A stretch of 64,000 nt of DNA, from NCBI GenBank assembly GCA_963833985.1, contig CAWIAD010000002.1, forward strand, positions 2,496,001-2,560,000, given 5' to 3'. Shown one piece after another: positions 1-64,000 of this stretch (position 1 is its first letter; every line of letters begins with the position of its first letter). A model generated the notes under the pieces. The model worked only from the letters and a program-made list of their open reading frames with translations. It was not told where the DNA came from and searched no databases. The position numbers and the translations under genes were made by a program. The stretch comes from an uncultured Planctomycetaceae bacterium. GTDB lineage: Bacteria > Planctomycetota > Planctomycetia > Isosphaerales > Isosphaeraceae.

Positions 1-391
1 AGGAGAGCCGCTCCAGGAACCGATCGATGAATTCCCGGGGCACGATCTTGCTGCGCCGCAATGCCAGGAAACGCTCCAGGGCCAGGCCCAGAGTGAAGAT
101 GGAACACGCCGCCAGCGGCCAGAGCATGGGGTTGGCCCGCAGCAGGAGCTGAGACACGGTGGCCCGGTTCACGCCGGGCCGCTGGGCTGGAGCATCGTTC
201 GCGGCACCCGAGCCCTTTACCGTCCCGCCCGCGGCCGGAGCCGTTGCCGGGGCCGGGGGAGACGCTGCTTCCGCGTCAGTCCGGCGGGAACTTGTGGGAG
301 CTTGCGCCAGCACGGCGACGTGGGTCCGATTCAGGACCGCGATCACCGCGAGCATCGCGATCACCCGGAACACGGTGGTTGCACGAGGCAT
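1..391 (-). CDS. MotA/TolQ/ExbB proton-channel family protein, N-terminal part (runs off window)
   Basis: Read manually on - strand from ATG at 391: signal peptide MPRATTVFRVIAMLAVIAVL, Pro/Ala linker, then NPMLWPLAACSIFTLGLALERFLALRRSKIVPREF, the typical first TM of ExbB/TolQ. Confidence 0.75.
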   Translation of the reverse strand, partial: MPRATTVFRVIAMLAVIAVLNRTHVAVLAQAPTSSRRTDAEAASPPAPATAPAAGGTVKGSGAANDAPAQRPGVNRATVSQLLLRANPMLWPLAACSIFTLGLALERFLALRRSKIVPREFIDRFLERLS

Positions 392-628
392 GAAACCGTC
401 CCTTGAGGATTGCCTCCGCATCGGCGTGAACTCGACGCGTCGTCCGTACGCGATGACGAATCTCGAATGCGGGACACGCTGCGCTCGGGTCTTGCGGCAG
501 CTAGTGATTCTAGCTCTCCCCCCCTCCCTGTCAATCGATCCCGCAAAAGCGAGCATGGATCGGGCAGCGTGCCGCCTTCACCGACATTCTCCGGAGTGCC
601 GCAGTGTGCTCCGTGCCGGCCCTGCGCG

Positions 629-2189
629 TCACCGCTTCGGCTGCTCCACAATCAGCAGGGTTGGGCGACGGGCTTCCCATTGGCCCTTGGCTTCCCTGCT
701 GACGAACATGTAGCCCGACCAGTTGATCTTCTTACCTGAGCGGTCCTCGCTCAGGAACCGCAGCAAGAGGCCGTGTCGACCGCTGGAGGCAGCGGCCTGA
801 GCGCGGACCAGAGGCGTCACGTCGAATACCTTCCAGCCATCGCCTGCGGTGAACTCGTACCTGGCGAGAGGCTCCGGGGAGTATTCGGGCTGAGTCTCCC
901 AGGAAACCTTCTCTGGCCAGTCCTGCGTGACCTCGAACGCCAGCACAGATCCCGGCCTCGCATGCACCGTCGTCCTGCGGGAGTAGAGTGCCAGGACGAA
1001 ACGCCGCTCCGGCGAGCCGGCATCCTGGACCGGCACCGCTCCCCACTGTATGAGCGTACGGACACCGCCATCGTTATTGGCAACGCCCAGGTTGTCCACC
1101 TCACCGTGTGCCCAGTCGGGCATGTACGACAGCACCATGCCGTCCCTGGTGATCGCCGAGGTACCGACGATGTGCCCCTCGACGGAACGGGCCAGGTCTG
1201 GATCGATCCCTTTCGGCCCTGGCGGCTCCTGTTTCGGGTTGGCCTGGGTGGCTTGCGGAAGGGAGTTCGACGATCCGGTCCTGTCCCCTCCGGATGGCCG
1301 ATTCAGCGCGCCTGGGGTTTCCACGCCGTGCTTGGTCACGGCAACGACCCCGACGAGCATGATAGAGGCTGGAATCAGCACGCAAGCAATCGCTTTCGAC
1401 GTGTACAAGAGCATGAGCTTGAGCACTCCCTGACTACGGGAAAACAATTCTGGTAGAACCAGGCCGGTGGGGCTGACCCCGCGGGTAACGCCCAACGAGG
1501 CCCGGACGGTCGAGCTAAGCAGTTCGGGTGGAACGCTCACCGGGAACTCCGGCAGCCTTGGATGAATGAAAAAGCGAGAACCCGGGACGAGACCACGGCG
1601 GATGAGCCGGTCCCGCAACATCGAGCGTGCCCGTGCCAGCCGGCCGCGCACGGTATCTTCTTTCACACGGAGTTGCCGGGCCGCCTCCAGGTAGCTCATG
1701 CCTTCGAGATGGCAGAGCACGATGGGCGCCTGGTACTTCTCGGGCAGCGTACGGATCTCCTCGTGAAGCTCCGGGGCAAAACGGTGCCGGTCATCGCTGA
1801 CGAGATCGGAAGTCATCGCGGCGGCCGCCGTCTCGTGCCGTCGCCTTCGAGCGCTGCTGATCCTCGCTTTCAGGGCCGTCCGGTGGGCGACTCCAAAGAG
1901 CCAGTTGCTCAATCGGTCCCGGTCGGCGATCCGCCGGGCCTTGCGCCAGCACCAGGAAAGTGGCCTGGAAAGCGTCCTCGGCGGCATGAGGGTCGGCCAG
2001 AACCGACCGGCAGACGCGCAGGACCATCGGCCCGTGCCGCCGGACCAGGAGCTCGAAGGCGGCCTCGGCGGTCTCACCCGGCTCGCTGGAGAAGAGTTCC
2101 AGCAATCGGCCGTCCGACAACCCGCCGAGTGCTCCGCAGCCCAGGAGCGTTTGCACGGAACCGACGACGCCCATGTGTCCGCTCGCCAT
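629..2189 (-). CDS. ECF sigma-70 factor with TM segment and C-terminal extracytoplasmic (DNRLRE-like) domain; frameshift near 1945
   Basis: ORF 1791..2252 gives sigma2 (LSDGRLLE..AAFELLVRRHGPMV..AEDAFQATFLVLA); ORF 629..2077 continues (LSNWLFGVAHR..LPEKYQAPIVLCHLEGMSYLEAARQL..TVRGRLARAR), then TM and a beta-rich domain (WKVFDVTPLV..HGLLLR..RPTLLI). Confidence 0.85.
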
Positions 2190-2487
2190 TGCCCGGCCCC
2201 TTTCCGACGCTTGCCGTTCCTGATGTACTGCCCGCTCGTGGGCTTTCCTCACGGGCTGTGCGCCGTTTTCCAGAAGTCGTCAGCAGGTTCTGAGCGACAG
2301 GATCACTGGCACTCTCTTTGGTCTTGATGAGAAGATGACGCGATCGGCCTTCAGGCTGGCTGGCCCCGAGCGCACGATTGGACCTCTCCCAGGCGCCGGG
2401 CTTTCGCTCATCCGCAAGGTACGAACTTCTGCCGCGATCATCCTCGACGAATCATGTGCACGTCCACAAGCAAGGGAGGCGCGACGT

Positions 2488-2979
2488 ATGTTCGGGCGCA
2501 AGAGCACGAGTGCCGCGGGCAGTCTCCTGCTGGCCCTGGGATTTCTGCTGGCTGGCTGTGCCGGCAAGCATGAGGGCCCGGCGAGTCCCAGCCCGGATCC
2601 CGAGCTCTCCAGGCGGGGGACAATCGAGGTCACTGCCCGGCTGCTGGAGATCCCCGAGGGAGCGATCTTCGAGCGGCAGCTCTACAACTACGCGACTGTC
2701 CTGAAGTACCAGGTGCTGGAGGTCCACCGCGGAAGGGTCAAGGGCGATATCATCTACGTCGGCCACTACAACCCGGCCAGGCCCCGTTCCAAGGTGGCCG
2801 ACAAGCGGGTCACGGACGTTGGCGGCAACCTGAAGGAGTTCCGCCCCGGCCAGGTGGAGCGCATGGCGCTGGAGGGCTCCATGCTTGACCACTTCTCAGG
2901 CGGGATCCTCAACAAGTATTCCGGGGAAGACACCGATCCGATCTACTGGGCCGTCTGGACCGACCTGGTCAGCAATTGA
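2488..2979 (+). CDS. Hypothetical lipoprotein
   Basis: GGGAGG RBS, lipobox LLAGC, first gene of the algI/algJ run. Confidence 0.7.
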   Translation: MFGRKSTSAAGSLLLALGFLLAGCAGKHEGPASPSPDPELSRRGTIEVTARLLEIPEGAIFERQLYNYATVLKYQVLEVHRGRVKGDIIYVGHYNPARPRSKVADKRVTDVGGNLKEFRPGQVERMALEGSMLDHFSGGILNKYSGEDTDPIYWAVWTDLVSN

Positions 2980-3044
2980 GCGGCCATGCGATGCGGGCAC
3001 ACGCGCCTTGACCGATCTCCCGCGCTCACCCGGTTTGGCGGACC

Positions 3045-4485
3045 ATGGTCTTCACGACGCACCTCTTCGTCTTCTACTTCTTGCCGCTGGTCCTGGCCCT
3101 CTACTACGCCCTGCATGTGTCGCTGCGCCAGGCGGGCCAGCCGTACGGGCGCATGGAGCTGGTGCTCAACGGCTTTCTCATGGCGGCCAGCTACGTCTTT
3201 TACGGCTGGTGGAACCCCTGGTTCATTCTGCTCATGCTGGCCGTCACCGTGCTCAACCACGTGTGCGGACGGATCATCGACCGGCCAGGTCTCGGGCCTG
3301 CCCTGAAGTTCTGGGTCGTCACCTGGGCCATCGTCGCCAGTCTGGCCACGCTCGGCTTCTTCAAGTACTTCACGTTCTTCGAGACCAACCTGAACCACGT
3401 GCTCGCCTGGTCGGGAGCCCCCACGGTGCGTGTGCTGGCAATTACCTTGCCCATCGGCATCTCCTTCTACACGTTCCATGCGCTCAGCTACACCATCGAC
3501 GTCTATCGCGGAACGGCCCATCGGGTGCGCTCGTTCGTGGATTTCGCCTGCTACATCGCGCTCTTTCCCCAGCTCGTCGCCGGGCCGATCATCCGCTACA
3601 ACACAGTGGCCGACCAGCTCGTGAGCCGCGCACACCCGGGAGAAATTCGCATCCGGGGTCGTGCTGTTCATCCTGGGCTTCGCCAAGAAGGTCTTGCTGG
3701 CCAATCCGCTGGGGCGGGTCGCGGACGCCGCGTTCAACGCCGAGTCGCTCGCCATGCCGGACGCCTGGTTCGGCGCGGTGGCCTACGCTTTCCAGATTTA
3801 CTTTGATTTCTCGGGCTATTCCGACATGGCCATCGGGCTGGGACGGATGTTCGGATTCGAGTTCCTGAAGAACTTCGATGCTCCCTACAAGGCCGACAGC
3901 ATCACGGACTTCTGGCGCCGCTGGCACATTTCGCTCAGTACGTTCCTGCGCGATTATCTTTACATTCCTCTGGGAGGCAACCGGAAAGGACCGCGGCGGA
4001 CGTACGTCAACCTGATCGTGGTGATGCTGCTGGGCGGCCTCTGGCACGGGGCGAACTGGACCTTCGTGGCCTGGGGCGCGTATCACGGCTGCCTGCTGGC
4101 GCTGGAGCGGTTCCGGGGCAAGCGCAGCACCTATGAAACCTGGCCGCGCGCCGTGCGCTTGGCGGTCACCTTCGTCCTGGTCCTGTTTTCCTGGGTCCTG
4201 TTCCGCTCGGCAAGCCTGCACGATGCGATCCAGTACGCGAGCGTGATGATCGGCCGCGGGCAGGCTGGCACCGGCATGCTGCTGCTGCCTGCGTTGCTCT
4301 ACACGCAAGGGACCATCCTCATCATGGCGCTCGGGGCCCTGGTCATCGCTTCACCGGTGCAGGCGCACGAGTGGAGCAGGGATGTCACCTGCACCAGAGC
4401 CGCGCTGGTGCTGCCGCTCTTTTGCGGCTCGCTCCTGGCCATGTTCGCGCAAGCCTTCAACCCGTTCCTCTACTTCCAGTTCTGA
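3045..4485 (+). CDS. algI: MBOAT family O-acyltransferase (AlgI-like); frameshift near 3630
   Basis: LPIGISFYTF, FPQLVAGPIIRY, QIYFDFSGYSDMAIG, FWRRWHISLSTFLRDYLYIPLGG, GLWHGANWTF and C-terminal PFLYFQF across ORFs 3045..3806 and 3661..4485. Confidence 0.92.
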
Positions 4486-4503
4486 TTGGCCAGCAGGTGA
4501 AAC

Positions 4504-5668
4504 ATGCGCTCGGACCGCTGGGGGCAGATCATCGTGGTGGGCGGTTTCCTGGCCGTGATCACCGCGCCAGGGGTCGTTCAGCTCGTCGCCGAGCTGCAAA
4601 GCGGAGAGCGGCCACGCGTACTCGACATTTTCCACCAGCCGCCGACGGCCCGCAACCTGCACGCCTATGAGAAGGGCCTGGAGCAAGGCAGTCCCGTGGT
4701 TGAGAAGCTTCGGCCAAGGATGCAATACTTCCAGTGGAGGTTTCTCGCCGATGCCGGCGAGAACGCGGTCCTGGGACGTCGCGGCTGGCTCTTCTACCGG
4801 CCGAGCGTTCGCTATGCCATCGAGCGCCCGGCCGTGGCTGCCGAGGCAGATTCCCCCGGTCCGCTGGCCGCAATCGTGTCCTTCCGCGATCAGTTGCAAG
4901 CGCGGGATCGGGCTGATGGTCGTTCCTGTGCCGGACAAGGAGAGCGTGTATCCGGAGCAGCTTGCCCGACGCGCGGAGGACGCGGGCGTTGTCATGTGCG
5001 GGGAGACGCGTGCCTTGCTTCGCCAGATGCAGCAGTCCGGCATCGAGTTCGTGGACCTCTTCGAGGCCTTCGGCCGCGCCAGGCTGGAGCAAGACCGCCC
5101 GCTCGCCACACCGCTCTACCTGGCGCAGGACAGCCACTGGTCGCCCGCGGGGATCCGCGTGGCCGCGGCCGCCGTGGCCCGGCGCGTGCGCGCGGGAGGT
5201 GTCATCTCCTCCCAGGGGAACCGGAGCTACGCGGAGCGTCCGATTGCCGTGGAACGCCATGGAGATCTCGTGGAGATGCTCCAGGTGCCGCAGATCGAGC
5301 GCACGCTCACGCCGGAACGGATCGTCTGCCGCCAGGTCGTCCTGCCGGACACCGAAGCGTCCTACCGCGACGCGGTGGAATCCGAGATCTTGATCCTCGG
5401 CGACAGCTTCCTGCGGATCTTCGAGCAGGACGAGCCGCAAGCCGCCGGGTTCATCGCGCACCTGGCCCGTGAGCTTCGCCAGCCGCTGACCTCGATCGTG
5501 AATGACGGCGGAGCGTCCACGCTGGTCCGCCAGGCCCTGGCACGAAGGCCCGCGCTGCTCGTGAACAAGAGGCTGGTGATCTGGGAATTCGCCGAGCGCG
5601 ATATCCGCTTCGGTACCGAAGGGTGGCAGGTCGTTCCCCTCACCCGCACGGCAGGGTCCCCTCGGTGA
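4504..5668 (+). CDS. AlgJ/AlgX-type SGNH-like O-acetyltransferase; frameshift near 4900
   Basis: N-terminal TM, GRRGWLFY, VPVPDKESVYPE, DSHWS (DxHW) and ILGDSF motifs; directly after the MBOAT gene. Confidence 0.85.
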
Positions 5669-5853
5669 GCGCTTCTTTCCGCGTCCGGAAATCTTGCTGG
5701 ACGCTTCGCGATCTGCGTCATGTCGCCTTGCAACGCATCTCCCCGACAACACAAGATGAAGTGAACGTTTCTCGCGCACCTTTTTTCGATGGTGCTTGCT
5801 CAACTTCCCTGCCAGGTGGCTCGAGCGATGAGGAGAGACCCGGAGGCCAGGCC

Positions 5854-6111
5854 ATGAATTCGATCAGCGGCGGATTGCGACTGGCTCTCCTGGGAGCCTG
5901 CGTGCTGGGAGCGGCCGGCTGCGCGGAGGACAATGAGGCTGCCATCAAGGAGCAGGCGGCCCGTGCCAAAGGGACGATCCCCGGGTCTCGCACGGCCCAG
6001 GCAAAGACCCAGGAAGAGTATTACGAGATCACTCCCGGGCTTCAGGGGGCAGGGTCGCCCGCCGGGGTCCGCCCGGACCAGGGCGCCGGTTATCCCGTCG
6101 CGAAGAAATAG
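5854..6111 (+). CDS. Small lipoprotein, DUF1559-associated
   Basis: GGAGG RBS, lipobox GAAGC; next to a DUF1559 gene, as is common in planctomycetes. Confidence 0.65.
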
Positions 6112-6161
6112 CCGCGATCCGCGGCCTGATGGTCACGCATCGTCAGAGGAGGAGAGGGAAC

Positions 6162-7304
6162 ATGCGTCGGAGGAACCACGGATTTACCTTGATCGAGCTG
6201 CTGGTGGTGATTTCCATCATTGCCATACTCATCTCCTTGCTTCTGCCGGCCGTTCAGTCCGCCCGCGAAGCGGCCCGGCGGACGCAGTGCACGAACAATC
6301 TCAAGCAACTCGGCCTGGCCATGCAAAACTACGTCAGTTCCAATGAGGCCTTGCCGCCGGTCACGGTGGACTGTCCGGCGAGCAATTGCGCCTACGGCCC
6401 CTTGCCGAATAACTCTCCGTTTCCGCATCAAAACTGGTCGCAGCAGGCGCGGCTCTTGCCGTATCTGGAGCAGACGCCGCTCTACAACGCCATCAACTGG
6501 ACCTTCGGCGCCCGCTGGGGCGACGGCGACAACGTGTATAACGACACCAATCCGCCGGACAACGCAACGGGAGGCAGGGACAGCATCCCTCAGATGACCG
6601 TCCTGGTCACGTCGGTCGCTGCGTTCCTCTGCCCATCGGATATCAACCCCGGCTCCTCCGGCACCTTCGCCGTCGGGGGCTTCAACAGGCTGGTGGGCGC
6701 CAGCAACTACGCGGGCAACATCGGACTGAACCGCCGGCTGACCGGCGGCAAGGTCGATTCGAGCTGGAAGCTGAACGGCCCCAATTACGTCGCCAGCACC
6801 TGGGATGCCACCGTCAACCAGACCACGAACCTCGCCACGTTCGAGGACGGCACGAGCAACACGGCCATCTTCAGCGAGTGGATCAAGGGGCAGGGAGTGG
6901 CGACGGGCGCTTCCAGGAACGGTCTGCTGGAAGTGTACAACCTGGGCGAAAATTCCAACTTCTATTCATCCGATTATCAATTCATGCAGCTTTGCAACAC
7001 GGTTCCAATCACCAGCGCCAACCAGCAGTGGCAATGGAAGGGAGAGTGGTGGGGTTACGGCGGGACAATGATCTACTCACACACCCAGACTCCCAACCGC
7101 ACCAGTTGCGTTTATCACGACCTGAACCAGGACCCTCGCGGCTCCATCACCATGATCGGGGCCAGCTCCAACCACCCCGGCGGTGTCAACGTGCTGTTCA
7201 TGGACGGTTCGGTCCGGTTCGTCAAGAACTCGGTCAATTTCCTCTACTGGTATGCCATCGCCACGCCGAAGTACGGCGAGATCGTCAGTGCGGACGCATT
7301 CTGA
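6162..7304 (+). CDS. DUF1559 family protein (prepilin-type N-terminal cleavage/methylation, H-X9-DG motif)
   Basis: [47 protein letters not shown] and [18 protein letters not shown]. Confidence 0.95.
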
Positions 7305-7418
7305 CGTGTGCCTGAAAGAGGGGACGACGAAGCCAGTCCGATCCGCGCGCCGCATCGGGTTTGCGGATCGGGACCGGCCTGCGTGCCTGAACCCGTGAGG
7401 CAAGCCCTTGATCCCCCT

Positions 7419-8371
7419 TCAGAGGGCCGCCTCACAATGGACCTTTCCCCGGGCCAGGCTCCTGAGCTTCTGCAAGGCCCCTTCCTGGATCTGGCGGACC
7501 CGCTCCTTCGAGACGTCGAGCAGCTCGCTGACCTGGCTCAGTGAATGGATTTCCCTGCCGGCAAGGCCATATCGGAGCTGGAGCACCACCTGCTCGCGCG
7601 GTTTGAGCTGTTCCAGCAGGGTAACCAGGTACTCGTCCAGCTCTGCCGGCTGCGATTCCTCCGCCGGGGGATAGGTCAGCCCTTCCAGCAGCGATGAGCC
7701 CTCGTCGGTTCGCAGGCTGGCGTTCAGCGAGATCGTCGGACGGGTCGCCGATTGGATCTGGCGGATCGTGTCGGCCGAACCGCCCGGGCGCGGTTTCGCC
7801 CCGGTTTCCGTGACTCCGTGTGCCCGGTGTTGCTCATGGCGAGCTGTTGCAGATGCCGCGGGTTGAGCCGCACCGGGTACGCCCCTGCGGCAACTGCACG
7901 CTGTAGCGACTGGCGGATCCACCACACCGCGTACGAGGCCAGCCGGGTGTCCCTCGAAGGCTGGAAACGGTCGATGCCCTTGAGCAGTCCGCAGAACCCC
8001 TCTTGCAAGAGGTCCGAATTGGCGATTCCGCGGTTCTGATACCGCCTGGCCACGTGGGCCACCAGCCGCAGGTTGGCCATGGCCAGCCTGGTGCGGATCT
8101 CGTTGTACTGCACGGCCAGCGAGACGAGCGAGCGCAAGAGATCGTTCTTCGCCGTGTGACCGTTCAGGAGGTGCCGGACGATTGCCTGAATCTCCGCCTC
8201 CTCCGCGAACGTACCGTCCAGCATGGGGCGCAGATCGAGTAGCCGTTTCTTCAAGCCGTCGAGTTCCAGGATCAGGACTCGCTCCTGGTCAGCACTCAGG
8301 ACCTGCACGTCGGGCCGGTTCAAAAGCGCCGCGCTCACCTGGTCATAATTCTGGAGATAATCCCCCGACAT
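7419..8371 (-). CDS. Sigma-70 family (RpoD/RpoS-like, non-ECF) sigma factor; frameshift near 7770
   Basis: Region 2 LAMANLRLVAHVARRYQNRG..DLLQEGFCGLLKGIDRF..YAVWWIRQ; region 4 LKPREQVVLQLRYGL..VSKERVRQIQEGALQKLR. Confidence 0.88.
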
Positions 8372-9122
8372 CGCTCGTCGCTCCCTGCAAAATCCAGCTC
8401 GAACACGGAATCCTCGACAGCATCGAAATCGAGAAACAGCATATGTCGTAGTGCGGGCGCGTTCGCGTCCGCGCGGTGCGTCCGGCCCTGGCTGATCGCG
8501 ATCGGCCAGGGACGAAACACGTCCGTTCGTTGCACGGCCGCACCCGGCGCGGCTCTTCATCGATCTGGCGATGGAGATCGCAAAGATCGAAAATGGCGTT
8601 GGGGAAGGCCCCTGCAACCCGCAAGGTTGCGACGGATTCCCGTCCGAGGGGTCAGGTGCGGATGACGCGGCCCCAAGATTTTACATGTGTGGTGGGACGA
8701 TAGCCCGTGTCGTACCGCACCGGGATCGGCTGGCACCGCCAGGGTCGCGGAACGCCGCAACCCGCCACCGCTGACAGCAATCGATCGGCAGCCCGTTCGA
8801 GCGTCCCCAACCAGCACACCCGCCCGCTGCTCGCGGCAGCCGGCCAGAGGAGCCGATTCCGACCCAGATCAGGATTGCGATCGAAAACCATGCGGCCCTT
8901 CACGGTCGAGACTCCAGAGGAACCCACAAGGAGCTTTTCCCACTCCAACCTCGCCTTGCTGTTCCTACCTCCCTATACGAAGCAGGTGCCTGACTGTCTC
9001 GCGCGATTCGCGTTTTTTGTTCGACGAGATCTCCAAACGTGGTAACATCAACGTCTGGAAGTCCTCGAATGAATTGACTCAATTTCCGTGCTGTTCGGCA
9101 TTTATGTCCGGGAGTCGAGGTC

Positions 9123-9879
9123 TTGGAAGACGTACGGAACGAGCCCCGGCTGAGCGAGCTGTCCACGCAATGGACCATGCTTTTTCGGGCGCACCAGGGT
9201 ACACCGGAGGAAGTCGGCGACGCCTTGCGGTTGATGATGCTGCGCTATTCCGGAGCCGTGCATCGCTACTTCTTGAAGACCGTCGGGGATCCAGAGGAGG
9301 TCAACGAGCTGGACCAGGAGTTCGCGTTGCGGTTCCTGAAAGGAAGCTTCCTGAAGTACAACCCGAGCTTCGGCCGGTTCCGAGACTACGTCAAGGGAGC
9401 GGTTCGCAACCTGATGATCGACTACCACCGCCGCCGGGGCAAAACGGTCCCGCTGGACACCGAACTGGAGATGCAGGTCGTCGGGGCATCGGGGCTCGAG
9501 GACCTGGACGAGAAGATCATCGACGCCTGGCGCGATGACCTGCTGGACCGCGCGTGGAACGCGCTCATCGACTTCGAGAAGCGCACCGGGCAGCCTTATC
9601 ACACGGTCCTGAAATTCCGGGTGAGCCATCCCGACGACACCTCGGCGCAGATGGCGGAGAAGCTTGCGCCTCGGCTGGGCCGTCCACTCACCGCCGGTGC
9701 CTTCCGACAGCTCTTGCTCCGCGCGGGACAGGTGGGCGGGATCGCTCATCGATGAGGTCAAGGTCAGCCTCAAGGAGCCCACGCGGGAGAACGTGGAGGA
9801 GGAGCTTGCGGACCTGCGTCTCCTGCACCTGTGCAAGCCGGTACTCGGCCGCGTGAAGTTCGATGGAAAGGACAACTGA
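9123..9879 (+). CDS. Planctomycete-type ECF sigma factor; frameshift near 9725
   Basis: STQWTML..LRYSGAVHRY..ELDQEFALRFL..GRFRDYVKGAVRNLMIDYHR..WRDDLLDRAW; C-terminus EVKVSLKEPTRENVEEELADLRLLHLC is in another frame. Confidence 0.75.
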
Positions 9880-9937
9880 ACCGCTGTGGATCGGCCTGTC
9901 CGGGCCAGACCAGGCCTGGCCAGGCGAGCTTCGGTGG

Positions 9938-11362
9938 TCAGCTTCCCACAAGGGCCTGGATCGCCGTGCCGGTGCTGATGGTGTAGGGGCGCCCGAGCGG
10001 ATCGCGAATCACCGAGTCGCCGGGCAGGCCCATCGCGCGATAGATGGTGGCGACGATGTCCTGCGGAGTGACGGCGTCGCGGGCGGGGTATGCCGCGTGG
10101 GCATCGCTGGCGCCGAAGACTGCCCCGGCGGGCATCCCGCCGCCGGCAAACAGCGCCGTGTAGCAGGCCGGCCAGTGATCGCGGCCGCCCCGATCGGCCC
10201 CGGCACTGCTGGTGATCTGGCCGACTCTGGGTGTGCGTCCGAACTCGCCCATGGCCACCACCAGCGTGGAGTCCAGCAGGCCGCGCTGGTGCAGGTCGGC
10301 CAGAAGCGCGGAGAATGCGCGATCGAACATGGGCAGGATCGACTGCTTGAGCAACGGGAAATGCTGCCGGTGAGTGTCCCAGGTCTGGTCGTAACGGGCG
10401 CCGGTGCAAACCGTGACCACCCGCACGCCGGCCTCGACCAGGCGGCGAGCCAGCAGCAGGCACTGCCCCAGGTGTGGCAGACCGCCGAACTGCCGCGCTT
10501 CCCTGGTGCGTGGGTTGTCCGGGTCAAGGCCGTAGCGCTCGCGGACCGCCTCCGGCTCACTCTCGATATTGAAGGCCCGCCGCGCTTCCGGGCTGGCGAT
10601 CAGTGCGAAGGCCTTGCGGTAGTGAGTGTCAAGACGTTCCACGGCGGAACCGTCGCCCAGGGCATGATCAACGGCAGCAAGCAACGCCCGGCGCTCTTTC
10701 ACGCGCAGGTCGGAGACCCCTTGCGGGGGCCTCAGCCCGGGCACCCGGTAGCCAGGGCGGCTCGGGTCGCCGGTGACGAACGGATCGAAAGCGGCGCCCA
10801 GAAAGCCCGAGGACTGGCCGGGCAGGAACGAGCCGTTGTTGCTCATCCAGTCCGGCGTCTGCACGAAGTCAGGCAGCGGCCGGCCGCCTGGCCGCAAGCT
10901 TGCGAGTACCGCACCGACGGGCGGAAAATTCTCTGGCCGTGGCGTGGTGATCAGCCCACCGGAGGCCGTGGGATCGCGACCGGTCATCGCCAGGTAGGCT
11001 CCGGCGTTATGGTCGTTGATCGTGTGATGGATCGAGCGGACGAGCGCCAGGTGGTGCGCCTGCTGCGCCAGAAGCGGCAGATGCTCGCAGAATAGCAGGC
11101 CGGGGAGGGTGGTGGCGATTGGTTTGAACTCGCCGCGCACATTTTCCGGCGCGTCCGGCTTCATGTCCCAGAGATCCTGGCCCGCCGGCCCTCCTTCTAA
11201 AAAGAAAAAGATGAGCGATTTTGCCCTGGCCCGCGGAGCGGCCGCACGCACCAGGTCGGCCAGGCTCGGGCCCAGGAAAGAGGCCGAGCCCACCTGGAGC
11301 ACCTCGCGGCGTGAAACGCCCTGGCAGAGCCGCCCACCGGCGACGGAGTTGATCCGCAGCAT
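9938..11362 (-). CDS. DUF1501 domain-containing protein
   Basis: Tat-like SRREVLQVG, FLEGGP..DLWDMKP, LLARRLVEAGVR, WDTH, MGEFGRTP, GRDHWP. Confidence 0.93.
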   Translation of the reverse strand: MLRINSVAGGRLCQGVSRREVLQVGSASFLGPSLADLVRAAAPRARAKSLIFFFLEGGPAGQDLWDMKPDAPENVRGEFKPIATTLPGLLFCEHLPLLAQQAHHLALVRSIHHTINDHNAGAYLAMTGRDPTASGGLITTPRPENFPPVGAVLASLRPGGRPLPDFVQTPDWMSNNGSFLPGQSSGFLGAAFDPFVTGDPSRPGYRVPGLRPPQGVSDLRVKERRALLAAVDHALGDGSAVERLDTHYRKAFALIASPEARRAFNIESEPEAVRERYGLDPDNPRTREARQFGGLPHLGQCLLLARRLVEAGVRVVTVCTGARYDQTWDTHRQHFPLLKQSILPMFDRAFSALLADLHQRGLLDSTLVVAMGEFGRTPRVGQITSSAGADRGGRDHWPACYTALFAGGGMPAGAVFGASDAHAAYPARDAVTPQDIVATIYRAMGLPGDSVIRDPLGRPYTISTGTAIQALVGS

Positions 11363-11672
11363 GGCTGATTCCCGAGAGCGCTAAAGGACGTTGACCACCT
11401 GCGCGGCATTGTTCACGCTCGATAGGACCATTCTCGCGCCCCGCACGCGTTTGGACCAGAGTGTTCTCACCCAGCGGGCCGGCAAGTCGCCCCGGAGCCG
11501 TGTGTGCCCCTCGCGTCAAGGTTGACGCAAAATCGAATCACATTTCCGCAAAAGCGGATTGCGGCTCCCGTTCACAGGAGGTCAAATCCCCTTGGCAGAG
11601 TGAATCTCCCCACAGCAGCCGCGTCGCCCGGACGCGAGCAACCACGGTCCTTCCAGATTGGGATTCGTTGAC

Positions 11673-13991
11673 ATGATGCGCCGATCACCATGCCTTGCCA
11701 TGCTCTTTGCCACGCCCTTGATGGCCGTCGGGGCAGCCTTCGGCGCACCGCCCGTGACCTGGAACGAGTTGCGGCACTTGCCCGCTGATTGCCCGGTCGT
11801 CTACGACAACGACTGGATCAGCGACACGAACGATGATGAGTATCTGCTGGCAAGGGCTCATCTCGGGAAGGCCAATCTCAAAGGGCTCATTCTCTCGAAG
11901 GACGAGTGGGATCACGGTCGCCAGTACACGGTGCAGGACGGCCGGAAAGATTTCGAGCACAACCTGGCGATCGCGCGCCGCGCGGGATTGCGCAACGTCC
12001 CCGACTTGGCGACCGGCGCCGATCGGCTTCTGGAACGACCGGCGGGCGGCTCGATCGAGGATTCGAAACCCGTGGCCTCGGCCGGGACTGACCTGATCGT
12101 CCGGGAAGCGAGGAGAGCAAGTCCCCGGAAGCCGCTGGTGGTCATTGTCGGCGGCCCACTCTGCACTGTGGCCAGCGCCTACCTGAGCGACCCGTCGATC
12201 GCCGGGCGCATGATCGTGATGATGACCGATATTGACGGCTACAACGGCGCCGACCCGTGGGCCAACTACATCGTGGCCACGCGCTGCAAGCTGGTCAATT
12301 TCGGTGCCAGCCCGCTCTGGTGGCCGCAACGTCCCGAGCCGCCTATCATGCCACCGGGCCGCTTCGACTCGCTGCCGGACCTCGAGCTCACCCGTCGCAT
12401 GAAGGAACTGGCCCAGAAGTTCTGGGACCGGAGCACTCGCAAGGAGAAGCCCGACCGGGACGACGGGTTTGCCGACGGTGCCGGCACCTTCCTGCTGTAC
12501 CGGCCCGAGACGTGGACGGGGGTCAAGAAAGTGCGGGTGACCGGGGCCTGGTCGCACGAGGACGGCCTTGAGGACGACTACCACTACCTCGATGCAACCG
12601 GTATCAATCCTCGGATCATGACCGAGGAATTCTTCGGGACGTTGTCGCTCGCTCTCGGATCCACCGTTTCCAGCCGGAACAGAACAGAGACGCCCTATCC
12701 TGTGCGTGTCAGCGAGAACCGCCACTTCCTGATCGATCAGCACGGTCGACCGTTCTTTTATCTCGGCGACACCGCATGGGAACTCTTCCACAGGCTCGAC
12801 CGGGACGAGGCCGGGGTGTACCTGAAAGATCGGGCAGCGAAGCGTTTCACCGTCATCCAGGCAGTCGTGCTGGCCGAGCACGGTGGACTCGACGCGCCGA
12901 ATGCCCATGGCGATTTGCCGCTCAAGGCCAGGGATCCGACCCGGCCTGTCGAGGCGTACTTCAAGCACGTCGACTTCGTCGTGAATCAGGCCGAAAAACA
13001 GGGGCTGGTCATCGGGATGCTTCCCACCTGGGGCAGTTGGTGGCACGATGGCCAGGGAATCTTCACGCCGGAGACGGCGGAATCGTTTGGCGAGTACGTG
13101 GGCCGACGCTATCGGGACAAGCCGCTCATCTGGATTCTCGGCGGTGACCGTCCTGTCGAGAATGACCACCAGAGGTCCATCATCCGGGCGATGGCCCGAG
13201 GCCTCCGGCAAGGGGATGAAGGCCGCCATCTCATGACCTTCCATCCGCCTGGAGGCCGGGGCTCGTCGGAATGGTTCCTCAACGAAAACTGGCTGGACCT
13301 CAATATGATCCAAACGGGACACGGCTACAACCATGCCAATTATGAAATGATCGCTACCGACTACGCCCGCAAGCCGTACAAGCCCTGCATCGACGGCGAG
13401 CCCGGCTATGAGGACCATCCCGCCGAGTTCAACCCAAAGAACGGCTATTTGAACGAGTACGATACACGCAAGTCCGCTTACTGGTCGCTCTTCGCTGGTG
13501 CCTGCGGACACACGTACGGCTGTCACGACATCTGGCAGTTCTTCGCTCCGGGACGACCTCCAATCACGTCGGCCCGGACGCCGTGGCTGACGGCGAAGGA
13601 TCTCCCCGGTGCCTCTCAGATGCAATACGCACGTGCGCTTGTGGAATCCCGTCCCATCCTGGCTCGCATCCCCGATCAATCGCTGCTGGCATCCGACCCC
13701 GGCCGGGGCACAAACCATCTCCAGGCGACCCGGGCCGCGGACGGAAGCTATGCCTTCGTCTATTCCCCCTCAGGTAGACCTTTTTCGGTGAGCCTGCAAA
13801 AACTCTCCGGCATAAGGTTGCAAGCCTTCTGGTATGACCCTCGGAACGGCAAGGCGAAGGCAATCGCCACATTCCCGCGAGCCGGCCAGAAGGAGTTCCG
13901 TCCTCCCTCCGAGGGTGATGGTAAGGACTGGGTGCTGGTCATCGACGACGAGGCGGTGGGATATCCAGAGCCGGGCAAGACGGGACGTTGA
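11673..13991 (+). CDS. Secreted fusion: nucleoside-hydrolase-like domain + DUF4038/GH140 (apiosidase-like) domain + C-terminal beta domain
   Basis: Signal peptide; VYDNDWISDTNDD and IVGGPLCTVASA; then PFFYLGDTAWELFHRL, WILGGDR, MTFHP, QTGH, DGEPGYEDHP, GHTYG, WYDPRNG, DWVLVID. Confidence 0.8.
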   Translation: MMRRSPCLAMLFATPLMAVGAAFGAPPVTWNELRHLPADCPVVYDNDWISDTNDDEYLLARAHLGKANLKGLILSKDEWDHGRQYTVQDGRKDFEHNLAIARRAGLRNVPDLATGADRLLERPAGGSIEDSKPVASAGTDLIVREARRASPRKPLVVIVGGPLCTVASAYLSDPSIAGRMIVMMTDIDGYNGADPWANYIVATRCKLVNFGASPLWWPQRPEPPIMPPGRFDSLPDLELTRRMKELAQKFWDRSTRKEKPDRDDGFADGAGTFLLYRPETWTGVKKVRVTGAWSHEDGLEDDYHYLDATGINPRIMTEEFFGTLSLALGSTVSSRNRTETPYPVRVSENRHFLIDQHGRPFFYLGDTAWELFHRLDRDEAGVYLKDRAAKRFTVIQAVVLAEHGGLDAPNAHGDLPLKARDPTRPVEAYFKHVDFVVNQAEKQGLVIGMLPTWGSWWHDGQGIFTPETAESFGEYVGRRYRDKPLIWILGGDRPVENDHQRSIIRAMARGLRQGDEGRHLMTFHPPGGRGSSEWFLNENWLDLNMIQTGHGYNHANYEMIATDYARKPYKPCIDGEPGYEDHPAEFNPKNGYLNEYDTRKSAYWSLFAGACGHTYGCHDIWQFFAPGRPPITSARTPWLTAKDLPGASQMQYARALVESRPILARIPDQSLLASDPGRGTNHLQATRAADGSYAFVYSPSGRPFSVSLQKLSGIRLQAFWYDPRNGKAKAIATFPRAGQKEFRPPSEGDGKDWVLVIDDEAVGYPEPGKTGR

Positions 13992-14085
13992 GGCGTGCTC
14001 TCGGCCGATGAACCGCGTTGTCAACCCGTCCTGGGGGAGGCGTGTCGAAACAAATTCGACTCCACTCCTGCGTCCGGCAGACCGG

Positions 14086-15561
14086 TCACTTCCAGACGTA
14101 CGTTCCCACGGCGCCGGCAGACAGGGTTGAAGTCAGCAGCTTGTCCCCGTCCCGGATACGGAACGTCTGCGGCGTGCGGCCGTCGTTGAGCACGATCAGC
14201 ACGGTCTGCCCGCCCGGTGCCTTGAAGGCCACGTTTGGCAGCAGGCGCGACACGCTGGACGCGACACGCACGGATCCTGGCCGGACGAACTTCGAGGCAT
14301 GCGCAACGATGTAATAAGCGGGATTGCGCGTGACCCTGTCGCCGTCAATCGTGACCGCTCCCAGACAACGAGAACAGCCTCCCGGCGTATGGGGCCGAAA
14401 GCTCGAATCGGCCGCCAGGTTCCATTCCAGCACCGTGCGGCTCCAGTTGCGGCTGGCGCCGATTGTCAGCTCGCGAGTGTGCCAGACGAGGTCGCCTTTC
14501 AGGTTTCCCGGCGCGCCGATCCACTGCTCGGTGAAGTAAACGTTCTTCCCCGGATGGGCCTCGTGGACGGTGGACATCGCGTCAATCTTCCCGGCGTAAA
14601 GGTGGAACGCACTACCATCCACATATTTGCACGCTTCGGCGTCATTGAGCACGGAGATCGGATAATCCGGCCGATCACAGTTGTGGTCGTAAATGATGAT
14701 CCTGGTGTCGAGCCCGGCCTGCTCGATTGCGGGGCCAAGGTGCTGCTTGATGAACTCGGCCTGCTCCGAGGCCTGCATCAGGAGACTCGGGTTGTTTCCC
14801 GGGTGCAGTGGTTCGTTCTGAACGGTCACCGCGTCAATGCGGATGCCCTCTGCCCTCATGCCCAGGACATACTTCACGAAGTACCTGGCGTAGGCCCCAT
14901 AGAACTCAGGTTTCAGGCTCCCGCCGATTGTTTTGTGGTTGCTCTTCATCCAGGCCGGCGGTGACCAGGGCGAGCCCATGATCTTGATGCCCGGGGCGAT
15001 CTTCAGGACCTCCTTCAACACGGGGATCACGTCCCCGAGATCCGGCGCCAGGCTGAACCGGTTCAACTGAGGATCGACTTGCCCGTCAGGAAGATCATCG
15101 TAGGAGAAGACGCGCTCGTTCAGATCGGAGGCGCCGATCGACACCCGCAAGTAACTGACGCCGATGTTCGTGCCATCGGTGGCGAATAGCTCCTTCAGCA
15201 AGGCGCCTCGACTACCCGCGTTCATGCGGATGATGTGCCTGGCACTGCCGCCGGTCAGGCTAAAGCCAAAACCATCGATGGTCTGATACGTCTTCTGCTC
15301 ATCGATTTCGATCGTGGGGTTCTGGCTTCCGGCGCCGCCCACGACCACGCCGTCCTTCTGTTTTTCGAACCGCGCCGAACCATCGGGGTCCGTGAGCCAG
15401 AGATCCACCTGCGCGTGAACATTCGATGCTGGGAGGAATGCTCCGCAGATCAGGAGCACGAAGAGCCGCGCGTGTCGGCGGCAGGTCTCCGCGGGCCCCG
15501 GGATGGCGCCAATCCCCGCGCATACGGGCCGGCTCGTAGTGACGATCCGCATGGGGAACAT
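14086..15561 (-). CDS. Glycoside hydrolase family 30 (glucosylceramidase/beta-1,6-glucanase-like)
   Basis: QTIDGFGFSLT, LRVSIGASD, SPWSPPAWMK, TVQNEP (acid/base), YDHN, AFHLY, YFTEQ (nucleophile), HASKFVRPGS; start codon approximate. Confidence 0.92.
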   Translation of the reverse strand: MFPMRIVTTSRPVCAGIGAIPGPAETCRRHARLFVLLICGAFLPASNVHAQVDLWLTDPDGSARFEKQKDGVVVGGAGSQNPTIEIDEQKTYQTIDGFGFSLTGGSARHIIRMNAGSRGALLKELFATDGTNIGVSYLRVSIGASDLNERVFSYDDLPDGQVDPQLNRFSLAPDLGDVIPVLKEVLKIAPGIKIMGSPWSPPAWMKSNHKTIGGSLKPEFYGAYARYFVKYVLGMRAEGIRIDAVTVQNEPLHPGNNPSLLMQASEQAEFIKQHLGPAIEQAGLDTRIIIYDHNCDRPDYPISVLNDAEACKYVDGSAFHLYAGKIDAMSTVHEAHPGKNVYFTEQWIGAPGNLKGDLVWHTRELTIGASRNWSRTVLEWNLAADSSFRPHTPGGCSRCLGAVTIDGDRVTRNPAYYIVAHASKFVRPGSVRVASSVSRLLPNVAFKAPGGQTVLIVLNDGRTPQTFRIRDGDKLLTSTLSAGAVGTYVWK

Positions 15562-16635
15562 GACGCGCCTTTCCAGTAATGAGGCCGGAACCTGGCCAAC
15601 AAGAGGCCCGGCGGGCCATCTCGCCGAGTAGCAACCCCCAGGATACCAGAGGCCGGTAGGGAATCGCACGGGTCAACGGCATTGCCCCCACACTCGAACG
15701 GCGCGCCGACTCGCTCGTGTTGCTGGCGGGACGGTTGCCGGCTCGCATGACATGAGAGATCGCTCACCCGAGCCCATACAAGACCGCGCGGTTTGAAAAC
15801 CGGCGGCAAGGCCAGCGAGAGTGAGCGGAAACGGACCTGAAGCCCGGAACCTGCGTCCGCGTCCCTTGCAGGCCCGCCGGCTCGCCAATACCCCCCTGAG
15901 GCCACGGTCGTTCCTCGATCGCTGCACGCGGGACGAGCCCGGTCTAACCGAGCGCCAGGGTAGGGGCCTTCCTTCTGCGCATGGCAATGAGGGCGGGGCT
16001 GGCGGCTGGACTGTATGTGATGGTCGCCCTGCCGGACACGCCATTGGCTGTGGCCTGCACCACGGCGGTGCCACTGCCGGATTGCGGGGCTGTGTAAAGG
16101 CCGGTCTTGCTGATCGCGCCGCGTCCGCTGGGCTTCGACCACGAAAACCTGGGCTGGGTCGCCATCGCCTGCGAGAACTGGTCGAGCACCTCGGCAGAGA
16201 ACTGTTGCGTCGCTCGGTCTGCCAGGCTGACCGAGGAAGGAGTCACCAGGATGCTGGTGGTGACCTGTTTCACGGTCACATTCACGCTGCTGGTCACGCT
16301 CAGTCCTCCCTGGTCGGTGATGGTGACCAGGAACGTGTAAGCACCGGCGCGGTTGAAGGTCACAACGGTCTTCTTGGCGGCATTTGTGCCGTTCGCGCTG
16401 TATACGGGTGTCGCCCCGCCCGGCTCGGCGGTGGCCTTCCAGGTGTACCTGAGGTTCGATTCGCCTCCGTCATCAGCACCCAGGGCGGCGAGACTCGTTG
16501 TCGTTCCGCGGACCGGGTTCGGCGTCGCGGATGCGGGCTGGGCCACGGTCGGCGACTTGGTTGCCGCTCGACTCGTAGGTGAACTGGTCGGCGGCCACTA
16601 CAGGAGACGTTCCGTAACCGAAGACCGGGTTGTTA

Positions 16636-17988
16636 GGCGAGCGGCAGGTCTTAGTTTCCCTGCTGCTCGGTGATTCTCGGTTTGATAGTGATGTCATACT
16701 TCGGCAGGGTCGCCGATCTTTCCAATCGAGCTTCGTACTGCTTCATCTCCTTGGCGGCGACTCGAACGCCATCGGGATACTCGCCGTGGAGGCGTTTCAC
16801 GATCGGGTGCCGGCGCTTCCAGGTCATTCGTAGGGCGCATTGCAGGACCACCTTCAGGCAGTTCAGTAACACGCCGTTCCATTTCTTCTCCAGGGCCGAC
16901 CAGCAGCGTTCAATCGGGTTGTATTTGCTGTGGTAGGGGGGATAGTACACCAACCGAATCTCCAACCCCGACCAGTCGGCAAACTGGACCATCCGTTTCA
17001 GGAACTGGGTCCGCCGACCGGAGTTCTTGGGGCCGTTGTCCAGATAGATCACCAGGCGCTTGACATGCCCGAAGCCTGACCGGACCTGCAGCCACCACAT
17101 GCGGAGCGCATCGGCCCAAGCGTCGCTGGTCTCGCGCGATCCGAACAGGAGCATCAATACCCCGGTCACCCGCATCACGATGCCGAAAGGGACCAGCTTC
17201 TCCTTGGCTGGCGGATCGTGATCCCATCCCTTGGCCACTTGACCGTCGGCGGCGGTCCTGGTTTTTCCCCCCACGAGCGTAATCGCCCAATCCCACCTTC
17301 GCCTTGGTGTCCATGGAGATCTCCAGCGCCTCAGGATCGTCCCGAGCCTGTTGCTGCACCTCCTTCACGTTGGCGAAGATCGCGTCGGTCTCCTTGGTCT
17401 TCTTCAGCGGCCTGCCCTTCTGAATCCGCTTGAGGCGGAAGTTCATGCGGTTGAGGATGTCCCGCATGGTGCGCTCGCTGGGCAACGCGTCTCGGGGATA
17501 GCCCTTGTCAATCAAGGCTCCTCGCACCTCCGCCGCCGACAGGTTCATGTACCGTCGCGACGACTTCAGTTCCGGATCGGCGTAGGTATGGGGCTCGACG
17601 ATCGCACGGATGTCCGCAGCCAGTTGCGGGTCCTTCTCTTCGCTGCGCAGCCGACCTCTCGCGACGAAATTCTCGAGACAGCGTATCCCTTGACGGGCCT
17701 CGTGCAGTCCTTTCAGGACCGTTTCTCGTCCCCAGCCGAAGCGTCGTTCAGCTTGGCGGGCGCTGCCTTCACAGAGTTCCGTGGCCACCTCGGCCATGAA
17801 CAATCGGCGCTGGTATCCGGTCAGCCGTCTGGCTCCCGAACAGATCAAGGCGTCGAGGCACTCAGTGGATCCTTCCATGACGGTTCCCCTCCCTGGTGTA
17901 CAGACGGCAACAGGCCAGGCTCTAGCCTTGCATCATCTCACAGAACGGGGAAGCTCAATTCCGGGTAGATCTCGACGTGCCGGTCGCC
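16636..17988 (-). mobile_element. ISAzo13-family insertion sequence, copy 1 (1353 bp)
   Basis: Imperfect IRs GGCGAGCGGCAGGTC / GGCGACCGGCACGTC; 3-bp TSD TTA (16633-35, 17989-91); matches 44875..46227. Confidence 0.93.
16651..17878 (-). CDS. ISAzo13-family DDE transposase encoded in two frames
   Basis: ISMDTKAKV, YLDNGPKNSGRRTQF, YYPPYHSKYNPIERCW; frame change at the G6A5 run (17262..17272). Confidence 0.9.
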
Positions 17989-19814
17989 TTAATGTTGTCG
18001 GAATCGGACTCCGTCACTCCGGACTGCACCGTGACGTTCACGGTTCCTGTACCCGACGGAACAACGGCGGTCACGTGCGAATCATCAACGACCGTCACCT
18101 TGGTGGATGCGGTATTACCGAAGAAAACCTGAAGATGGCCGGCGGCACCGGAGTTGTTCGCGCCGGTGATTGTGACGGTTGATCCGGCCGAACCCGACGA
18201 GGCGCTCAGCCCCGACACCGACGGCGTCAGGTTCACGACCTCAAAGTCGCTGAACGTCAAGCTTTTCAGACCGTGCACGGTATCCTGGATGTCGCTGTCG
18301 TTCCATGTCGATGTGAAATTATTGTTGGCATCAACGGAATAGCTTGACCCGCCGATGTAGAAATTGCTGCCATTGTCCGCGACGATCACGCCGTAGGTTT
18401 TCATGGCCTGCGCAATGATCTGCGACTCCGGATCAAGCTGCGAGATATCGACACTGGCTTTCAGCCGCAGCCGCGCACCCATGGGAGGCTGTACGGCGGC
18501 ATTGGTCCCCGAGTTCGCGATATGCGACGCAGGATAGAGAAACTTATCTAGGATGATGTTGTTCTGGAGTGTCATCCGGATCGCGTGGTTGATGACTCCC
18601 TGTCCACCCTGGCTGACCGGCAGTGCCTCGTCGGGCCGGGTCAAACCCGGAAGAATTGGCAGGCCCGCGGCGTCGGCGGAGGTCCAGCCGATGGTCCGGA
18701 ATGTGTTGGTATTCAGATTCCACACGCTCTCCTGGTCAGCGTGCCACAGCCCATCCGAATTCTCACTTGGCCGGGATGCATGGTAGAACTCGTAAACAAT
18801 ATTGTTGTCTTCATCCCAGACGAGCAGATGCGAATCGCCCCGGTTTGCCAGGCCCACGGTCGGCCCGTTCTGCATGTCGCCCTCGAGGACCGCATTGGCA
18901 GGAATTGGAGCATTCTGCTGGTCACTCTCGGACGCGTAGGCGCCAAGAACAACCTGGACCTTGGCCTGGGTGTTCCCGTGCACGACGTTGAATGGAATGC
19001 CGTAGAGCGGATTATTGCTCTGCGTGTCCTGGCCAAAGTCGGGATGCAGGTTCCCGTTGCCGTAAAGGCTGATGATGTTGTTGATGATCGCCGTCGAATT
19101 GGGGGCCGCAGGCGCCGAGGCAATGTTCTGGTTCCAGGGATTGTCAGAAGGGAAGAGCTGCTGCCCCAGAAGAGTCAGGAGCTCACGACTCTCCAGCGAG
19201 TCGACACGAGGCAAGGCACGATGCCCAGGGTGGCGCGCAGGCCTTCCCGACCTGGAGCAGGGACGATTCAAGCTGCCGAGCATGGGGGAATTCCTTGAGG
19301 AGAAAGGACGATCGCATCCCCGCACCGCGAATGTGGCATCGATAGGTTTCGCCAGGGACACGAGTGAATGCGGTGCAGAAACGAGAGGCCGGTCCAGCGT
19401 TCGATCGGGGCACTCACGCAGTGCCGCGCGAGAGAACTTGCAAGGGTTGCACGACTCTTCATGAATCGGTGGCAATCATTCGTCTGCGCGATCCGCGCTT
19501 CATGAAGCCGCACCGACGCGGCTGATTCTATCACCATCATCTTGCTCTTGACGACCGTTCCGTCAGACGGCCTCTGCGAATCTCGATCTAACCTTGCGAT
19601 CGTGAATTCACATAAGGATTGAGGCTCGGAGGGCCGGGTACGTTCAGTCGCTTCGCGCTGACCAAAGTCAAATGAGTAGAAATAGAAGTACGAAGATATT
19701 CGGAGCGAATGACGTCATGGTGCCTTGTGTGACGTTCTGTGAAGTCCTGATCCGGATGCCGTGACATGCCGCGCGGTCAGGCCAGGGGCGAGCACGCGGC
19801 TGGCGGGAAACGCA

Positions 19815-22283
19815 TCACGGCAGCGGGTTCAGTGGGTCAAGGGGCGCTCGGAAGTGAAACGGAACAGCTTGTCGTGCAGAATGGCGGCGTAGTCGCGCGA
19901 GCTGGTTGCGGGGCGAGAGGCGCAGCGCGGTCGTCGCCTCGGCCAGCGCCCCCCTCAGCGTTCGTTCGATCACGGGGTAATCCAGGACCTGCCAGCCGTT
20001 CTTGGCTTCCTGTTCGAGCGCCGTGCACAGGATGAGGTGAAACCAGGGCTCGTTGGCGTCCCTTCTTGCCAGGGTCCTGGCGAAGGCCGACAGCCATGCG
20101 GCGGTGTGGCGTGCGTTGTCCAGGCGCTTTTCCCGCCGTTGCGCCGCGGCCCGACTCGCCATCATGCAGGCCAGCTTATAGCCAGCGATGGGTACCACGG
20201 AATGATTCAGCCCCAGTGATTCGCAGTTCGATTCCAGTGCCCGGATGACCGCGTCGGCCCGGGCACCTGGTGCCGCGCTTCCGTTCTCTCGGCCCGCCGC
20301 TTCCATCGAGATTGCGCTTGGGTAGACCAGTTCAGCAATCCAGCAGCCGAGATGCTCACTGGCCGGCGCAGGAACATCCTCATCGGCCGGGAACCTGCGG
20401 ATCGCTGCCCGGATCATCGCGAACGAGCGCTCATCGGCCGCCAGGTCCAACCTCGCAACCGCCGCGATGAGCCCGATCAAGGGGGCGCATGCGCCATCCT
20501 TGCCCGGGCTCTCGAGCATGCGAATGTTCGTTTCCAGCAACTTTCGCCGCTGATCCTCCAGTCCGCGGGCACCCAGCCGAGTGGCGATCGATCGTCGCAA
20601 TGAACCGAGTAACAGGATGGTCTCCAGCCGTCGCGGGTCCTGAACCAGGCTTGCCAGAACTTCGCCGGCACATTCGGTCCGGGCGAGCGCCGCGTCAAAC
20701 CGGCCCTGAACAAGGTCGCACTGGCCCAGGTTCAGCAGGGCGCGACTGTACGCTTCGTCGACATCCGGGTCGTGCACGGTTTTTCTTCGCTCCTCCAGGA
20801 TCTCCAGGCTGTCCTCGAGCAGTGCGCGCGCCTCGGAGAACCCCCCGCGCGACAAAAAGGCGATCGCCAGCTTGCTCTCGAGGTCACAGATCGCGACGAC
20901 GTTGGAGGTGGCGAACTGTCGATCCTGGCGTGGCCTGAGAGTCAGCTCGCGGACAACGTGGGAGGCCTCGCCAAGGCGTTCGGACATGAGCATCCGAGGT
21001 GTATCGACGGTCGCTGTGATGAGATCGACGAGATCGTGCACTGCGCTAAAGGCGGCCTTGTCGCTCTCGATCGCATAAGCCAGGGCGGTCTCGGCACGCG
21101 CGCGGTCAGCCTCGGAAAGCCGCCAGAGAGCAAGCAATCCGACAAGGCTTGACGCCACGGTGAACGCGAGCAAGCCCAGCAGCGAGGCGAATGCAGGGCG
21201 TCGCCGGCACCATCTCAGTACGTGGTCCAGAGTCGAGGCGGGACGTGCCCGGATCGGAAACCCATCAAGCCAGCGCTCGATGTCGTCAGCCAGCGCGCCG
21301 GCGGAAGCGTATCGCCGTTGCGGGTCCTTCCGCAGGGCAGTCGCGGCAATGGTTTCCAGATCGCGCGGCAGCCCCGGGACCAGCGCTTGCGCGGGGGCGG
21401 GCTCGCGTGTACGAACCAGGTCGAGCGTCTCGATCACCGATGCGGCCTGGAACGGAGGACGCCCCGTCAACAGGGCGTACAGGGTTGCCCCCAGGGCAAA
21501 GACGTCGGCAGGCGGCCCGATCCCGCCAGGACCGCCGACAATCTGCTCCGGCGCCATGTACGAGGGTGTGCCCCGCGGTTCGGCGGGACCGTTCGCGGTT
21601 GCGACCGGGTCGTCGCCCACCCAGGCAATTCCGAAGTCTGCGAGCATCGGCGTGACCCGGTCCCAACCCTCCTCGGGGAGGCCGTCGAGCAAGATGTTTG
21701 AAGGCTTGATGTCAAGATGCAACGTCCCGGCGTAGTGGATCTGCTCGACGGCCCGAGCGACCTGCACCATCAACCCGGCCGCGACGCGCGCCGGTAAGGG
21801 GCCGTTCACGCGCTCCGCAAGACTTCCCCCGGCGATCAGATCGAGCACAAGATAAAGGCAGCCGTCCCGTTCGCCCGCTTCGTGAATCTGGACCACGTTG
21901 GGATGGCGAACTCGCCCGATTGCCCGCGCCTCGCGAAGCCAGCGCCTGCGATCCTCCGCACCGATGCCGATACTCGCCCGAACCACCTTGATGGCCACAC
22001 GGTGCGCCAGGCGCGGCTGCCACGCCTGATAGACGACGCCCATGGCGCCGCGCCCCAGCTCGCGTTCGATCACGAAGCCGGGGAACGCAAGGGGGTCCAA
22101 CGGCGTGACAACGGTTGCGGGGCCCGGTTCCTCGCCATGGGACAAAGAAACCGCCAGCCGTTCCAGGATCTCCTGGCAACTCGCGCACTCCTGGACGTGA
22201 GACTCCATCGCCGCGAATCCGCAGCCGCTCGATGGGTGACACGCGACATGGCTGAGCGTCTCGGGACTGGGACATGGCGACAT
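19815..22283 (-). CDS. Serine/threonine protein kinase with N-terminal H-x3-C-x2-C motif, TM and TPR-like C-terminus
   Basis: LGRGAMGVVY, VAIK, HLDIKPSNILL, DFG, GTPSYMAPEQ, DVFALG. Confidence 0.92.
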   Translation of the reverse strand: MSPCPSPETLSHVACHPSSGCGFAAMESHVQECASCQEILERLAVSLSHGEEPGPATVVTPLDPLAFPGFVIERELGRGAMGVVYQAWQPRLAHRVAIKVVRASIGIGAEDRRRWLREARAIGRVRHPNVVQIHEAGERDGCLYLVLDLIAGGSLAERVNGPLPARVAAGLMVQVARAVEQIHYAGTLHLDIKPSNILLDGLPEEGWDRVTPMLADFGIAWVGDDPVATANGPAEPRGTPSYMAPEQIVGGPGGIGPPADVFALGATLYALLTGRPPFQAASVIETLDLVRTREPAPAQALVPGLPRDLETIAATALRKDPQRRYASAGALADDIERWLDGFPIRARPASTLDHVLRWCRRRPAFASLLGLLAFTVASSLVGLLALWRLSEADRARAETALAYAIESDKAAFSAVHDLVDLITATVDTPRMLMSERLGEASHVVRELTLRPRQDRQFATSNVVAICDLESKLAIAFLSRGGFSEARALLEDSLEILEERRKTVHDPDVDEAYSRALLNLGQCDLVQGRFDAALARTECAGEVLASLVQDPRRLETILLLGSLRRSIATRLGARGLEDQRRKLLETNIRMLESPGKDGACAPLIGLIAAVARLDLAADERSFAMIRAAIRRFPADEDVPAPASEHLGCWIAELVYPSAISMEAAGRENGSAAPGARADAVIRALESNCESLGLNHSVVPIAGYKLACMMASRAAAQRREKRLDNARHTAAWLSAFARTLARRDANEPWFHLILCTALEQEAKNGWQVLDYPVIERTLRGALAEATTALRLSPRNQLARLRRHSARQAVPFHFRAPLDPLNPLP

Positions 22284-22790
22284 GGGGCAATCTCGCACCC
22301 GCCTGGGAACCTGGTCAATTCTCGACTCGTCGGACTTCCGGCTCGCCCTGCGATTCGGTCAGGATCCGCTGGCTCTCATCGCGCAGCATGCGGCTCACTC
22401 GCTTCTCGGCTGCAAAATCGGCGTAGTACGAGATGCCGGCATCCTCCGCGCTCTCTCAGACCGACTTCCCTTCGATGGCAATGTTCCAGAACACCTGCCA
22501 CGTCCGTTCGTGCACGCGGCCTCGCACGGTGTTCTGAACCTTCTCGGCCTCGCGGAGCAGGCTTGTCTGCTCGCGAGCCACGCTCTCCTCGACCTAGAAC
22601 GTCATGGAAGGGGCCTCCACAAGCACTGCCCCTGGCTGATCCTCCAGAGAGGCAACAGGATTGGCTTTCTGCTTCCGCAGCAGGTCGATGGCCCGCGATT
22701 GACACAGCCGTCAGAGCCATCCGCGAAACGTCTTTCCCGGATCGTAGCGGTAGGTTCGCATGCGTCGCGCGACCTCGATCCAGACCCGCT

Positions 22791-23100
22791 GGTGATAAGG
22801 TAAGGTGATAAGAAGGTGATAAGGGGCCACCCACACTTCTAGGTGATAAGAAGGTGATAAGGGGCCACCCACACTTCTGGCCTCCTACTGGACAAACGGC
22901 TCCGACTTGGATACGTTTGTTCATTATGAGATGGGCCAGGTCGAAGTCGACCGCAGGAGGATAAGAGCAGGAGGATAACAAGGATAAGCAAGGATAAGCA
23001 CAGGATAAGGGCCACCCACACTTCCTTCAGGTACTGGACAAACGGTGCCGGATTAGGTACGTTTGATCATCACTAGGCGGACCAGGTCGATGTCGGACCG
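22791..23100 (+). repeat. Left-end stuttered array of HUH-Y1 element 1 (nested prefixes, core GCCACCCACAC x3)
   Basis: Units start at (A)AGGTGATAAG or CA(G/A)GATAA and stop at variable points; core at 22826, 22864, 23011. Confidence 0.9.
23035..23063 (+). promoter_or_regulatory. Putative sigma70 promoter of HUH-Y1 gene 1 (diverged second copy at 22889..22917)
   Basis: TGGACA-N17-TACGTT; both hexamers are conserved in the two leader copies while the spacer varies. Confidence 0.55.
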
Positions 23101-23135
23101 GCCACCGATCGTCAGTCGATCAGGAGCACACCAGC

Positions 23136-24504
23136 ATGGCACGGCGGAATCGTGCGGAAATCGTCGTCGCGGATGAGATGGGGGTCTACCACTGTGTGCA
23201 GCGGGTCGTACGCAGGGCGTTTCTCTGCGGGGTCGATCCGCTCTCAGGCAAGTCCTACGATCATCGCAGGGCATGGATCCGGGACCGCCTCGAGTCGCTC
23301 GCGGGGCTCTTCGGCGTGGAGATCGCCGCCTTTGCGGTGATGTCCAACCATCTTCATGTGATGCTCCGCATCCGTCCTGATGTGGTCATGCTCTGGCCCG
23401 ATCACGAGGTCGCCAGGCGCTGGCTGGTCCTCTTCCCCGGCCGGGTGGAGACCACGCCGGATCCCTCCACAATCCCGACCGCCATGGCCTGGCCGGTCGA
23501 ACAGCACGGTCCAAGCCAGGCACCCGGCACCACGGCCTTGCCCTCCAGCGGAGCATTCACCGACCCGCTGGAACAGGCGGTCGCCATCCTCACCGCGGAT
23601 CCTTCGCTGATGGCAACGATCCGCGGCCGACTCTCCAGTCTCTCATGGTTCATGCGTGCCCTGGCCGAGCCGATCGCCCGCCGGGCCAACCGCGAGGACC
23701 GCTGCACCGGCCGCTTCTGGGAGGGCCGGTTCAAGTCGCAACGGCTGCTGGACGAGGCGGCCTTGCTGGCGTGCAGCATCTACGTCGATCTGAACCCGAT
23801 TCGCGCCGGGCTGTCTGATCGACCGGAGACCAGCGAGTTGACTTCCGCCCACGAGCGGATCATGGCCCTGCTCCAGGATGTCCCAGCCCACTGTGCACCC
23901 AGCGCATCACGTCTTGACGTCAGTCCTGTGGCAGTGGCACGGCCGAACGAGGCTCTGTCGTCTGCGGCGGAACAGGATACGCAAGTGCTTGTGGGAGAAC
24001 CCCCTGTGGCGTCACCGGCTGCGGAAACCGTCCGCCGGGCCCGACCGCACGAACACGAACGCGAGCAGGCTCACATGACGCTCCGCGATGGCTGGCTCAG
24101 CCCGATCGAGCTGGATGCAGCGCTCCGAACCGCTGACCACAGCCATGGCAGAACCGCGAGCGGCCGCGGCCGAGACGCCGGGCGAGCCGACGCGAGCGCG
24201 GCGGGCCAGCAATCGCGGGCTGCTGCCGATGACGCTGGAGAACTACCTCGATTTGCTGGACTGGACGGGTCGACAATTGCGAACCGGGAGCCTTGGCGTG
24301 ATACCCGCGGGGCTGGCGTCGCTTCTCGATCGGCTGCAAATCTGCGCCGGGACATGGCTGGAGACAGTGACGCGGTTCGGCCGCCGGTTCCACCGCGCGG
24401 TGGGGCTGGCAGACCACCTGAAGGCGGAAGCTCAGCGGCTGGGCGTGACCTGGCTGCACGGCGTCCGCTGGAGCCAGCAAGCGTTCGCACCACCCGGTTC
24501 GTGA
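23136..24504 (+). CDS. HUH Y1 nuclease/transposase, RAYT (TnpA-REP)-like long form; frameshift near 24115
   Basis: YHCVQRVVRRAFLCG, FAVMSNHLHV (HUH), LSWFMR, FWEGRFKSQRLLDE, YVDLNPIRAG (catalytic Tyr); C-terminal YLDLLDWTGR in ORF 24088..24504; AGGAG RBS. Confidence 0.88.
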
Positions 24505-24725
24505 GCCCGTGGGTCCCCGCCTCGTTTCGAGCGATCGCGGCAAGTCTGGTAGGCCAGGTCTGATCGAGGCCGTGTGACCATCGCGGTCCTCGATTCGCGA
24601 ATTCGGCACCGATGGCCAGTGCTCCGTCGCGTGGAAGGATTGTCCACGCCCGCGCAGCGAGCCTCCGCACGTTTTTGCTCCTCCAAGTTCGGGTCTGGGA
24701 TGTCGGGACGCGCCGGGAGTGACTC

Positions 24726-25197
24726 ACCGCCGCGGCGCGAGCATCCTGCAGAATGTGGGTGGCACCAATCAGACACTTGCAGAATGTGGGTGGCACCAAT
24801 CAGACACCAATCAGACACTCCAATCAGACACTGCACCAATCAGACACCACCAATCAGACACCCCAATCAGACACCAATCAGACAGCACCAATCAGACACC
24901 GCCGCGGCGCGAGCATCCTGCAGAATGTGGGTGGCACCTAACTTGCTGTGCAGAACGTGTTGCAGAACGTGGGTGGGACTTAACTTGTTGCTTAACTTGT
25001 TGCAGAACGTGGGTGGCACTTAACTTGCACTAACTTCTGCAGAACGTGTTGCAGAACGTGGGTGGCACTTAACTTGTTGCTTAACTTGTTGCAGAACGTG
25101 GGTGGCACTTAACTTGCACTCAGAACGTGGGTGGCACTTAACTTGCTTGGGTGGCACTTAACTTGCTTAACTTGCACTTAACTTGTATTTTAACTTC
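24726..25197 (-). repeat. Right-end stuttered array of HUH-Y1 element 1 (nested suffixes, core TGGGTGG x9)
   Basis: 9x CAATCAGAC then 13x TAACTT; units share a near-fixed right end and variable left start; core is the reverse complement of the left-end core. Confidence 0.92.
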
Positions 25198-25620
25198 CTC
25201 GCGGGACCGCGAAGGGTCGGGCCGGGAAGAGTGCGAAGAAGCGGCAGAAAGGGCAGTAAATTGCGGCTCGTGGTTGCGTGGTGCCCAGGGCCTTTGCGGC
25301 TGCTCCGGATGACCATGCGGAGAAGCGCATTCGCGCGGCGGACTCGCGTCAGGGGCGGCGTGCGCGGTTGCCGGTACACTTCAGGTGACGAGGTGCCGCC
25401 CGGCACCAGGCGGCGTTGACACGAGTCAGAGTTGCGGATAGATTCCCGGCGCACGTCGCGGCTGTGGGGCGGCGATCGGTCTGATACCCATACCTGATCC
25501 TCCATCAGCGAACCTGTTCGCACCGTACCGTGGCTCATCGGTCGAGGCGCGTGCTCGGGCAGTCCCAGGGACGGAGACGCATTCCGGCACGTGTCGCTCT
25601 TTGACGGGCGAGGGTTACTC

Positions 25621-26784
25621 ATGGATGATGTCCCCGCCGGTCCGGCGAGCTTGGAGCCGCGGAGGCCACTGCTTTCGGTCGTCGTTCCTGTCCGCGATGG
25701 GGGTGCCGACTTCGAGCACTGCCTCCGCCGGCTTCGCCACTCGACCTGGACGGATTTTGAACTGATCGTGATTGATGACGGGTCGACTGACGGCTCGAGC
25801 GCCGTGGCCAGGCGCCTGGGTGCCCTCGTTGTGTGCAACGACCGCCCGCTGGGGCCCGCGGCCGCACGGAACCACGGAGCCCAGCTTGCCACCGCGCCCT
25901 TGATCTTCTTTCTGGACGCCGACGTGGCAGTGCACGCTGATACCCTGGCCCGCGGCATGGCCCGGTTTCTTGCAGATCCGGGACTTACCGCGCTATTCGG
26001 CTCCTACGACAACCAGCCGTCGGCCCGCGGCCTGGTCAGCCAGTTTCGCAACCTGCTCCATCACTTCGTGCATCAGCAAGGTCACTTCCAGGACGGCACT
26101 CGCCCCGCACACACCTTCTGGACCGGCTGCGGGATGATCCGCCGCCAGGTCTTTCTCGATTTTGGCGGCTTTGATCCTCGGCTCTACCCCCGCCCGGCGA
26201 TCGAGGATATCGAGCTGGGTTACCGCCTCACCCGCGCGGGCCACCGCATCGTGCTGGCGCGCGACGTCCTGGCCACTCATATGAAGCGCTGGACCCTTTT
26301 CGAGATGGTCCGCACCGACATCTTCCGCCGGGGTGTCCCGTGGATGCTGTTGATCAGGCGAAGCGGCACGATCGAGACCGATCTGAACGTCAAGCCCGCC
26401 CAGCGAATGTGCGTGGCCATCACGGGGCTGATCTGGTTGGCTCTCGTGATCTGCCCCTGGAACGTCTGGGCTGCCCCGGTCGCACTGGGGGGGTCGGGGA
26501 TGATCGTCTGTTTGAACCGGGACTTTTACTGGTTCCTCACCCAGCGCCGGGGACTGGCGTTCGCCGTCCAGGCCCTGCCCATGCATCTGGTCTACTACAG
26601 TTGTTGCGCGGTCTCCGTGTTCCTTGCGCTGCTGCAATGGCACGTGGTCCATCCGATAACGCTCAAGAGCGCAGCCGTCGGCCCGCGCCGGGATCGCGTG
26701 GACCGGGGCGTGAAGCCAATCCCCGAGCCGTTTCTGGCTCGCGTCGCACGGAGGCTGGCACGATGGACAGCACGATCAAAGTAG
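25621..26784 (+). CDS. Glycosyltransferase family 2 with C-terminal TM helices
   Basis: SVVVPVRD, IVIDDGSTD, AARNHG, FLDAD, GGFD, IEDIELGYRL. Confidence 0.92.
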   Translation: MDDVPAGPASLEPRRPLLSVVVPVRDGGADFEHCLRRLRHSTWTDFELIVIDDGSTDGSSAVARRLGALVVCNDRPLGPAAARNHGAQLATAPLIFFLDADVAVHADTLARGMARFLADPGLTALFGSYDNQPSARGLVSQFRNLLHHFVHQQGHFQDGTRPAHTFWTGCGMIRRQVFLDFGGFDPRLYPRPAIEDIELGYRLTRAGHRIVLARDVLATHMKRWTLFEMVRTDIFRRGVPWMLLIRRSGTIETDLNVKPAQRMCVAITGLIWLALVICPWNVWAAPVALGGSGMIVCLNRDFYWFLTQRRGLAFAVQALPMHLVYYSCCAVSVFLALLQWHVVHPITLKSAAVGPRRDRVDRGVKPIPEPFLARVARRLARWTARSK

Positions 26785-27942
26785 CAGTGGTCCGTGGCGA
26801 CCGCCGTCGCGGGGCCGTGGCCGAAGCCCTGGCACTCATCGCCGAAGACGTGCGCGAACGGGTGTCGGCCGGCTCGTGCCCGGTGGTCGTACCGAACCTG
26901 GACAACCCGGCGCGACCCTGGACGTGCACGCATCGCGACACCCTCTCCGCGGCAGCCGATGCGGTGTATGGGGCCGGGGCGGCATCGATTCTGGTCGCTG
27001 GGGGCCGCGGCCGGCGGATGCCTCAGGCACACGACCGACGTGACGGCGCCGGACGCGACGCCTTCGAAAAGCTGGGCTACCGGGCCGAACTCTGGCAGCG
27101 TCCGGCCGCATTTCTGGATCTAGATCGGTCCGGGCCGGACCAGTCCGGCGAATCTCCCTGGACGACGATCCTCTGGGGCAGCCCAGGCGCAAATCGGCCG
27201 GCTCCCATCAGCCTGTGCACACGCGTGGCGGCTGCCCGCTGCCGCGTGGCGCTGGGGGTCTTCAAGACTCACTCCATCTACCGTGTGGGCCTGGGACTGA
27301 CCGACCTCACCGGCGTCTTCCATGCCGATGGACGACTGCATCCGGGGCATGAGATTTCCGCGCGTGCGGGGCTCTCGAGGCCGCCCGGCCCGGCGGCATG
27401 CCTGCTGACCTCCTGGCGCGGCGGGCTGGTGCGGGCATGGCTCGGTCTGCGAACGATTGCCGGCGGGATGCGGCTAACCGCTTCGGAGCTCCGCTGGCTG
27501 GCCGATGTGGAGCAGGCGACCCGGAGAATGCTTTCGCTCGCGGCGCTCGATGATGCCGCGCGTCAGCGTGATCGACGGTTTCTCCGCGATGCAAGGGGAA
27601 GGGCCCGAGCAAGGTAGGAAGCGATCTCTGCGGACGGTTGTGGCAGGAACGGACCCGGTTGCCGTCGATGCCGTGGCGGCCGCGATCATGGGCTTCAAGC
27701 CCGGTGAGATCGCCTACCTGAGGCTGGCCGAGAGCATGGGGCTGGGGAAGGCCGACCTGGAGAGCATTCACATCGTCGGCGATTCCATCTCCGCGTCGCG
27801 CAGGCGGCTTGTCCGGCATTCCTCGGATCGTCTGCTGCGGCTCGCGGGCAGCGTGCCGGTGGCCTCGCCCCCGGTGCGGCCTCCGCATTTCGATACCATC
27901 ACCAGGCCGTCGCGGACCCAGGCCCTCGCGCGGCCGCAGTGA
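26763..27942 (+). CDS. DUF362-like protein; frameshift near 27550
   Basis: VVPNL..TH, KTH, then VIDGFSAMQGEGP..AGTDPVAVDAVAAAIMGF..IAYL in the second frame. Confidence 0.7.
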
Positions 27943-27974
27943 ACCTGACACGGCCGGCAAGGACCCGCCCACCC

Positions 27975-29225
27975 ATGCGCATAGGATTTGACGGCAGCTG
28001 CCTGTCGAACCGCCGCGGCTTCGGTCGCTTCTCCCGACTGCTCCTCGATGCGCTGGCGCGGCACGATCGAGGCCACGAGATCGTGGTGTTTCTGGACCAG
28101 GATGCCGACCGGCTGGTCGACATTACCGGGTCGCTGGAGCGTGTCGCGGTGAGTCTCCGCGAGCCGCCCTCCCTGGCCGCCTCGGCACGGGGCCGCCGGC
28201 GCATCACCGACATGCTCGCGATGGGCCGGGCCGTGGCCCGGTGCCGGCTGGACCTGATGTACTTCCCGGCAACCTACACGTTTTACCCGGTCTGGAACGT
28301 GCCGCGCCTGGTCGTCACCATGCACGACACACTCGCCCTGGAGCATCCCGAGCTCGTATTCCCGACGCGCCGGGGCCGGCTGGCCTGGCTGCTCAAGGAG
28401 CATGTCGCGGTCCGCATGGCTCACCGCATCGTGACGGTTTCGGAGACGTCGCGCCAGACGCTGGCGACCTGGTTTCGCCTTGATCCTCAGACGCTCCGGG
28501 TGGTCACCGAAGGTCCTGACCCGATCTTCCGGCACCGGCCAGACGACCCCGGGGCGATGGAGGTGCTGAGGAAGCATGGTCTTGGCCCGGGAACACGTTA
28601 CCTTCTGTATGTAGGCGGACTGAGCCCCCACAAGAACCTGCCGCGGCTGATCCAGGCGTTCTCCGGGCTCGACGACCGCTCCCTGGCCCTGGTGATCGTC
28701 GGCGATCTCGACGACGTTTTTCACACCCACGTCCCGGAAATCCGCCGGGTGATCGCCAGCGCCCAGGCCGGAGGGGCGGGAAGCATCATCCTTCCCGGGT
28801 TTGTTGGCGATCACGAACTCGTGCACCTTTACAACCGCGCGTACGCGCTGGTGCAACCCTCGCTCATGGAAGGCTTCGGGCTGCCACCGGTGGAGGCGAT
28901 GGCCTGTGGTACCCCGGTGCTGGCCAGCCGTGCCGGCTCGCTTCCCGAGATCGTGGGGGACGCCGGCCTCTTCTTTGAGCCTTCCGACGTGGAGTCCATT
29001 CGCGCCACCCTTGCGCGGTTGAACGCACAGCCGGACCTCAGGAACCAGCTCGCCACCCTGGCGCTCCACCGCGCGAGCCGCTTCTCATGGGACCGCGCCG
29101 CCGCGGAACTCCTCGATTGCTTCGAGGAATTCGGGTGTGGAAATCGCCCGCGCGGGCGTTCCCTCGCCTTCCGTCCGTCGCGACACACTCAGAGAAATCA
29201 GCCCACGAGTGAACACGTCCAGTGA
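27975..29225 (+). CDS. Glycosyltransferase family 4 (GT-B)
   Basis: MRIGFDG, VTMHD, YVGGLSPHKNLPRL, PSLMEGFGLPPVEAMACGTPV, FSWDRAA. Confidence 0.93.
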   Translation: MRIGFDGSCLSNRRGFGRFSRLLLDALARHDRGHEIVVFLDQDADRLVDITGSLERVAVSLREPPSLAASARGRRRITDMLAMGRAVARCRLDLMYFPATYTFYPVWNVPRLVVTMHDTLALEHPELVFPTRRGRLAWLLKEHVAVRMAHRIVTVSETSRQTLATWFRLDPQTLRVVTEGPDPIFRHRPDDPGAMEVLRKHGLGPGTRYLLYVGGLSPHKNLPRLIQAFSGLDDRSLALVIVGDLDDVFHTHVPEIRRVIASAQAGGAGSIILPGFVGDHELVHLYNRAYALVQPSLMEGFGLPPVEAMACGTPVLASRAGSLPEIVGDAGLFFEPSDVESIRATLARLNAQPDLRNQLATLALHRASRFSWDRAAAELLDCFEEFGCGNRPRGRSLAFRPSRHTQRNQPTSEHVQ

Positions 29226-29561
29226 AGCCTGGTAGACTGGAGAATGGTGTAAGCTGTCTCATGTCGTCCCAGTTTCACCAGCTTCGCTCGAAATGATCCA
29301 TGAATTTTCACGAATGAAGATCGCATCATCAATCTGCTTGAGAGCGATCCGGTACAAATCGTTAACTCCTGTTCATGGGTAATGTGCCGGCATTCTCTTT
29401 GCACGACTCGGGTGGTCGGCATAGCTTCCCCCTGCTGGCGATGGATGATGAGGCACCGACGGGTCTGCATTGCGCCAAGCAGAAACCAGAGTGCGGTTGA
29501 CCGCCCGGTCATGCGAGCCGGACAGTTCCGTGACGGATGCTGAAAGCACAGGCGAGCTTAC

Positions 29562-32500
29562 ATGATGAGCGGTCTCTCCCTTGCTGAAAAGCGAAGGCTT
29601 CTCGAGCAGCACCTCCGACGCAAGGCCCCTGGAGTGCCGGTGCACGAGCAGATTGCATCGCAGGCCCGGCGCACTCCGGAGGCTGTCGCGGTTGTATCCG
29701 GATCGGAGCGGCTGACCTATGCGGAGCTGGAGAGCCGGGCGTGCCGGCTGGCCGGGACGCTGCGAACGCTCGGCGCCGGCCCCGAGTCCCTCGTCGGCCT
29801 GGAAGTGGAGCGCTCGGCGGATATGGTGGTCGGGCTGCTTGGCATCTTGAAGACCGGGGCCGCGTATGTCCCGCTGGACCCGGCATATCCCCGCGACCGT
29901 CTCACGTTCATGGCGGAGGACTCCCGCCTGTCGTTGCTGGTCAGCCAGGAGGCGCTCCGTGGCAGCCTGCCGCGGGCTGATCTTGGTGCCGTGACCCTGG
30001 AATCAACTCGAGATGCCTCTCCCTGCGCTGAAGGGGTGCCTGGCGAGCCAGTGAGTGACGCGCCCGATCTCCTCGCTTATGTGATCTACACCTCCGGCTC
30101 GACGGGCAGGCCGAAGGGGGTCTGCGTCACGCACCGTGCTCTGAGCAACTTTCTTGGCTCGATGCGCGCGCTCTTCCCGATGAGCGGAGGCGATACCCTG
30201 CTGGCCGTCACGACCTTGTCGTTCGACATCGCCGGGCTGGAGATCTTCCTTCCGTTAATCCAGGGGGCGCGGGTGGAAGTCGTATCAAGGGAAGACGGCG
30301 GCGACGGCCGCTGGCTCTCCCGGCGGCTCGAGGAGGGCGATCTACGCTTCATGCAGGCCACGCCGTCAACCTGGCGCATGCTCCTGGCGGCGGGCTGGCG
30401 TGGTGCACCCGAGTTGACGCTCCTGTGTGGCGGGGAAGCTCTGCCACGGGACCTTGCCGATGAGCTGCTGTCCCGGGGCAAGGCGCTGTGGAATCTGTAC
30501 GGGCCCACCGAGACGACGATCTGGTCCACCGCCGGGAAAATGGAGCCAGACGCCACGGCGGTCACCATCGGGGTACCCATCGAATCAACCCGTCTCTACG
30601 TGCTCGACGCACACCTTCAGCTCGTCCCCCAGGGCGTTCCCGGCGAGCTTTACATCGGCGGCGCGGGCGTCGCGCGCGGCTACCTGAACCGACCGGGTCT
30701 GACCGCCGAGCGATTCCTTCCCGACCCGTTCGACCAGACCCCTGGCGCCCGGATGTATCGCACGGGCGATCGGGTGCGGGCACGTGCGAGCGGCCAGCTT
30801 GAATGCCTGGGCCGGATCGACCAGCAGGTGAAGATCCGCGGCCATCGCATCGAGCTGGAAGAAATCGAGATCGCATTGCGCAGGCACGCCAGGGTCCGCG
30901 AGGCGGTGGTCGCCGCGCGCCCCGCTCAGGACGGGTCGCTCCAGCTCGCTGCCTACATCGTGTCCCGGGAAGGTGGCAAACCGGCGGTGGCCGAGCTTCG
31001 CGGCCTGCTGCTGGAGCTGCTGCCGGACTACATGGTTCCCTCGAGCTTCACCTTGCTGAGCGCCTTGCCGCTGACGCCCAGCGGCAAGATCGACCGCCGG
31101 GCCTTGCCTGACCCGGTCGAGCTGCCTTCCGTATTCGCTCCACCGCGCGGGCCGGTCGAGGAAGGGATCGCTCAGGTCTGGAGCGAATGCCTTGGCCGTG
31201 CCGGCGTCGGCGTCCAGGACAACTTCTTCGACGTCGGCGGACACTCCCTGCTGGCCACGCAGATCCTCACCCGGGTTCGCGAGCTCTTCGACGTCGAGTT
31301 ATCGTTGCGGGAATTCCTCGACCGGCCGACGGTCGCCGGGCTGGCCCAGCGCGTGGAAGAGCAGATGAGCCAGGGCGCCAGGGCGCAGGTTCCGCCCATC
31401 GTGGCCGTCCCGCGAGACGGGCCGGCGCCGCTCTCGTTCGCACAGCAACGGCTCTGGTTCCTGGATCAGCTCGAGCCGGCAAGCCCCGTTTACAACATGC
31501 CGGTGTGCGTGCGGCTTGAGGGTGAGCTTGACCGGACTGCCCTGGCTCGCTCGTTCAACGAGATCGTCCGGCGGCACGAGGTCCTGCGCGCGTCGTTCAC
31601 CGCGGTGCACGGCCATCCTTGTCAGCGGTTCGAGCCCTCTCTGGGAGTGGAATTCCCGGTCCTCGACCTGAGAACGCTGCCGGCAGACGAGCGCGAGCCG
31701 GAGGCGCGGCGCCTGTTGCTCGATGAAGCCAGGCGGCCGTTCGATTTGGCTGCCGGCCCGCTTGTCCGCGCGTGCTTGATCCGGCTTCAGGACCAATTGC
31801 ATTTCCTGCTTGTGACGGTGCACCATATCGTCGCGGACGCGTGGTCGCTGGGCGTCATGGTTCGTGAGTCCTCGCTGCTTTACGACGCCTTTCAAAACGG
31901 CGATCCGTCGCCTTTGCCCGAGCTGGCCGTGCAGTACGCCGACTATGCCGCCTGGCAACGGGAACGGCTTGCCGGAGACGATTTGCAGGCACAGCTTGCC
32001 TACTGGACCGAGCAACTGCGAGCCGTGCCGGCGCTCAATCTTCCCACGGACCGGCCTCGTCCCTCGGTAGCCAGCGGCCGCGGTGGGGAACGGTCACGCG
32101 ACATGCCCGCCGCGCTGGTCGGCTCACTGAAGGTGCTTGGCCGGCAGGAGCGGGTGACCTTGCACATGACGCTGATGGCGGCCTTCCAGGTGCTCTTGCA
32201 CCGCTATTGCGGCCAGGACGACTTCGCGGTGGGGATGCCCATCGCGGGCCGCACGCGGGGTGAGATCGAGGGGCTGGTGGGGCTCTTCGTGAACACGCTG
32301 GCCATTCGCGCCCAGCTCTCCGGCAACCCTGATTTTCGCACGGTCCTCCGCCGGGTGCGACACGCCTCGCTGGAGGCGTACGCGCACCAGGACCTTCCCT
32401 TCGACCAGCTTGTCGCGCAGCTTCATCCGCACCGCGATCCCGCTCTCTCGCCCATTTTTCAGACGCTCTTCGCGTTTCAGAACGTGCCCTTGCCCGTCTT

Positions 32501-32852
32501 CCAGTCCGGCGTGCTCGCCGCGACCCCGATGGACTTCCACAACGGCACGGCCAAGTTCGATCTGGCTCTCTTCGCCAGCGAGACCGAAAGCGGCTTGCAA
32601 CTGAGCATGGAATTCAGCAGCGACCTCTTCGACGCCGAGACCGTGGATCGCATGCTGGAACACTACCAGGTGCTGCTGGAGGGCATCGCCGCGGATCCTG
32701 ACGGATCCATCAGCGCTCTTCCCTTGCTCTCGGAAGCCGAGCGCCAGAGCGTGCTCGGGTCAGGGACCGACCCGATGCGGGATCTCGATCAACTCTCGGA
32801 TGAGGAGGTCGAGGAACTCCTTCTCCGGATCGAGTCCAACCTTTATGCTTGA
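29562..32852 (+). CDS. NRPS, A(Gly)-T-C
   Basis: YTSGSTGRPKG, NLYGPTE, YRTGD, GGHSL, HHIVADAWS; manually read specificity code DILQLGLIWK (canonical Gly). Confidence 0.93.
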   Translation: MMSGLSLAEKRRLLEQHLRRKAPGVPVHEQIASQARRTPEAVAVVSGSERLTYAELESRACRLAGTLRTLGAGPESLVGLEVERSADMVVGLLGILKTGAAYVPLDPAYPRDRLTFMAEDSRLSLLVSQEALRGSLPRADLGAVTLESTRDASPCAEGVPGEPVSDAPDLLAYVIYTSGSTGRPKGVCVTHRALSNFLGSMRALFPMSGGDTLLAVTTLSFDIAGLEIFLPLIQGARVEVVSREDGGDGRWLSRRLEEGDLRFMQATPSTWRMLLAAGWRGAPELTLLCGGEALPRDLADELLSRGKALWNLYGPTETTIWSTAGKMEPDATAVTIGVPIESTRLYVLDAHLQLVPQGVPGELYIGGAGVARGYLNRPGLTAERFLPDPFDQTPGARMYRTGDRVRARASGQLECLGRIDQQVKIRGHRIELEEIEIALRRHARVREAVVAARPAQDGSLQLAAYIVSREGGKPAVAELRGLLLELLPDYMVPSSFTLLSALPLTPSGKIDRRALPDPVELPSVFAPPRGPVEEGIAQVWSECLGRAGVGVQDNFFDVGGHSLLATQILTRVRELFDVELSLREFLDRPTVAGLAQRVEEQMSQGARAQVPPIVAVPRDGPAPLSFAQQRLWFLDQLEPASPVYNMPVCVRLEGELDRTALARSFNEIVRRHEVLRASFTAVHGHPCQRFEPSLGVEFPVLDLRTLPADEREPEARRLLLDEARRPFDLAAGPLVRACLIRLQDQLHFLLVTVHHIVADAWSLGVMVRESSLLYDAFQNGDPSPLPELAVQYADYAAWQRERLAGDDLQAQLAYWTEQLRAVPALNLPTDRPRPSVASGRGGERSRDMPAALVGSLKVLGRQERVTLHMTLMAAFQVLLHRYCGQDDFAVGMPIAGRTRGEIEGLVGLFVNTLAIRAQLSGNPDFRTVLRRVRHASLEAYAHQDLPFDQLVAQLHPHRDPALSPIFQTLFAFQNVPLPVFQSGVLAATPMDFHNGTAKFDLALFASETESGLQLSMEFSSDLFDAETVDRMLEHYQVLLEGIAADPDGSISALPLLSEAERQSVLGSGTDPMRDLDQLSDEEVEELLLRIESNLYA

Positions 32853-35800
32853 GCGTGAATGTGATGAAACGGCCCGGCATGGCCGCAAGCGTGCCGACGA
32901 TCGCCTCCGGCTGGCGCATCTGCTCAGGCAGAGCGCCGCGGCCGATGCGGACGCGGGGAGTTGCTTGCATGACCGCTTCCAGAGGCAGGCGCGGCAATCG
33001 CCGGGCTCGCTTGCGGTCTCGTGTGAGGGCCGGCACCTCACGTATCATGAGCTTGATGACTGGTCGAGCCGGCTGGCCTCTCGCCTGATGAGCGCGGGGG
33101 TGGGGCCGGAGGTTCGCGTGGGGCTCTTTGCCGAGCGATCACTGGAGATGGTCGTCGGGTTGCTGGCCATTCTCAAGGCGGGGGGAGCTTATGTCCCGCT
33201 GGACCCGGCGTATCCCCGCGAGCGTATCGAGTTCCAGCTCAGCGACTCGTGTGCCGGGATCGTGCTGGTGCAGGAGCAGTTGCTGGATCGCCTCGGCAGC
33301 TTTCCGGGTCGCCGGCTCTTGCTGGAGCGGCCGGGCGACAATGGGAGGGCCCCGTCAAGCCCGCTCGCCCGCGGCGTACGCGTCACGCCGCAGAACCTGG
33401 CTTACATCATCTACACGTCCGGCTCGACGGGTACGCCCAAGGGGGTTCCCGTCACTCATGCCAACGTGTGCCGGCTCTTCACGGCGACCGATCGCTGGTT
33501 CCGTTTCACGCGCGACGACGTCTGGACACTGTTTCATTCCATCGCGTTCGACTTCTCGGTCTGGGAGCTGTGGGGCGCCTTGCTGTACGGCGGACGGCTG
33601 GTCGTCGTGCCCTACTGGGTGGCCCGTTCGCCGCAGGCGTTTCACGAGCTGCTGTGCAGCGAGCGGGTGACAGTGCTGAACCAGACGCCGTCGGCCTTCC
33701 GCCAGCTCGCCGCGGTGGATGCGGCCGGCGACCCGGCACTGCTCGGCTTGCGGCTGGTGATCTTCGGCGGCGAGGCCCTGGAGCTCCAGGGCTTGCGCAC
33801 CTGGCTGGACCGCCACGGAGACGCGAACCCGCGGCTTGTGAATATGTATGGCATCACGGAAACCACTGTGCACGTGACCTACCGGCCCATCGCCCGCGCC
33901 GATCTTGATCTGCCCCGTCAAGCCAGCCCGATCGGCCGGCCGATTCCAGACCTTCAGCTTTACGCCCTGGACGCGAACCTGGAGCCGGTCCCTCCCGGAG
34001 CCATCGGCGAGGCCTTCGTGGGCGGCGCGGGGCTGGCGCGAGGTTACCTGGGCCGGCCCGCGCTGACGGCCGAGCGGTTCGTCCCGGATCCGTGGAGCGG
34101 CCGGCCCGGCAGCCGGCTCTACCGCAGTGGAGACCTGGTCCGCGCCAGGCCTGGCGGAGAGCTCGAGTACGTCGGTCGGTCCGACCGCCAGGTGAAGATC
34201 CGGGGCTTCCGGATCGAGCTGGGGGAAATCGAGGCGGCGCTGGCGCGGCAGCCCGGAATTCGCGAGGTTGCCGTCGTGCCGCGTCCAGACAGCCGGGGCA
34301 TCTGCGCCTGGTGGCCTTCCTTGTGCCGCTGACGGCGACCCCGCCGGCTGCCGGCGAGCTGCGCCGCGGACTGAAGCAGCTCTTGCCCGACTACATGATC
34401 CCGTCCGCCTACATGATGCTGGACGCCTTCCCGCTCACGAACCACGGCAAGCTCGATCATGAAGCCCTGGCCGCGCTGGAGATCGCCGAGCCGCCAGCGG
34501 CCGCGGAGAACGTCGCGCCTCGAACCGCGGCCGAGCGCGCGGTCGCCAGCGTCTGGTCCGAAGTCCTGGAGATCGGCCCGCTGGGCGCCCTTGATGACTT
34601 CTTCGAGCGCGGGGGGCATTCGCTGCTCGCCGCCCAGGCAGTGGCCCATTTGCAGAGCCTGCTCGATGTGGACATCCCGCTCCGGCTCCTGTTCGAGTCG
34701 CCCACGGTGGAGGGCCTGGCCCGCCGGATCGATGAGCTCCGGGCCGAGGGAAGCCGGCAGCGCGAAACGCCCATCACCCCGGTTCCTCGTGAGGGGACAC
34801 TTCCGCTCTCCTGCTCGCAGCGCGCGCTCTGGTTCCTGGACCGCCTCACCCCCGGCTCGCCCCTCTACAACGTGCACGCGGCCGTGCGGATCACGGGCGT
34901 GCTCGACCGGCAGGCGCTGGAGCGCGGCTTCCAGGAGATCGTCAGGCGCCATGAAGCAGTCCGCACCTCGTTCCCGGCCCTCGATGGCCTCCCGGTGCAG
35001 AGGGTCTCCGGCGGGTCGGAGATCTGCCTCGAGCGGATTGACCTGGGTTCGGTTCCCGAACACGAACGCGAGGCCGAAGCGCGCAGGCTCGCACTGCTGG
35101 AACGCCAGACGCCGTTCGACCTGGCCGCCGGCCCGCTGGTGCGGGCAAAGCTGATCCGGCTTGGCGATCGCGATCACGCCGTGCTGTTGACCATGCACCA
35201 CATCGTCACCGATGGTTGGTCCATGCGCGTGGCCGCAGGCGAGCTTGCCGCGCTCTACGATGCCTACACCCGAGGCGACCCCTCGCCGCTGCCGGAGCCG
35301 ACCCTTCAATACGCAGACTACGCCGCCTGGCAGAACCAGCGGCTCCAGGGCGCGCGGCTGGAAGAACTGCTGAGCTTCTGGCGAAGCGATCTCGAGGGCC
35401 TCGAACCGCTCCGGCTGCCGACCGATCGGCCCCGGCCGGCGGTCCGGACCCCGCGCGGCGGTCTGCGCTTCTTTACGCTCGACAGGGAGCTTTCCGGTTC
35501 CCTGCGCGCGCTGGCACGCGCCTCTGGCGCCACGCTCTTCATGGCCCTGCTCGCGGCGTTTCAGTCGTTGCTGGCACGCTACAGCGGGCAGCGCGACATC
35601 GCCGTCGGAGTTCCCGTGGCGAACCGGAACCGTCCAGAGCTCGAGCCCATGGTCGGTTACTTCATGAACATGATCGTGCTCCGGACCACCCTTGCAGACA
35701 ACCCCACATTCCGCACCCTGCTGAGCAAGGTTCGCGCGCACGCCATTCGCGCGTTCGAGCACCAGGAATTGCCGTTCGACAGGCTCGTGGAACTGTTGCA

Positions 35801-38800
35801 GCCGCCACGCGACCCGAGCCGCTCACCATTCTTTGATGTCATGTTCGTGCTCCAGAACAACCGCATGCCGGACGTGACGCGCCAGGATCTCACGCTCGCC
35901 TTCCTGACCGATGAGTCCGGGTCCGGCACCGCGAAGTTCGACCTGACCCTGGCCGCTGTCGACGACGACGAGACCATCTCCGGTTCCCTGGAGTTCAATG
36001 CCGACCTGTTCGACGCTGCGACCATCGAGCGCATGCTCGGCCACTTCCAGGCTCTGATCCGAGGAGCAGTCGCCAACCCGGATCAGCCGATCCTGGAGGT
36101 TTCGCTTCTCGATGAGACCGAACAGGTGCTCGTGCTGTCCCGCTGGAACGAGACGGCCCGGGCACTCCCGGTCGATGGCTTCGCGCACCGGCTCTTCGAG
36201 GTGCAGGCCCGGTGCAGCCCAGATGCCGTGGCGCTCCGTCATGAAGAAGTTTCCTTGACGTATGAATCATTGAACGTGCGAGCGAACCAGATCGCGCATT
36301 ACCTCAGGTCAATCGGGGTGGGACCGGAAGTTCGCGTGGGCCTGCAACTGGAACGCTCGCCGGAAATGGCCGCGGGATTGCTGGGCATTCTCAAGGCGGG
36401 CGGGGCTTATGTCCCACTGGACCCCGCGGAGCCCGCGGCGCGGCGGGGCGTCATGCTCCATGAGGCAGGTGTGCGCCATGTCGTCACGACCCGCTCACTT
36501 GCAAGGGCGCTGGAGCGCCCGGCCGGGTGGTCTGCCTGGACGCCGACGGACCCGCGATCGCGCCAGCCGGTGCATGATCTGCAACTGCCGGGCACGCCCG
36601 AGCACGCGGCTTACATCCTCTTCACATCTGGTTCCACGGGGACGCCCCGCGGGGTTGTGGTCTCCCACCGGTCGGTGGTGAACCACAGCCTGGCGGCGGT
36701 CCGACTGTTTGCGCTGGAGCCCGGCGACCGGGTCCTCCAGTTCGCGCCGCTCCAGTTTGATATCTCCGTGGAAGAGATCTTCCCCACCTGGACCGCGGGG
36801 GCGTGCCTGGTCCTGCGGGACGGAGACGAACTGCTTGACCCGCACCGCTTCGCCCGCTGGACCGAACGCCAGGGGATCACGGTCCTTGACCTGCCCACCG
36901 CGTTCTGGCACGCCTGCGTCCAGCGCTGGTCGCAGACCGGGGAGGTGTCGCTGGGTGCCGTCCGGCTGATGGTGGTCGGCGGCGAGGAGGCACTGCCCGA
37001 GGCGTATCAGCAGTGGCGCAAGCTCACCGGGGGACGTGTGCGCTGGCTCAATACCTACGGCCCCACCGAGGCGACCGTCGCGGCGACGGCCTTCGAGCCC
37101 CCGGAATGCGGCGACGGCTCCTGCCTTGCCGTCTTGCCGATAGGCAGGCCGCTGGCCAACTGCCGCGCCTATGTCCTGGATGATCGGCTTCACGCGGTGC
37201 CGATCGGGTTGCCCGGCGAGCTTTATCTGGGCGGCGCAGGCGTGGGCCGGTGCTACGTCAACCAGCCCGCGGCCACCGCCAGCCGGTTCATTCCCGACCC
37301 GTTCAGCGGCGCGCCGGCGCACGGCTCTATCGCACGGGCGATCGCGTGCGCTGGCGGGCCGACGGCCAGCTTGTGTTCCTGGGGCGCCTCGATGCACAGG
37401 CCAAGGTGCGCGGCTTCCGGATCGAGCTCGGTGAGGTGGAAGCGGCCCTGCGGGAACATCCTCAGGTCAGTTCGGCCGCGGTCGTTGCCGCGGGCGATAC
37501 TTACCATGGAGGCCGCCTGGATGCGTTTCTGGTCCCCCGAGGCTCGGGCCCCATCGAGGACGAGGCGATTCAGCAGTTCCTGAGAGGCCGTTTGCCAGCC
37601 TACATGATTCCCTCCCGGCTGACGCAGCTTGCGGCCCTCCCCTTGACCCGATCCGGCAAGCTCGACCGCGCCGCGCTGGCCGCCCTGCGCAGGACGGCCC
37701 ATCAACTGAGCCCCCCGATCCGCCCCGGGACGACTTCGAGGCGCGCGTGGCGGCGATCTGGGAAGAGCTGCTCGACGTCCGGCCGGTGAGTATCCGGCGG
37801 AGCTTCTTCGATCTCGGCGGTCATTCGTTGCTTGCCATCCGCATGCTCGCGGGCCTGGAGAAGGAGTTCGGCCGGGCGCCCTCCATCGCCAGTCTGCTGG
37901 CAGGAGCTTCCATCTCCGAGATCGCCCGGGAGCTGAGGCAGCCGGGATCCGTAGTCTCGCAACGCCCACTCGTGCCCATGCGTTCCGAGGGCCGTGGGCG
38001 CCCGCTCTTCTGCGTCCATCCGGCTGGAGGAATCGCGTACTGCTTCCTGGAGCTGGCTCGAGCCGCCGGCACATTGCGTCCGCTTTATGTATTTCAGGCC
38101 CCGGGCCTTGAGCCGGGAGAGGAACCGGTTCGCTCGATTGTGGAGCAGGCCGCAATCTACGTCGAGGCGCTGCGGTGCGTGCAGCAGCAGGGGCCTTACC
38201 ACCTGGGCGGTTACTCGCTGGGAGCGACCGTGGCCCTGGAGATGGCCCAGCAGCTTGTCGCCACGGGAGCCGAGGTCTCCACGCTGGTCGTCTTCGACGC
38301 ACTGGCGCCAGTTGCCCCGGCCCATCCGCGCCCTGAGCATCTTCAGCTTGCCAGGCAGGCGGTGAAGCTGCCCCTCTTCGGTTCGAGCATCGGCCTGCGT
38401 GGCGACGACGATCCGTCCCTCGAGGAGCTGGCGTTCATTCTCCGGTCGCTCCAGCCCTCGGCTTCCGGTCTCCGCCGTCTGATCGATCGGCTGGCACGGC
38501 TCTCGCCGGAGCAGCAGGTGGCGACGGCCCTTGAGTTTTTTGGCCTCAGGGACGTGTATCACCGCGAGCGTGACCCCGGACCGATGCACCGGCTCTGGAG
38601 CGTGCTTTGCACGAACCTCGCGCGGCTGCCCGTTATGTCCCCGCTCCCTTCGGCGGGCGTGTCGTGCTCTTCCGCGCGGGGGCCTCGGTCGGACACGAGC
38701 CGACTATGGGCTGGAGCGGACTTGGAGCGTCGCTGACCGTGCACGTGATGCCCGGCGATCATGCGTCGATCCTGCGGCCTCCCGCGGTCGATCGGCTCGC

Positions 38801-38897
38801 CTCGATCCTGGAATCCGAGCTCGGCGAAACGCCCTCCGACGAGGACGATGCGGCCAACCGCACGGCGCAAGCCGGCCACGAATCGGCCCGGTCATGA
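32845..38897 (+). CDS. NRPS, A(Thr)-T-C-A(basic aa?)-T-TE, broken by several frameshifts (near 34300, 37320, 37720, 38625)
   Basis: Consecutive ORFs 32800..34332, 34092..37583, 37250..37789, 37747..38736 and 38607..38897 give A (code DFWNIGMVHK), [17 protein letters not shown] (DIEDVGTVAK), T GGHSL, TE GYSLG...GDH. Confidence 0.88.
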
Positions 38898-39979
38898 TCT
38901 ACCTGCTGCGGCTGCTTCTGGCCCGGACGCTGGTTCACCAGTTCGAGGGGGTGACGCTTGATTCCTGGGTTCGCCTGCTGCGCCGGGAGAAGTTCCGCAT
39001 CGCGCCGGTCTTCTGGCCGCGGGCTCTCTGGATCACGGCACTGAGCCTGGCCAACTCGGCCGCGGCACGCGCCGCATCAAGGCGGTTCGCAGACCAGCTT
39101 GAACAGGTGCGCGTGCAGGCGCCGGTGTTCATCCTGGGGCACTACCGGAGCGGCACCACGTTTCTCCACGAGTTGCTGCGGAGCGACCCGCGGTACGCCT
39201 CGCCCACCAGGTTCCAGACGTTCAACCCCGGAACGTTCCTGCTCACCGAGCGCTGGCTGGCCCCCGTCGTTGAACCGTTCATGCTGCCTCGCCGCGTCCA
39301 GGAAGACGAGGTCGCCTACATGGTCCTCACGCAGTGCTCGCCTTACATGGACTGGTGCTTTCCGCGCAGCCGCGCCGGCGGGTATGGCCGATACCTGACC
39401 TTTCGCGATGCCGCGCCGGCAGAGGTGGCCGCGTGGTCCGAGGCGGTGGTCCGGTTCCTCAAGGCCGTGACCCTGAGGACGTCCCGCCCGCTGATCCTCA
39501 AATCGCCGCCCCACACCGCGCGCGTGCGGCTGCTGCTGGAGCTCTTTCCCGATGCGCGCTTCATTCACATCAGGCGCGATCCGTACGCGGTGTTCGTCTC
39601 CACCCTGGGGCTGCTCCGCGCCCTCTACCCGGTTTTCGGCCTCCAGAAGAGGCCCCGGGCCCTCGACACGGACGCCGTCCTGCACACTTATACCGAGATG
39701 TACAACGCCTACTTCACCGACCGCATGCTGATCCCCCACGGCCAGCATGTGGAAATTGCGTACGAGGATCTCGAGAGCGATCCCATCTCCGAGCTCGAGC
39801 GCATCTACGAAACGCTGTCGCTGGGTGATTTCGAGCCGGTGCGCGGCCCGGTCCAGGCCTACCTCGCGTCCGTGTCCGGCTATCGCAAGAACAGCCATCC
39901 CCGGCTCGACGACGCAACCCGCGAGAGGGTCGCCACCGCCTGGCGTCGCAATTTCGAGGCCTGGAACTATCCGCGCTGA
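38894..39979 (+). CDS. PAPS-dependent sulfotransferase (Sulfotransfer_3-like)
   Basis: PVFILGHYRSGTTFLHELL (5'-PSB loop), LKSPPHT, FIHIRRDPYAVFVS; ATGA overlap with the NRPS stop. Confidence 0.9.
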   Translation: MIYLLRLLLARTLVHQFEGVTLDSWVRLLRREKFRIAPVFWPRALWITALSLANSAAARAASRRFADQLEQVRVQAPVFILGHYRSGTTFLHELLRSDPRYASPTRFQTFNPGTFLLTERWLAPVVEPFMLPRRVQEDEVAYMVLTQCSPYMDWCFPRSRAGGYGRYLTFRDAAPAEVAAWSEAVVRFLKAVTLRTSRPLILKSPPHTARVRLLLELFPDARFIHIRRDPYAVFVSTLGLLRALYPVFGLQKRPRALDTDAVLHTYTEMYNAYFTDRMLIPHGQHVEIAYEDLESDPISELERIYETLSLGDFEPVRGPVQAYLASVSGYRKNSHPRLDDATRERVATAWRRNFEAWNYPR

Positions 39980-40028
39980 GAACGGCTCATCGGACCGCTG
40001 CTGAGAACGGCTCGGCGGATCGCTGCGC

Positions 40029-41453
40029 TCAATGGCGGGACGTGGTCGCAGAGAACTTCGTCCACGGCTGGCTCTTCATGTCTCGGAGCAGGTCGCGCAT
40101 CCAGCCGTACTCGGGATGCCTGGTGACGAACGGACCGGCCAGGAAGTCCGAGCCGTGGTGACCGGCCTGGGCCCAGAATTCCAGGCGCACGGCCAGGGTC
40201 GAATCCGTGACCTTGGACTGCACCGTGCCGCCGGGGTAAAACGGCGCCCAGCCCCATTCGGGCACGCCGCGCGGCGAGATCTCGACCCGGCCGCAGAGCG
40301 TGCGCTCGTTCGCTTCACGCTTGTGGGTGATGGCGTCCAGGTCGTCGTTCTCCAGCGCCTTGCCAAGCTCGACGTCGATGGCCCCCCTGTGCTGTCCCAT
40401 CAGCTCATCCCAGCGCTGCCGGCGCGCGTTGGGTGAGGAGTCTTTCTTCTTCGGGTCGAACTTCGTCTCCTCGCGGATGAGAGCGGGATCGACGGGAAAG
40501 TTCGCGCCGACGAAGCAGCCGTCCCTGGTGCGGGCGACGGAATGGTACTTCAGGCCAAGCTCGAAGCGAGCGATCTCGCCGCTCTTGCGGTCCCCGATCA
40601 GCCAGTCGTTGGCGTAGCCGCCATTGTTGCCGTCGAGCATGATCCGCACCACGTCGTCGATCGACCGGCTGTACTGGATGGCCTTGCGGGCGCGGGCGAA
40701 TTCCGGCTTGCCCGCCGGGTTCCAGCCCTCGAACTGAGTGATCGTGGTCTCGGTGATCATGATCCCGGCCGCGTTCACGCCGAAGTCGTCGTCGCTCACG
40801 ATCACGCCCGGCAGCCCGTCCATGAGCATCCGCGACCCTTCCTTCGGCACGATGTCGAAGACGATGTTCCAGCGCGTGCCCACCACGTAATTGGTCCAGG
40901 CGTTGTGGCCCATGACGATGCGGCCGTCCTTCGTGTACGAACCGGTCGCGATGAAGGCGCTGCAATTCCCCGGCGCATGGCTCGTCGGTGTCTTGCCCTG
41001 CTTCCTGTCGAGCCAGGGAACATAGTAGTACGGCAGCTCCTCGATGGCGTTCAGCGCGACGATATCCCAGCGGTCGGCCGCCTTGCCGCGCATTTTCAAA
41101 CCGGCCACGATGCCATCGATCTCGCGCTGATACTCCGGATCGATACCGGGCCAGAGCATCTCCTCGGAGGCCCGGCGATAGAAGTTCCAGTCGTGTTTGG
41201 TGGACTTTTCGAGGTAGGGCCTGGTCACCCGCAGCAGTTCGGCGATCTCGTCGGCCAGCAGGTATCCGTGCTGGTAGCCGATCTGTTCCGGTCCCCCTTC
41301 GAGGTGAACGAACACCCAGCCGTTCTTCTCCACGCGCAGGCTGCCGGCCATCCGGTTCACCTCGACCGGGTGTTTCTCCTCCGCGACAGAGCAGGGCTGT
41401 GGGATCATGAGGACCATGACCATGATGGATGCGAACGAAGCTCTGTGAATCAT
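40029..41453 (-). CDS. Secreted Ntn-hydrolase (C45 peptidase / phospholipase B-like)
   Basis: Signal peptide, IGYQHGYLL, autoproteolytic GN|CSAFIA, GHN, SDDDF, TETT, NNGGYANDW. Confidence 0.85.
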   Translation of the reverse strand: MIHRASFASIMVMVLMIPQPCSVAEEKHPVEVNRMAGSLRVEKNGWVFVHLEGGPEQIGYQHGYLLADEIAELLRVTRPYLEKSTKHDWNFYRRASEEMLWPGIDPEYQREIDGIVAGLKMRGKAADRWDIVALNAIEELPYYYVPWLDRKQGKTPTSHAPGNCSAFIATGSYTKDGRIVMGHNAWTNYVVGTRWNIVFDIVPKEGSRMLMDGLPGVIVSDDDFGVNAAGIMITETTITQFEGWNPAGKPEFARARKAIQYSRSIDDVVRIMLDGNNGGYANDWLIGDRKSGEIARFELGLKYHSVARTRDGCFVGANFPVDPALIREETKFDPKKKDSSPNARRQRWDELMGQHRGAIDVELGKALENDDLDAITHKREANERTLCGRVEISPRGVPEWGWAPFYPGGTVQSKVTDSTLAVRLEFWAQAGHHGSDFLAGPFVTRHPEYGWMRDLLRDMKSQPWTKFSATTSRH

Positions 41454-41608
41454 CGGGTTCAGTATCCTGTGCGAGGTCCGGCATGATCCCTCACTCACGC
41501 CCACGCTGGGCATGACGTGCCGCGGCGACTTTAGATTTTGCCCTCACCCCGTTCGCGACGGCAAGGGGCCCTCCGTCAGACCGCTTTCCGTGGGAAGAAA
41601 AGAGGAGC

Positions 41609-41695
41609 GAAACCGGGACATCGTGGACGCTGGGTGTCGCGGCAACGCTGGTTCCATGCCACGAACTGCGCGATCGATCGGGGCGGAGTGGATCG
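41609..41695 (+). mobile_element. Miniature RAYT-derived element A (left end and degenerate 5' gene stub only)
   Basis: GAAACCGGGACATC end; TTCCATGCCACGAACTGCGCGATCGATCG shared with copies B and C. Confidence 0.65.
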
Positions 41696-41950
41696 GGCGA
41701 ACGGACGGTTGCGAGACCTATTGGTCGAGTTAAATTGCTTTGAATGACACTAGATAAATGCCATAGTTGTAAATATGCGATTTAACGAGACGAGATCGCG
41801 AAGAACTGACCCGTTGCCACTCGAGATGAGCAACCGACATGGTCGAAAGCTTGCTTTGGGCTGCACCTGGGGATCGAATGGAGTGACCCCATAGACCTTC
41901 GAAAAGAAGGCCACTTTGAGGGAGAGATGACCGAGTGGGGAGGCGCCGGG

Positions 41951-42253
41951 ATGACTGAAAACGATCAAAAGGAAGCGATCAGCAGGGCTTACGTGAAAGC
42001 CGTCGCGGCGGCAGCCGGTTTTGCGAGTTACCAGCCGTGCGTCGATGATGACAGCATCGATCTGGGCATAGCCGCCAGCGGGACGAGCGGGTTTCCTGAA
42101 GGCCCGCGACTAAAGATGCAACTCAAATGTACCGCATCTGGTCGCCCGGAGGAGCCCACGCTCTCGTTCCGCGTAAAGCGAATGAATTACGACGACCTTC
42201 GACCAAGCGATGTTGCCATTCCGAGAAGTAAACGCTCGGCCGAACCATCCTGA
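41951..42253 (+). pseudogene. DUF4365 (PD-(D/E)xK-like) protein, C-terminally truncated
   Basis: QKEAISRAYVKAVAAAAG..DDDSIDL..MQLKCT..NYDDLR..IPR, then abrupt end. Confidence 0.7.
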
Positions 42254-42423
42254 GCGCGGATGGTAGCCTGCTGTATCCGTTCGGCCAAAATCCGTCGCGC
42301 CGTGCTCGATAAAACCCCAAGTGTTTGAATCGCTACGCGAGACCCCCTCCGGCAATCTCGGCCTTTGGCCCGAAAACCGATTCGACCTTGCAATGCCTCG
42401 AAGCTTGATGTATCGTGCCGCTC

Positions 42424-42786
42424 ATGAGCACTCGACGCACGAATCCGCCCTTCTTGAATGGCGTGCCGGAGCTCTTGGTGCTGCAATTGTTGGCTCGCAA
42501 GCCGATGTACGGCTACGAGCTGGTGCAGGCGATCAAGACGACGACCGACCACGCGTTCGAGTTCGGTGAAGGTTGCATCTACCCCATACTCCATCGCCTG
42601 GAAGCCGATCGGATATTGTCGGCCCGACGAGAGACAGTGGCTGGCCGCTGCCGCGTCGTGTATCAGGTGACGGACAAGGGACGTAAACAGTTAGTGACGT
42701 CGGTCGCTTGCTGGGAGCAGGTTGTGAAGGCGGTAGACTGCGTCCTGCGAGGAGGAGCAGACGATGGTCAACCCGCCTTGGCTTGA
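42424..42786 (+). CDS. PadR family transcriptional regulator
   Basis: ELLVLQLL..MYGYELVQAI..EGCIYPILHRLE..YQVTDKGR. Confidence 0.92.
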   Translation: MSTRRTNPPFLNGVPELLVLQLLARKPMYGYELVQAIKTTTDHAFEFGEGCIYPILHRLEADRILSARRETVAGRCRVVYQVTDKGRKQLVTSVACWEQVVKAVDCVLRGGADDGQPALA

Positions 42787-43459
42787 CGAATTACTGGATC
42801 AACTGAAACGGGAGGGACTCCCGCCGCCGTACGTGGAGCGGCTCCGGCGGGAACTCAGTGACCATCTCCACGACATTCAGGAGGAGAAGCAAGGCATGGA
42901 CGCCGGAATGGTCCGCACCCCCAACGTCCGGATGGGCGAACCGGATGATCTCGCTCAGTTTATCGGCAGCGAATTCCGCAAGCAGTCGTTCAGCCAGAAG
43001 CATCCCATCGTGACCTTCGTGGGGATGCCGGTCCTGCTGCTGCTGGGAATCTGGGCCGGGCTCGAGACCGGCCTGTTGCTTCTCGACTGCGTGCTCGTCG
43101 GCCTGCTGGGAGAGCCGACAGTATGGGAATGGGAAACGGTGGCAACCGGTCTCAGCCTGACGGATCGGCTCATCATCTACGGTGAGATCTGGATCCCGGT
43201 GGCCCTGACGACCGTGATCTTCTGCCGCGCGGCCCGGCGCAGGCGAGTGAGCTGGCGCTGGCCGCTGCTGACGGCGGCGACGCTCGGGGTGTTCCCAGGC
43301 ATGACGATGAGACTGGCGTCCAGCGGTGATCCCGCCGGGTGGGTGCTCCTCATTGGTGTCCCATCGGCGATCACCGCGACGTTGATCCTCCAAGCGCTGC
43401 TCCCGCTGACAATCGCCGGCTGGTACAGTTGGCGCATGTCTCGGCTGGAGCGCGCGTAG
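42764..43459 (+). CDS. PadR-associated membrane protein
   Basis: ELSDHLHD..MGEPDDLA N-terminus followed by about 4 TM helices; overlaps padR. Confidence 0.75.
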   Translation: MVNPPWLDELLDQLKREGLPPPYVERLRRELSDHLHDIQEEKQGMDAGMVRTPNVRMGEPDDLAQFIGSEFRKQSFSQKHPIVTFVGMPVLLLLGIWAGLETGLLLLDCVLVGLLGEPTVWEWETVATGLSLTDRLIIYGEIWIPVALTTVIFCRAARRRRVSWRWPLLTAATLGVFPGMTMRLASSGDPAGWVLLIGVPSAITATLILQALLPLTIAGWYSWRMSRLERA

Positions 43460-43605
43460 ACTGGGCGATTGACCTGCGCGACTCGTAAGCCGCGATGATT
43501 GAAAGCGGCCCGCCTCCGTGCTGGCCGGGCCGCTGAGCGTTTGGAGTCAGGCTGATTCTCTGCCACGAACTTCGAGATGGAAGACACGATCCAGGGAGGG
43601 ATGCC

Positions 43606-44187
43606 GTGCGACGACCTCGAATCTCAGTCGCCTCGATCCTGGCAATCGTCGCGCTTTCCGCCTTGGATTGCTTCGCCTTCAAATGGGCCTACTCACGGAT
43701 CGCCGCCTCGTTGAACTCCGACGACAAAGCCATCGAGGCGTATTTCGAGGGGATGATATCCGTCGGCCTCATCCCGGTTGGCAACGCTGCCGCGGTGGCC
43801 CTCTCCTTGGCCGCCCACCGGCGTCGGGCGGCTCGGCCTGGCCGTTGCGAAGGGGCGAGCGCCCGGGCCGCCCTCACCTTTGCGCTATGCGCCGCGTTTG
43901 GGATGCTCCTGGTCGTGACGCTCTGGGCAACCGCCCCGAAGTGCCTTCTTGCCTACTTCGGCGTCGTTAGTCGCCCTACCGTATGGCTCGTCACATGGTC
44001 GGGCCTCGTCCGAGTCGCTACGGATGTGGAGAAGCCCCTCTTCCGTTTCGTCATCGATCCGTTGTTCATGGCCTTCACGCTGTCGGGGCCGCTGATTCTC
44101 CTCGCCTGGATCGCGGGTGTGATCGCGCGGGACAAAACGGGACACGGGACAAAACGATGGGACAAAACGGGCCATCATTGGTTTTGA
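43606..44187 (+). CDS. Hypothetical membrane protein; 3' end formed by element B
   Basis: GGGAGG RBS, MRRPRISVASILAIVA leader, several hydrophobic helices. Confidence 0.65.
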   Translation: MRRPRISVASILAIVALSALDCFAFKWAYSRIAASLNSDDKAIEAYFEGMISVGLIPVGNAAAVALSLAAHRRRAARPGRCEGASARAALTFALCAAFGMLLVVTLWATAPKCLLAYFGVVSRPTVWLVTWSGLVRVATDVEKPLFRFVIDPLFMAFTLSGPLILLAWIAGVIARDKTGHGTKRWDKTGHHWF

Positions 44188-44342
44188 AGCGGCTGGGTGT
44201 TTCGGCCAAGCTGATTCCATGCCACGAACTGCGCGATCGATCGAGGCGAGAATGGATCGAGCACGTTCTCAAACGAGAGAACCGGCGGGTGCGGAAGGGA
44301 TAAGGAAACGCAACTGACGTTTCTCGATCTGTCCCGTTTTCC
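44129..44342 (+). mobile_element. Miniature RAYT-derived element B (complete, stuttered left end)
   Basis: Left GGGACAAAAC|GGGACAC|GGGACAAAACGAT|GGGACAAAACGGGCCATC; right TGTCCCGTTTTCC (inverted); internal stub MPRTARSIEARM..HVLKRENRR. Confidence 0.8.
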
Positions 44343-44571
44343 TGACTGATCTCGCGCGGCCGTTGCAAACTCCCGGAAAGTCCGGCGAGAATGCCGTGGC
44401 AACCTGGATGATGCAGGAGGATGGGTATCAGACAACGGGTCCGTGCAGAGGCCGAATACGCCTCGGATGCGAGATCGCAGAGCAGGTCTGCCGGTTTGCT
44501 GTCAACGCGTATCCAGCAGTCGGCGGGTGTTCCCTGGTACCTCGTTCCTGAGCGACCTGGGAGGTAACTCG

Positions 44572-44874
44572 ATGGGCCCGCATGATGAACTCCTGGCCAG
44601 GACTCTCTTCTGGGCTGTCGTCTCTGGCCTGTTGGCGATTGTCGCTCCCTGGATCGCACTCCTGTTCAATCGGTGGGCTGCTGCGGCCGTCGCCGGAGTG
44701 CTGGCGCTCGCATCGACGATACTGTATTACATCTGCACGAGGCATATACCCAGTAGCGTCAACATCCGAGCTGACGTGGTCATCATGTGCCCACTTCTGC
44801 TCGTGGCCTGGTTGGAGTGCTTCGGCTTGACCGGCTTTGCGGCTTTCAAGAAGCCGAGCAAGACCGCCCAATAA
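44572..44874 (+). CDS. Small hypothetical membrane protein (about 3 TM)
   Basis: GGAGG RBS, hydrophobic 100-aa ORF; its TAA is the ISAzo13 target. Confidence 0.7.
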   Translation: MGPHDELLARTLFWAVVSGLLAIVAPWIALLFNRWAAAAVAGVLALASTILYYICTRHIPSSVNIRADVVIMCPLLLVAWLECFGLTGFAAFKKPSKTAQ

Positions 44875-46227
44875 GGCGAGCGGCAGGTCTTAGTTTCCCT
44901 GCTGCTCGGTGATTCTCGGTTTGATAGTGATGTCATACTTCGGCAGGGTCGCCGATCTTTCCAATCGAGCTTCGTACTGCTTCATCTCCTTGGCGGCGAC
45001 TCGAACGCCATCGGGATACTCGCCGTGGAGGCGTTTCACGATCGGGTGCCGGCGCTTCCAGGTCATTCGTAGGGCGCATTGCAGGACCACCTTCAGGCAG
45101 TTCAGTAACACGCCGTTCCATTTCTTCTCCAGGGCCGACCAGCAGCGTTCAATCGGGTTGTATTTGCTGTGGTAGGGGGGATAGTACACCAACCGAATCT
45201 CCAACCCCGACCAGTCGGCAAACTGGACCATCCGTTTCAGGAACTGGGTCCGCCGACCGGAGTTCTTGGGGCCGTTGTCCAGATAGATCACCAGGCGCTT
45301 GACATGCCCGAAGCCTGACCGGACCTGCAGCCACCACATGCGGAGCGCATCGGCCCAAGCGTCGCTGGTCTCGCGCGATCCGAACAGGAGCATCAATACC
45401 CCGGTCACCCGCATCACGATGCCGAAAGGGACCAGCTTCTCCTTGGCTGGCGGATCGTGATCCCATCCCTTGGCCACTTGACCGTCGGCGGCGGTCCTGG
45501 TTTTTCCCCCCACGAGCGTAATCGCCCAATCCCACCTTCGCCTTGGTGTCCATGGAGATCTCCAGCGCCTCAGGATCGTCCCGAGCCTGTTGCTGCACCT
45601 CCTTCACGTTGGCGAAGATCGCGTCGGTCTCCTTGGTCTTCTTCAGCGGCCTGCCCTTCTGAATCCGCTTGAGGCGGAAGTTCATGCGGTTGAGGATGTC
45701 CCGCATGGTGCGCTCGCTGGGCAACGCGTCTCGGGGATAGCCCTTGTCAATCAAGGCTCCTCGCACCTCCGCCGCCGACAGGTTCATGTACCGTCGCGAC
45801 GACTTCAGTTCCGGATCGGCGTAGGTATGGGGCTCGACGATCGCACGGATGTCCGCAGCCAGTTGCGGGTCCTTCTCTTCGCTGCGCAGCCGACCTCTCG
45901 CGACGAAATTCTCGAGACAGCGTATCCCTTGACGGGCCTCGTGCAGTCCTTTCAGGACCGTTTCTCGTCCCCAGCCGAAGCGTCGTTCAGCTTGGCGGGC
46001 GCTGCCTTCACAGAGTTCCGTGGCCACCTCGGCCATGAACAATCGGCGCTGGTATCCGGTCAGCCGTCTGGCTCCCGAACAGATCAAGGCGTCGAGGCAC
46101 TCAGTGGATCCTTCCATGACGGTTCCCCTCCCTGGTGTACAGACGGCAACAGGCCAGGCTCTAGCCTTGCATCATCTCACAGAACGGGGAAGCTCAATTC
46201 CGGGTAGATCTCGACGTGCCGGTCGCC
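44875..46227 (-). mobile_element. ISAzo13-family insertion sequence, copy 2 (1353 bp)
   Basis: Same IRs and identical ORF translations to copy 1; TSD TAA (44872-74, 46228-30). Confidence 0.93.
44890..46117 (-). CDS. ISAzo13-family transposase encoded in two frames
   Basis: Identical to the copy-1 proteins, same G6A5 junction (45501..45511). Confidence 0.9.
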
Positions 46228-46417
46228 TAACAGGATTCCCTACACGATGCGCCAGTCGACCTTATGAACCAAGGGGTGCATAAAGAAGGAGGTAAAGCAG
46301 TCAAGGCCACCCGAAAGCAGCCTTTCAGCAGAACCTCCGACTTTGAATGAGACCGTTCTTACACACTGGTCAAGGCAGAGAAAAGGGAGGGAAAACGCGA
46401 AGTTGTTGACCTTGAAG

Positions 46418-48661
46418 CCTACTTTCCGCACATCTCCCTTTGATTTCCCCGAATTCGACCTGAGGCCATCTTCTCAGACGCGGCCCCAGGGTCGGTAAAC
46501 ATCTACAAGTCGATCGGCACGGGGACCTTGTTCGGTTCAGATGGTTCGCCAACCGGACCGTTCCTGAACTCGAGCCATTCTTCGCCTTGTCTTATAACTT
46601 GGCAATGTCCAGCCGCGCGCCGCGATTCTCGCCGCGACGACTTGTGACACGGGCTATGAGCGTAAGTTGAGCGGCTCACAACTTACGTCAAGGCAAATTA
46701 TCATAAGTGAATCACAAGATTTTTTGTCCTTGACGTCCCGATCTCCTCCGCCATCATTGCGGCAAGCCCTGCGGCGGTCGGCCTGCTCCCCTCACGGCCC
46801 TGGAAGGCCCGGCGGCGGACACCGGCCAACTCGCTGCAAACCCTCCGGAGATGATCCGCATGAACGAACCTCAACGACCGCGCCAACCCGGCGAGACGGC
46901 CCGCTCGAAGGGACGCACGCGCACGCTCAACACGCGGCGGATTGCCGCCGTGCCCATCCTGGAACACTTCCTGAGTCGGCTCCGCCTTCGCGAGTTTCTC
47001 TGCGACCACCTGCCCCATGAGGACGGCCGCACTCGGGTCCCCACGGCCACGGCCTTGCTCGTCCTGCTGCGCAACCTGCTGATCTCGCGTGAGCCACTCT
47101 ATGGTGTCGGTGAGTGGGTGGCCCGCCATGAGCCGAAACTGTTCGGGTTGTCCGATGTCCAAGTCGCCGCAATGAACGACGATCGAGTTGGCCGGGCCCT
47201 CGACCGTCTCTTCGACGCCAATCTCTCGGGGTTGGCCCTGAAGGTCGCGGCCCATGCCGTACGCGAATTCGACGTCAGCCTCGACCAGTTACACAACGAC
47301 TCGACCACCATCACTTTCCACGGTGACTACGAGTCGGCGGAGGCGGAGCGAACCCTGCGGGGACAATTGCGGTTGGCGGTGACCTGGGGTCATAACAAAG
47401 ACCACCGCCCCGACCTCAAGCAGCTACTCTACATCCTCACCGTGACCGGCGACGGTGCCGTCCCGGTGCACTTTCGCGTCGAGAGCGGCAACGCCACCGA
47501 CGACCGCTCTCACCAGGAGACCTGGGAGTTGCTCTGTCAACTGACCGGACGCCGAGACTTTCTCTACATCGCCGACTGCAAGCTGGCCACCACCGAGAAC
47601 ATGGCCTATCTGCATCAGCGCGGCGGTCGGTTCCTCAGCGTGCTGCCGCGAACTCGCAGTGAGGACGGTGCCTTCCGCGGCGCCGTACTCCGGGGAGAGA
47701 TCCAGTGGCGATGGACCCACGACAAGTACGACGACAAGGGACAGTTGACCGACCGCTTCTCGATCTGCAAACCTGCGAGCCAGACCACCGAGGGTTACCG
47801 GCTGATCTGGTATCACAGCACACGCAAGGCCGAGTTGGATGCGGAGGTACGGCTGACCCGGCTGGAGAAGGCGTTGAAACGACTGGACGAACTGCGTGCC
47901 AAGCTCGCCTCGTCCCGAACCCGGTACCGCAGTCGAGCCAAGGTCGCCGAGGCGGTCGAGGAGCTGCTCCGAGACTGTGAGGTCACCGAGTGGATCTCGG
48001 TCGAGATCGAGGAGCAGGTCACCGAAAAGTTCCGCCAGGAGCGACGCGGCCGGCCTGGACAGGACACGCGGTACGTCCGAGAGGAGAAGCTCCGTTACTC
48101 GTTGAAGCATCGGATTGAGTTGGAGCGACTGGATGAGGAGGCCCGCTGTGATGGCATTTTCCCGCTGGTGAGCAACGAATCGAAGATGACGGAGCAGGAT
48201 CTGCTCTTGGCCTACAAACAGCAACCGGCCATCGAACGACGGTTCGAGCACCTGAAGACTGACTTCGTGGTAGCGCCTATGTACCTGAAGGAGGTGAGTC
48301 GGATTCAGGCCTTGCTCTGCGTGTACTTCTTCGTGTTGCTGGTCGAGGCGCTGTTGGAGCGAGAACTCCGCCGCGCGATGGAACGAGCGGGAATCGAGAG
48401 CCTGCCACTGTATTCCGAAGGTCGGGCCTGCCGACGCCCGACGGCTCGAAAAGTGATCGACCTGTACGAGGACGTTCAAGAGCATTCCCTGAAGGCTGGG
48501 AAACGCCCTCTTGAGGTGTTCAGCACAGAGTTAACTCGGCTCCAGAAGAGGATCCTGCGCCTGCTGGGGATACCCAAAGCCTACGAGATTTGAGCCTGAC
48601 AGGCCGAAAGACGGCACACGGAAATTAGGAGATAGTCAAGGCGAGATGTGCGGAAAGTAGG
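46418..48661 (+). mobile_element. IS1634-family insertion sequence (2244 bp)
   Basis: Perfect 19-bp IRs CCTACTTTCCGCACATCTC; 6-bp TSD TTGAAG (46412-17, 48662-67). Confidence 0.92.
46851..48593 (+). CDS. IS1634-family DDE transposase
   Basis: NDDRVGRALDRL, HNDSTT, GHNKDHRPDLKQ, IADCK, YKQQPAIERRFEHLK; uninterrupted 580 aa. Confidence 0.92.
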   Translation: MIRMNEPQRPRQPGETARSKGRTRTLNTRRIAAVPILEHFLSRLRLREFLCDHLPHEDGRTRVPTATALLVLLRNLLISREPLYGVGEWVARHEPKLFGLSDVQVAAMNDDRVGRALDRLFDANLSGLALKVAAHAVREFDVSLDQLHNDSTTITFHGDYESAEAERTLRGQLRLAVTWGHNKDHRPDLKQLLYILTVTGDGAVPVHFRVESGNATDDRSHQETWELLCQLTGRRDFLYIADCKLATTENMAYLHQRGGRFLSVLPRTRSEDGAFRGAVLRGEIQWRWTHDKYDDKGQLTDRFSICKPASQTTEGYRLIWYHSTRKAELDAEVRLTRLEKALKRLDELRAKLASSRTRYRSRAKVAEAVEELLRDCEVTEWISVEIEEQVTEKFRQERRGRPGQDTRYVREEKLRYSLKHRIELERLDEEARCDGIFPLVSNESKMTEQDLLLAYKQQPAIERRFEHLKTDFVVAPMYLKEVSRIQALLCVYFFVLLVEALLERELRRAMERAGIESLPLYSEGRACRRPTARKVIDLYEDVQEHSLKAGKRPLEVFSTELTRLQKRILRLLGIPKAYEI

Positions 48662-49179
48662 TTGAAGCGGCTGAGTGTCTCGGCCAAGCTGATTCCATGC
48701 CACGAACTGCGTGGTCGATCAGGGCGGGAATGGATCGATCACGTTTTCAATCGGGAGAACGGGCAGTTGCGGCAGGAATACGTGGACACAGCGAACAACT
48801 TGTCAATGACGCCCCGTTTTCCTGTCCTTTGTTGATGGGTCGATGTGCCAGTTCCACGGGTGCGCAACACGGCTCTGGTACTTGCTCGGTTCAGCATAAG
48901 GCCCGGGTACATGAGCACAAGGCGTTGCCAGTGCAAGCGGACCAGAACCAGAGGTTGCTGGCCGACGCCAGTCCGGTGTTCCACGCTCTGCACCGAGTCC
49001 CTGGCTCATGAGGGCGCCAGGATGGCGATAGAAAGAGCCCCGGGGCGATCGCGGAGAAGGGCTTCGGTCGATCCGACCGACGCACGCAACGGGGATCCCG
49101 CATTTCGGGAGTGAGGAATGGACGAGACCTTGGGCCGCCTCGTCCATCCGCCGTCGGAACCCTCAGTACAGTGCGACGA

Positions 49180-49581
49180 CTACTTCTCGTTCTTCTGCCT
49201 TTTGGCCTCGATATCCCATTCCCGCTTCTCGCCTCCGAATTCCGCTGCGCCCTTCCCCTTGAGCTGATCACCGTCAATCTTCAGCTTGTACTCGATGGCG
49301 ATGCCGTCTTCCATCCCCCCCAGCTTCCGCTCGGCGGAGAACGTCAGCGTACCGTCCTTCAGCTTCAGGTCTTTGACCTTCTGCTCGTCCTGGTCCGGCC
49401 AGCTCATCGTCCCGGAGAGGTTGTCCCCGTCCTTCTTGATCTTCAAGGTGGCCGTCCGCTGCTGTCCGCCGATCTCATACTCGCACTTCCATGTCCCGAC
49501 CGGATCTGCCACCTTGTCGTCCGCTGCGCTCGCCAGGCCACATGCCCCGAAAACCAACGCCATTGAGAGAATCGTCTTCAT
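49180..49581 (-). CDS. Small secreted beta-barrel protein
   Basis: GGAGG RBS, signal peptide MKTILSMALVFGACGLASA, DPVGTWK motif. Confidence 0.75.
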   Translation of the reverse strand: MKTILSMALVFGACGLASAADDKVADPVGTWKCEYEIGGQQRTATLKIKKDGDNLSGTMSWPDQDEQKVKDLKLKDGTLTFSAERKLGGMEDGIAIEYKLKIDGDQLKGKGAAEFGGEKREWDIEAKRQKNEK

Positions 49582-49971
49582 GGTCACCTCCGAGATCGTG
49601 GCGCAGCGGAAGCAGTCCAACGTAGACCGCCACCCGCCGCAGGCGGCGATTATACCCATGCCGCGACCGGTGGTCAGGGCTATGAGCGCCGAGACGGGGC
49701 AACTCGCAGCAATCGCGCGTTGCGATGGGTCTTTCGCAGTCGCTGAACCTCGCGAGCGGAGTTTGAATGACTTGATCGGTGTTGCGCGCCTCGGTCGACC
49801 AGACGAATGGCACTCGCATGAGAACCATTCGGAGCGATCCTTCGTCTGTTCGGCCACGGCTCGCAGCTGGTGCAGGTAGGCCGCCGGCATCCGCCGGCGC
49901 TTTCTTGCCCTCGGTTCCTGGCGCCCCGGGCGGTCGCCGACGCGGTGGTAGGCGATTACCGTCCGCAGTGC

Positions 49972-50175
49972 ATTTGGCCAGGCCGACGCCGCTCTCGCCG
50001 GCCAGATTGCCGGCGACCTCGACCGGACCTGCCGCCCGATCGGCCGATGCGATCCGATGACTGCCTCCCTTGCTATTCATCACGGGCTTGAACTCGTGAC
50101 CGGCAACACCTCGCACTATCAGCATCAGCGTGTTCAGCAACTCGGATACCCGCTCGTGCTGGTGCCTGGCGTACA
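49972..50175 (+). pseudogene. VapC/PIN toxin C-terminal remnant
   Basis: Manual translation FGQADAALAGQIAGDLDRTCRPIGRCDPMTASLAIHHGLELVTGNTSHYQ..QQLGYPLVL; no intact N-terminus seen. Confidence 0.7.
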
Positions 50176-50259
50176 CTATCGGTGATAGCGTGCTGCTGTG
50201 ACATAGCGTTAGACTGGTAACCTTGTGAGAGAGGAGCGTGTCCGGTGAGGCTTGCGACG

Positions 50260-50451
50260 ATGGCCAAGAAACGGGAATTGAAACTCACTGCGGTTAAGGT
50301 CGATGCCACCTTGGCCCGCAAGGCAAAGACGATTGCCGAGGATCGCGGCATACCGCTTTCAACCGACATGTCCGGAGCGGTCGAGGCAGCCGTGACCAAG
50401 GATTGGCCGAAGGTCCTCAAGAAGCTTGTGGAGGAAGGGAGCGGGAAGTGA
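50260..50451 (+). CDS. Small ribbon-helix-helix-like DNA-binding protein
   Basis: TAVKVDATLARKAKTIAEDRGIPLS strand-helix-helix pattern; GTGA overlap with the next gene. Confidence 0.6.
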   Translation: MAKKRELKLTAVKVDATLARKAKTIAEDRGIPLSTDMSGAVEAAVTKDWPKVLKKLVEEGSGK

Positions 50452-51032
50452 GCACGGCCACCAAACCACAAATCACGAAACCATCCGGGCATCCCGTGAT
50501 CTCGGTCGACCAGTTCCGCCGGATGCAGGACGCCGGAATCTTCGAGGGCCAGCACGTCGAGTTGCTCGATGGGGAGCTGTACGAGGTGACGAAGAATCCC
50601 CCGCACGATTACACGGTCGACGCCCTTGCCGAGGCGCTGCGATCGCTACTGCCTCAGGACGCCTACCGGGTTCGTGAGGAGAAGTCGATCGAGCCATGGG
50701 GGCACTGGTGGCCCGAGCCCGACATCACGGTGGCGCGCGGACCCAAACGGCGTTACCAGGGCCGGCGCCCGGGGCCAGCCGACATCGTCATGGTTGCCGA
50801 GGTCTGTGAGAACTCACCGCAAGATCGGACCAGGAAGCTCGCCGGCTATGCCGAGGCCGGGTTTCAGGTCTACTGGCTCCTCGATCTCAACCTGCGCCGG
50901 CTCGAAGTCTACGCCAATCCGATCGGCGGAGAGTACTCAGCTCCCACGATCCTGGGAGAGACGGAGTCGGTTGATCTCGTCATCGACGGGCAGGTTGTCG
51001 GCCGGATCGCCGTGGCGGACTTGCTGCCATGA
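50448..51032 (+). CDS. Uma2 family (DUF820) endonuclease-like protein
   Basis: SVDQFRRM..VELLDGEL..PPH..PEPDI..AEV..KLAGYAEAG..YWLLDL. Confidence 0.9.
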   Translation: MSTATKPQITKPSGHPVISVDQFRRMQDAGIFEGQHVELLDGELYEVTKNPPHDYTVDALAEALRSLLPQDAYRVREEKSIEPWGHWWPEPDITVARGPKRRYQGRRPGPADIVMVAEVCENSPQDRTRKLAGYAEAGFQVYWLLDLNLRRLEVYANPIGGEYSAPTILGETESVDLVIDGQVVGRIAVADLLP

Positions 51033-51229
51033 TCTCGATCCTCCGCCAGCTTGTGGCCGCTCGCCCGTTCCGGCCGTTCCGCCTGGTGCTCACTGGCGGC
51101 CACGAGGTTCCGGTATCAAGCCCGGAGCGAATCCGGATCCAGGAGGAGAGGGAATCGGCCCGGGTGTGGACCGACGACGGGCATGAGCAAATCATCGACC
51201 TGAACCACTTGATCGAGGTGCGATCGTGA
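51029..51229 (+). CDS. Small hypothetical protein
   Basis: ATGA overlap; RPFRPFRLVLTGGHEVPVSSPE. Confidence 0.6.
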   Translation: MISILRQLVAARPFRPFRLVLTGGHEVPVSSPERIRIQEERESARVWTDDGHEQIIDLNHLIEVRS

Positions 51230-51274
51230 CTCCGCCGGTACCGACCGAGTCGATCTCACCGAATCCGAACGGGG

Positions 51275-51345
51275 CAGAGGGCGACAGTGCCATCCACTCT
51301 GGTTCCCATTAGCCGCGACGCGTAGCTGGTACGGCATCGCTCAGG
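51275..51345 (+). repeat. About 71-bp imperfect direct repeat, copy 1
   Basis: CAGAGGGCGACAG..CCATCCA..TGGTTCCCA..CCGCGACGCGTAGCTG..TCGCTCAGG also at 55072..55143. Confidence 0.8.
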
Positions 51346-51548
51346 GATAATCGGTGTCAGCCGTCATGCCGCCATTCTGGCGGCACCCGAACCCATGAAA
51401 ATAGGGCGATCTCAGGCTAAAATGGCCTCGGCCCCTCGCACGGCCTTACGCCGGATTGGAACTGGTGCTTCGAGCCCGCGTGTCAGCCTGGCGGAGGCAT
51501 CGCGCGTACCCGAACCTGTCGCCCGAGGGCGCCGCGTCGTTCGCGGTG

Positions 51549-51781
51549 CCAGGTCCCAAGGTCCAAGGTCACCAAGGTCCAAGGTCAAAAAAAGGACAAG
51601 GTCAAAAAAAAGGACAAGGTCAAAAAAAGGACATGCAATGCAGTTTTCCCCTGGTCGGATGAGGGTCAAAAAGAGGTCAAAAAAAGGAAAGAGGTCAAAA
51701 AAAGGACATGCAATGCAGTTTTCCCCTAAAAAAAGAAAGAAAAAGAAAGGACATGCAATGCAGTTTTCCCCTGGTCGGATG
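51549..51781 (+). repeat. Left-end stuttered array of HUH-Y1 element 2
   Basis: Units start at about (C/A)A(A/G)GGTC and stop variably; core AAAGGACATGCAATGCAGTTTTCCCCT at 51626, 51701, 51746. Confidence 0.9.
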
Positions 51782-51821
51782 GATCTGGTAAGCTGTGCGG
51801 ATCTTGCCAGGAGAATCGAAC

Positions 51822-52858
51822 ATGACGATCGCGCAGTGCGCATCTGGTGGATCCGTCGGTTACCCGCTGGTATCACTGCATCACGCGGTGCGTGCGGCGG
51901 GCGTTCCTGCTGGGGGAGGGCGGTCTCGACCGCAAGGAATGGATCGAACGGCGAGTCCAGGAACTTGCGGAGATCTTCTCGATCGCCGTGGGCGGGTTCG
52001 CCGTCCTCGATAATCACTTACATCTGCTGGTGCGGCTCGACCCGGATGTGGCGGCGGGGTGGGCAGATGAGGAGGTTGTGCGGCGCTGGGGGAGGCTCTT
52101 CCCACCGCGCGACAAGGCACGAAAGGCACTGCCGGTCTCGGACTCGTGGGTCAAGGAACGGCTGAAGGACGTGAAGTGGGTTGCGATGGCACGCCAGCGG
52201 CTGCAAAGCCTGAGCTGGTTCATGAAGTGCCTGAAGGAGCCGCTGTCGCGACTGGCGAACCGCGAGGAGAACACCCGCGGGGCGTTCTTCGAGGGGCGGT
52301 TCCAGAGCGTCGCCATCCTGGACGAGGAATCATTGCTGGCGACCTGCGCTTACATCGATCTGAACCCGGTGGCGGCGGGGATCGCCCAGGTTCCGGAGGC
52401 CAGCCCGCACACGTCCATCAAGCAGCGGGTCGAGCATGTGCAGGAACAGGAGCGCCGCCGAGGATCTGAAGGCCGCGAAGCAAGGCAGCATGGCGGGGTC
52501 GAAGGCGGCGAGTGGGATGGAGGAGCAGCTCTGGCTCTGCCCGATCGAGGACCGCCGGCGGCTCGACTCGATGCGGGAAGGTATGCTCGAGGGGTTCAGC
52601 CTGGGGAACTACCTGCTCCTGGTGGACTACACCGGGCGGGTGTTTCGCGAAGGGAAGGCGATGATCTCGGCGGAGCTGGCCGGGATATTGGAGCGGCTGG
52701 GAAGCAACGCCGAGAACTGGCAGGCACGGCTGCTGAAGCTGGCGGGCGGGCGGCTGCTGGGGAGGTTCTTCGCCGCCAGCCGGGAACGTCTGCGGGATGT
52801 GGCCGGTCGGCTGGGCCGGCATCACCTGGCGAACCTGGGCGGCTGCCCGGCACGGTGA
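51822..52858 (+). CDS. HUH Y1 nuclease/transposase, RAYT-like; frameshifts near 51835 and 52450
   Basis: AGGAG RBS + ATG; WYHCITRCVRRAFLLG, FAVLDNHLHL (HUH), LSWFMK, FFEGRFQSVAILDE, YIDLNP; C-terminal YLLLVDYTGR. Confidence 0.88.
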
Positions 52859-52927
52859 GCCGGGCGAGATGCGCGGCGTGTTGGTCTCAGGTGCTGGTCG
52901 GCCTCACGGCCGAGGTTGGGGGCTGCA

Positions 52928-53077
52928 CCCGTCCGAACCACGTGCTCACGCACGTGGTCACGCGCATGAGCCTGGCGGGATCGCCCAGCCGAGCCACATG
53001 ATCACGTACATAGGTGCCGACCTGAGCGGAAGTGGAGGCCGCGCCCGTCCGAACGACGTGGTCACGCACGTGGTCAC
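52928..53077 (+). repeat. Two 34-bp direct repeats containing paired (C)ACGTG palindromes
   Basis: CCCGTCCGAACCACGTGCTCACGCACGTGGTCAC (52928) and CCCGTCCGAACGACGTGGTCACGCACGTGGTCAC (53044). Confidence 0.75.
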
Positions 53078-53166
53078 TCACCCCGCGCCAGGCAGATGAC
53101 GAGATCGCGTGGCGAGCCTTTCGCCGACTGTCATTACAGGTTCGTGGATGACCGCGAGAACCATCT

Positions 53167-53530
53167 GGCCACGGTTCCACGAAAGGTGGGCCTCGCGGGG
53201 ACGCTCGACCCACCCTACCGGGCGGCCAATCCCCGGGCCAGTTCGACGCGCATCCGGCCACGGTTCCACGAAAGGTGGGCCTCGCGGGGACGCTCGACCC
53301 ACCCTACCGGGCGGCCAATCCCCGGGCCAGTTCGACGCGCATCCGGCCACGGTTCCACGAAAGGTGGGCCTCGCGGGGACGCTCGACCCACCCTACCGGG
53401 CGGCCAATCCCCGGGCCAGTTCGACGCGCTTCCGGCCACGGTTCCACGAAAGGTGGGCCTCGCGGGAACGCTCGACCCACCCTACCGGGCGGCCAATCCC
53501 CGGGCCAGTTCGACGCGCTTCCGGCCACGG
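53167..53530 (-). repeat. Tandem array of four 89-bp units, each with a GTAG-type REP hairpin
   Basis: Unit starts at 53167/53256/53345/53434; on - strand GTAG-GGTGGGTC...GGCCCACC stem-loop (e.g. 53185..53218). Confidence 0.9.
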
Positions 53531-53909
53531 GGGCGAGCATGGGATTCGCTTGCTGAGCCGATCAACGGACGCCCTGGGAGCGGGTCAGGTCGTCACAGGC
53601 TTCAATCAGAGTGCTGCGCGGAATGGCTCGCCATGACGTTCACGCATCGGTCGCAGCGCGTCGGGATCTGCGGGTTCTGACCGACGCTGGGCCGATAGTT
53701 CCAGTGCAGGCTAAATTACCCGTCCTCTCTTTCCCCTTGTTCAGCAGCTCGGATATCCGCTCGTGCTGGTCAACTGGCGGATTTGATCGCCCCCCGCGAC
53801 TACCAAGAGAGCGGGCCGTTGTGGAAGGGATAACGCGACGCGACTGACATATCGTCAATGAAGCTTTGTTCTCCTGTTAAATCCAGCACTATGATCTCGC
53901 TTTTAACGT

Positions 53910-54551
53910 CTATTCCCTGTACCCCTTCCAGGTCTTCATCACCTCGAGACTTGACAGCGTTAGCATATATTCGCAGAGGTCCGCATAATCGTCTCCCGCC
54001 TCCGGCGACCAGCGATCGACAATGTGGTACGTACCGGCCATGACGCTCTCAAGAATGACTTGGTCGCCATCCAGACCATAGATTTCAGATTTTTCGGTGG
54101 GCAACTTCCAGGGTTTGGCCTTGTCCAGCCGCCTTTGGAATTCATCCCACTGCTGCTTGCTCAACCTGGTGTTCTTGCTATCAGCGATCTTTCCGGGTTC
54201 GTAGCCCCCGCGTCCGTCGAGCAAGACGGCTCGAAGAATCGCTCCTTCCGAGGACTTATCCAGTCGCACAGAGACGGGGTGGTGGAACGTGGGTAGCCAC
54301 AACAAGCGATACACAGTCGATGACCGGTTCTCCTGAGACAACTTCCACAACGATTGTTGCTTCATCGCCTTCAGGTGCTCGGAGTACCATGCGACGATGA
54401 AGTCATTGCCGGCCCTGTCGGCTTTGAAAGCAAGATCGGGGAAGAAGGGCTCGTCTTCTTTGGCCATGCCATCCGCGCGGATGAGACCGACTGCCACGAG
54501 CACCGCGGCAGCCATCATCTGTCTTCGAGTGCTGATACGAGGAATCTGCAT
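53910..54551 (-). CDS. Hypothetical secreted protein
   Basis: Signal-like N-terminus; YRLLWLPTFHHPVSVR, GLDG..W; locally lower GC. Confidence 0.7.
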   Translation of the reverse strand: MQIPRISTRRQMMAAAVLVAVGLIRADGMAKEDEPFFPDLAFKADRAGNDFIVAWYSEHLKAMKQQSLWKLSQENRSSTVYRLLWLPTFHHPVSVRLDKSSEGAILRAVLLDGRGGYEPGKIADSKNTRLSKQQWDEFQRRLDKAKPWKLPTEKSEIYGLDGDQVILESVMAGTYHIVDRWSPEAGDDYADLCEYMLTLSSLEVMKTWKGYRE

Positions 54552-54641
54552 GGCCGCCTGTCGAGAAGCCTGATTTCCACTTCGCCGGTGAGTTGGCGCC
54601 GGGCCGTGGCTTGAGAAGAAGGTTCCAACTCCGTTGAGTTA

Positions 54642-54920
54642 TCACTTCCCTGGGTTTGTGTGTTTCACAAGTGCGCGTAATCGGTCCACGTCAATCTTGA
54701 GCGGTGGCATGCCTGCGTCATCACGCTTCAGGTTCGCGGGAGCGGCTTCGATCTTCGAGACCTTCGCGACGACGATCAGCTCGCTGTATGCCGCCATGTC
54801 TTTGACCTCGACATTTCCGACGTCCGCCCTTGAGCCAGCCGGGAGACAGAGCCAGGCAACGAGGGCTATCAGCCAGCGAGGTCTGGAATTGCTCGTCCAA
54901 ACCTGTCCGAACGACGTCAT
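54642..54920 (-). pseudogene. Probable truncated secreted protein
   Basis: Signal peptide followed by SELIVVAKVSKIE, then early end. Confidence 0.4.
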
Positions 54921-55071
54921 GTCTTACACCCTCCATCCTGTTTCAGCCGTCCATGGCGGAATTCCGGCCCCGATTTCGACACCATCCGTCCATGTTCCGC
55001 CGTCATGCTGCCCCGAGGTGTTTGTTACACCTATCGATCATCCGGGACGGAATTCCCATCGATTTACCACA

Positions 55072-55143
55072 CAGAGGGCGACAGGGCCATCCAGGTTGGT
55101 TCCCAGTGGCCCGCGACGCGTAGCTGCTCCGGCGTCGCTCAGG
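55072..55143 (+). repeat. About 72-bp imperfect direct repeat, copy 2
   Basis: Matches 51275..51345. Confidence 0.8.
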
Positions 55144-55705
55144 CCATCCTTGTCGATGAGCAGGCGTCCGGGCGACCGAGTTCTCCTTCCCTTCCCTTCA
55201 GGACAGGCATCAGGGGGCGGACCGCCGCAAGGGCGAACGGCAACCCGGAATCGGCGCGGTTGCCGGCGTTTCCACCGTAGACTGAATATGACGGGGCAGT
55301 GCGGATGCTCTTTCATAATCCGGTGATGGAAAGGACCAGTGCGCTGCCGCGGCAGCCGGGCAGCGCACTGGATCGGCGGGGCTTTTCGCCGGGCAGCCGG
55401 GCTCGAGAAGGCAGTGAGCAGTCTCAAGAATGGCCGAACGAACCCATTCGAAAAAGGCGACTTAAGTTTATTGATGCGAAGGAGTAAGGTCCGGTGGCTT
55501 CGACCGTGTCATCCTGAGAACGAACCCAAAATCCTCGCGGTGGCCGGCCTGAGCCGGCTCCGGACCCTGGGCCCGGCCGCGGGCAGGGTCTTTCCCGGCA
55601 GCAGGTTGACCATGGGTGAGGCGGCCGCGGAGAATCAGGCTGGTCCGTGATGATCCGCGGCCGTGCCAGAGGCCGAACGTCCCAGAGGCTGGAGAGACCA
55701 CCTCC

Positions 55706-56773
55706 ATGAACCGCCCGCCGATCGATCTCAGGTCTGACACCGTGACACGGCCGACCCCCGCGATGCGCAGGGCCATGGCGGAGGCGGAGGTGGGCGACGA
55801 CGTGTTTGGCGACGACCCCACGGTGCACGCACTCGAGGGCCGCACGGCGGAACTGCTGGGCAAGGAGGCGGCGGTGTTTGTTCCCTCGGGAACAATGGCC
55901 AACCAGATCGCCGTCGGCGTGCACACCCGTCCCGGCGATGAGCTGATCTGCGCCGGGACGGCACACGTCTATGTCTGGGAAGCCGGGGGGATCGCGCGGC
56001 TCTCGGGCGTCACGGCACGCACGTTCGAGGGCGATTTCGGCCTTCTGAGCGCGGACGAGATCCGCGACGCCATCCGCCCGGACGACATCCATTATGTCCG
56101 GAGCCGCCTGGTCTGGCTCGAGAATACCCACAATCGCGGGGGCGGGCGAATTCATCCCATCGAGCAGATCGCGGCCATCCGGCACTGGGCGCGCGAGCAT
56201 CGGCTGGCGATGCACCTGGACGGCGCCCGGCTGATGAACGCGGTGGTGGCGACAAAGCGGCCGGCAAGGGAGTGGGCCCAGCACTTCGACACGGTTTCGA
56301 TCTGCTTCTCGAAGGGCCTGGGTGCGCCGGTCGGCTCGGCACTGGCGGGATCGGCCGAGGCCATCCAGCAGGCGCGCCGGCTGCGCAAGGTCTTCGGCGG
56401 CGGGATGCGGCAGGCGGGGATCATCGCCGCGGGCGCACTGCACGCCCTGGAGCACCATGTCGACCGCCTGGCCGAGGACCACGCCCACGCCCAGATGCTT
56501 GCCGAGGCGTTCGAGGGCACGGAGGGATTCGCGCTGGAGTCCGGTCCGGTGCAGACGAACCTGGTCTGGGTGCGGGTGGACCCGGCGCTGGGGACGGCGG
56601 CCGAGGTGGCCGCGTACCTCAAGTCGCGGGGGATCCTGGTCGCGGCGCTCGGGGCGCAGGTGATCCGGGCCTGCACGCATCTGGATGTCACTTCCGCGGA
56701 GATCGGCTACGCCGCCAGCGTGATCCGCCAGGTCGAGCCGGCCATGATCACGGCGGTGACGCTGGTCTACTGA
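55706..56773 (+). CDS. ltaE: Low-specificity L-threonine aldolase
   Basis: [61 protein letters not shown]. Confidence 0.95.
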
Positions 56774-56940
56774 TTGGTGGACCTTCGCATCCGCGACCCT
56801 CTTCGGATTGCCGTTGCCGGTTCTTGAGGATTTGACTAAAGTTCCGGCCGGGTGGAACCGCGGGTCGCCGCGGCGTCGGGCCGTACGTCCGGGGCGGGCG
56901 AACTTCACCGAGTGACTGTTCACGGAAGAGCAGTGTGGGG

Positions 56941-57367
56941 ATGAAGCGCCTGGCCGCGGTTTGCACTGTGATCGTCCTGACGACGCCCCTGGCGGGATGC
57001 GGGCTGGGCCCGCGCAATTTCCGCAAGATCACGCATCCGGCGCCGCTGGTTCGGGCGCGTGCCGTCAGCCTGGGCGACTCCAGGCCGGACGCTGTCGTGA
57101 TCCCGGCTCTGGTCGGCCGCATGAACGACCCGGACGTCGTGGTTCGGATGGCCGCGAATGAAGAGCTGAAGCGCCGGACCGGACAGGATTTCGGCTTTCA
57201 GGCGTGGGCCAGCTCTCCGGAGCGTGCCAACGCCGTGGCGCTGGCGGGCCTGGCTGGACGGCGGGCGGACTGCGCGTGGACCAACGCCCGCTCAACCGAG
57301 AAAAAGCTTGCCCCGGCCGTCGCCTCAAGGACGCACTGGCGGCCCGGCAGGAGGACCCTGGCCATGA
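56941..57367 (+). CDS. HEAT-repeat lipoprotein; frameshift near 57240
   Basis: Lipobox LAGC; ALVGRMNDPDVVVRMAANEELKRRTGQDFGF; the shifted frame RWRAWLDG.. ends at a TGA overlapping the mlaE ATG. Confidence 0.65.
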
Positions 57368-58302
57368 CCACAAGCGCCACCGCAATCGCCTCCGCTCCGG
57401 CTTCCGCTTCCGGCGTGCCGTTCTGGCTGAGCCCGATTGCCTGGCTGGGCCGGAGCGTCATCGGCGTGCTGTCGTACCTGGGGGGAGTGACGGCCCTGTT
57501 CGTGTCGGCCTGGACCTCGCTCCTGCGCTTCCCCCGCAGCGCGGAGCGGCCGCTCTTCTGGCCCGTGCTGAAAGAGGAGCTCTGGTGGCTGCTCCTGTTC
57601 GGGATTCCGCTGGTCGGCCTGGTGCACGTGGCCATGGGCTCGTTCCTGTCGATGCAGGCCTACTTCGGCAGCACGTTCCTGGACGGGACCGGCGCGGTGG
57701 TCGGCGTCGGGCTGTTGCGTAACCTGGCCACGCTCATGACCGGGCTGACCATGTCCGGACTGCTCGCCTGCCGCTTCATCCCTCTGCGGCTGGGACTGGC
57801 GCCCGCACGGAGCCCGGACGACCCGGACGCGGCCGACGAGCCGGGACAGGACGTACCGCCCGCTCGGCTGGCGGCGCCCCGTATCATCGCCGCGGGGCTG
57901 GCCTCCATGCTGCTGGCGCTCTGGGGGTTCGTGGTCGGCACCGCGGTGGGCTGGCAGGCGGCCGGCACGCTGATGGGCTTGTCGTCCACCATGTATTTTC
58001 AGATGTTCTACCTGATGATCTGGTTCCGCGACGTGGTGGGTATGATCGTCAAGGGGCTGCTGTTCGGGATCTTCCCGGCGACGATCTGCTGTTTCGAATC
58101 GCTGCGGGCCGCCCGACGGATGGCGGCCGGGACCGGGAGTGAAGCAGACCACACGGCCGTGGCGGCGCTGACGGCACCCGTCGTGCGCGGGGCTTGCCTG
58201 TCGATGGTGTCGATCTTGCTGCTGAACATGACCTGGTTCTTGCTGGTCTACCATGCGGTACCGGTTTACGGGCCGTCGCTCTTGCAACCGCCAACGCCCT
58301 GA
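57364..58302 (+). CDS. mlaE: MlaE-family ABC permease
   Basis: Multi-TM protein, VVGVGLLRNLATLMTGL, APRIIA, KGLLFG; directly upstream of the MCE gene. Confidence 0.75.
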   Translation: MTTSATAIASAPASASGVPFWLSPIAWLGRSVIGVLSYLGGVTALFVSAWTSLLRFPRSAERPLFWPVLKEELWWLLLFGIPLVGLVHVAMGSFLSMQAYFGSTFLDGTGAVVGVGLLRNLATLMTGLTMSGLLACRFIPLRLGLAPARSPDDPDAADEPGQDVPPARLAAPRIIAAGLASMLLALWGFVVGTAVGWQAAGTLMGLSSTMYFQMFYLMIWFRDVVGMIVKGLLFGIFPATICCFESLRAARRMAAGTGSEADHTAVAALTAPVVRGACLSMVSILLLNMTWFLLVYHAVPVYGPSLLQPPTP

Positions 58303-58354
58303 TCAAACGCCGGCTCGCCCCGGCGCGTGATCATCAAGGGGAGGGAACCCCACG

Positions 58355-59641
58355 ATGAGTGCTCGAACTGCGGTACGGGACGTCACGGTGGGCCTGGTCG
58401 TCATAGCGGCCCTGGCCGGGCTGCTGGCGCTCATGAGCGTGGCCAGCGACGGCCCCGGCTTCCTCGCCGCGCAGAAGACGATCGACGTCGTCTTCCGCGA
58501 CGGCCAGGGCATCCGGGTCGGCAGCCCGGTGCGGGTGGCCGGGCTGGACGCGGGCAACGTCGTGGACCTGGACCTGGTTGAGGTGGAGGGAAGCCTGCGG
58601 GCACGGGTGCGGATCTCGCTGCCGGTGACCCTGGTCAAGAAGCTGCGCCAGGACGTGAAGATCAGCATCACCCAGGGGCTGACGGGGATGAGCCACGTGA
58701 ACATCGTGGCCACGGGCAAGTCGGCCGTCAGCCTTGTGCCCGGCCAGTCGATCCCGGGGGTCGAGAGCTCGTTCTTCGACCCGATCATCGAGCAGGTGGG
58801 TCTGGGCCCGGTCGAGCGCAGTCATCTCAGCCATACCATTGCGGAGGTCCGCCAGACGGTCGACGCCATCGGTCCGCGGCTCCAGCAAATGCTCACCGCG
58901 TTCCAGGAAACCTCGGGGAACCTGAAGGACATGAGCGAGTCCATCCGGCCCGCGGTCGAGTCCACGGTGGGCCACGTGGAGGACCTGTCCCGGCGGATCA
59001 GCGCGAACGCCCCCAAGATTGAAGCCACGCTCGCCAGGCTGGAAGCCATCACCCGGCAGGCGGACGGGATCCTGGGTGAGAACCGTGACAACTTGCGTGC
59101 CAGCATGGCATCGGTGCGCGACCTGACCTACTCGGTGAACGACGTCGTGGCCAAGGACCGCGTCAAGGTGGAGAAGCTGCTCGAGGGCGTGGACATGACC
59201 CGGGCCCGGGCCGACCGCGTGCTCTACCAGGCGGACGTGATCGCCGGCCAGGGAGTGCAGATCATGTCTCGCAGCCGCACCGAGATCGAGCGTTCGGTCA
59301 CGAACGTCCGCGATGCGACCGACTGGGGAAACCGGCTGGTCCAGAAACTCTTCACCAATCCGTTCGTGCTGAGCCCATTCTACAAGCCGTCGAGCGACGA
59401 CCTCCGCGTCGAGTCGATCTACAACACGGCCCAGGTCTTCGCCAGAGGGGCGCAGGAGCTCAACGACGCGGTCAAGACGCTGCAAAGCGTGCGGGCGCAA
59501 CCGAGAACACCGGATCAGCAGCAGGAGGTGCTGCAATTGCAGCAAAAGGCGATGGCGCTCACGGAGCAGCTTGGCCAGACGTCGGCCCTGCTGGCCGAAG
59601 GGCTGAAGCGGCCGGCGGATGCAAACCGCCGCAGGCGTTGA
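58355..59641 (+). CDS. mlaD: MlaD/MCE family protein
   Basis: TM + FRDGQGIRVGSPVRVAGLDAGNV..GLTG..NI, long helical tail. Confidence 0.88.
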   Translation: MSARTAVRDVTVGLVVIAALAGLLALMSVASDGPGFLAAQKTIDVVFRDGQGIRVGSPVRVAGLDAGNVVDLDLVEVEGSLRARVRISLPVTLVKKLRQDVKISITQGLTGMSHVNIVATGKSAVSLVPGQSIPGVESSFFDPIIEQVGLGPVERSHLSHTIAEVRQTVDAIGPRLQQMLTAFQETSGNLKDMSESIRPAVESTVGHVEDLSRRISANAPKIEATLARLEAITRQADGILGENRDNLRASMASVRDLTYSVNDVVAKDRVKVEKLLEGVDMTRARADRVLYQADVIAGQGVQIMSRSRTEIERSVTNVRDATDWGNRLVQKLFTNPFVLSPFYKPSSDDLRVESIYNTAQVFARGAQELNDAVKTLQSVRAQPRTPDQQQEVLQLQQKAMALTEQLGQTSALLAEGLKRPADANRRRR

Positions 59642-59687
59642 GGCAGCGATCCCGGTTCGGGCGAACGGCGGATTTTCCCGATTTTGG

Positions 59688-59716
59688 TCAAGGTCCCCCA
59701 AGCTTCACGCCGATAA
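59688..59716 (+). promoter_or_regulatory. Putative sigma-28 (FliA) promoter
   Basis: TCAAG-N16-GCCGATAA upstream of flgM; -10 is perfect, spacing slightly long. Confidence 0.55.
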
Positions 59717-59895
59717 CTCAAACAAGCGACGTCCGGCAACGGGCGTGCAGGCGTGGACGGGAACCGGAGTCAGGAGATCCGACTGTCGTCAGCCGGCTCA
59801 CCAACTCGTGTCGGCTCCGAACAAGCACAACATGAGCAACACCCGGAACTGCCGAGGGTGGAGCCATCGGTCAGAGCACCAATTTGGGAGGCCCA

Positions 59896-60180
59896 ATGGA
59901 AATTTTCGGTGCAGGGGGAACACAAGGCCCTCAACCCATCTTCCCGCGACTGAGCGCCTTTGGCGTGGACGCCGGACAGACGATTCACGCAGGCGCCCCG
60001 CGTGACCACGTGGAGATCTCGCCGCTGGGACAGATGCTTGACGGCATCAGCCAGTTGCCCGAGATCCGCCATGAAAAGGTGGAAGAGATTCGCCGCCAGA
60101 TCGCCAGTGGGGCCTACGAGACCCCGGAAAAGCTGGAGCTCGCACTCGATCGCATGCTCGACGAGCTGATCGGCCGCTGA
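59896..60180 (+). CDS. flgM: Anti-sigma-28 factor FlgM
   Basis: DHVEIS..PEIRHEKVEEIRRQIASGAYETPEKLELALDRMLDEL; GGGAGG RBS. Confidence 0.88.
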   Translation: MEIFGAGGTQGPQPIFPRLSAFGVDAGQTIHAGAPRDHVEISPLGQMLDGISQLPEIRHEKVEEIRRQIASGAYETPEKLELALDRMLDELIGR

Positions 60181-60403
60181 GCTCCGGCCGGTCACGGCAC
60201 CCGAACAAAATGATCCGACGTTCAAGCCGCCGCCAGGCCTGCCCTGGCAGCGGCTTGGTGGCGTTTGGTGCGGTTGAGAGGCGCGTGCCCGGGGAATTCC
60301 CAGGTCCCGGTCGGGACCTTCTTGGCAAGTCCACAGGTTTGCGGAAGAATACGATCTCTGTCCGGATCAGGACGTCGATGTTTCAGCCGAGGAGGCCACG
60401 GAC

Positions 60404-62023
60404 GTGGATCCGCTGCCCGGTAATTCAGCCGCACTGACCCCTGCCGCGAGCCCGAACTCGAATGCCTCGGTGATCGCGTCAGCCGCGCCGGATCGACCGG
60501 GAGACCCGGCTCCCGCAACCAGCGCAAAACCCCCCGCGCCGTTAACCGGTGACGAGCAGGTGCTGGTGGGAGTGTTGATCAAACGCGGACTGGTGACGTC
60601 CGACCAGGTGCGCTCGGCCCAGGAATACGGCGCCGCGCATCACCGCGACCTGCGGCAATCGATCCTCGAGCTGAACCTCATCTCGCCCGAGCTGCTCAAC
60701 GAGCTGGCCTTCGAGCGGCTCGCGGCCATGGCCCGCGACGTCCCCGAGAAGGTTGTTCCCCTCAAGCCGCAGGCGCCGGTGCCGATCTCGTCGGTTCCCC
60801 TCCTGCCCGATCGCACGCAGCATCACCGCGACGTGCGCAAGGAGCTCCAGGAGGCCACCCTGACCGCGCCCTTGCCCATCGTGGTGGGGCAGATCCTGGA
60901 ACGCGCCTTCGACTGCCGCGCCACCGACATCCACTTTGATTCGCAGGAGACCGGCCTGCGGGTGCGCTACCGGATTGACGGCCAGCTCCAGGACATCCTC
61001 TTCGTCGAGACGGCGATGGCCAATGCCATGATCAGCCGGCTCAAGGTGATGTCCAACCTGAACATCGTGGAGCGCCGGCATTCCCAGGACGGGCGCATCT
61101 CGATCATGCACCACAACCGGCCGCGCGACCTCCGCCTGGCCACGTTCCCCACGGTGCACGGCGAGAAGATCGTGATCCGGATTCATGAAGTCCTCACGGC
61201 CGTGGTCGGCTTCACGCACCTGGGGATGAGCCAGGAGCAGGCCGAAACCATGGACCGGCTGGTCGTTCAGCCCTACGGCGCCGTGCTGGTCGCGGGTCCG
61301 GTGGGGGCCGGCAAGACATCGACCCTGTACAACTGCCTCGAGCGGATCAATTCTCCGCTCCGCAACGTCATGACCATCGAGGACCCGATCGAGCACCGCA
61401 TCCCCGGCGTGAACCAGACTCAGATCAACAACCAGGGAGAGATGGGCTTCAGCGAGGGCTTGCGCGCCATGCTGCGGCAGGATCCGGACGTGATCATGAT
61501 TGGCGAGATCCGCGACGAGGAGACCGCGCGGATCGGCATCCGCGCGGCGCTCACCGGCGTGCTGGTCTTCAGCACCCTGCACGGGTCGGACTCGCCGAGC
61601 ACGATCAGCAACCTGTACAACTTCGGGATCCCCGGTTACCAGCTTTCCAGCAGTCTCCTGGCGATCGCTTCCCAGCGCCTGATCCGCAAGATTTGCCCGT
61701 ACTGCCGGGTCACCATCGCGGCCGACGAGAAGGTCCTCGTCGGGCTGGAGCTCGACCCGGACGAGCATCGCGATCTGCGGCTGCACCGCGGCCTGGGGTG
61801 CCCGGCCTGCTTTCAGACGGGTTACATGGGCCGTACGGGAATCTTCGAGATCATGCTGGTGGGAGAGGAGTTACGCGACTTGATCTTCCAGCAGATCCCC
61901 AAGGACGTGCTGCGCCGCGTGGCTGTTGACCTGGGAATGCGAACGTTGAAGCAGAGTGCGGTCGATAAGATTCTTGACGGCACGACGACGGTCGAGGAGG
62001 TGTACCGCGTCGTCTCGTTCTGA
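60404..62023 (+). CDS. GspE/PulE/PilB family secretion/pilus ATPase
   Basis: ATDIHF, RYRIDG, QDGRI, GPVGAGKTSTLY, TIEDPIE, LRQDPDVIMIGEIRD, STLH, CPYC/CPAC. Confidence 0.93.
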   Translation: MDPLPGNSAALTPAASPNSNASVIASAAPDRPGDPAPATSAKPPAPLTGDEQVLVGVLIKRGLVTSDQVRSAQEYGAAHHRDLRQSILELNLISPELLNELAFERLAAMARDVPEKVVPLKPQAPVPISSVPLLPDRTQHHRDVRKELQEATLTAPLPIVVGQILERAFDCRATDIHFDSQETGLRVRYRIDGQLQDILFVETAMANAMISRLKVMSNLNIVERRHSQDGRISIMHHNRPRDLRLATFPTVHGEKIVIRIHEVLTAVVGFTHLGMSQEQAETMDRLVVQPYGAVLVAGPVGAGKTSTLYNCLERINSPLRNVMTIEDPIEHRIPGVNQTQINNQGEMGFSEGLRAMLRQDPDVIMIGEIRDEETARIGIRAALTGVLVFSTLHGSDSPSTISNLYNFGIPGYQLSSSLLAIASQRLIRKICPYCRVTIAADEKVLVGLELDPDEHRDLRLHRGLGCPACFQTGYMGRTGIFEIMLVGEELRDLIFQQIPKDVLRRVAVDLGMRTLKQSAVDKILDGTTTVEEVYRVVSF

Positions 62024-62112
62024 GGACCGGGACAAGCACAAGCTCGGAGGGGATTGACGGTCCTCCGGAACAGCCCGGGCCAGGTCGATGCAAACCGGCA
62101 AGGAGGTCGGCG

Positions 62113-63108
62113 ATGCGCGGCGGTTTCTGGAAGATGGGTGCCGCTCTGACGGCGTCGGGATGCCTGGCTCTTGGAGCGCTGGCGCCAGCGGCCCGGGCCG
62201 ATGACAATGGATTCTTCGGACGTCTGTTCCGGCTCGGCGGGAATTCGTCGCAGTCGTCCGGCGCGGCGGGCGGCTCCAGCAGCACCAGCCGGAACGGGTT
62301 TCCGGGCGGGCCAGCTCCCCGGTCGGCTGCCACGTCGGCTTCGGCCTACGGGGACATCGGCAGCGGAGGCTCGTTCATTCCCCCCGCCGGCAGCGTCTCC
62401 CGCGCTCCGAACCCGACGCCCGTGAGCGGGCCGATCTCCTCGGACGGGCCGTCCACCCCGGACATTTCCGGGACGCCGGATGCACATCCCAGGATCGCTC
62501 CGCGCCCGCGCACCAGCGCCGCGGTGACCTCGGCCGACCCGCTCCTGACCCGCATGGCCCTGGGCCGGTCGAACGACGGCAGCCAGTTCGCCATGCTGCT
62601 TCAGGTCTTCACGGACGGCACGGTGATCGACTCTGATGGCGTGCACCGGCTCTCGCCCGCCGACCTGCGGCCCCTGCTGGAGGCCACCCAGAACAGCGAA
62701 CTGGCGCGGGTGCGCGGCCATTGCGGCACGCCCTCGAGCGACTTCATCGAGTACGTCCACATCATCGTTTTCGAGCGCCGTATGGGCCGTCTTCAGGCCC
62801 ACGCGTTCTCGTACGCCGGTAATCCGCAAGGTTGTGACAGCGGCATCCGCTACCTGCACACCGCGATCGAGAACCTTCAGGCCAAGCTGAGCCGCCAGCC
62901 CGCATCGAGTGCCTCCGCGGCCGGAACCTCCTCATTGCTGGGCCCGGCTACCGGATCTCCGCGGCCCGCGGCCGCACCGTATGCGACGCCGGTTCCGCTC
63001 GGCGGATCAGCACTGGCCGCGCCGCCGCTCCCCGATCCGTCGGCAGTGCCCGGCGGAGGAGCCACGTCCGGCAGCGTCATCAGACTGACGCCTCTGCCAT
63101 TGCACTGA
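62113..63108 (+). CDS. Hypothetical secreted Pro/Ser/Gly-rich protein
   Basis: AGGAGG RBS, signal peptide, folded central domain. Confidence 0.7.
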   Translation: MRGGFWKMGAALTASGCLALGALAPAARADDNGFFGRLFRLGGNSSQSSGAAGGSSSTSRNGFPGGPAPRSAATSASAYGDIGSGGSFIPPAGSVSRAPNPTPVSGPISSDGPSTPDISGTPDAHPRIAPRPRTSAAVTSADPLLTRMALGRSNDGSQFAMLLQVFTDGTVIDSDGVHRLSPADLRPLLEATQNSELARVRGHCGTPSSDFIEYVHIIVFERRMGRLQAHAFSYAGNPQGCDSGIRYLHTAIENLQAKLSRQPASSASAAGTSSLLGPATGSPRPAAAPYATPVPLGGSALAAPPLPDPSAVPGGGATSGSVIRLTPLPLH

Positions 63109-63535
63109 CCGGCGCATGCCACGGCACCAGCACAATCCTGGATCGGACGCCCAGCGTAGCAAATCGCCGTCGGAGACAGGCTCTCCGGCGCGGTCGGCCG
63201 TCGCTGGGCGCCCTGGTTTCGTGTATGCCTGGACAGCAAATTCCCGTTGCGGCGTTCGCCAGCGTGCGGCTGCCGGCGGCAGCGGAGGTCCGGCCACGGC
63301 CTTCGATTGGTCGCCCGGCGTTGCGTCTGCCCTCTCGCACGCTCTCCAGTCCCGGTCCGGGGTCCGACGGATGGTCAGTGCTCGAAATTTGCAGGGCACG
63401 CTGCTATGCTACGCGACAGAGACGCCTGCTCCCACTGTCTCCGGGACTCATCCGGCTCTGGCTGGAACCGCGACCTCGCTTCTTTGCTCGCTTTGAACAG
63501 GCACCGGTGCAAGGGTCGTAAAGGAAGCCGCCCCG

Positions 63536-64000
63536 ATGTGGTTGTACCGAGTGAACAAGATGGCCGGCCAGTTACTGAGGCCCTACTGGCGGCTGCACCT
63601 GGACTTCACGGCGGGGACAATTCCGCTGTCGGGCCCGCTCATCGTGGCGGCGAATCACCAGTCGTTTCTCGACCCCTGGTTCCTGGGATTCGTTTTTCCC
63701 AGGCCGGTCCGGTACCTGATGACGCATCACTGGTACTACCGCTCACCGCTCTGGACCCGCGCCTTCTCGGCCCTGGGAACATGCCCGGTGGCCAGCGGCT
63801 CCCCACGCGACACGGTGAGCGCGGTGCTCAGGCTGCTCGGCGAGGACCAGGTCGTGGGAATATTTCCCGAGGGGCGGATCGCGGCGGATGGCCGGCTGCA
63901 ACGCTTCCAGCCGGGACTCTCCTGGGTGGCCGCACTGAGCGGGGCGCCCGTACTGCCGGTGGGGATCCACGGCGCCTTCAACGCACTGCCGCGCCATCGC
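63536..64000 (+). CDS. Lysophospholipid acyltransferase (PlsC-like), runs off window
   Basis: Manual translation: IVAANHQSFLDP (HX4D), IFPEG, PVLPVGI. Confidence 0.88.
   Translation, partial: MWLYRVNKMAGQLLRPYWRLHLDFTAGTIPLSGPLIVAANHQSFLDPWFLGFVFPRPVRYLMTHHWYYRSPLWTRAFSALGTCPVASGSPRDTVSAVLRLLGEDQVVGIFPEGRIAADGRLQRFQPGLSWVAALSGAPVLPVGIHGAFNALPRHR

Follow-up and report, generated by a model that had tools for sequence, protein, structure and literature searches.

HUH enzymes leave a 5'-phosphotyrosine and a free 3'-OH. In the IS200/IS605 family (IS608, ISDra2), the ends carry subterminal hairpins on one strand, cut sites are selected by guides and the catalytic motif is YxxxQ. The multiplication of repeats by RAYT and TIRYT enzymes has been a standing question since about 2010–2013. 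For TnpA_REP of E. coli, amplification of BIMEs was modelled as a nick, synthesis primed by the 3'-OH and an attack on the Tyr-5'P that adds a unit (Ton-Hoang et al. 2012, PMC3333891, Fig. 7B). According to the text of the same paper, this E. coli REPtron features GTAG hairpin REPs, cleavage between C and T, a second cleavage and whole BIME units, and does not transpose as a unit. The 5'-phosphotyrosine of TnpA_REP was resolved in vitro by the 3'-OH of an added oligonucleotide (PMC8266576).

TIRtrons were described by Di Nocera, De Gregorio and Rocco (2013, PMC3733652) as genes of RAYT-like tyrosine transposases (TIRYTs) with flanking inverted repeats unrelated to GTAG REPs, and their TIR repeats are also found remote from the gene, singly, as dimers or in clusters; the locus analysed here is alike in both respects. 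One-side-anchored truncated arrays, a boundary outside the TIR and a cut site are not described in the text of that paper. Twenty of 26 TIRtron examples belong to subclass 2.1 with an HTH domain and none to subclass 2.3, as given in the text of Quentin et al. (2018, 10.1101/279083). Our literature search, mostly of the running text of open-access papers, found neither anchored arrays nor a boundary outside a TIR described; the name TIRYT occurred in two distinct papers and TIRtron in one. The word 'tandem' does not occur in the text examined of Bertels 2017 (PMC5581495) or of the Bertels and Rainey preprint (10.1101/2021.07.10.451892), and no cut site of a TIRYT or subclass 2.3 enzyme is reported in the portions of the literature examined.

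The window (the whole stretch of 64,000 nt that was analysed) features on its forward strand a long RAYT-like HUH/Y1 transposase gene at 23136..24504, in which one extra base near 24118 causes a frameshift. An intact copy in the genome of the window (G000:C2:551448-552815) encodes 455 aa and is 99.5% identical to the window copy. The protein contains H72-x-H74 and Y216-x-x-x-N-P, and all 71 homologues aligned carry H72, H74, Y216, N220 and P221 without exception. HUH together with a catalytic Tyr in YxxxNP places it in class 2 of TnpA_Y1 (RAYT-like). The match to Pfam Y1_Tnp was weak (E 0.003) and below the cut-off. NCBIfam NF047646 (REP-associated tyrosine transposase) scored 40.8 bits (E 1.8e-10), which is below the curated cut-off of 80 bits; a long insertion splits the domain. 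Among 48,161 chains compared, the predicted structure (mean pLDDT 73.8) best matched TnpA_REP 4ER8 (Z 11.0, rmsd 3.1, 160 aligned), also ranked first by Foldseek (E 0.014). In the model, beta1 is followed by a predicted additional loop, helices are added between the HUH motif and the Tyr, and the C-terminal domain is helical; for the C-terminal tail, the single-sequence model was poor (pTM 0.39) and all Atlas matches were under 0.9, so that no DNA-binding fold was assigned to it. Sequence searches of the PDB gave one spurious match for the single protein and none for the profile. No HTH or Bac_DnaA_C Pfam family was detected in the 71 members at E 0.05 (one weak CecR_C match was obtained), and Rfam gave no match over 22000-26000. 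Homologues from Alteromonadales were found at 42–47% identity. Judged from sequence and model, the protein fits subclass 2.3 of Quentin et al. (2018) by length, putative insertions, YxxxNP and Alteromonadales homologues; that subclass is likewise described as long, with YxxxNP, beta1/alphaA and beta3/alphaC insertions, a long C-terminal tail and multiple copies (10.1101/279083). Elsewhere in the window, 51550-52860 holds a second Y1 gene of a ~355-aa family, apparently frameshifted and with its own anchored left array around GGACATGCAA, and 16651-17878 an insertion-sequence-like transposase in two frames.

The locus is a mobile element, in which the long HUH/Y1 transposase gene lies between two inverted end motifs. 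The innermost left motif (GGGCCACCCACACTTC) is located at 23008..23024 on the plus strand and the innermost right motif, inverted relative to it, at 24747..24766 on the minus strand. Counting in the window confirmed the initial annotation's tally of inverted cores, with the left core GCCACCCAC present three times (22826, 22864 and 23011) and the right core TGGGTGG nine times (24756-25148). Both ends share the inverted core GCCA(C/T)CCA, which is common to Planctomycetota homologues and some Gammaproteobacterial ones. All offsets refer to the G of GCCA and are counted along the inward-reading strand.

On the left (plus strand), an outer array at 22791..22850 is composed of prefix units that begin 11–13 nt before the core, one of them containing a core (22826). 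It is followed by a prefix copy of the left end of ~100 nt (22851..22954, core at 22864) and by an inner stutter of five GGATAA units (22955..23008); GTGATAAG is the other short left unit and also occurs five times. The prefix units start at 22791, 22802, 22813, 22841 and 22851, corresponding to −11 to −13, and end at −2, −3, +14, −3 and about +90. The ~100-nt unit is 78% identical to the inner end over 64 nt, indicating an older event. On the right (minus strand), the array has two phases that differ in their outer sequence. The inner phase (about 24764..24899) has CAATCAGACAC on the plus strand and nine units (CAATCAGACA), and the outer phase (about 24900..25197) has TAACTTG on the plus strand, 13 units (TAACTT) and seven cores, and includes an 89-bp higher-order duplication. 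The right units mirror the left ones when read on the bottom strand: neighbouring cores match outwards over 10–13 nt in six of eight cases and inwards over a variable 0–39 nt. The nested, one-side-anchored units that had been claimed are therefore present as prefixes on the left and as their mirror image on the right, but the claim has to be qualified for the two right phases and a few off-rule pieces. These are a single T at 22801, AATAC near 25185 and a ACGTTCTGC piece, which starts inside the end and is present twice through the 89-bp duplication.

The array boundary coincides with the end of the element, since host junctions and the limit of sequence shared between copies fall there. Upstream of the element, a remnant host gene, which we take to encode an ECF-type sigma factor, occupies 22315..22792 on the minus strand. 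Translation and comparison with orthologues revealed three internal stops and the loss of its ~57 first codons, which were not found in G000 at high identity. Uninterrupted orthologues (L212-L214) match the window up to 22792 and then diverge, which puts the left junction at −11 to −9 with a 2-nt GG overlap. Where single units join known paralogous DNA, the junctions among those listed fall at −10, −11, −12, −13, −13 and −15. Of 78 ends with a near-identical partner, 74 share 14 nt or less outwards; for outward identity of this family within G000, 24 of 45 values reached the 100-nt maximum through an unrelated multi-copy repeat and segmental duplicates. A fixed target-site duplication was not found at 57 two-ended loci, where direct repeats were no longer than in mismatched pairs. 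Five of these loci have longer direct repeats, of which only that at L008 abuts both junctions, the others being diverged or not abutting. At L008 (G021:C1), a 114-bp flank duplication with 99% identity abuts both element ends. At G000:C2:3954876-3955993, a left end is joined to the middle of its own transposase gene at −13, which amounts to a prefix duplication several hundred bases long.

The two near-identical copies in G000 occupy different sites, with a host gene truncated at the left end of each; the gene interrupted by the second copy is presumably Uma2-like. In G021, many copies of the gene were found, in which the outer 10–11 nt are common before divergence sets in. The gene is thus multi-copy and moves with its ends. 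The window copy and the second copy have in common the exact inner left stutter, the left unit of ~100 nt and the outer sequences AAGGTGATAAG and AATCAGACAC; they differ in the outer arrays of both sides. On the left, 22791..22850 is unlike its counterpart; on the right, the inner phase has an outer sequence common to both copies with differing units, and the outer phase occurs in the window copy only. Within the right array of the second copy lies a DDE_5 insertion sequence, accompanied by a direct repeat of 4 bp (CTAA). These differences and the internal insertion indicate that the arrays are layered, that they were altered after the two copies diverged and that they predate an insertion event. 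Four bases within the repeated units of the second copy are tentatively host-derived, the orthologues being about 72–74% identical.

For the survey of homologous loci, 220 of 222 gene matches were kept. The analysis, with redundant loci retained, covered upstream flanks (152, each 300 nt or longer) and downstream flanks (142, each 500 nt or longer); 172 ends had GCCACCCA on the inward strand, compared to 6 that had it on the outward strand. De-duplication left 221 ends with a core and 56 further ends without a recognisable one. Conservation around the core extends from about −8 to +13, and the consensus of the wider clade is GTGCCA(C/T)CCA. In agreement with the initial annotation, the ends are not hairpins: no conserved hairpin was detected over the 221 ends (median folding z −0.2 to −0.3). 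Repeat units were parsed at 81 of the 221 ends and none at 140. Of the 229 parsed units, 101 start at −10 to −13, and the unit ends reach +139 with peaks near −1 to +2 and +13 to +15; these unit counts are inflated by higher-order duplications, and loci that are related do not count as independent samples. The near-fixed 5' boundary 10–13 nt outside the inverted core and the variable 3' ends are hence seen in the homologues as well as in the window.

A strict test considered only perfect tandem duplications of at least 7 nt at the innermost core. Anchored starts at −16 to −8 were obtained for 25 of 221 ends and none for 196, while 21 events start further out and four at −7 to +60. On the opposite strand, two of 221 ends qualified, and six shuffled motifs gave two among 450 control sites in the same genome, so that the pattern of nested anchored flanks extends to the homologues. 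Sixteen of the 25 anchored duplications are 14 nt or shorter, and 19 of 25 unit starts are purines, a weak preference. Arrays are a minority state of the ends, yet strongly polarised. Six Gammaproteobacterial loci inspected by eye have the core at both ends (three), at one end (two) or unclear (one), and at least four of the six have prefix-type duplications. In G004, arrays comprise 46 and 29 cores. An 11-nt outer unit is repeated perfectly in tandem more than 20 times at the right end of L124 (G021:C19). Anchored arrays are a real, statistically clear and phylum-crossing feature of a named element class.

Other Y1 families of G000, for which 23 matches to NF047646 were obtained, show duplications that start at the same distance. 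In the ~355-aa family (core GGACA(T/G)GCA), anchored duplications occur at 29 of 56 sites, and all 25 anchored duplications end between −6 and +7. For the ~240-aa family, whose core is GTGTCAGTT, the corresponding count is 27 of 105 sites. Two RAYT-like genes of the latter family (L245 and L246, G000:C2:3098441-3100100 and 2426965-2428420) have large two-sided anchored arrays around GTGTCAGTT and are cleaner examples than the window element. Gene-less doublets and MITE-like units carrying the core of the window element also stutter in G000, from which it follows that arrays track the motif and not the gene. Such MITE-like units and ~40-bp inverted core doublets with stutters outside are located at G000:C2:1452758-1452890, 5882116-5882340, 489000-509100 and 2584830-2585980, and likely form a non-autonomous family. 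An unrelated repeat containing GGGCCACCCA is present in many copies in G000, none of which stutters.

A motif-blind scan of G000 yielded 67 irregular arrays. Fifteen lie within 1.5 kb of a Y1 gene, a zone that makes up 1.1% of the genome, and 52 do not; one of three short core patterns is present in 41, in some of them by chance. The 25 arrays with neither a nearby Y1 gene nor a core pattern include CRISPR arrays and GTAG-type REP clusters. Among the hits of the scan are two CRISPR-like arrays (G000:C1:682053-689400 and 1212557-1217300). GTAG-type REP clusters beside GGCAGT or TCAGGCGA stutters were noted at G000:C1:1826847, 2324640 and 2608808 and at C2:156162 and 4022979; hairpin REP systems may leave similar scars.

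On balance, the arrays are probably scars of repeated nicking, extension and rejoining by the element's own enzyme, which is the leading explanation. The enzyme would bind the motif and nick the inward-reading strand at a roughly fixed distance outside it (about −11), becoming linked through Tyr216 to the 5' end. A host polymerase would then extend the free 3'-OH by n bases into the element, displacing the Tyr-linked strand, before the new 3'-OH attacks the phosphotyrosine and duplicates the first n bases. Such a cycle would leave a duplicated prefix whose start is fixed and whose end varies, and would also generate units too short for a core. Joining of the Tyr-linked end to a trimmed or distant 3'-OH could yield one-sided deletions, long flank duplications and new insertions. 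Each end would act on its own, and imprecision in the measured distance would allow host bases to enter the outer 10 nt gradually, giving each locus its own repeat. The frameshifted window copy would rely on an intact copy in trans. We infer the nick site, its strand and the nature of the substrate (dsDNA or ssDNA) from the arrays. The initial annotation had envisaged the joining of free, truncated end copies; since many units end short of the core, local re-copying is the better explanation for the units. Simple tandem prefix copying accounts poorly for the internal ACGTTCTGC piece, for the outermost GAAGGATAAG units of the second copy, which are without TG, and for the change of outer sequence between the right phases.

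Polarity and blunt junctions would be no different if the enzyme cut both at the fixed boundary and at inner sites of variable position and released single-stranded fragments or circles that are pasted back at the boundary, which resembles the BIME excision model. Such excision and reinsertion could account for units seemingly borrowed from another core, e.g. GAAGGATAAG in the second copy, and TnpA_REP cleaves at several sites and recombines in vitro (PMC3333891). However, many units of 7–15 nt stop before or inside the core and are too short to circularise or be recognised, and units nearly always copy the adjacent inner end, local mutations included; we regard this route as unlikely. Replication slippage at a roadblock would proceed without a nick: a motif-bound transposase or other protein stalls replication, and the nascent strand slips back or switches template. 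That arrays follow the motif even without a gene nearby suits this scenario, as do the clustering of unit ends at the outer edge of the core and near +13 to +15 (the edge of the conserved block) and the microhomology of 2–5 nt at some junctions. Pooled over 61 anchored junctions, however, microhomologies of 0, 1, 2, 3, 4 and 5 nt numbered 33, 16, 9, 2, 0 and 1. This is close to simulated blunt joins (0.56, 0.28, 0.11 and 0.03 for 0–3 nt), which argues against slippage. The same boundary also joins host DNA and ends the identity between transposed copies, so that strand transfer is needed, and many copies of the unrelated GGGCCACCCA-containing repeat lack a stutter. Slippage is accordingly quite unlikely in our judgement.

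An ordinary REP/BIME cluster, i.e. hairpin REPs multiplied by a domesticated RAYT, is brought to mind by the RAYT-like protein, by the ~40-bp inverted core doublets of the genome, which resemble REPINs, and by one left unit that can fold an 8-bp stem. Given that a GTAG tag and a conserved hairpin are absent, that the gene is multi-copy and mobile with its ends, and that the units are one-side-anchored truncations instead of whole repeats, we consider this very improbable. A sequencing or assembly artefact is hardly credible. The one raw-read run matched 6% of sampled words and covered only 23070-23364, not the arrays; the same architecture is nevertheless found in many independent assemblies, including G004 (three contigs, 99% complete) and the complete replicon of an isolate (NZ_CP074588). 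Moreover, the two copies in one genome differ in their outer arrays but have an identical inner stutter, and the array of the second copy contains the DDE_5 insertion sequence with its CTAA direct repeat.

If the nick-extend-rejoin reading is true, the arrays are natural products of the nick-prime-rejoin model of 2012. They predict a nick on the inward-reading strand 10–13 nt outside the core, no requirement for a hairpin and the need for a polymerase. Deletions and rearrangements in Planctomycetota and marine Gammaproteobacteria would then have an active source in a class of 'transposase' genes common in these groups, and a distance-measuring HUH nickase-ligase could serve as a tool. More tentatively, enzymes of subclass 2.3 and related TIRYTs might represent a distinct and widespread mode of HUH transposition, which we rate as less likely than not. 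This mode would be characterised by inverted motifs, a nick at a measured distance and 5'-phosphotyrosine ends that each act as an independent donor to almost any 3'-OH. One reaction could then account for the spread of the element, MITE-like derivatives, one-sided deletions, flank duplications and arrays that log past activity in order.

Compared to IS200/IS605 elements, the element shares Y1 HUH chemistry and the lack of a fixed target duplication. It differs in its inverted mirror-image ends, which imply opposite strands, and in YxxxNP, and assignment to this family was rejected since both the YxxxQ motif and subterminal hairpins are absent. With REPtrons, it has in common the fold (PDB 4ER8) and the nick-prime-attack scheme, and the mechanism proposed here would be the model of Fig. 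7B without the second cleavage (PMC3333891). In contrast to REPtrons, a hairpin is absent, the boundary is apparently defined by distance, units range from 7 to over 100 nt and the gene moves. Assignment to REPtrons was rejected, as the arrays contain no GTAG-tagged stem, no conserved hairpin was found over the 221 ends, and the single-copy, non-mobile gene of a REPtron is at odds with two 99.5%-identical copies in G000 and many in G021. In the text of Quentin et al. (2018, 10.1101/279083), neither REP-like flanks nor a TIR are given for subclass 2.3, whereas a conserved inverted core and anchored arrays were found here. The GGGGWSAS motif of some TIRs (text of PMC3733652) is missed by one base, GGGGCCAC having C at W. 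The initial annotation was aware of no named system that fits, which could not be upheld as stated: inverted-repeat-flanked Y1 genes are TIRtrons (PMC3733652), and nick-prime-rejoin was already proposed for BIMEs (PMC3333891). Taken together, with an inverted core at both ends that is unrelated to GTAG REPs, the architecture is that of a TIRtron, the closest known kind of element.
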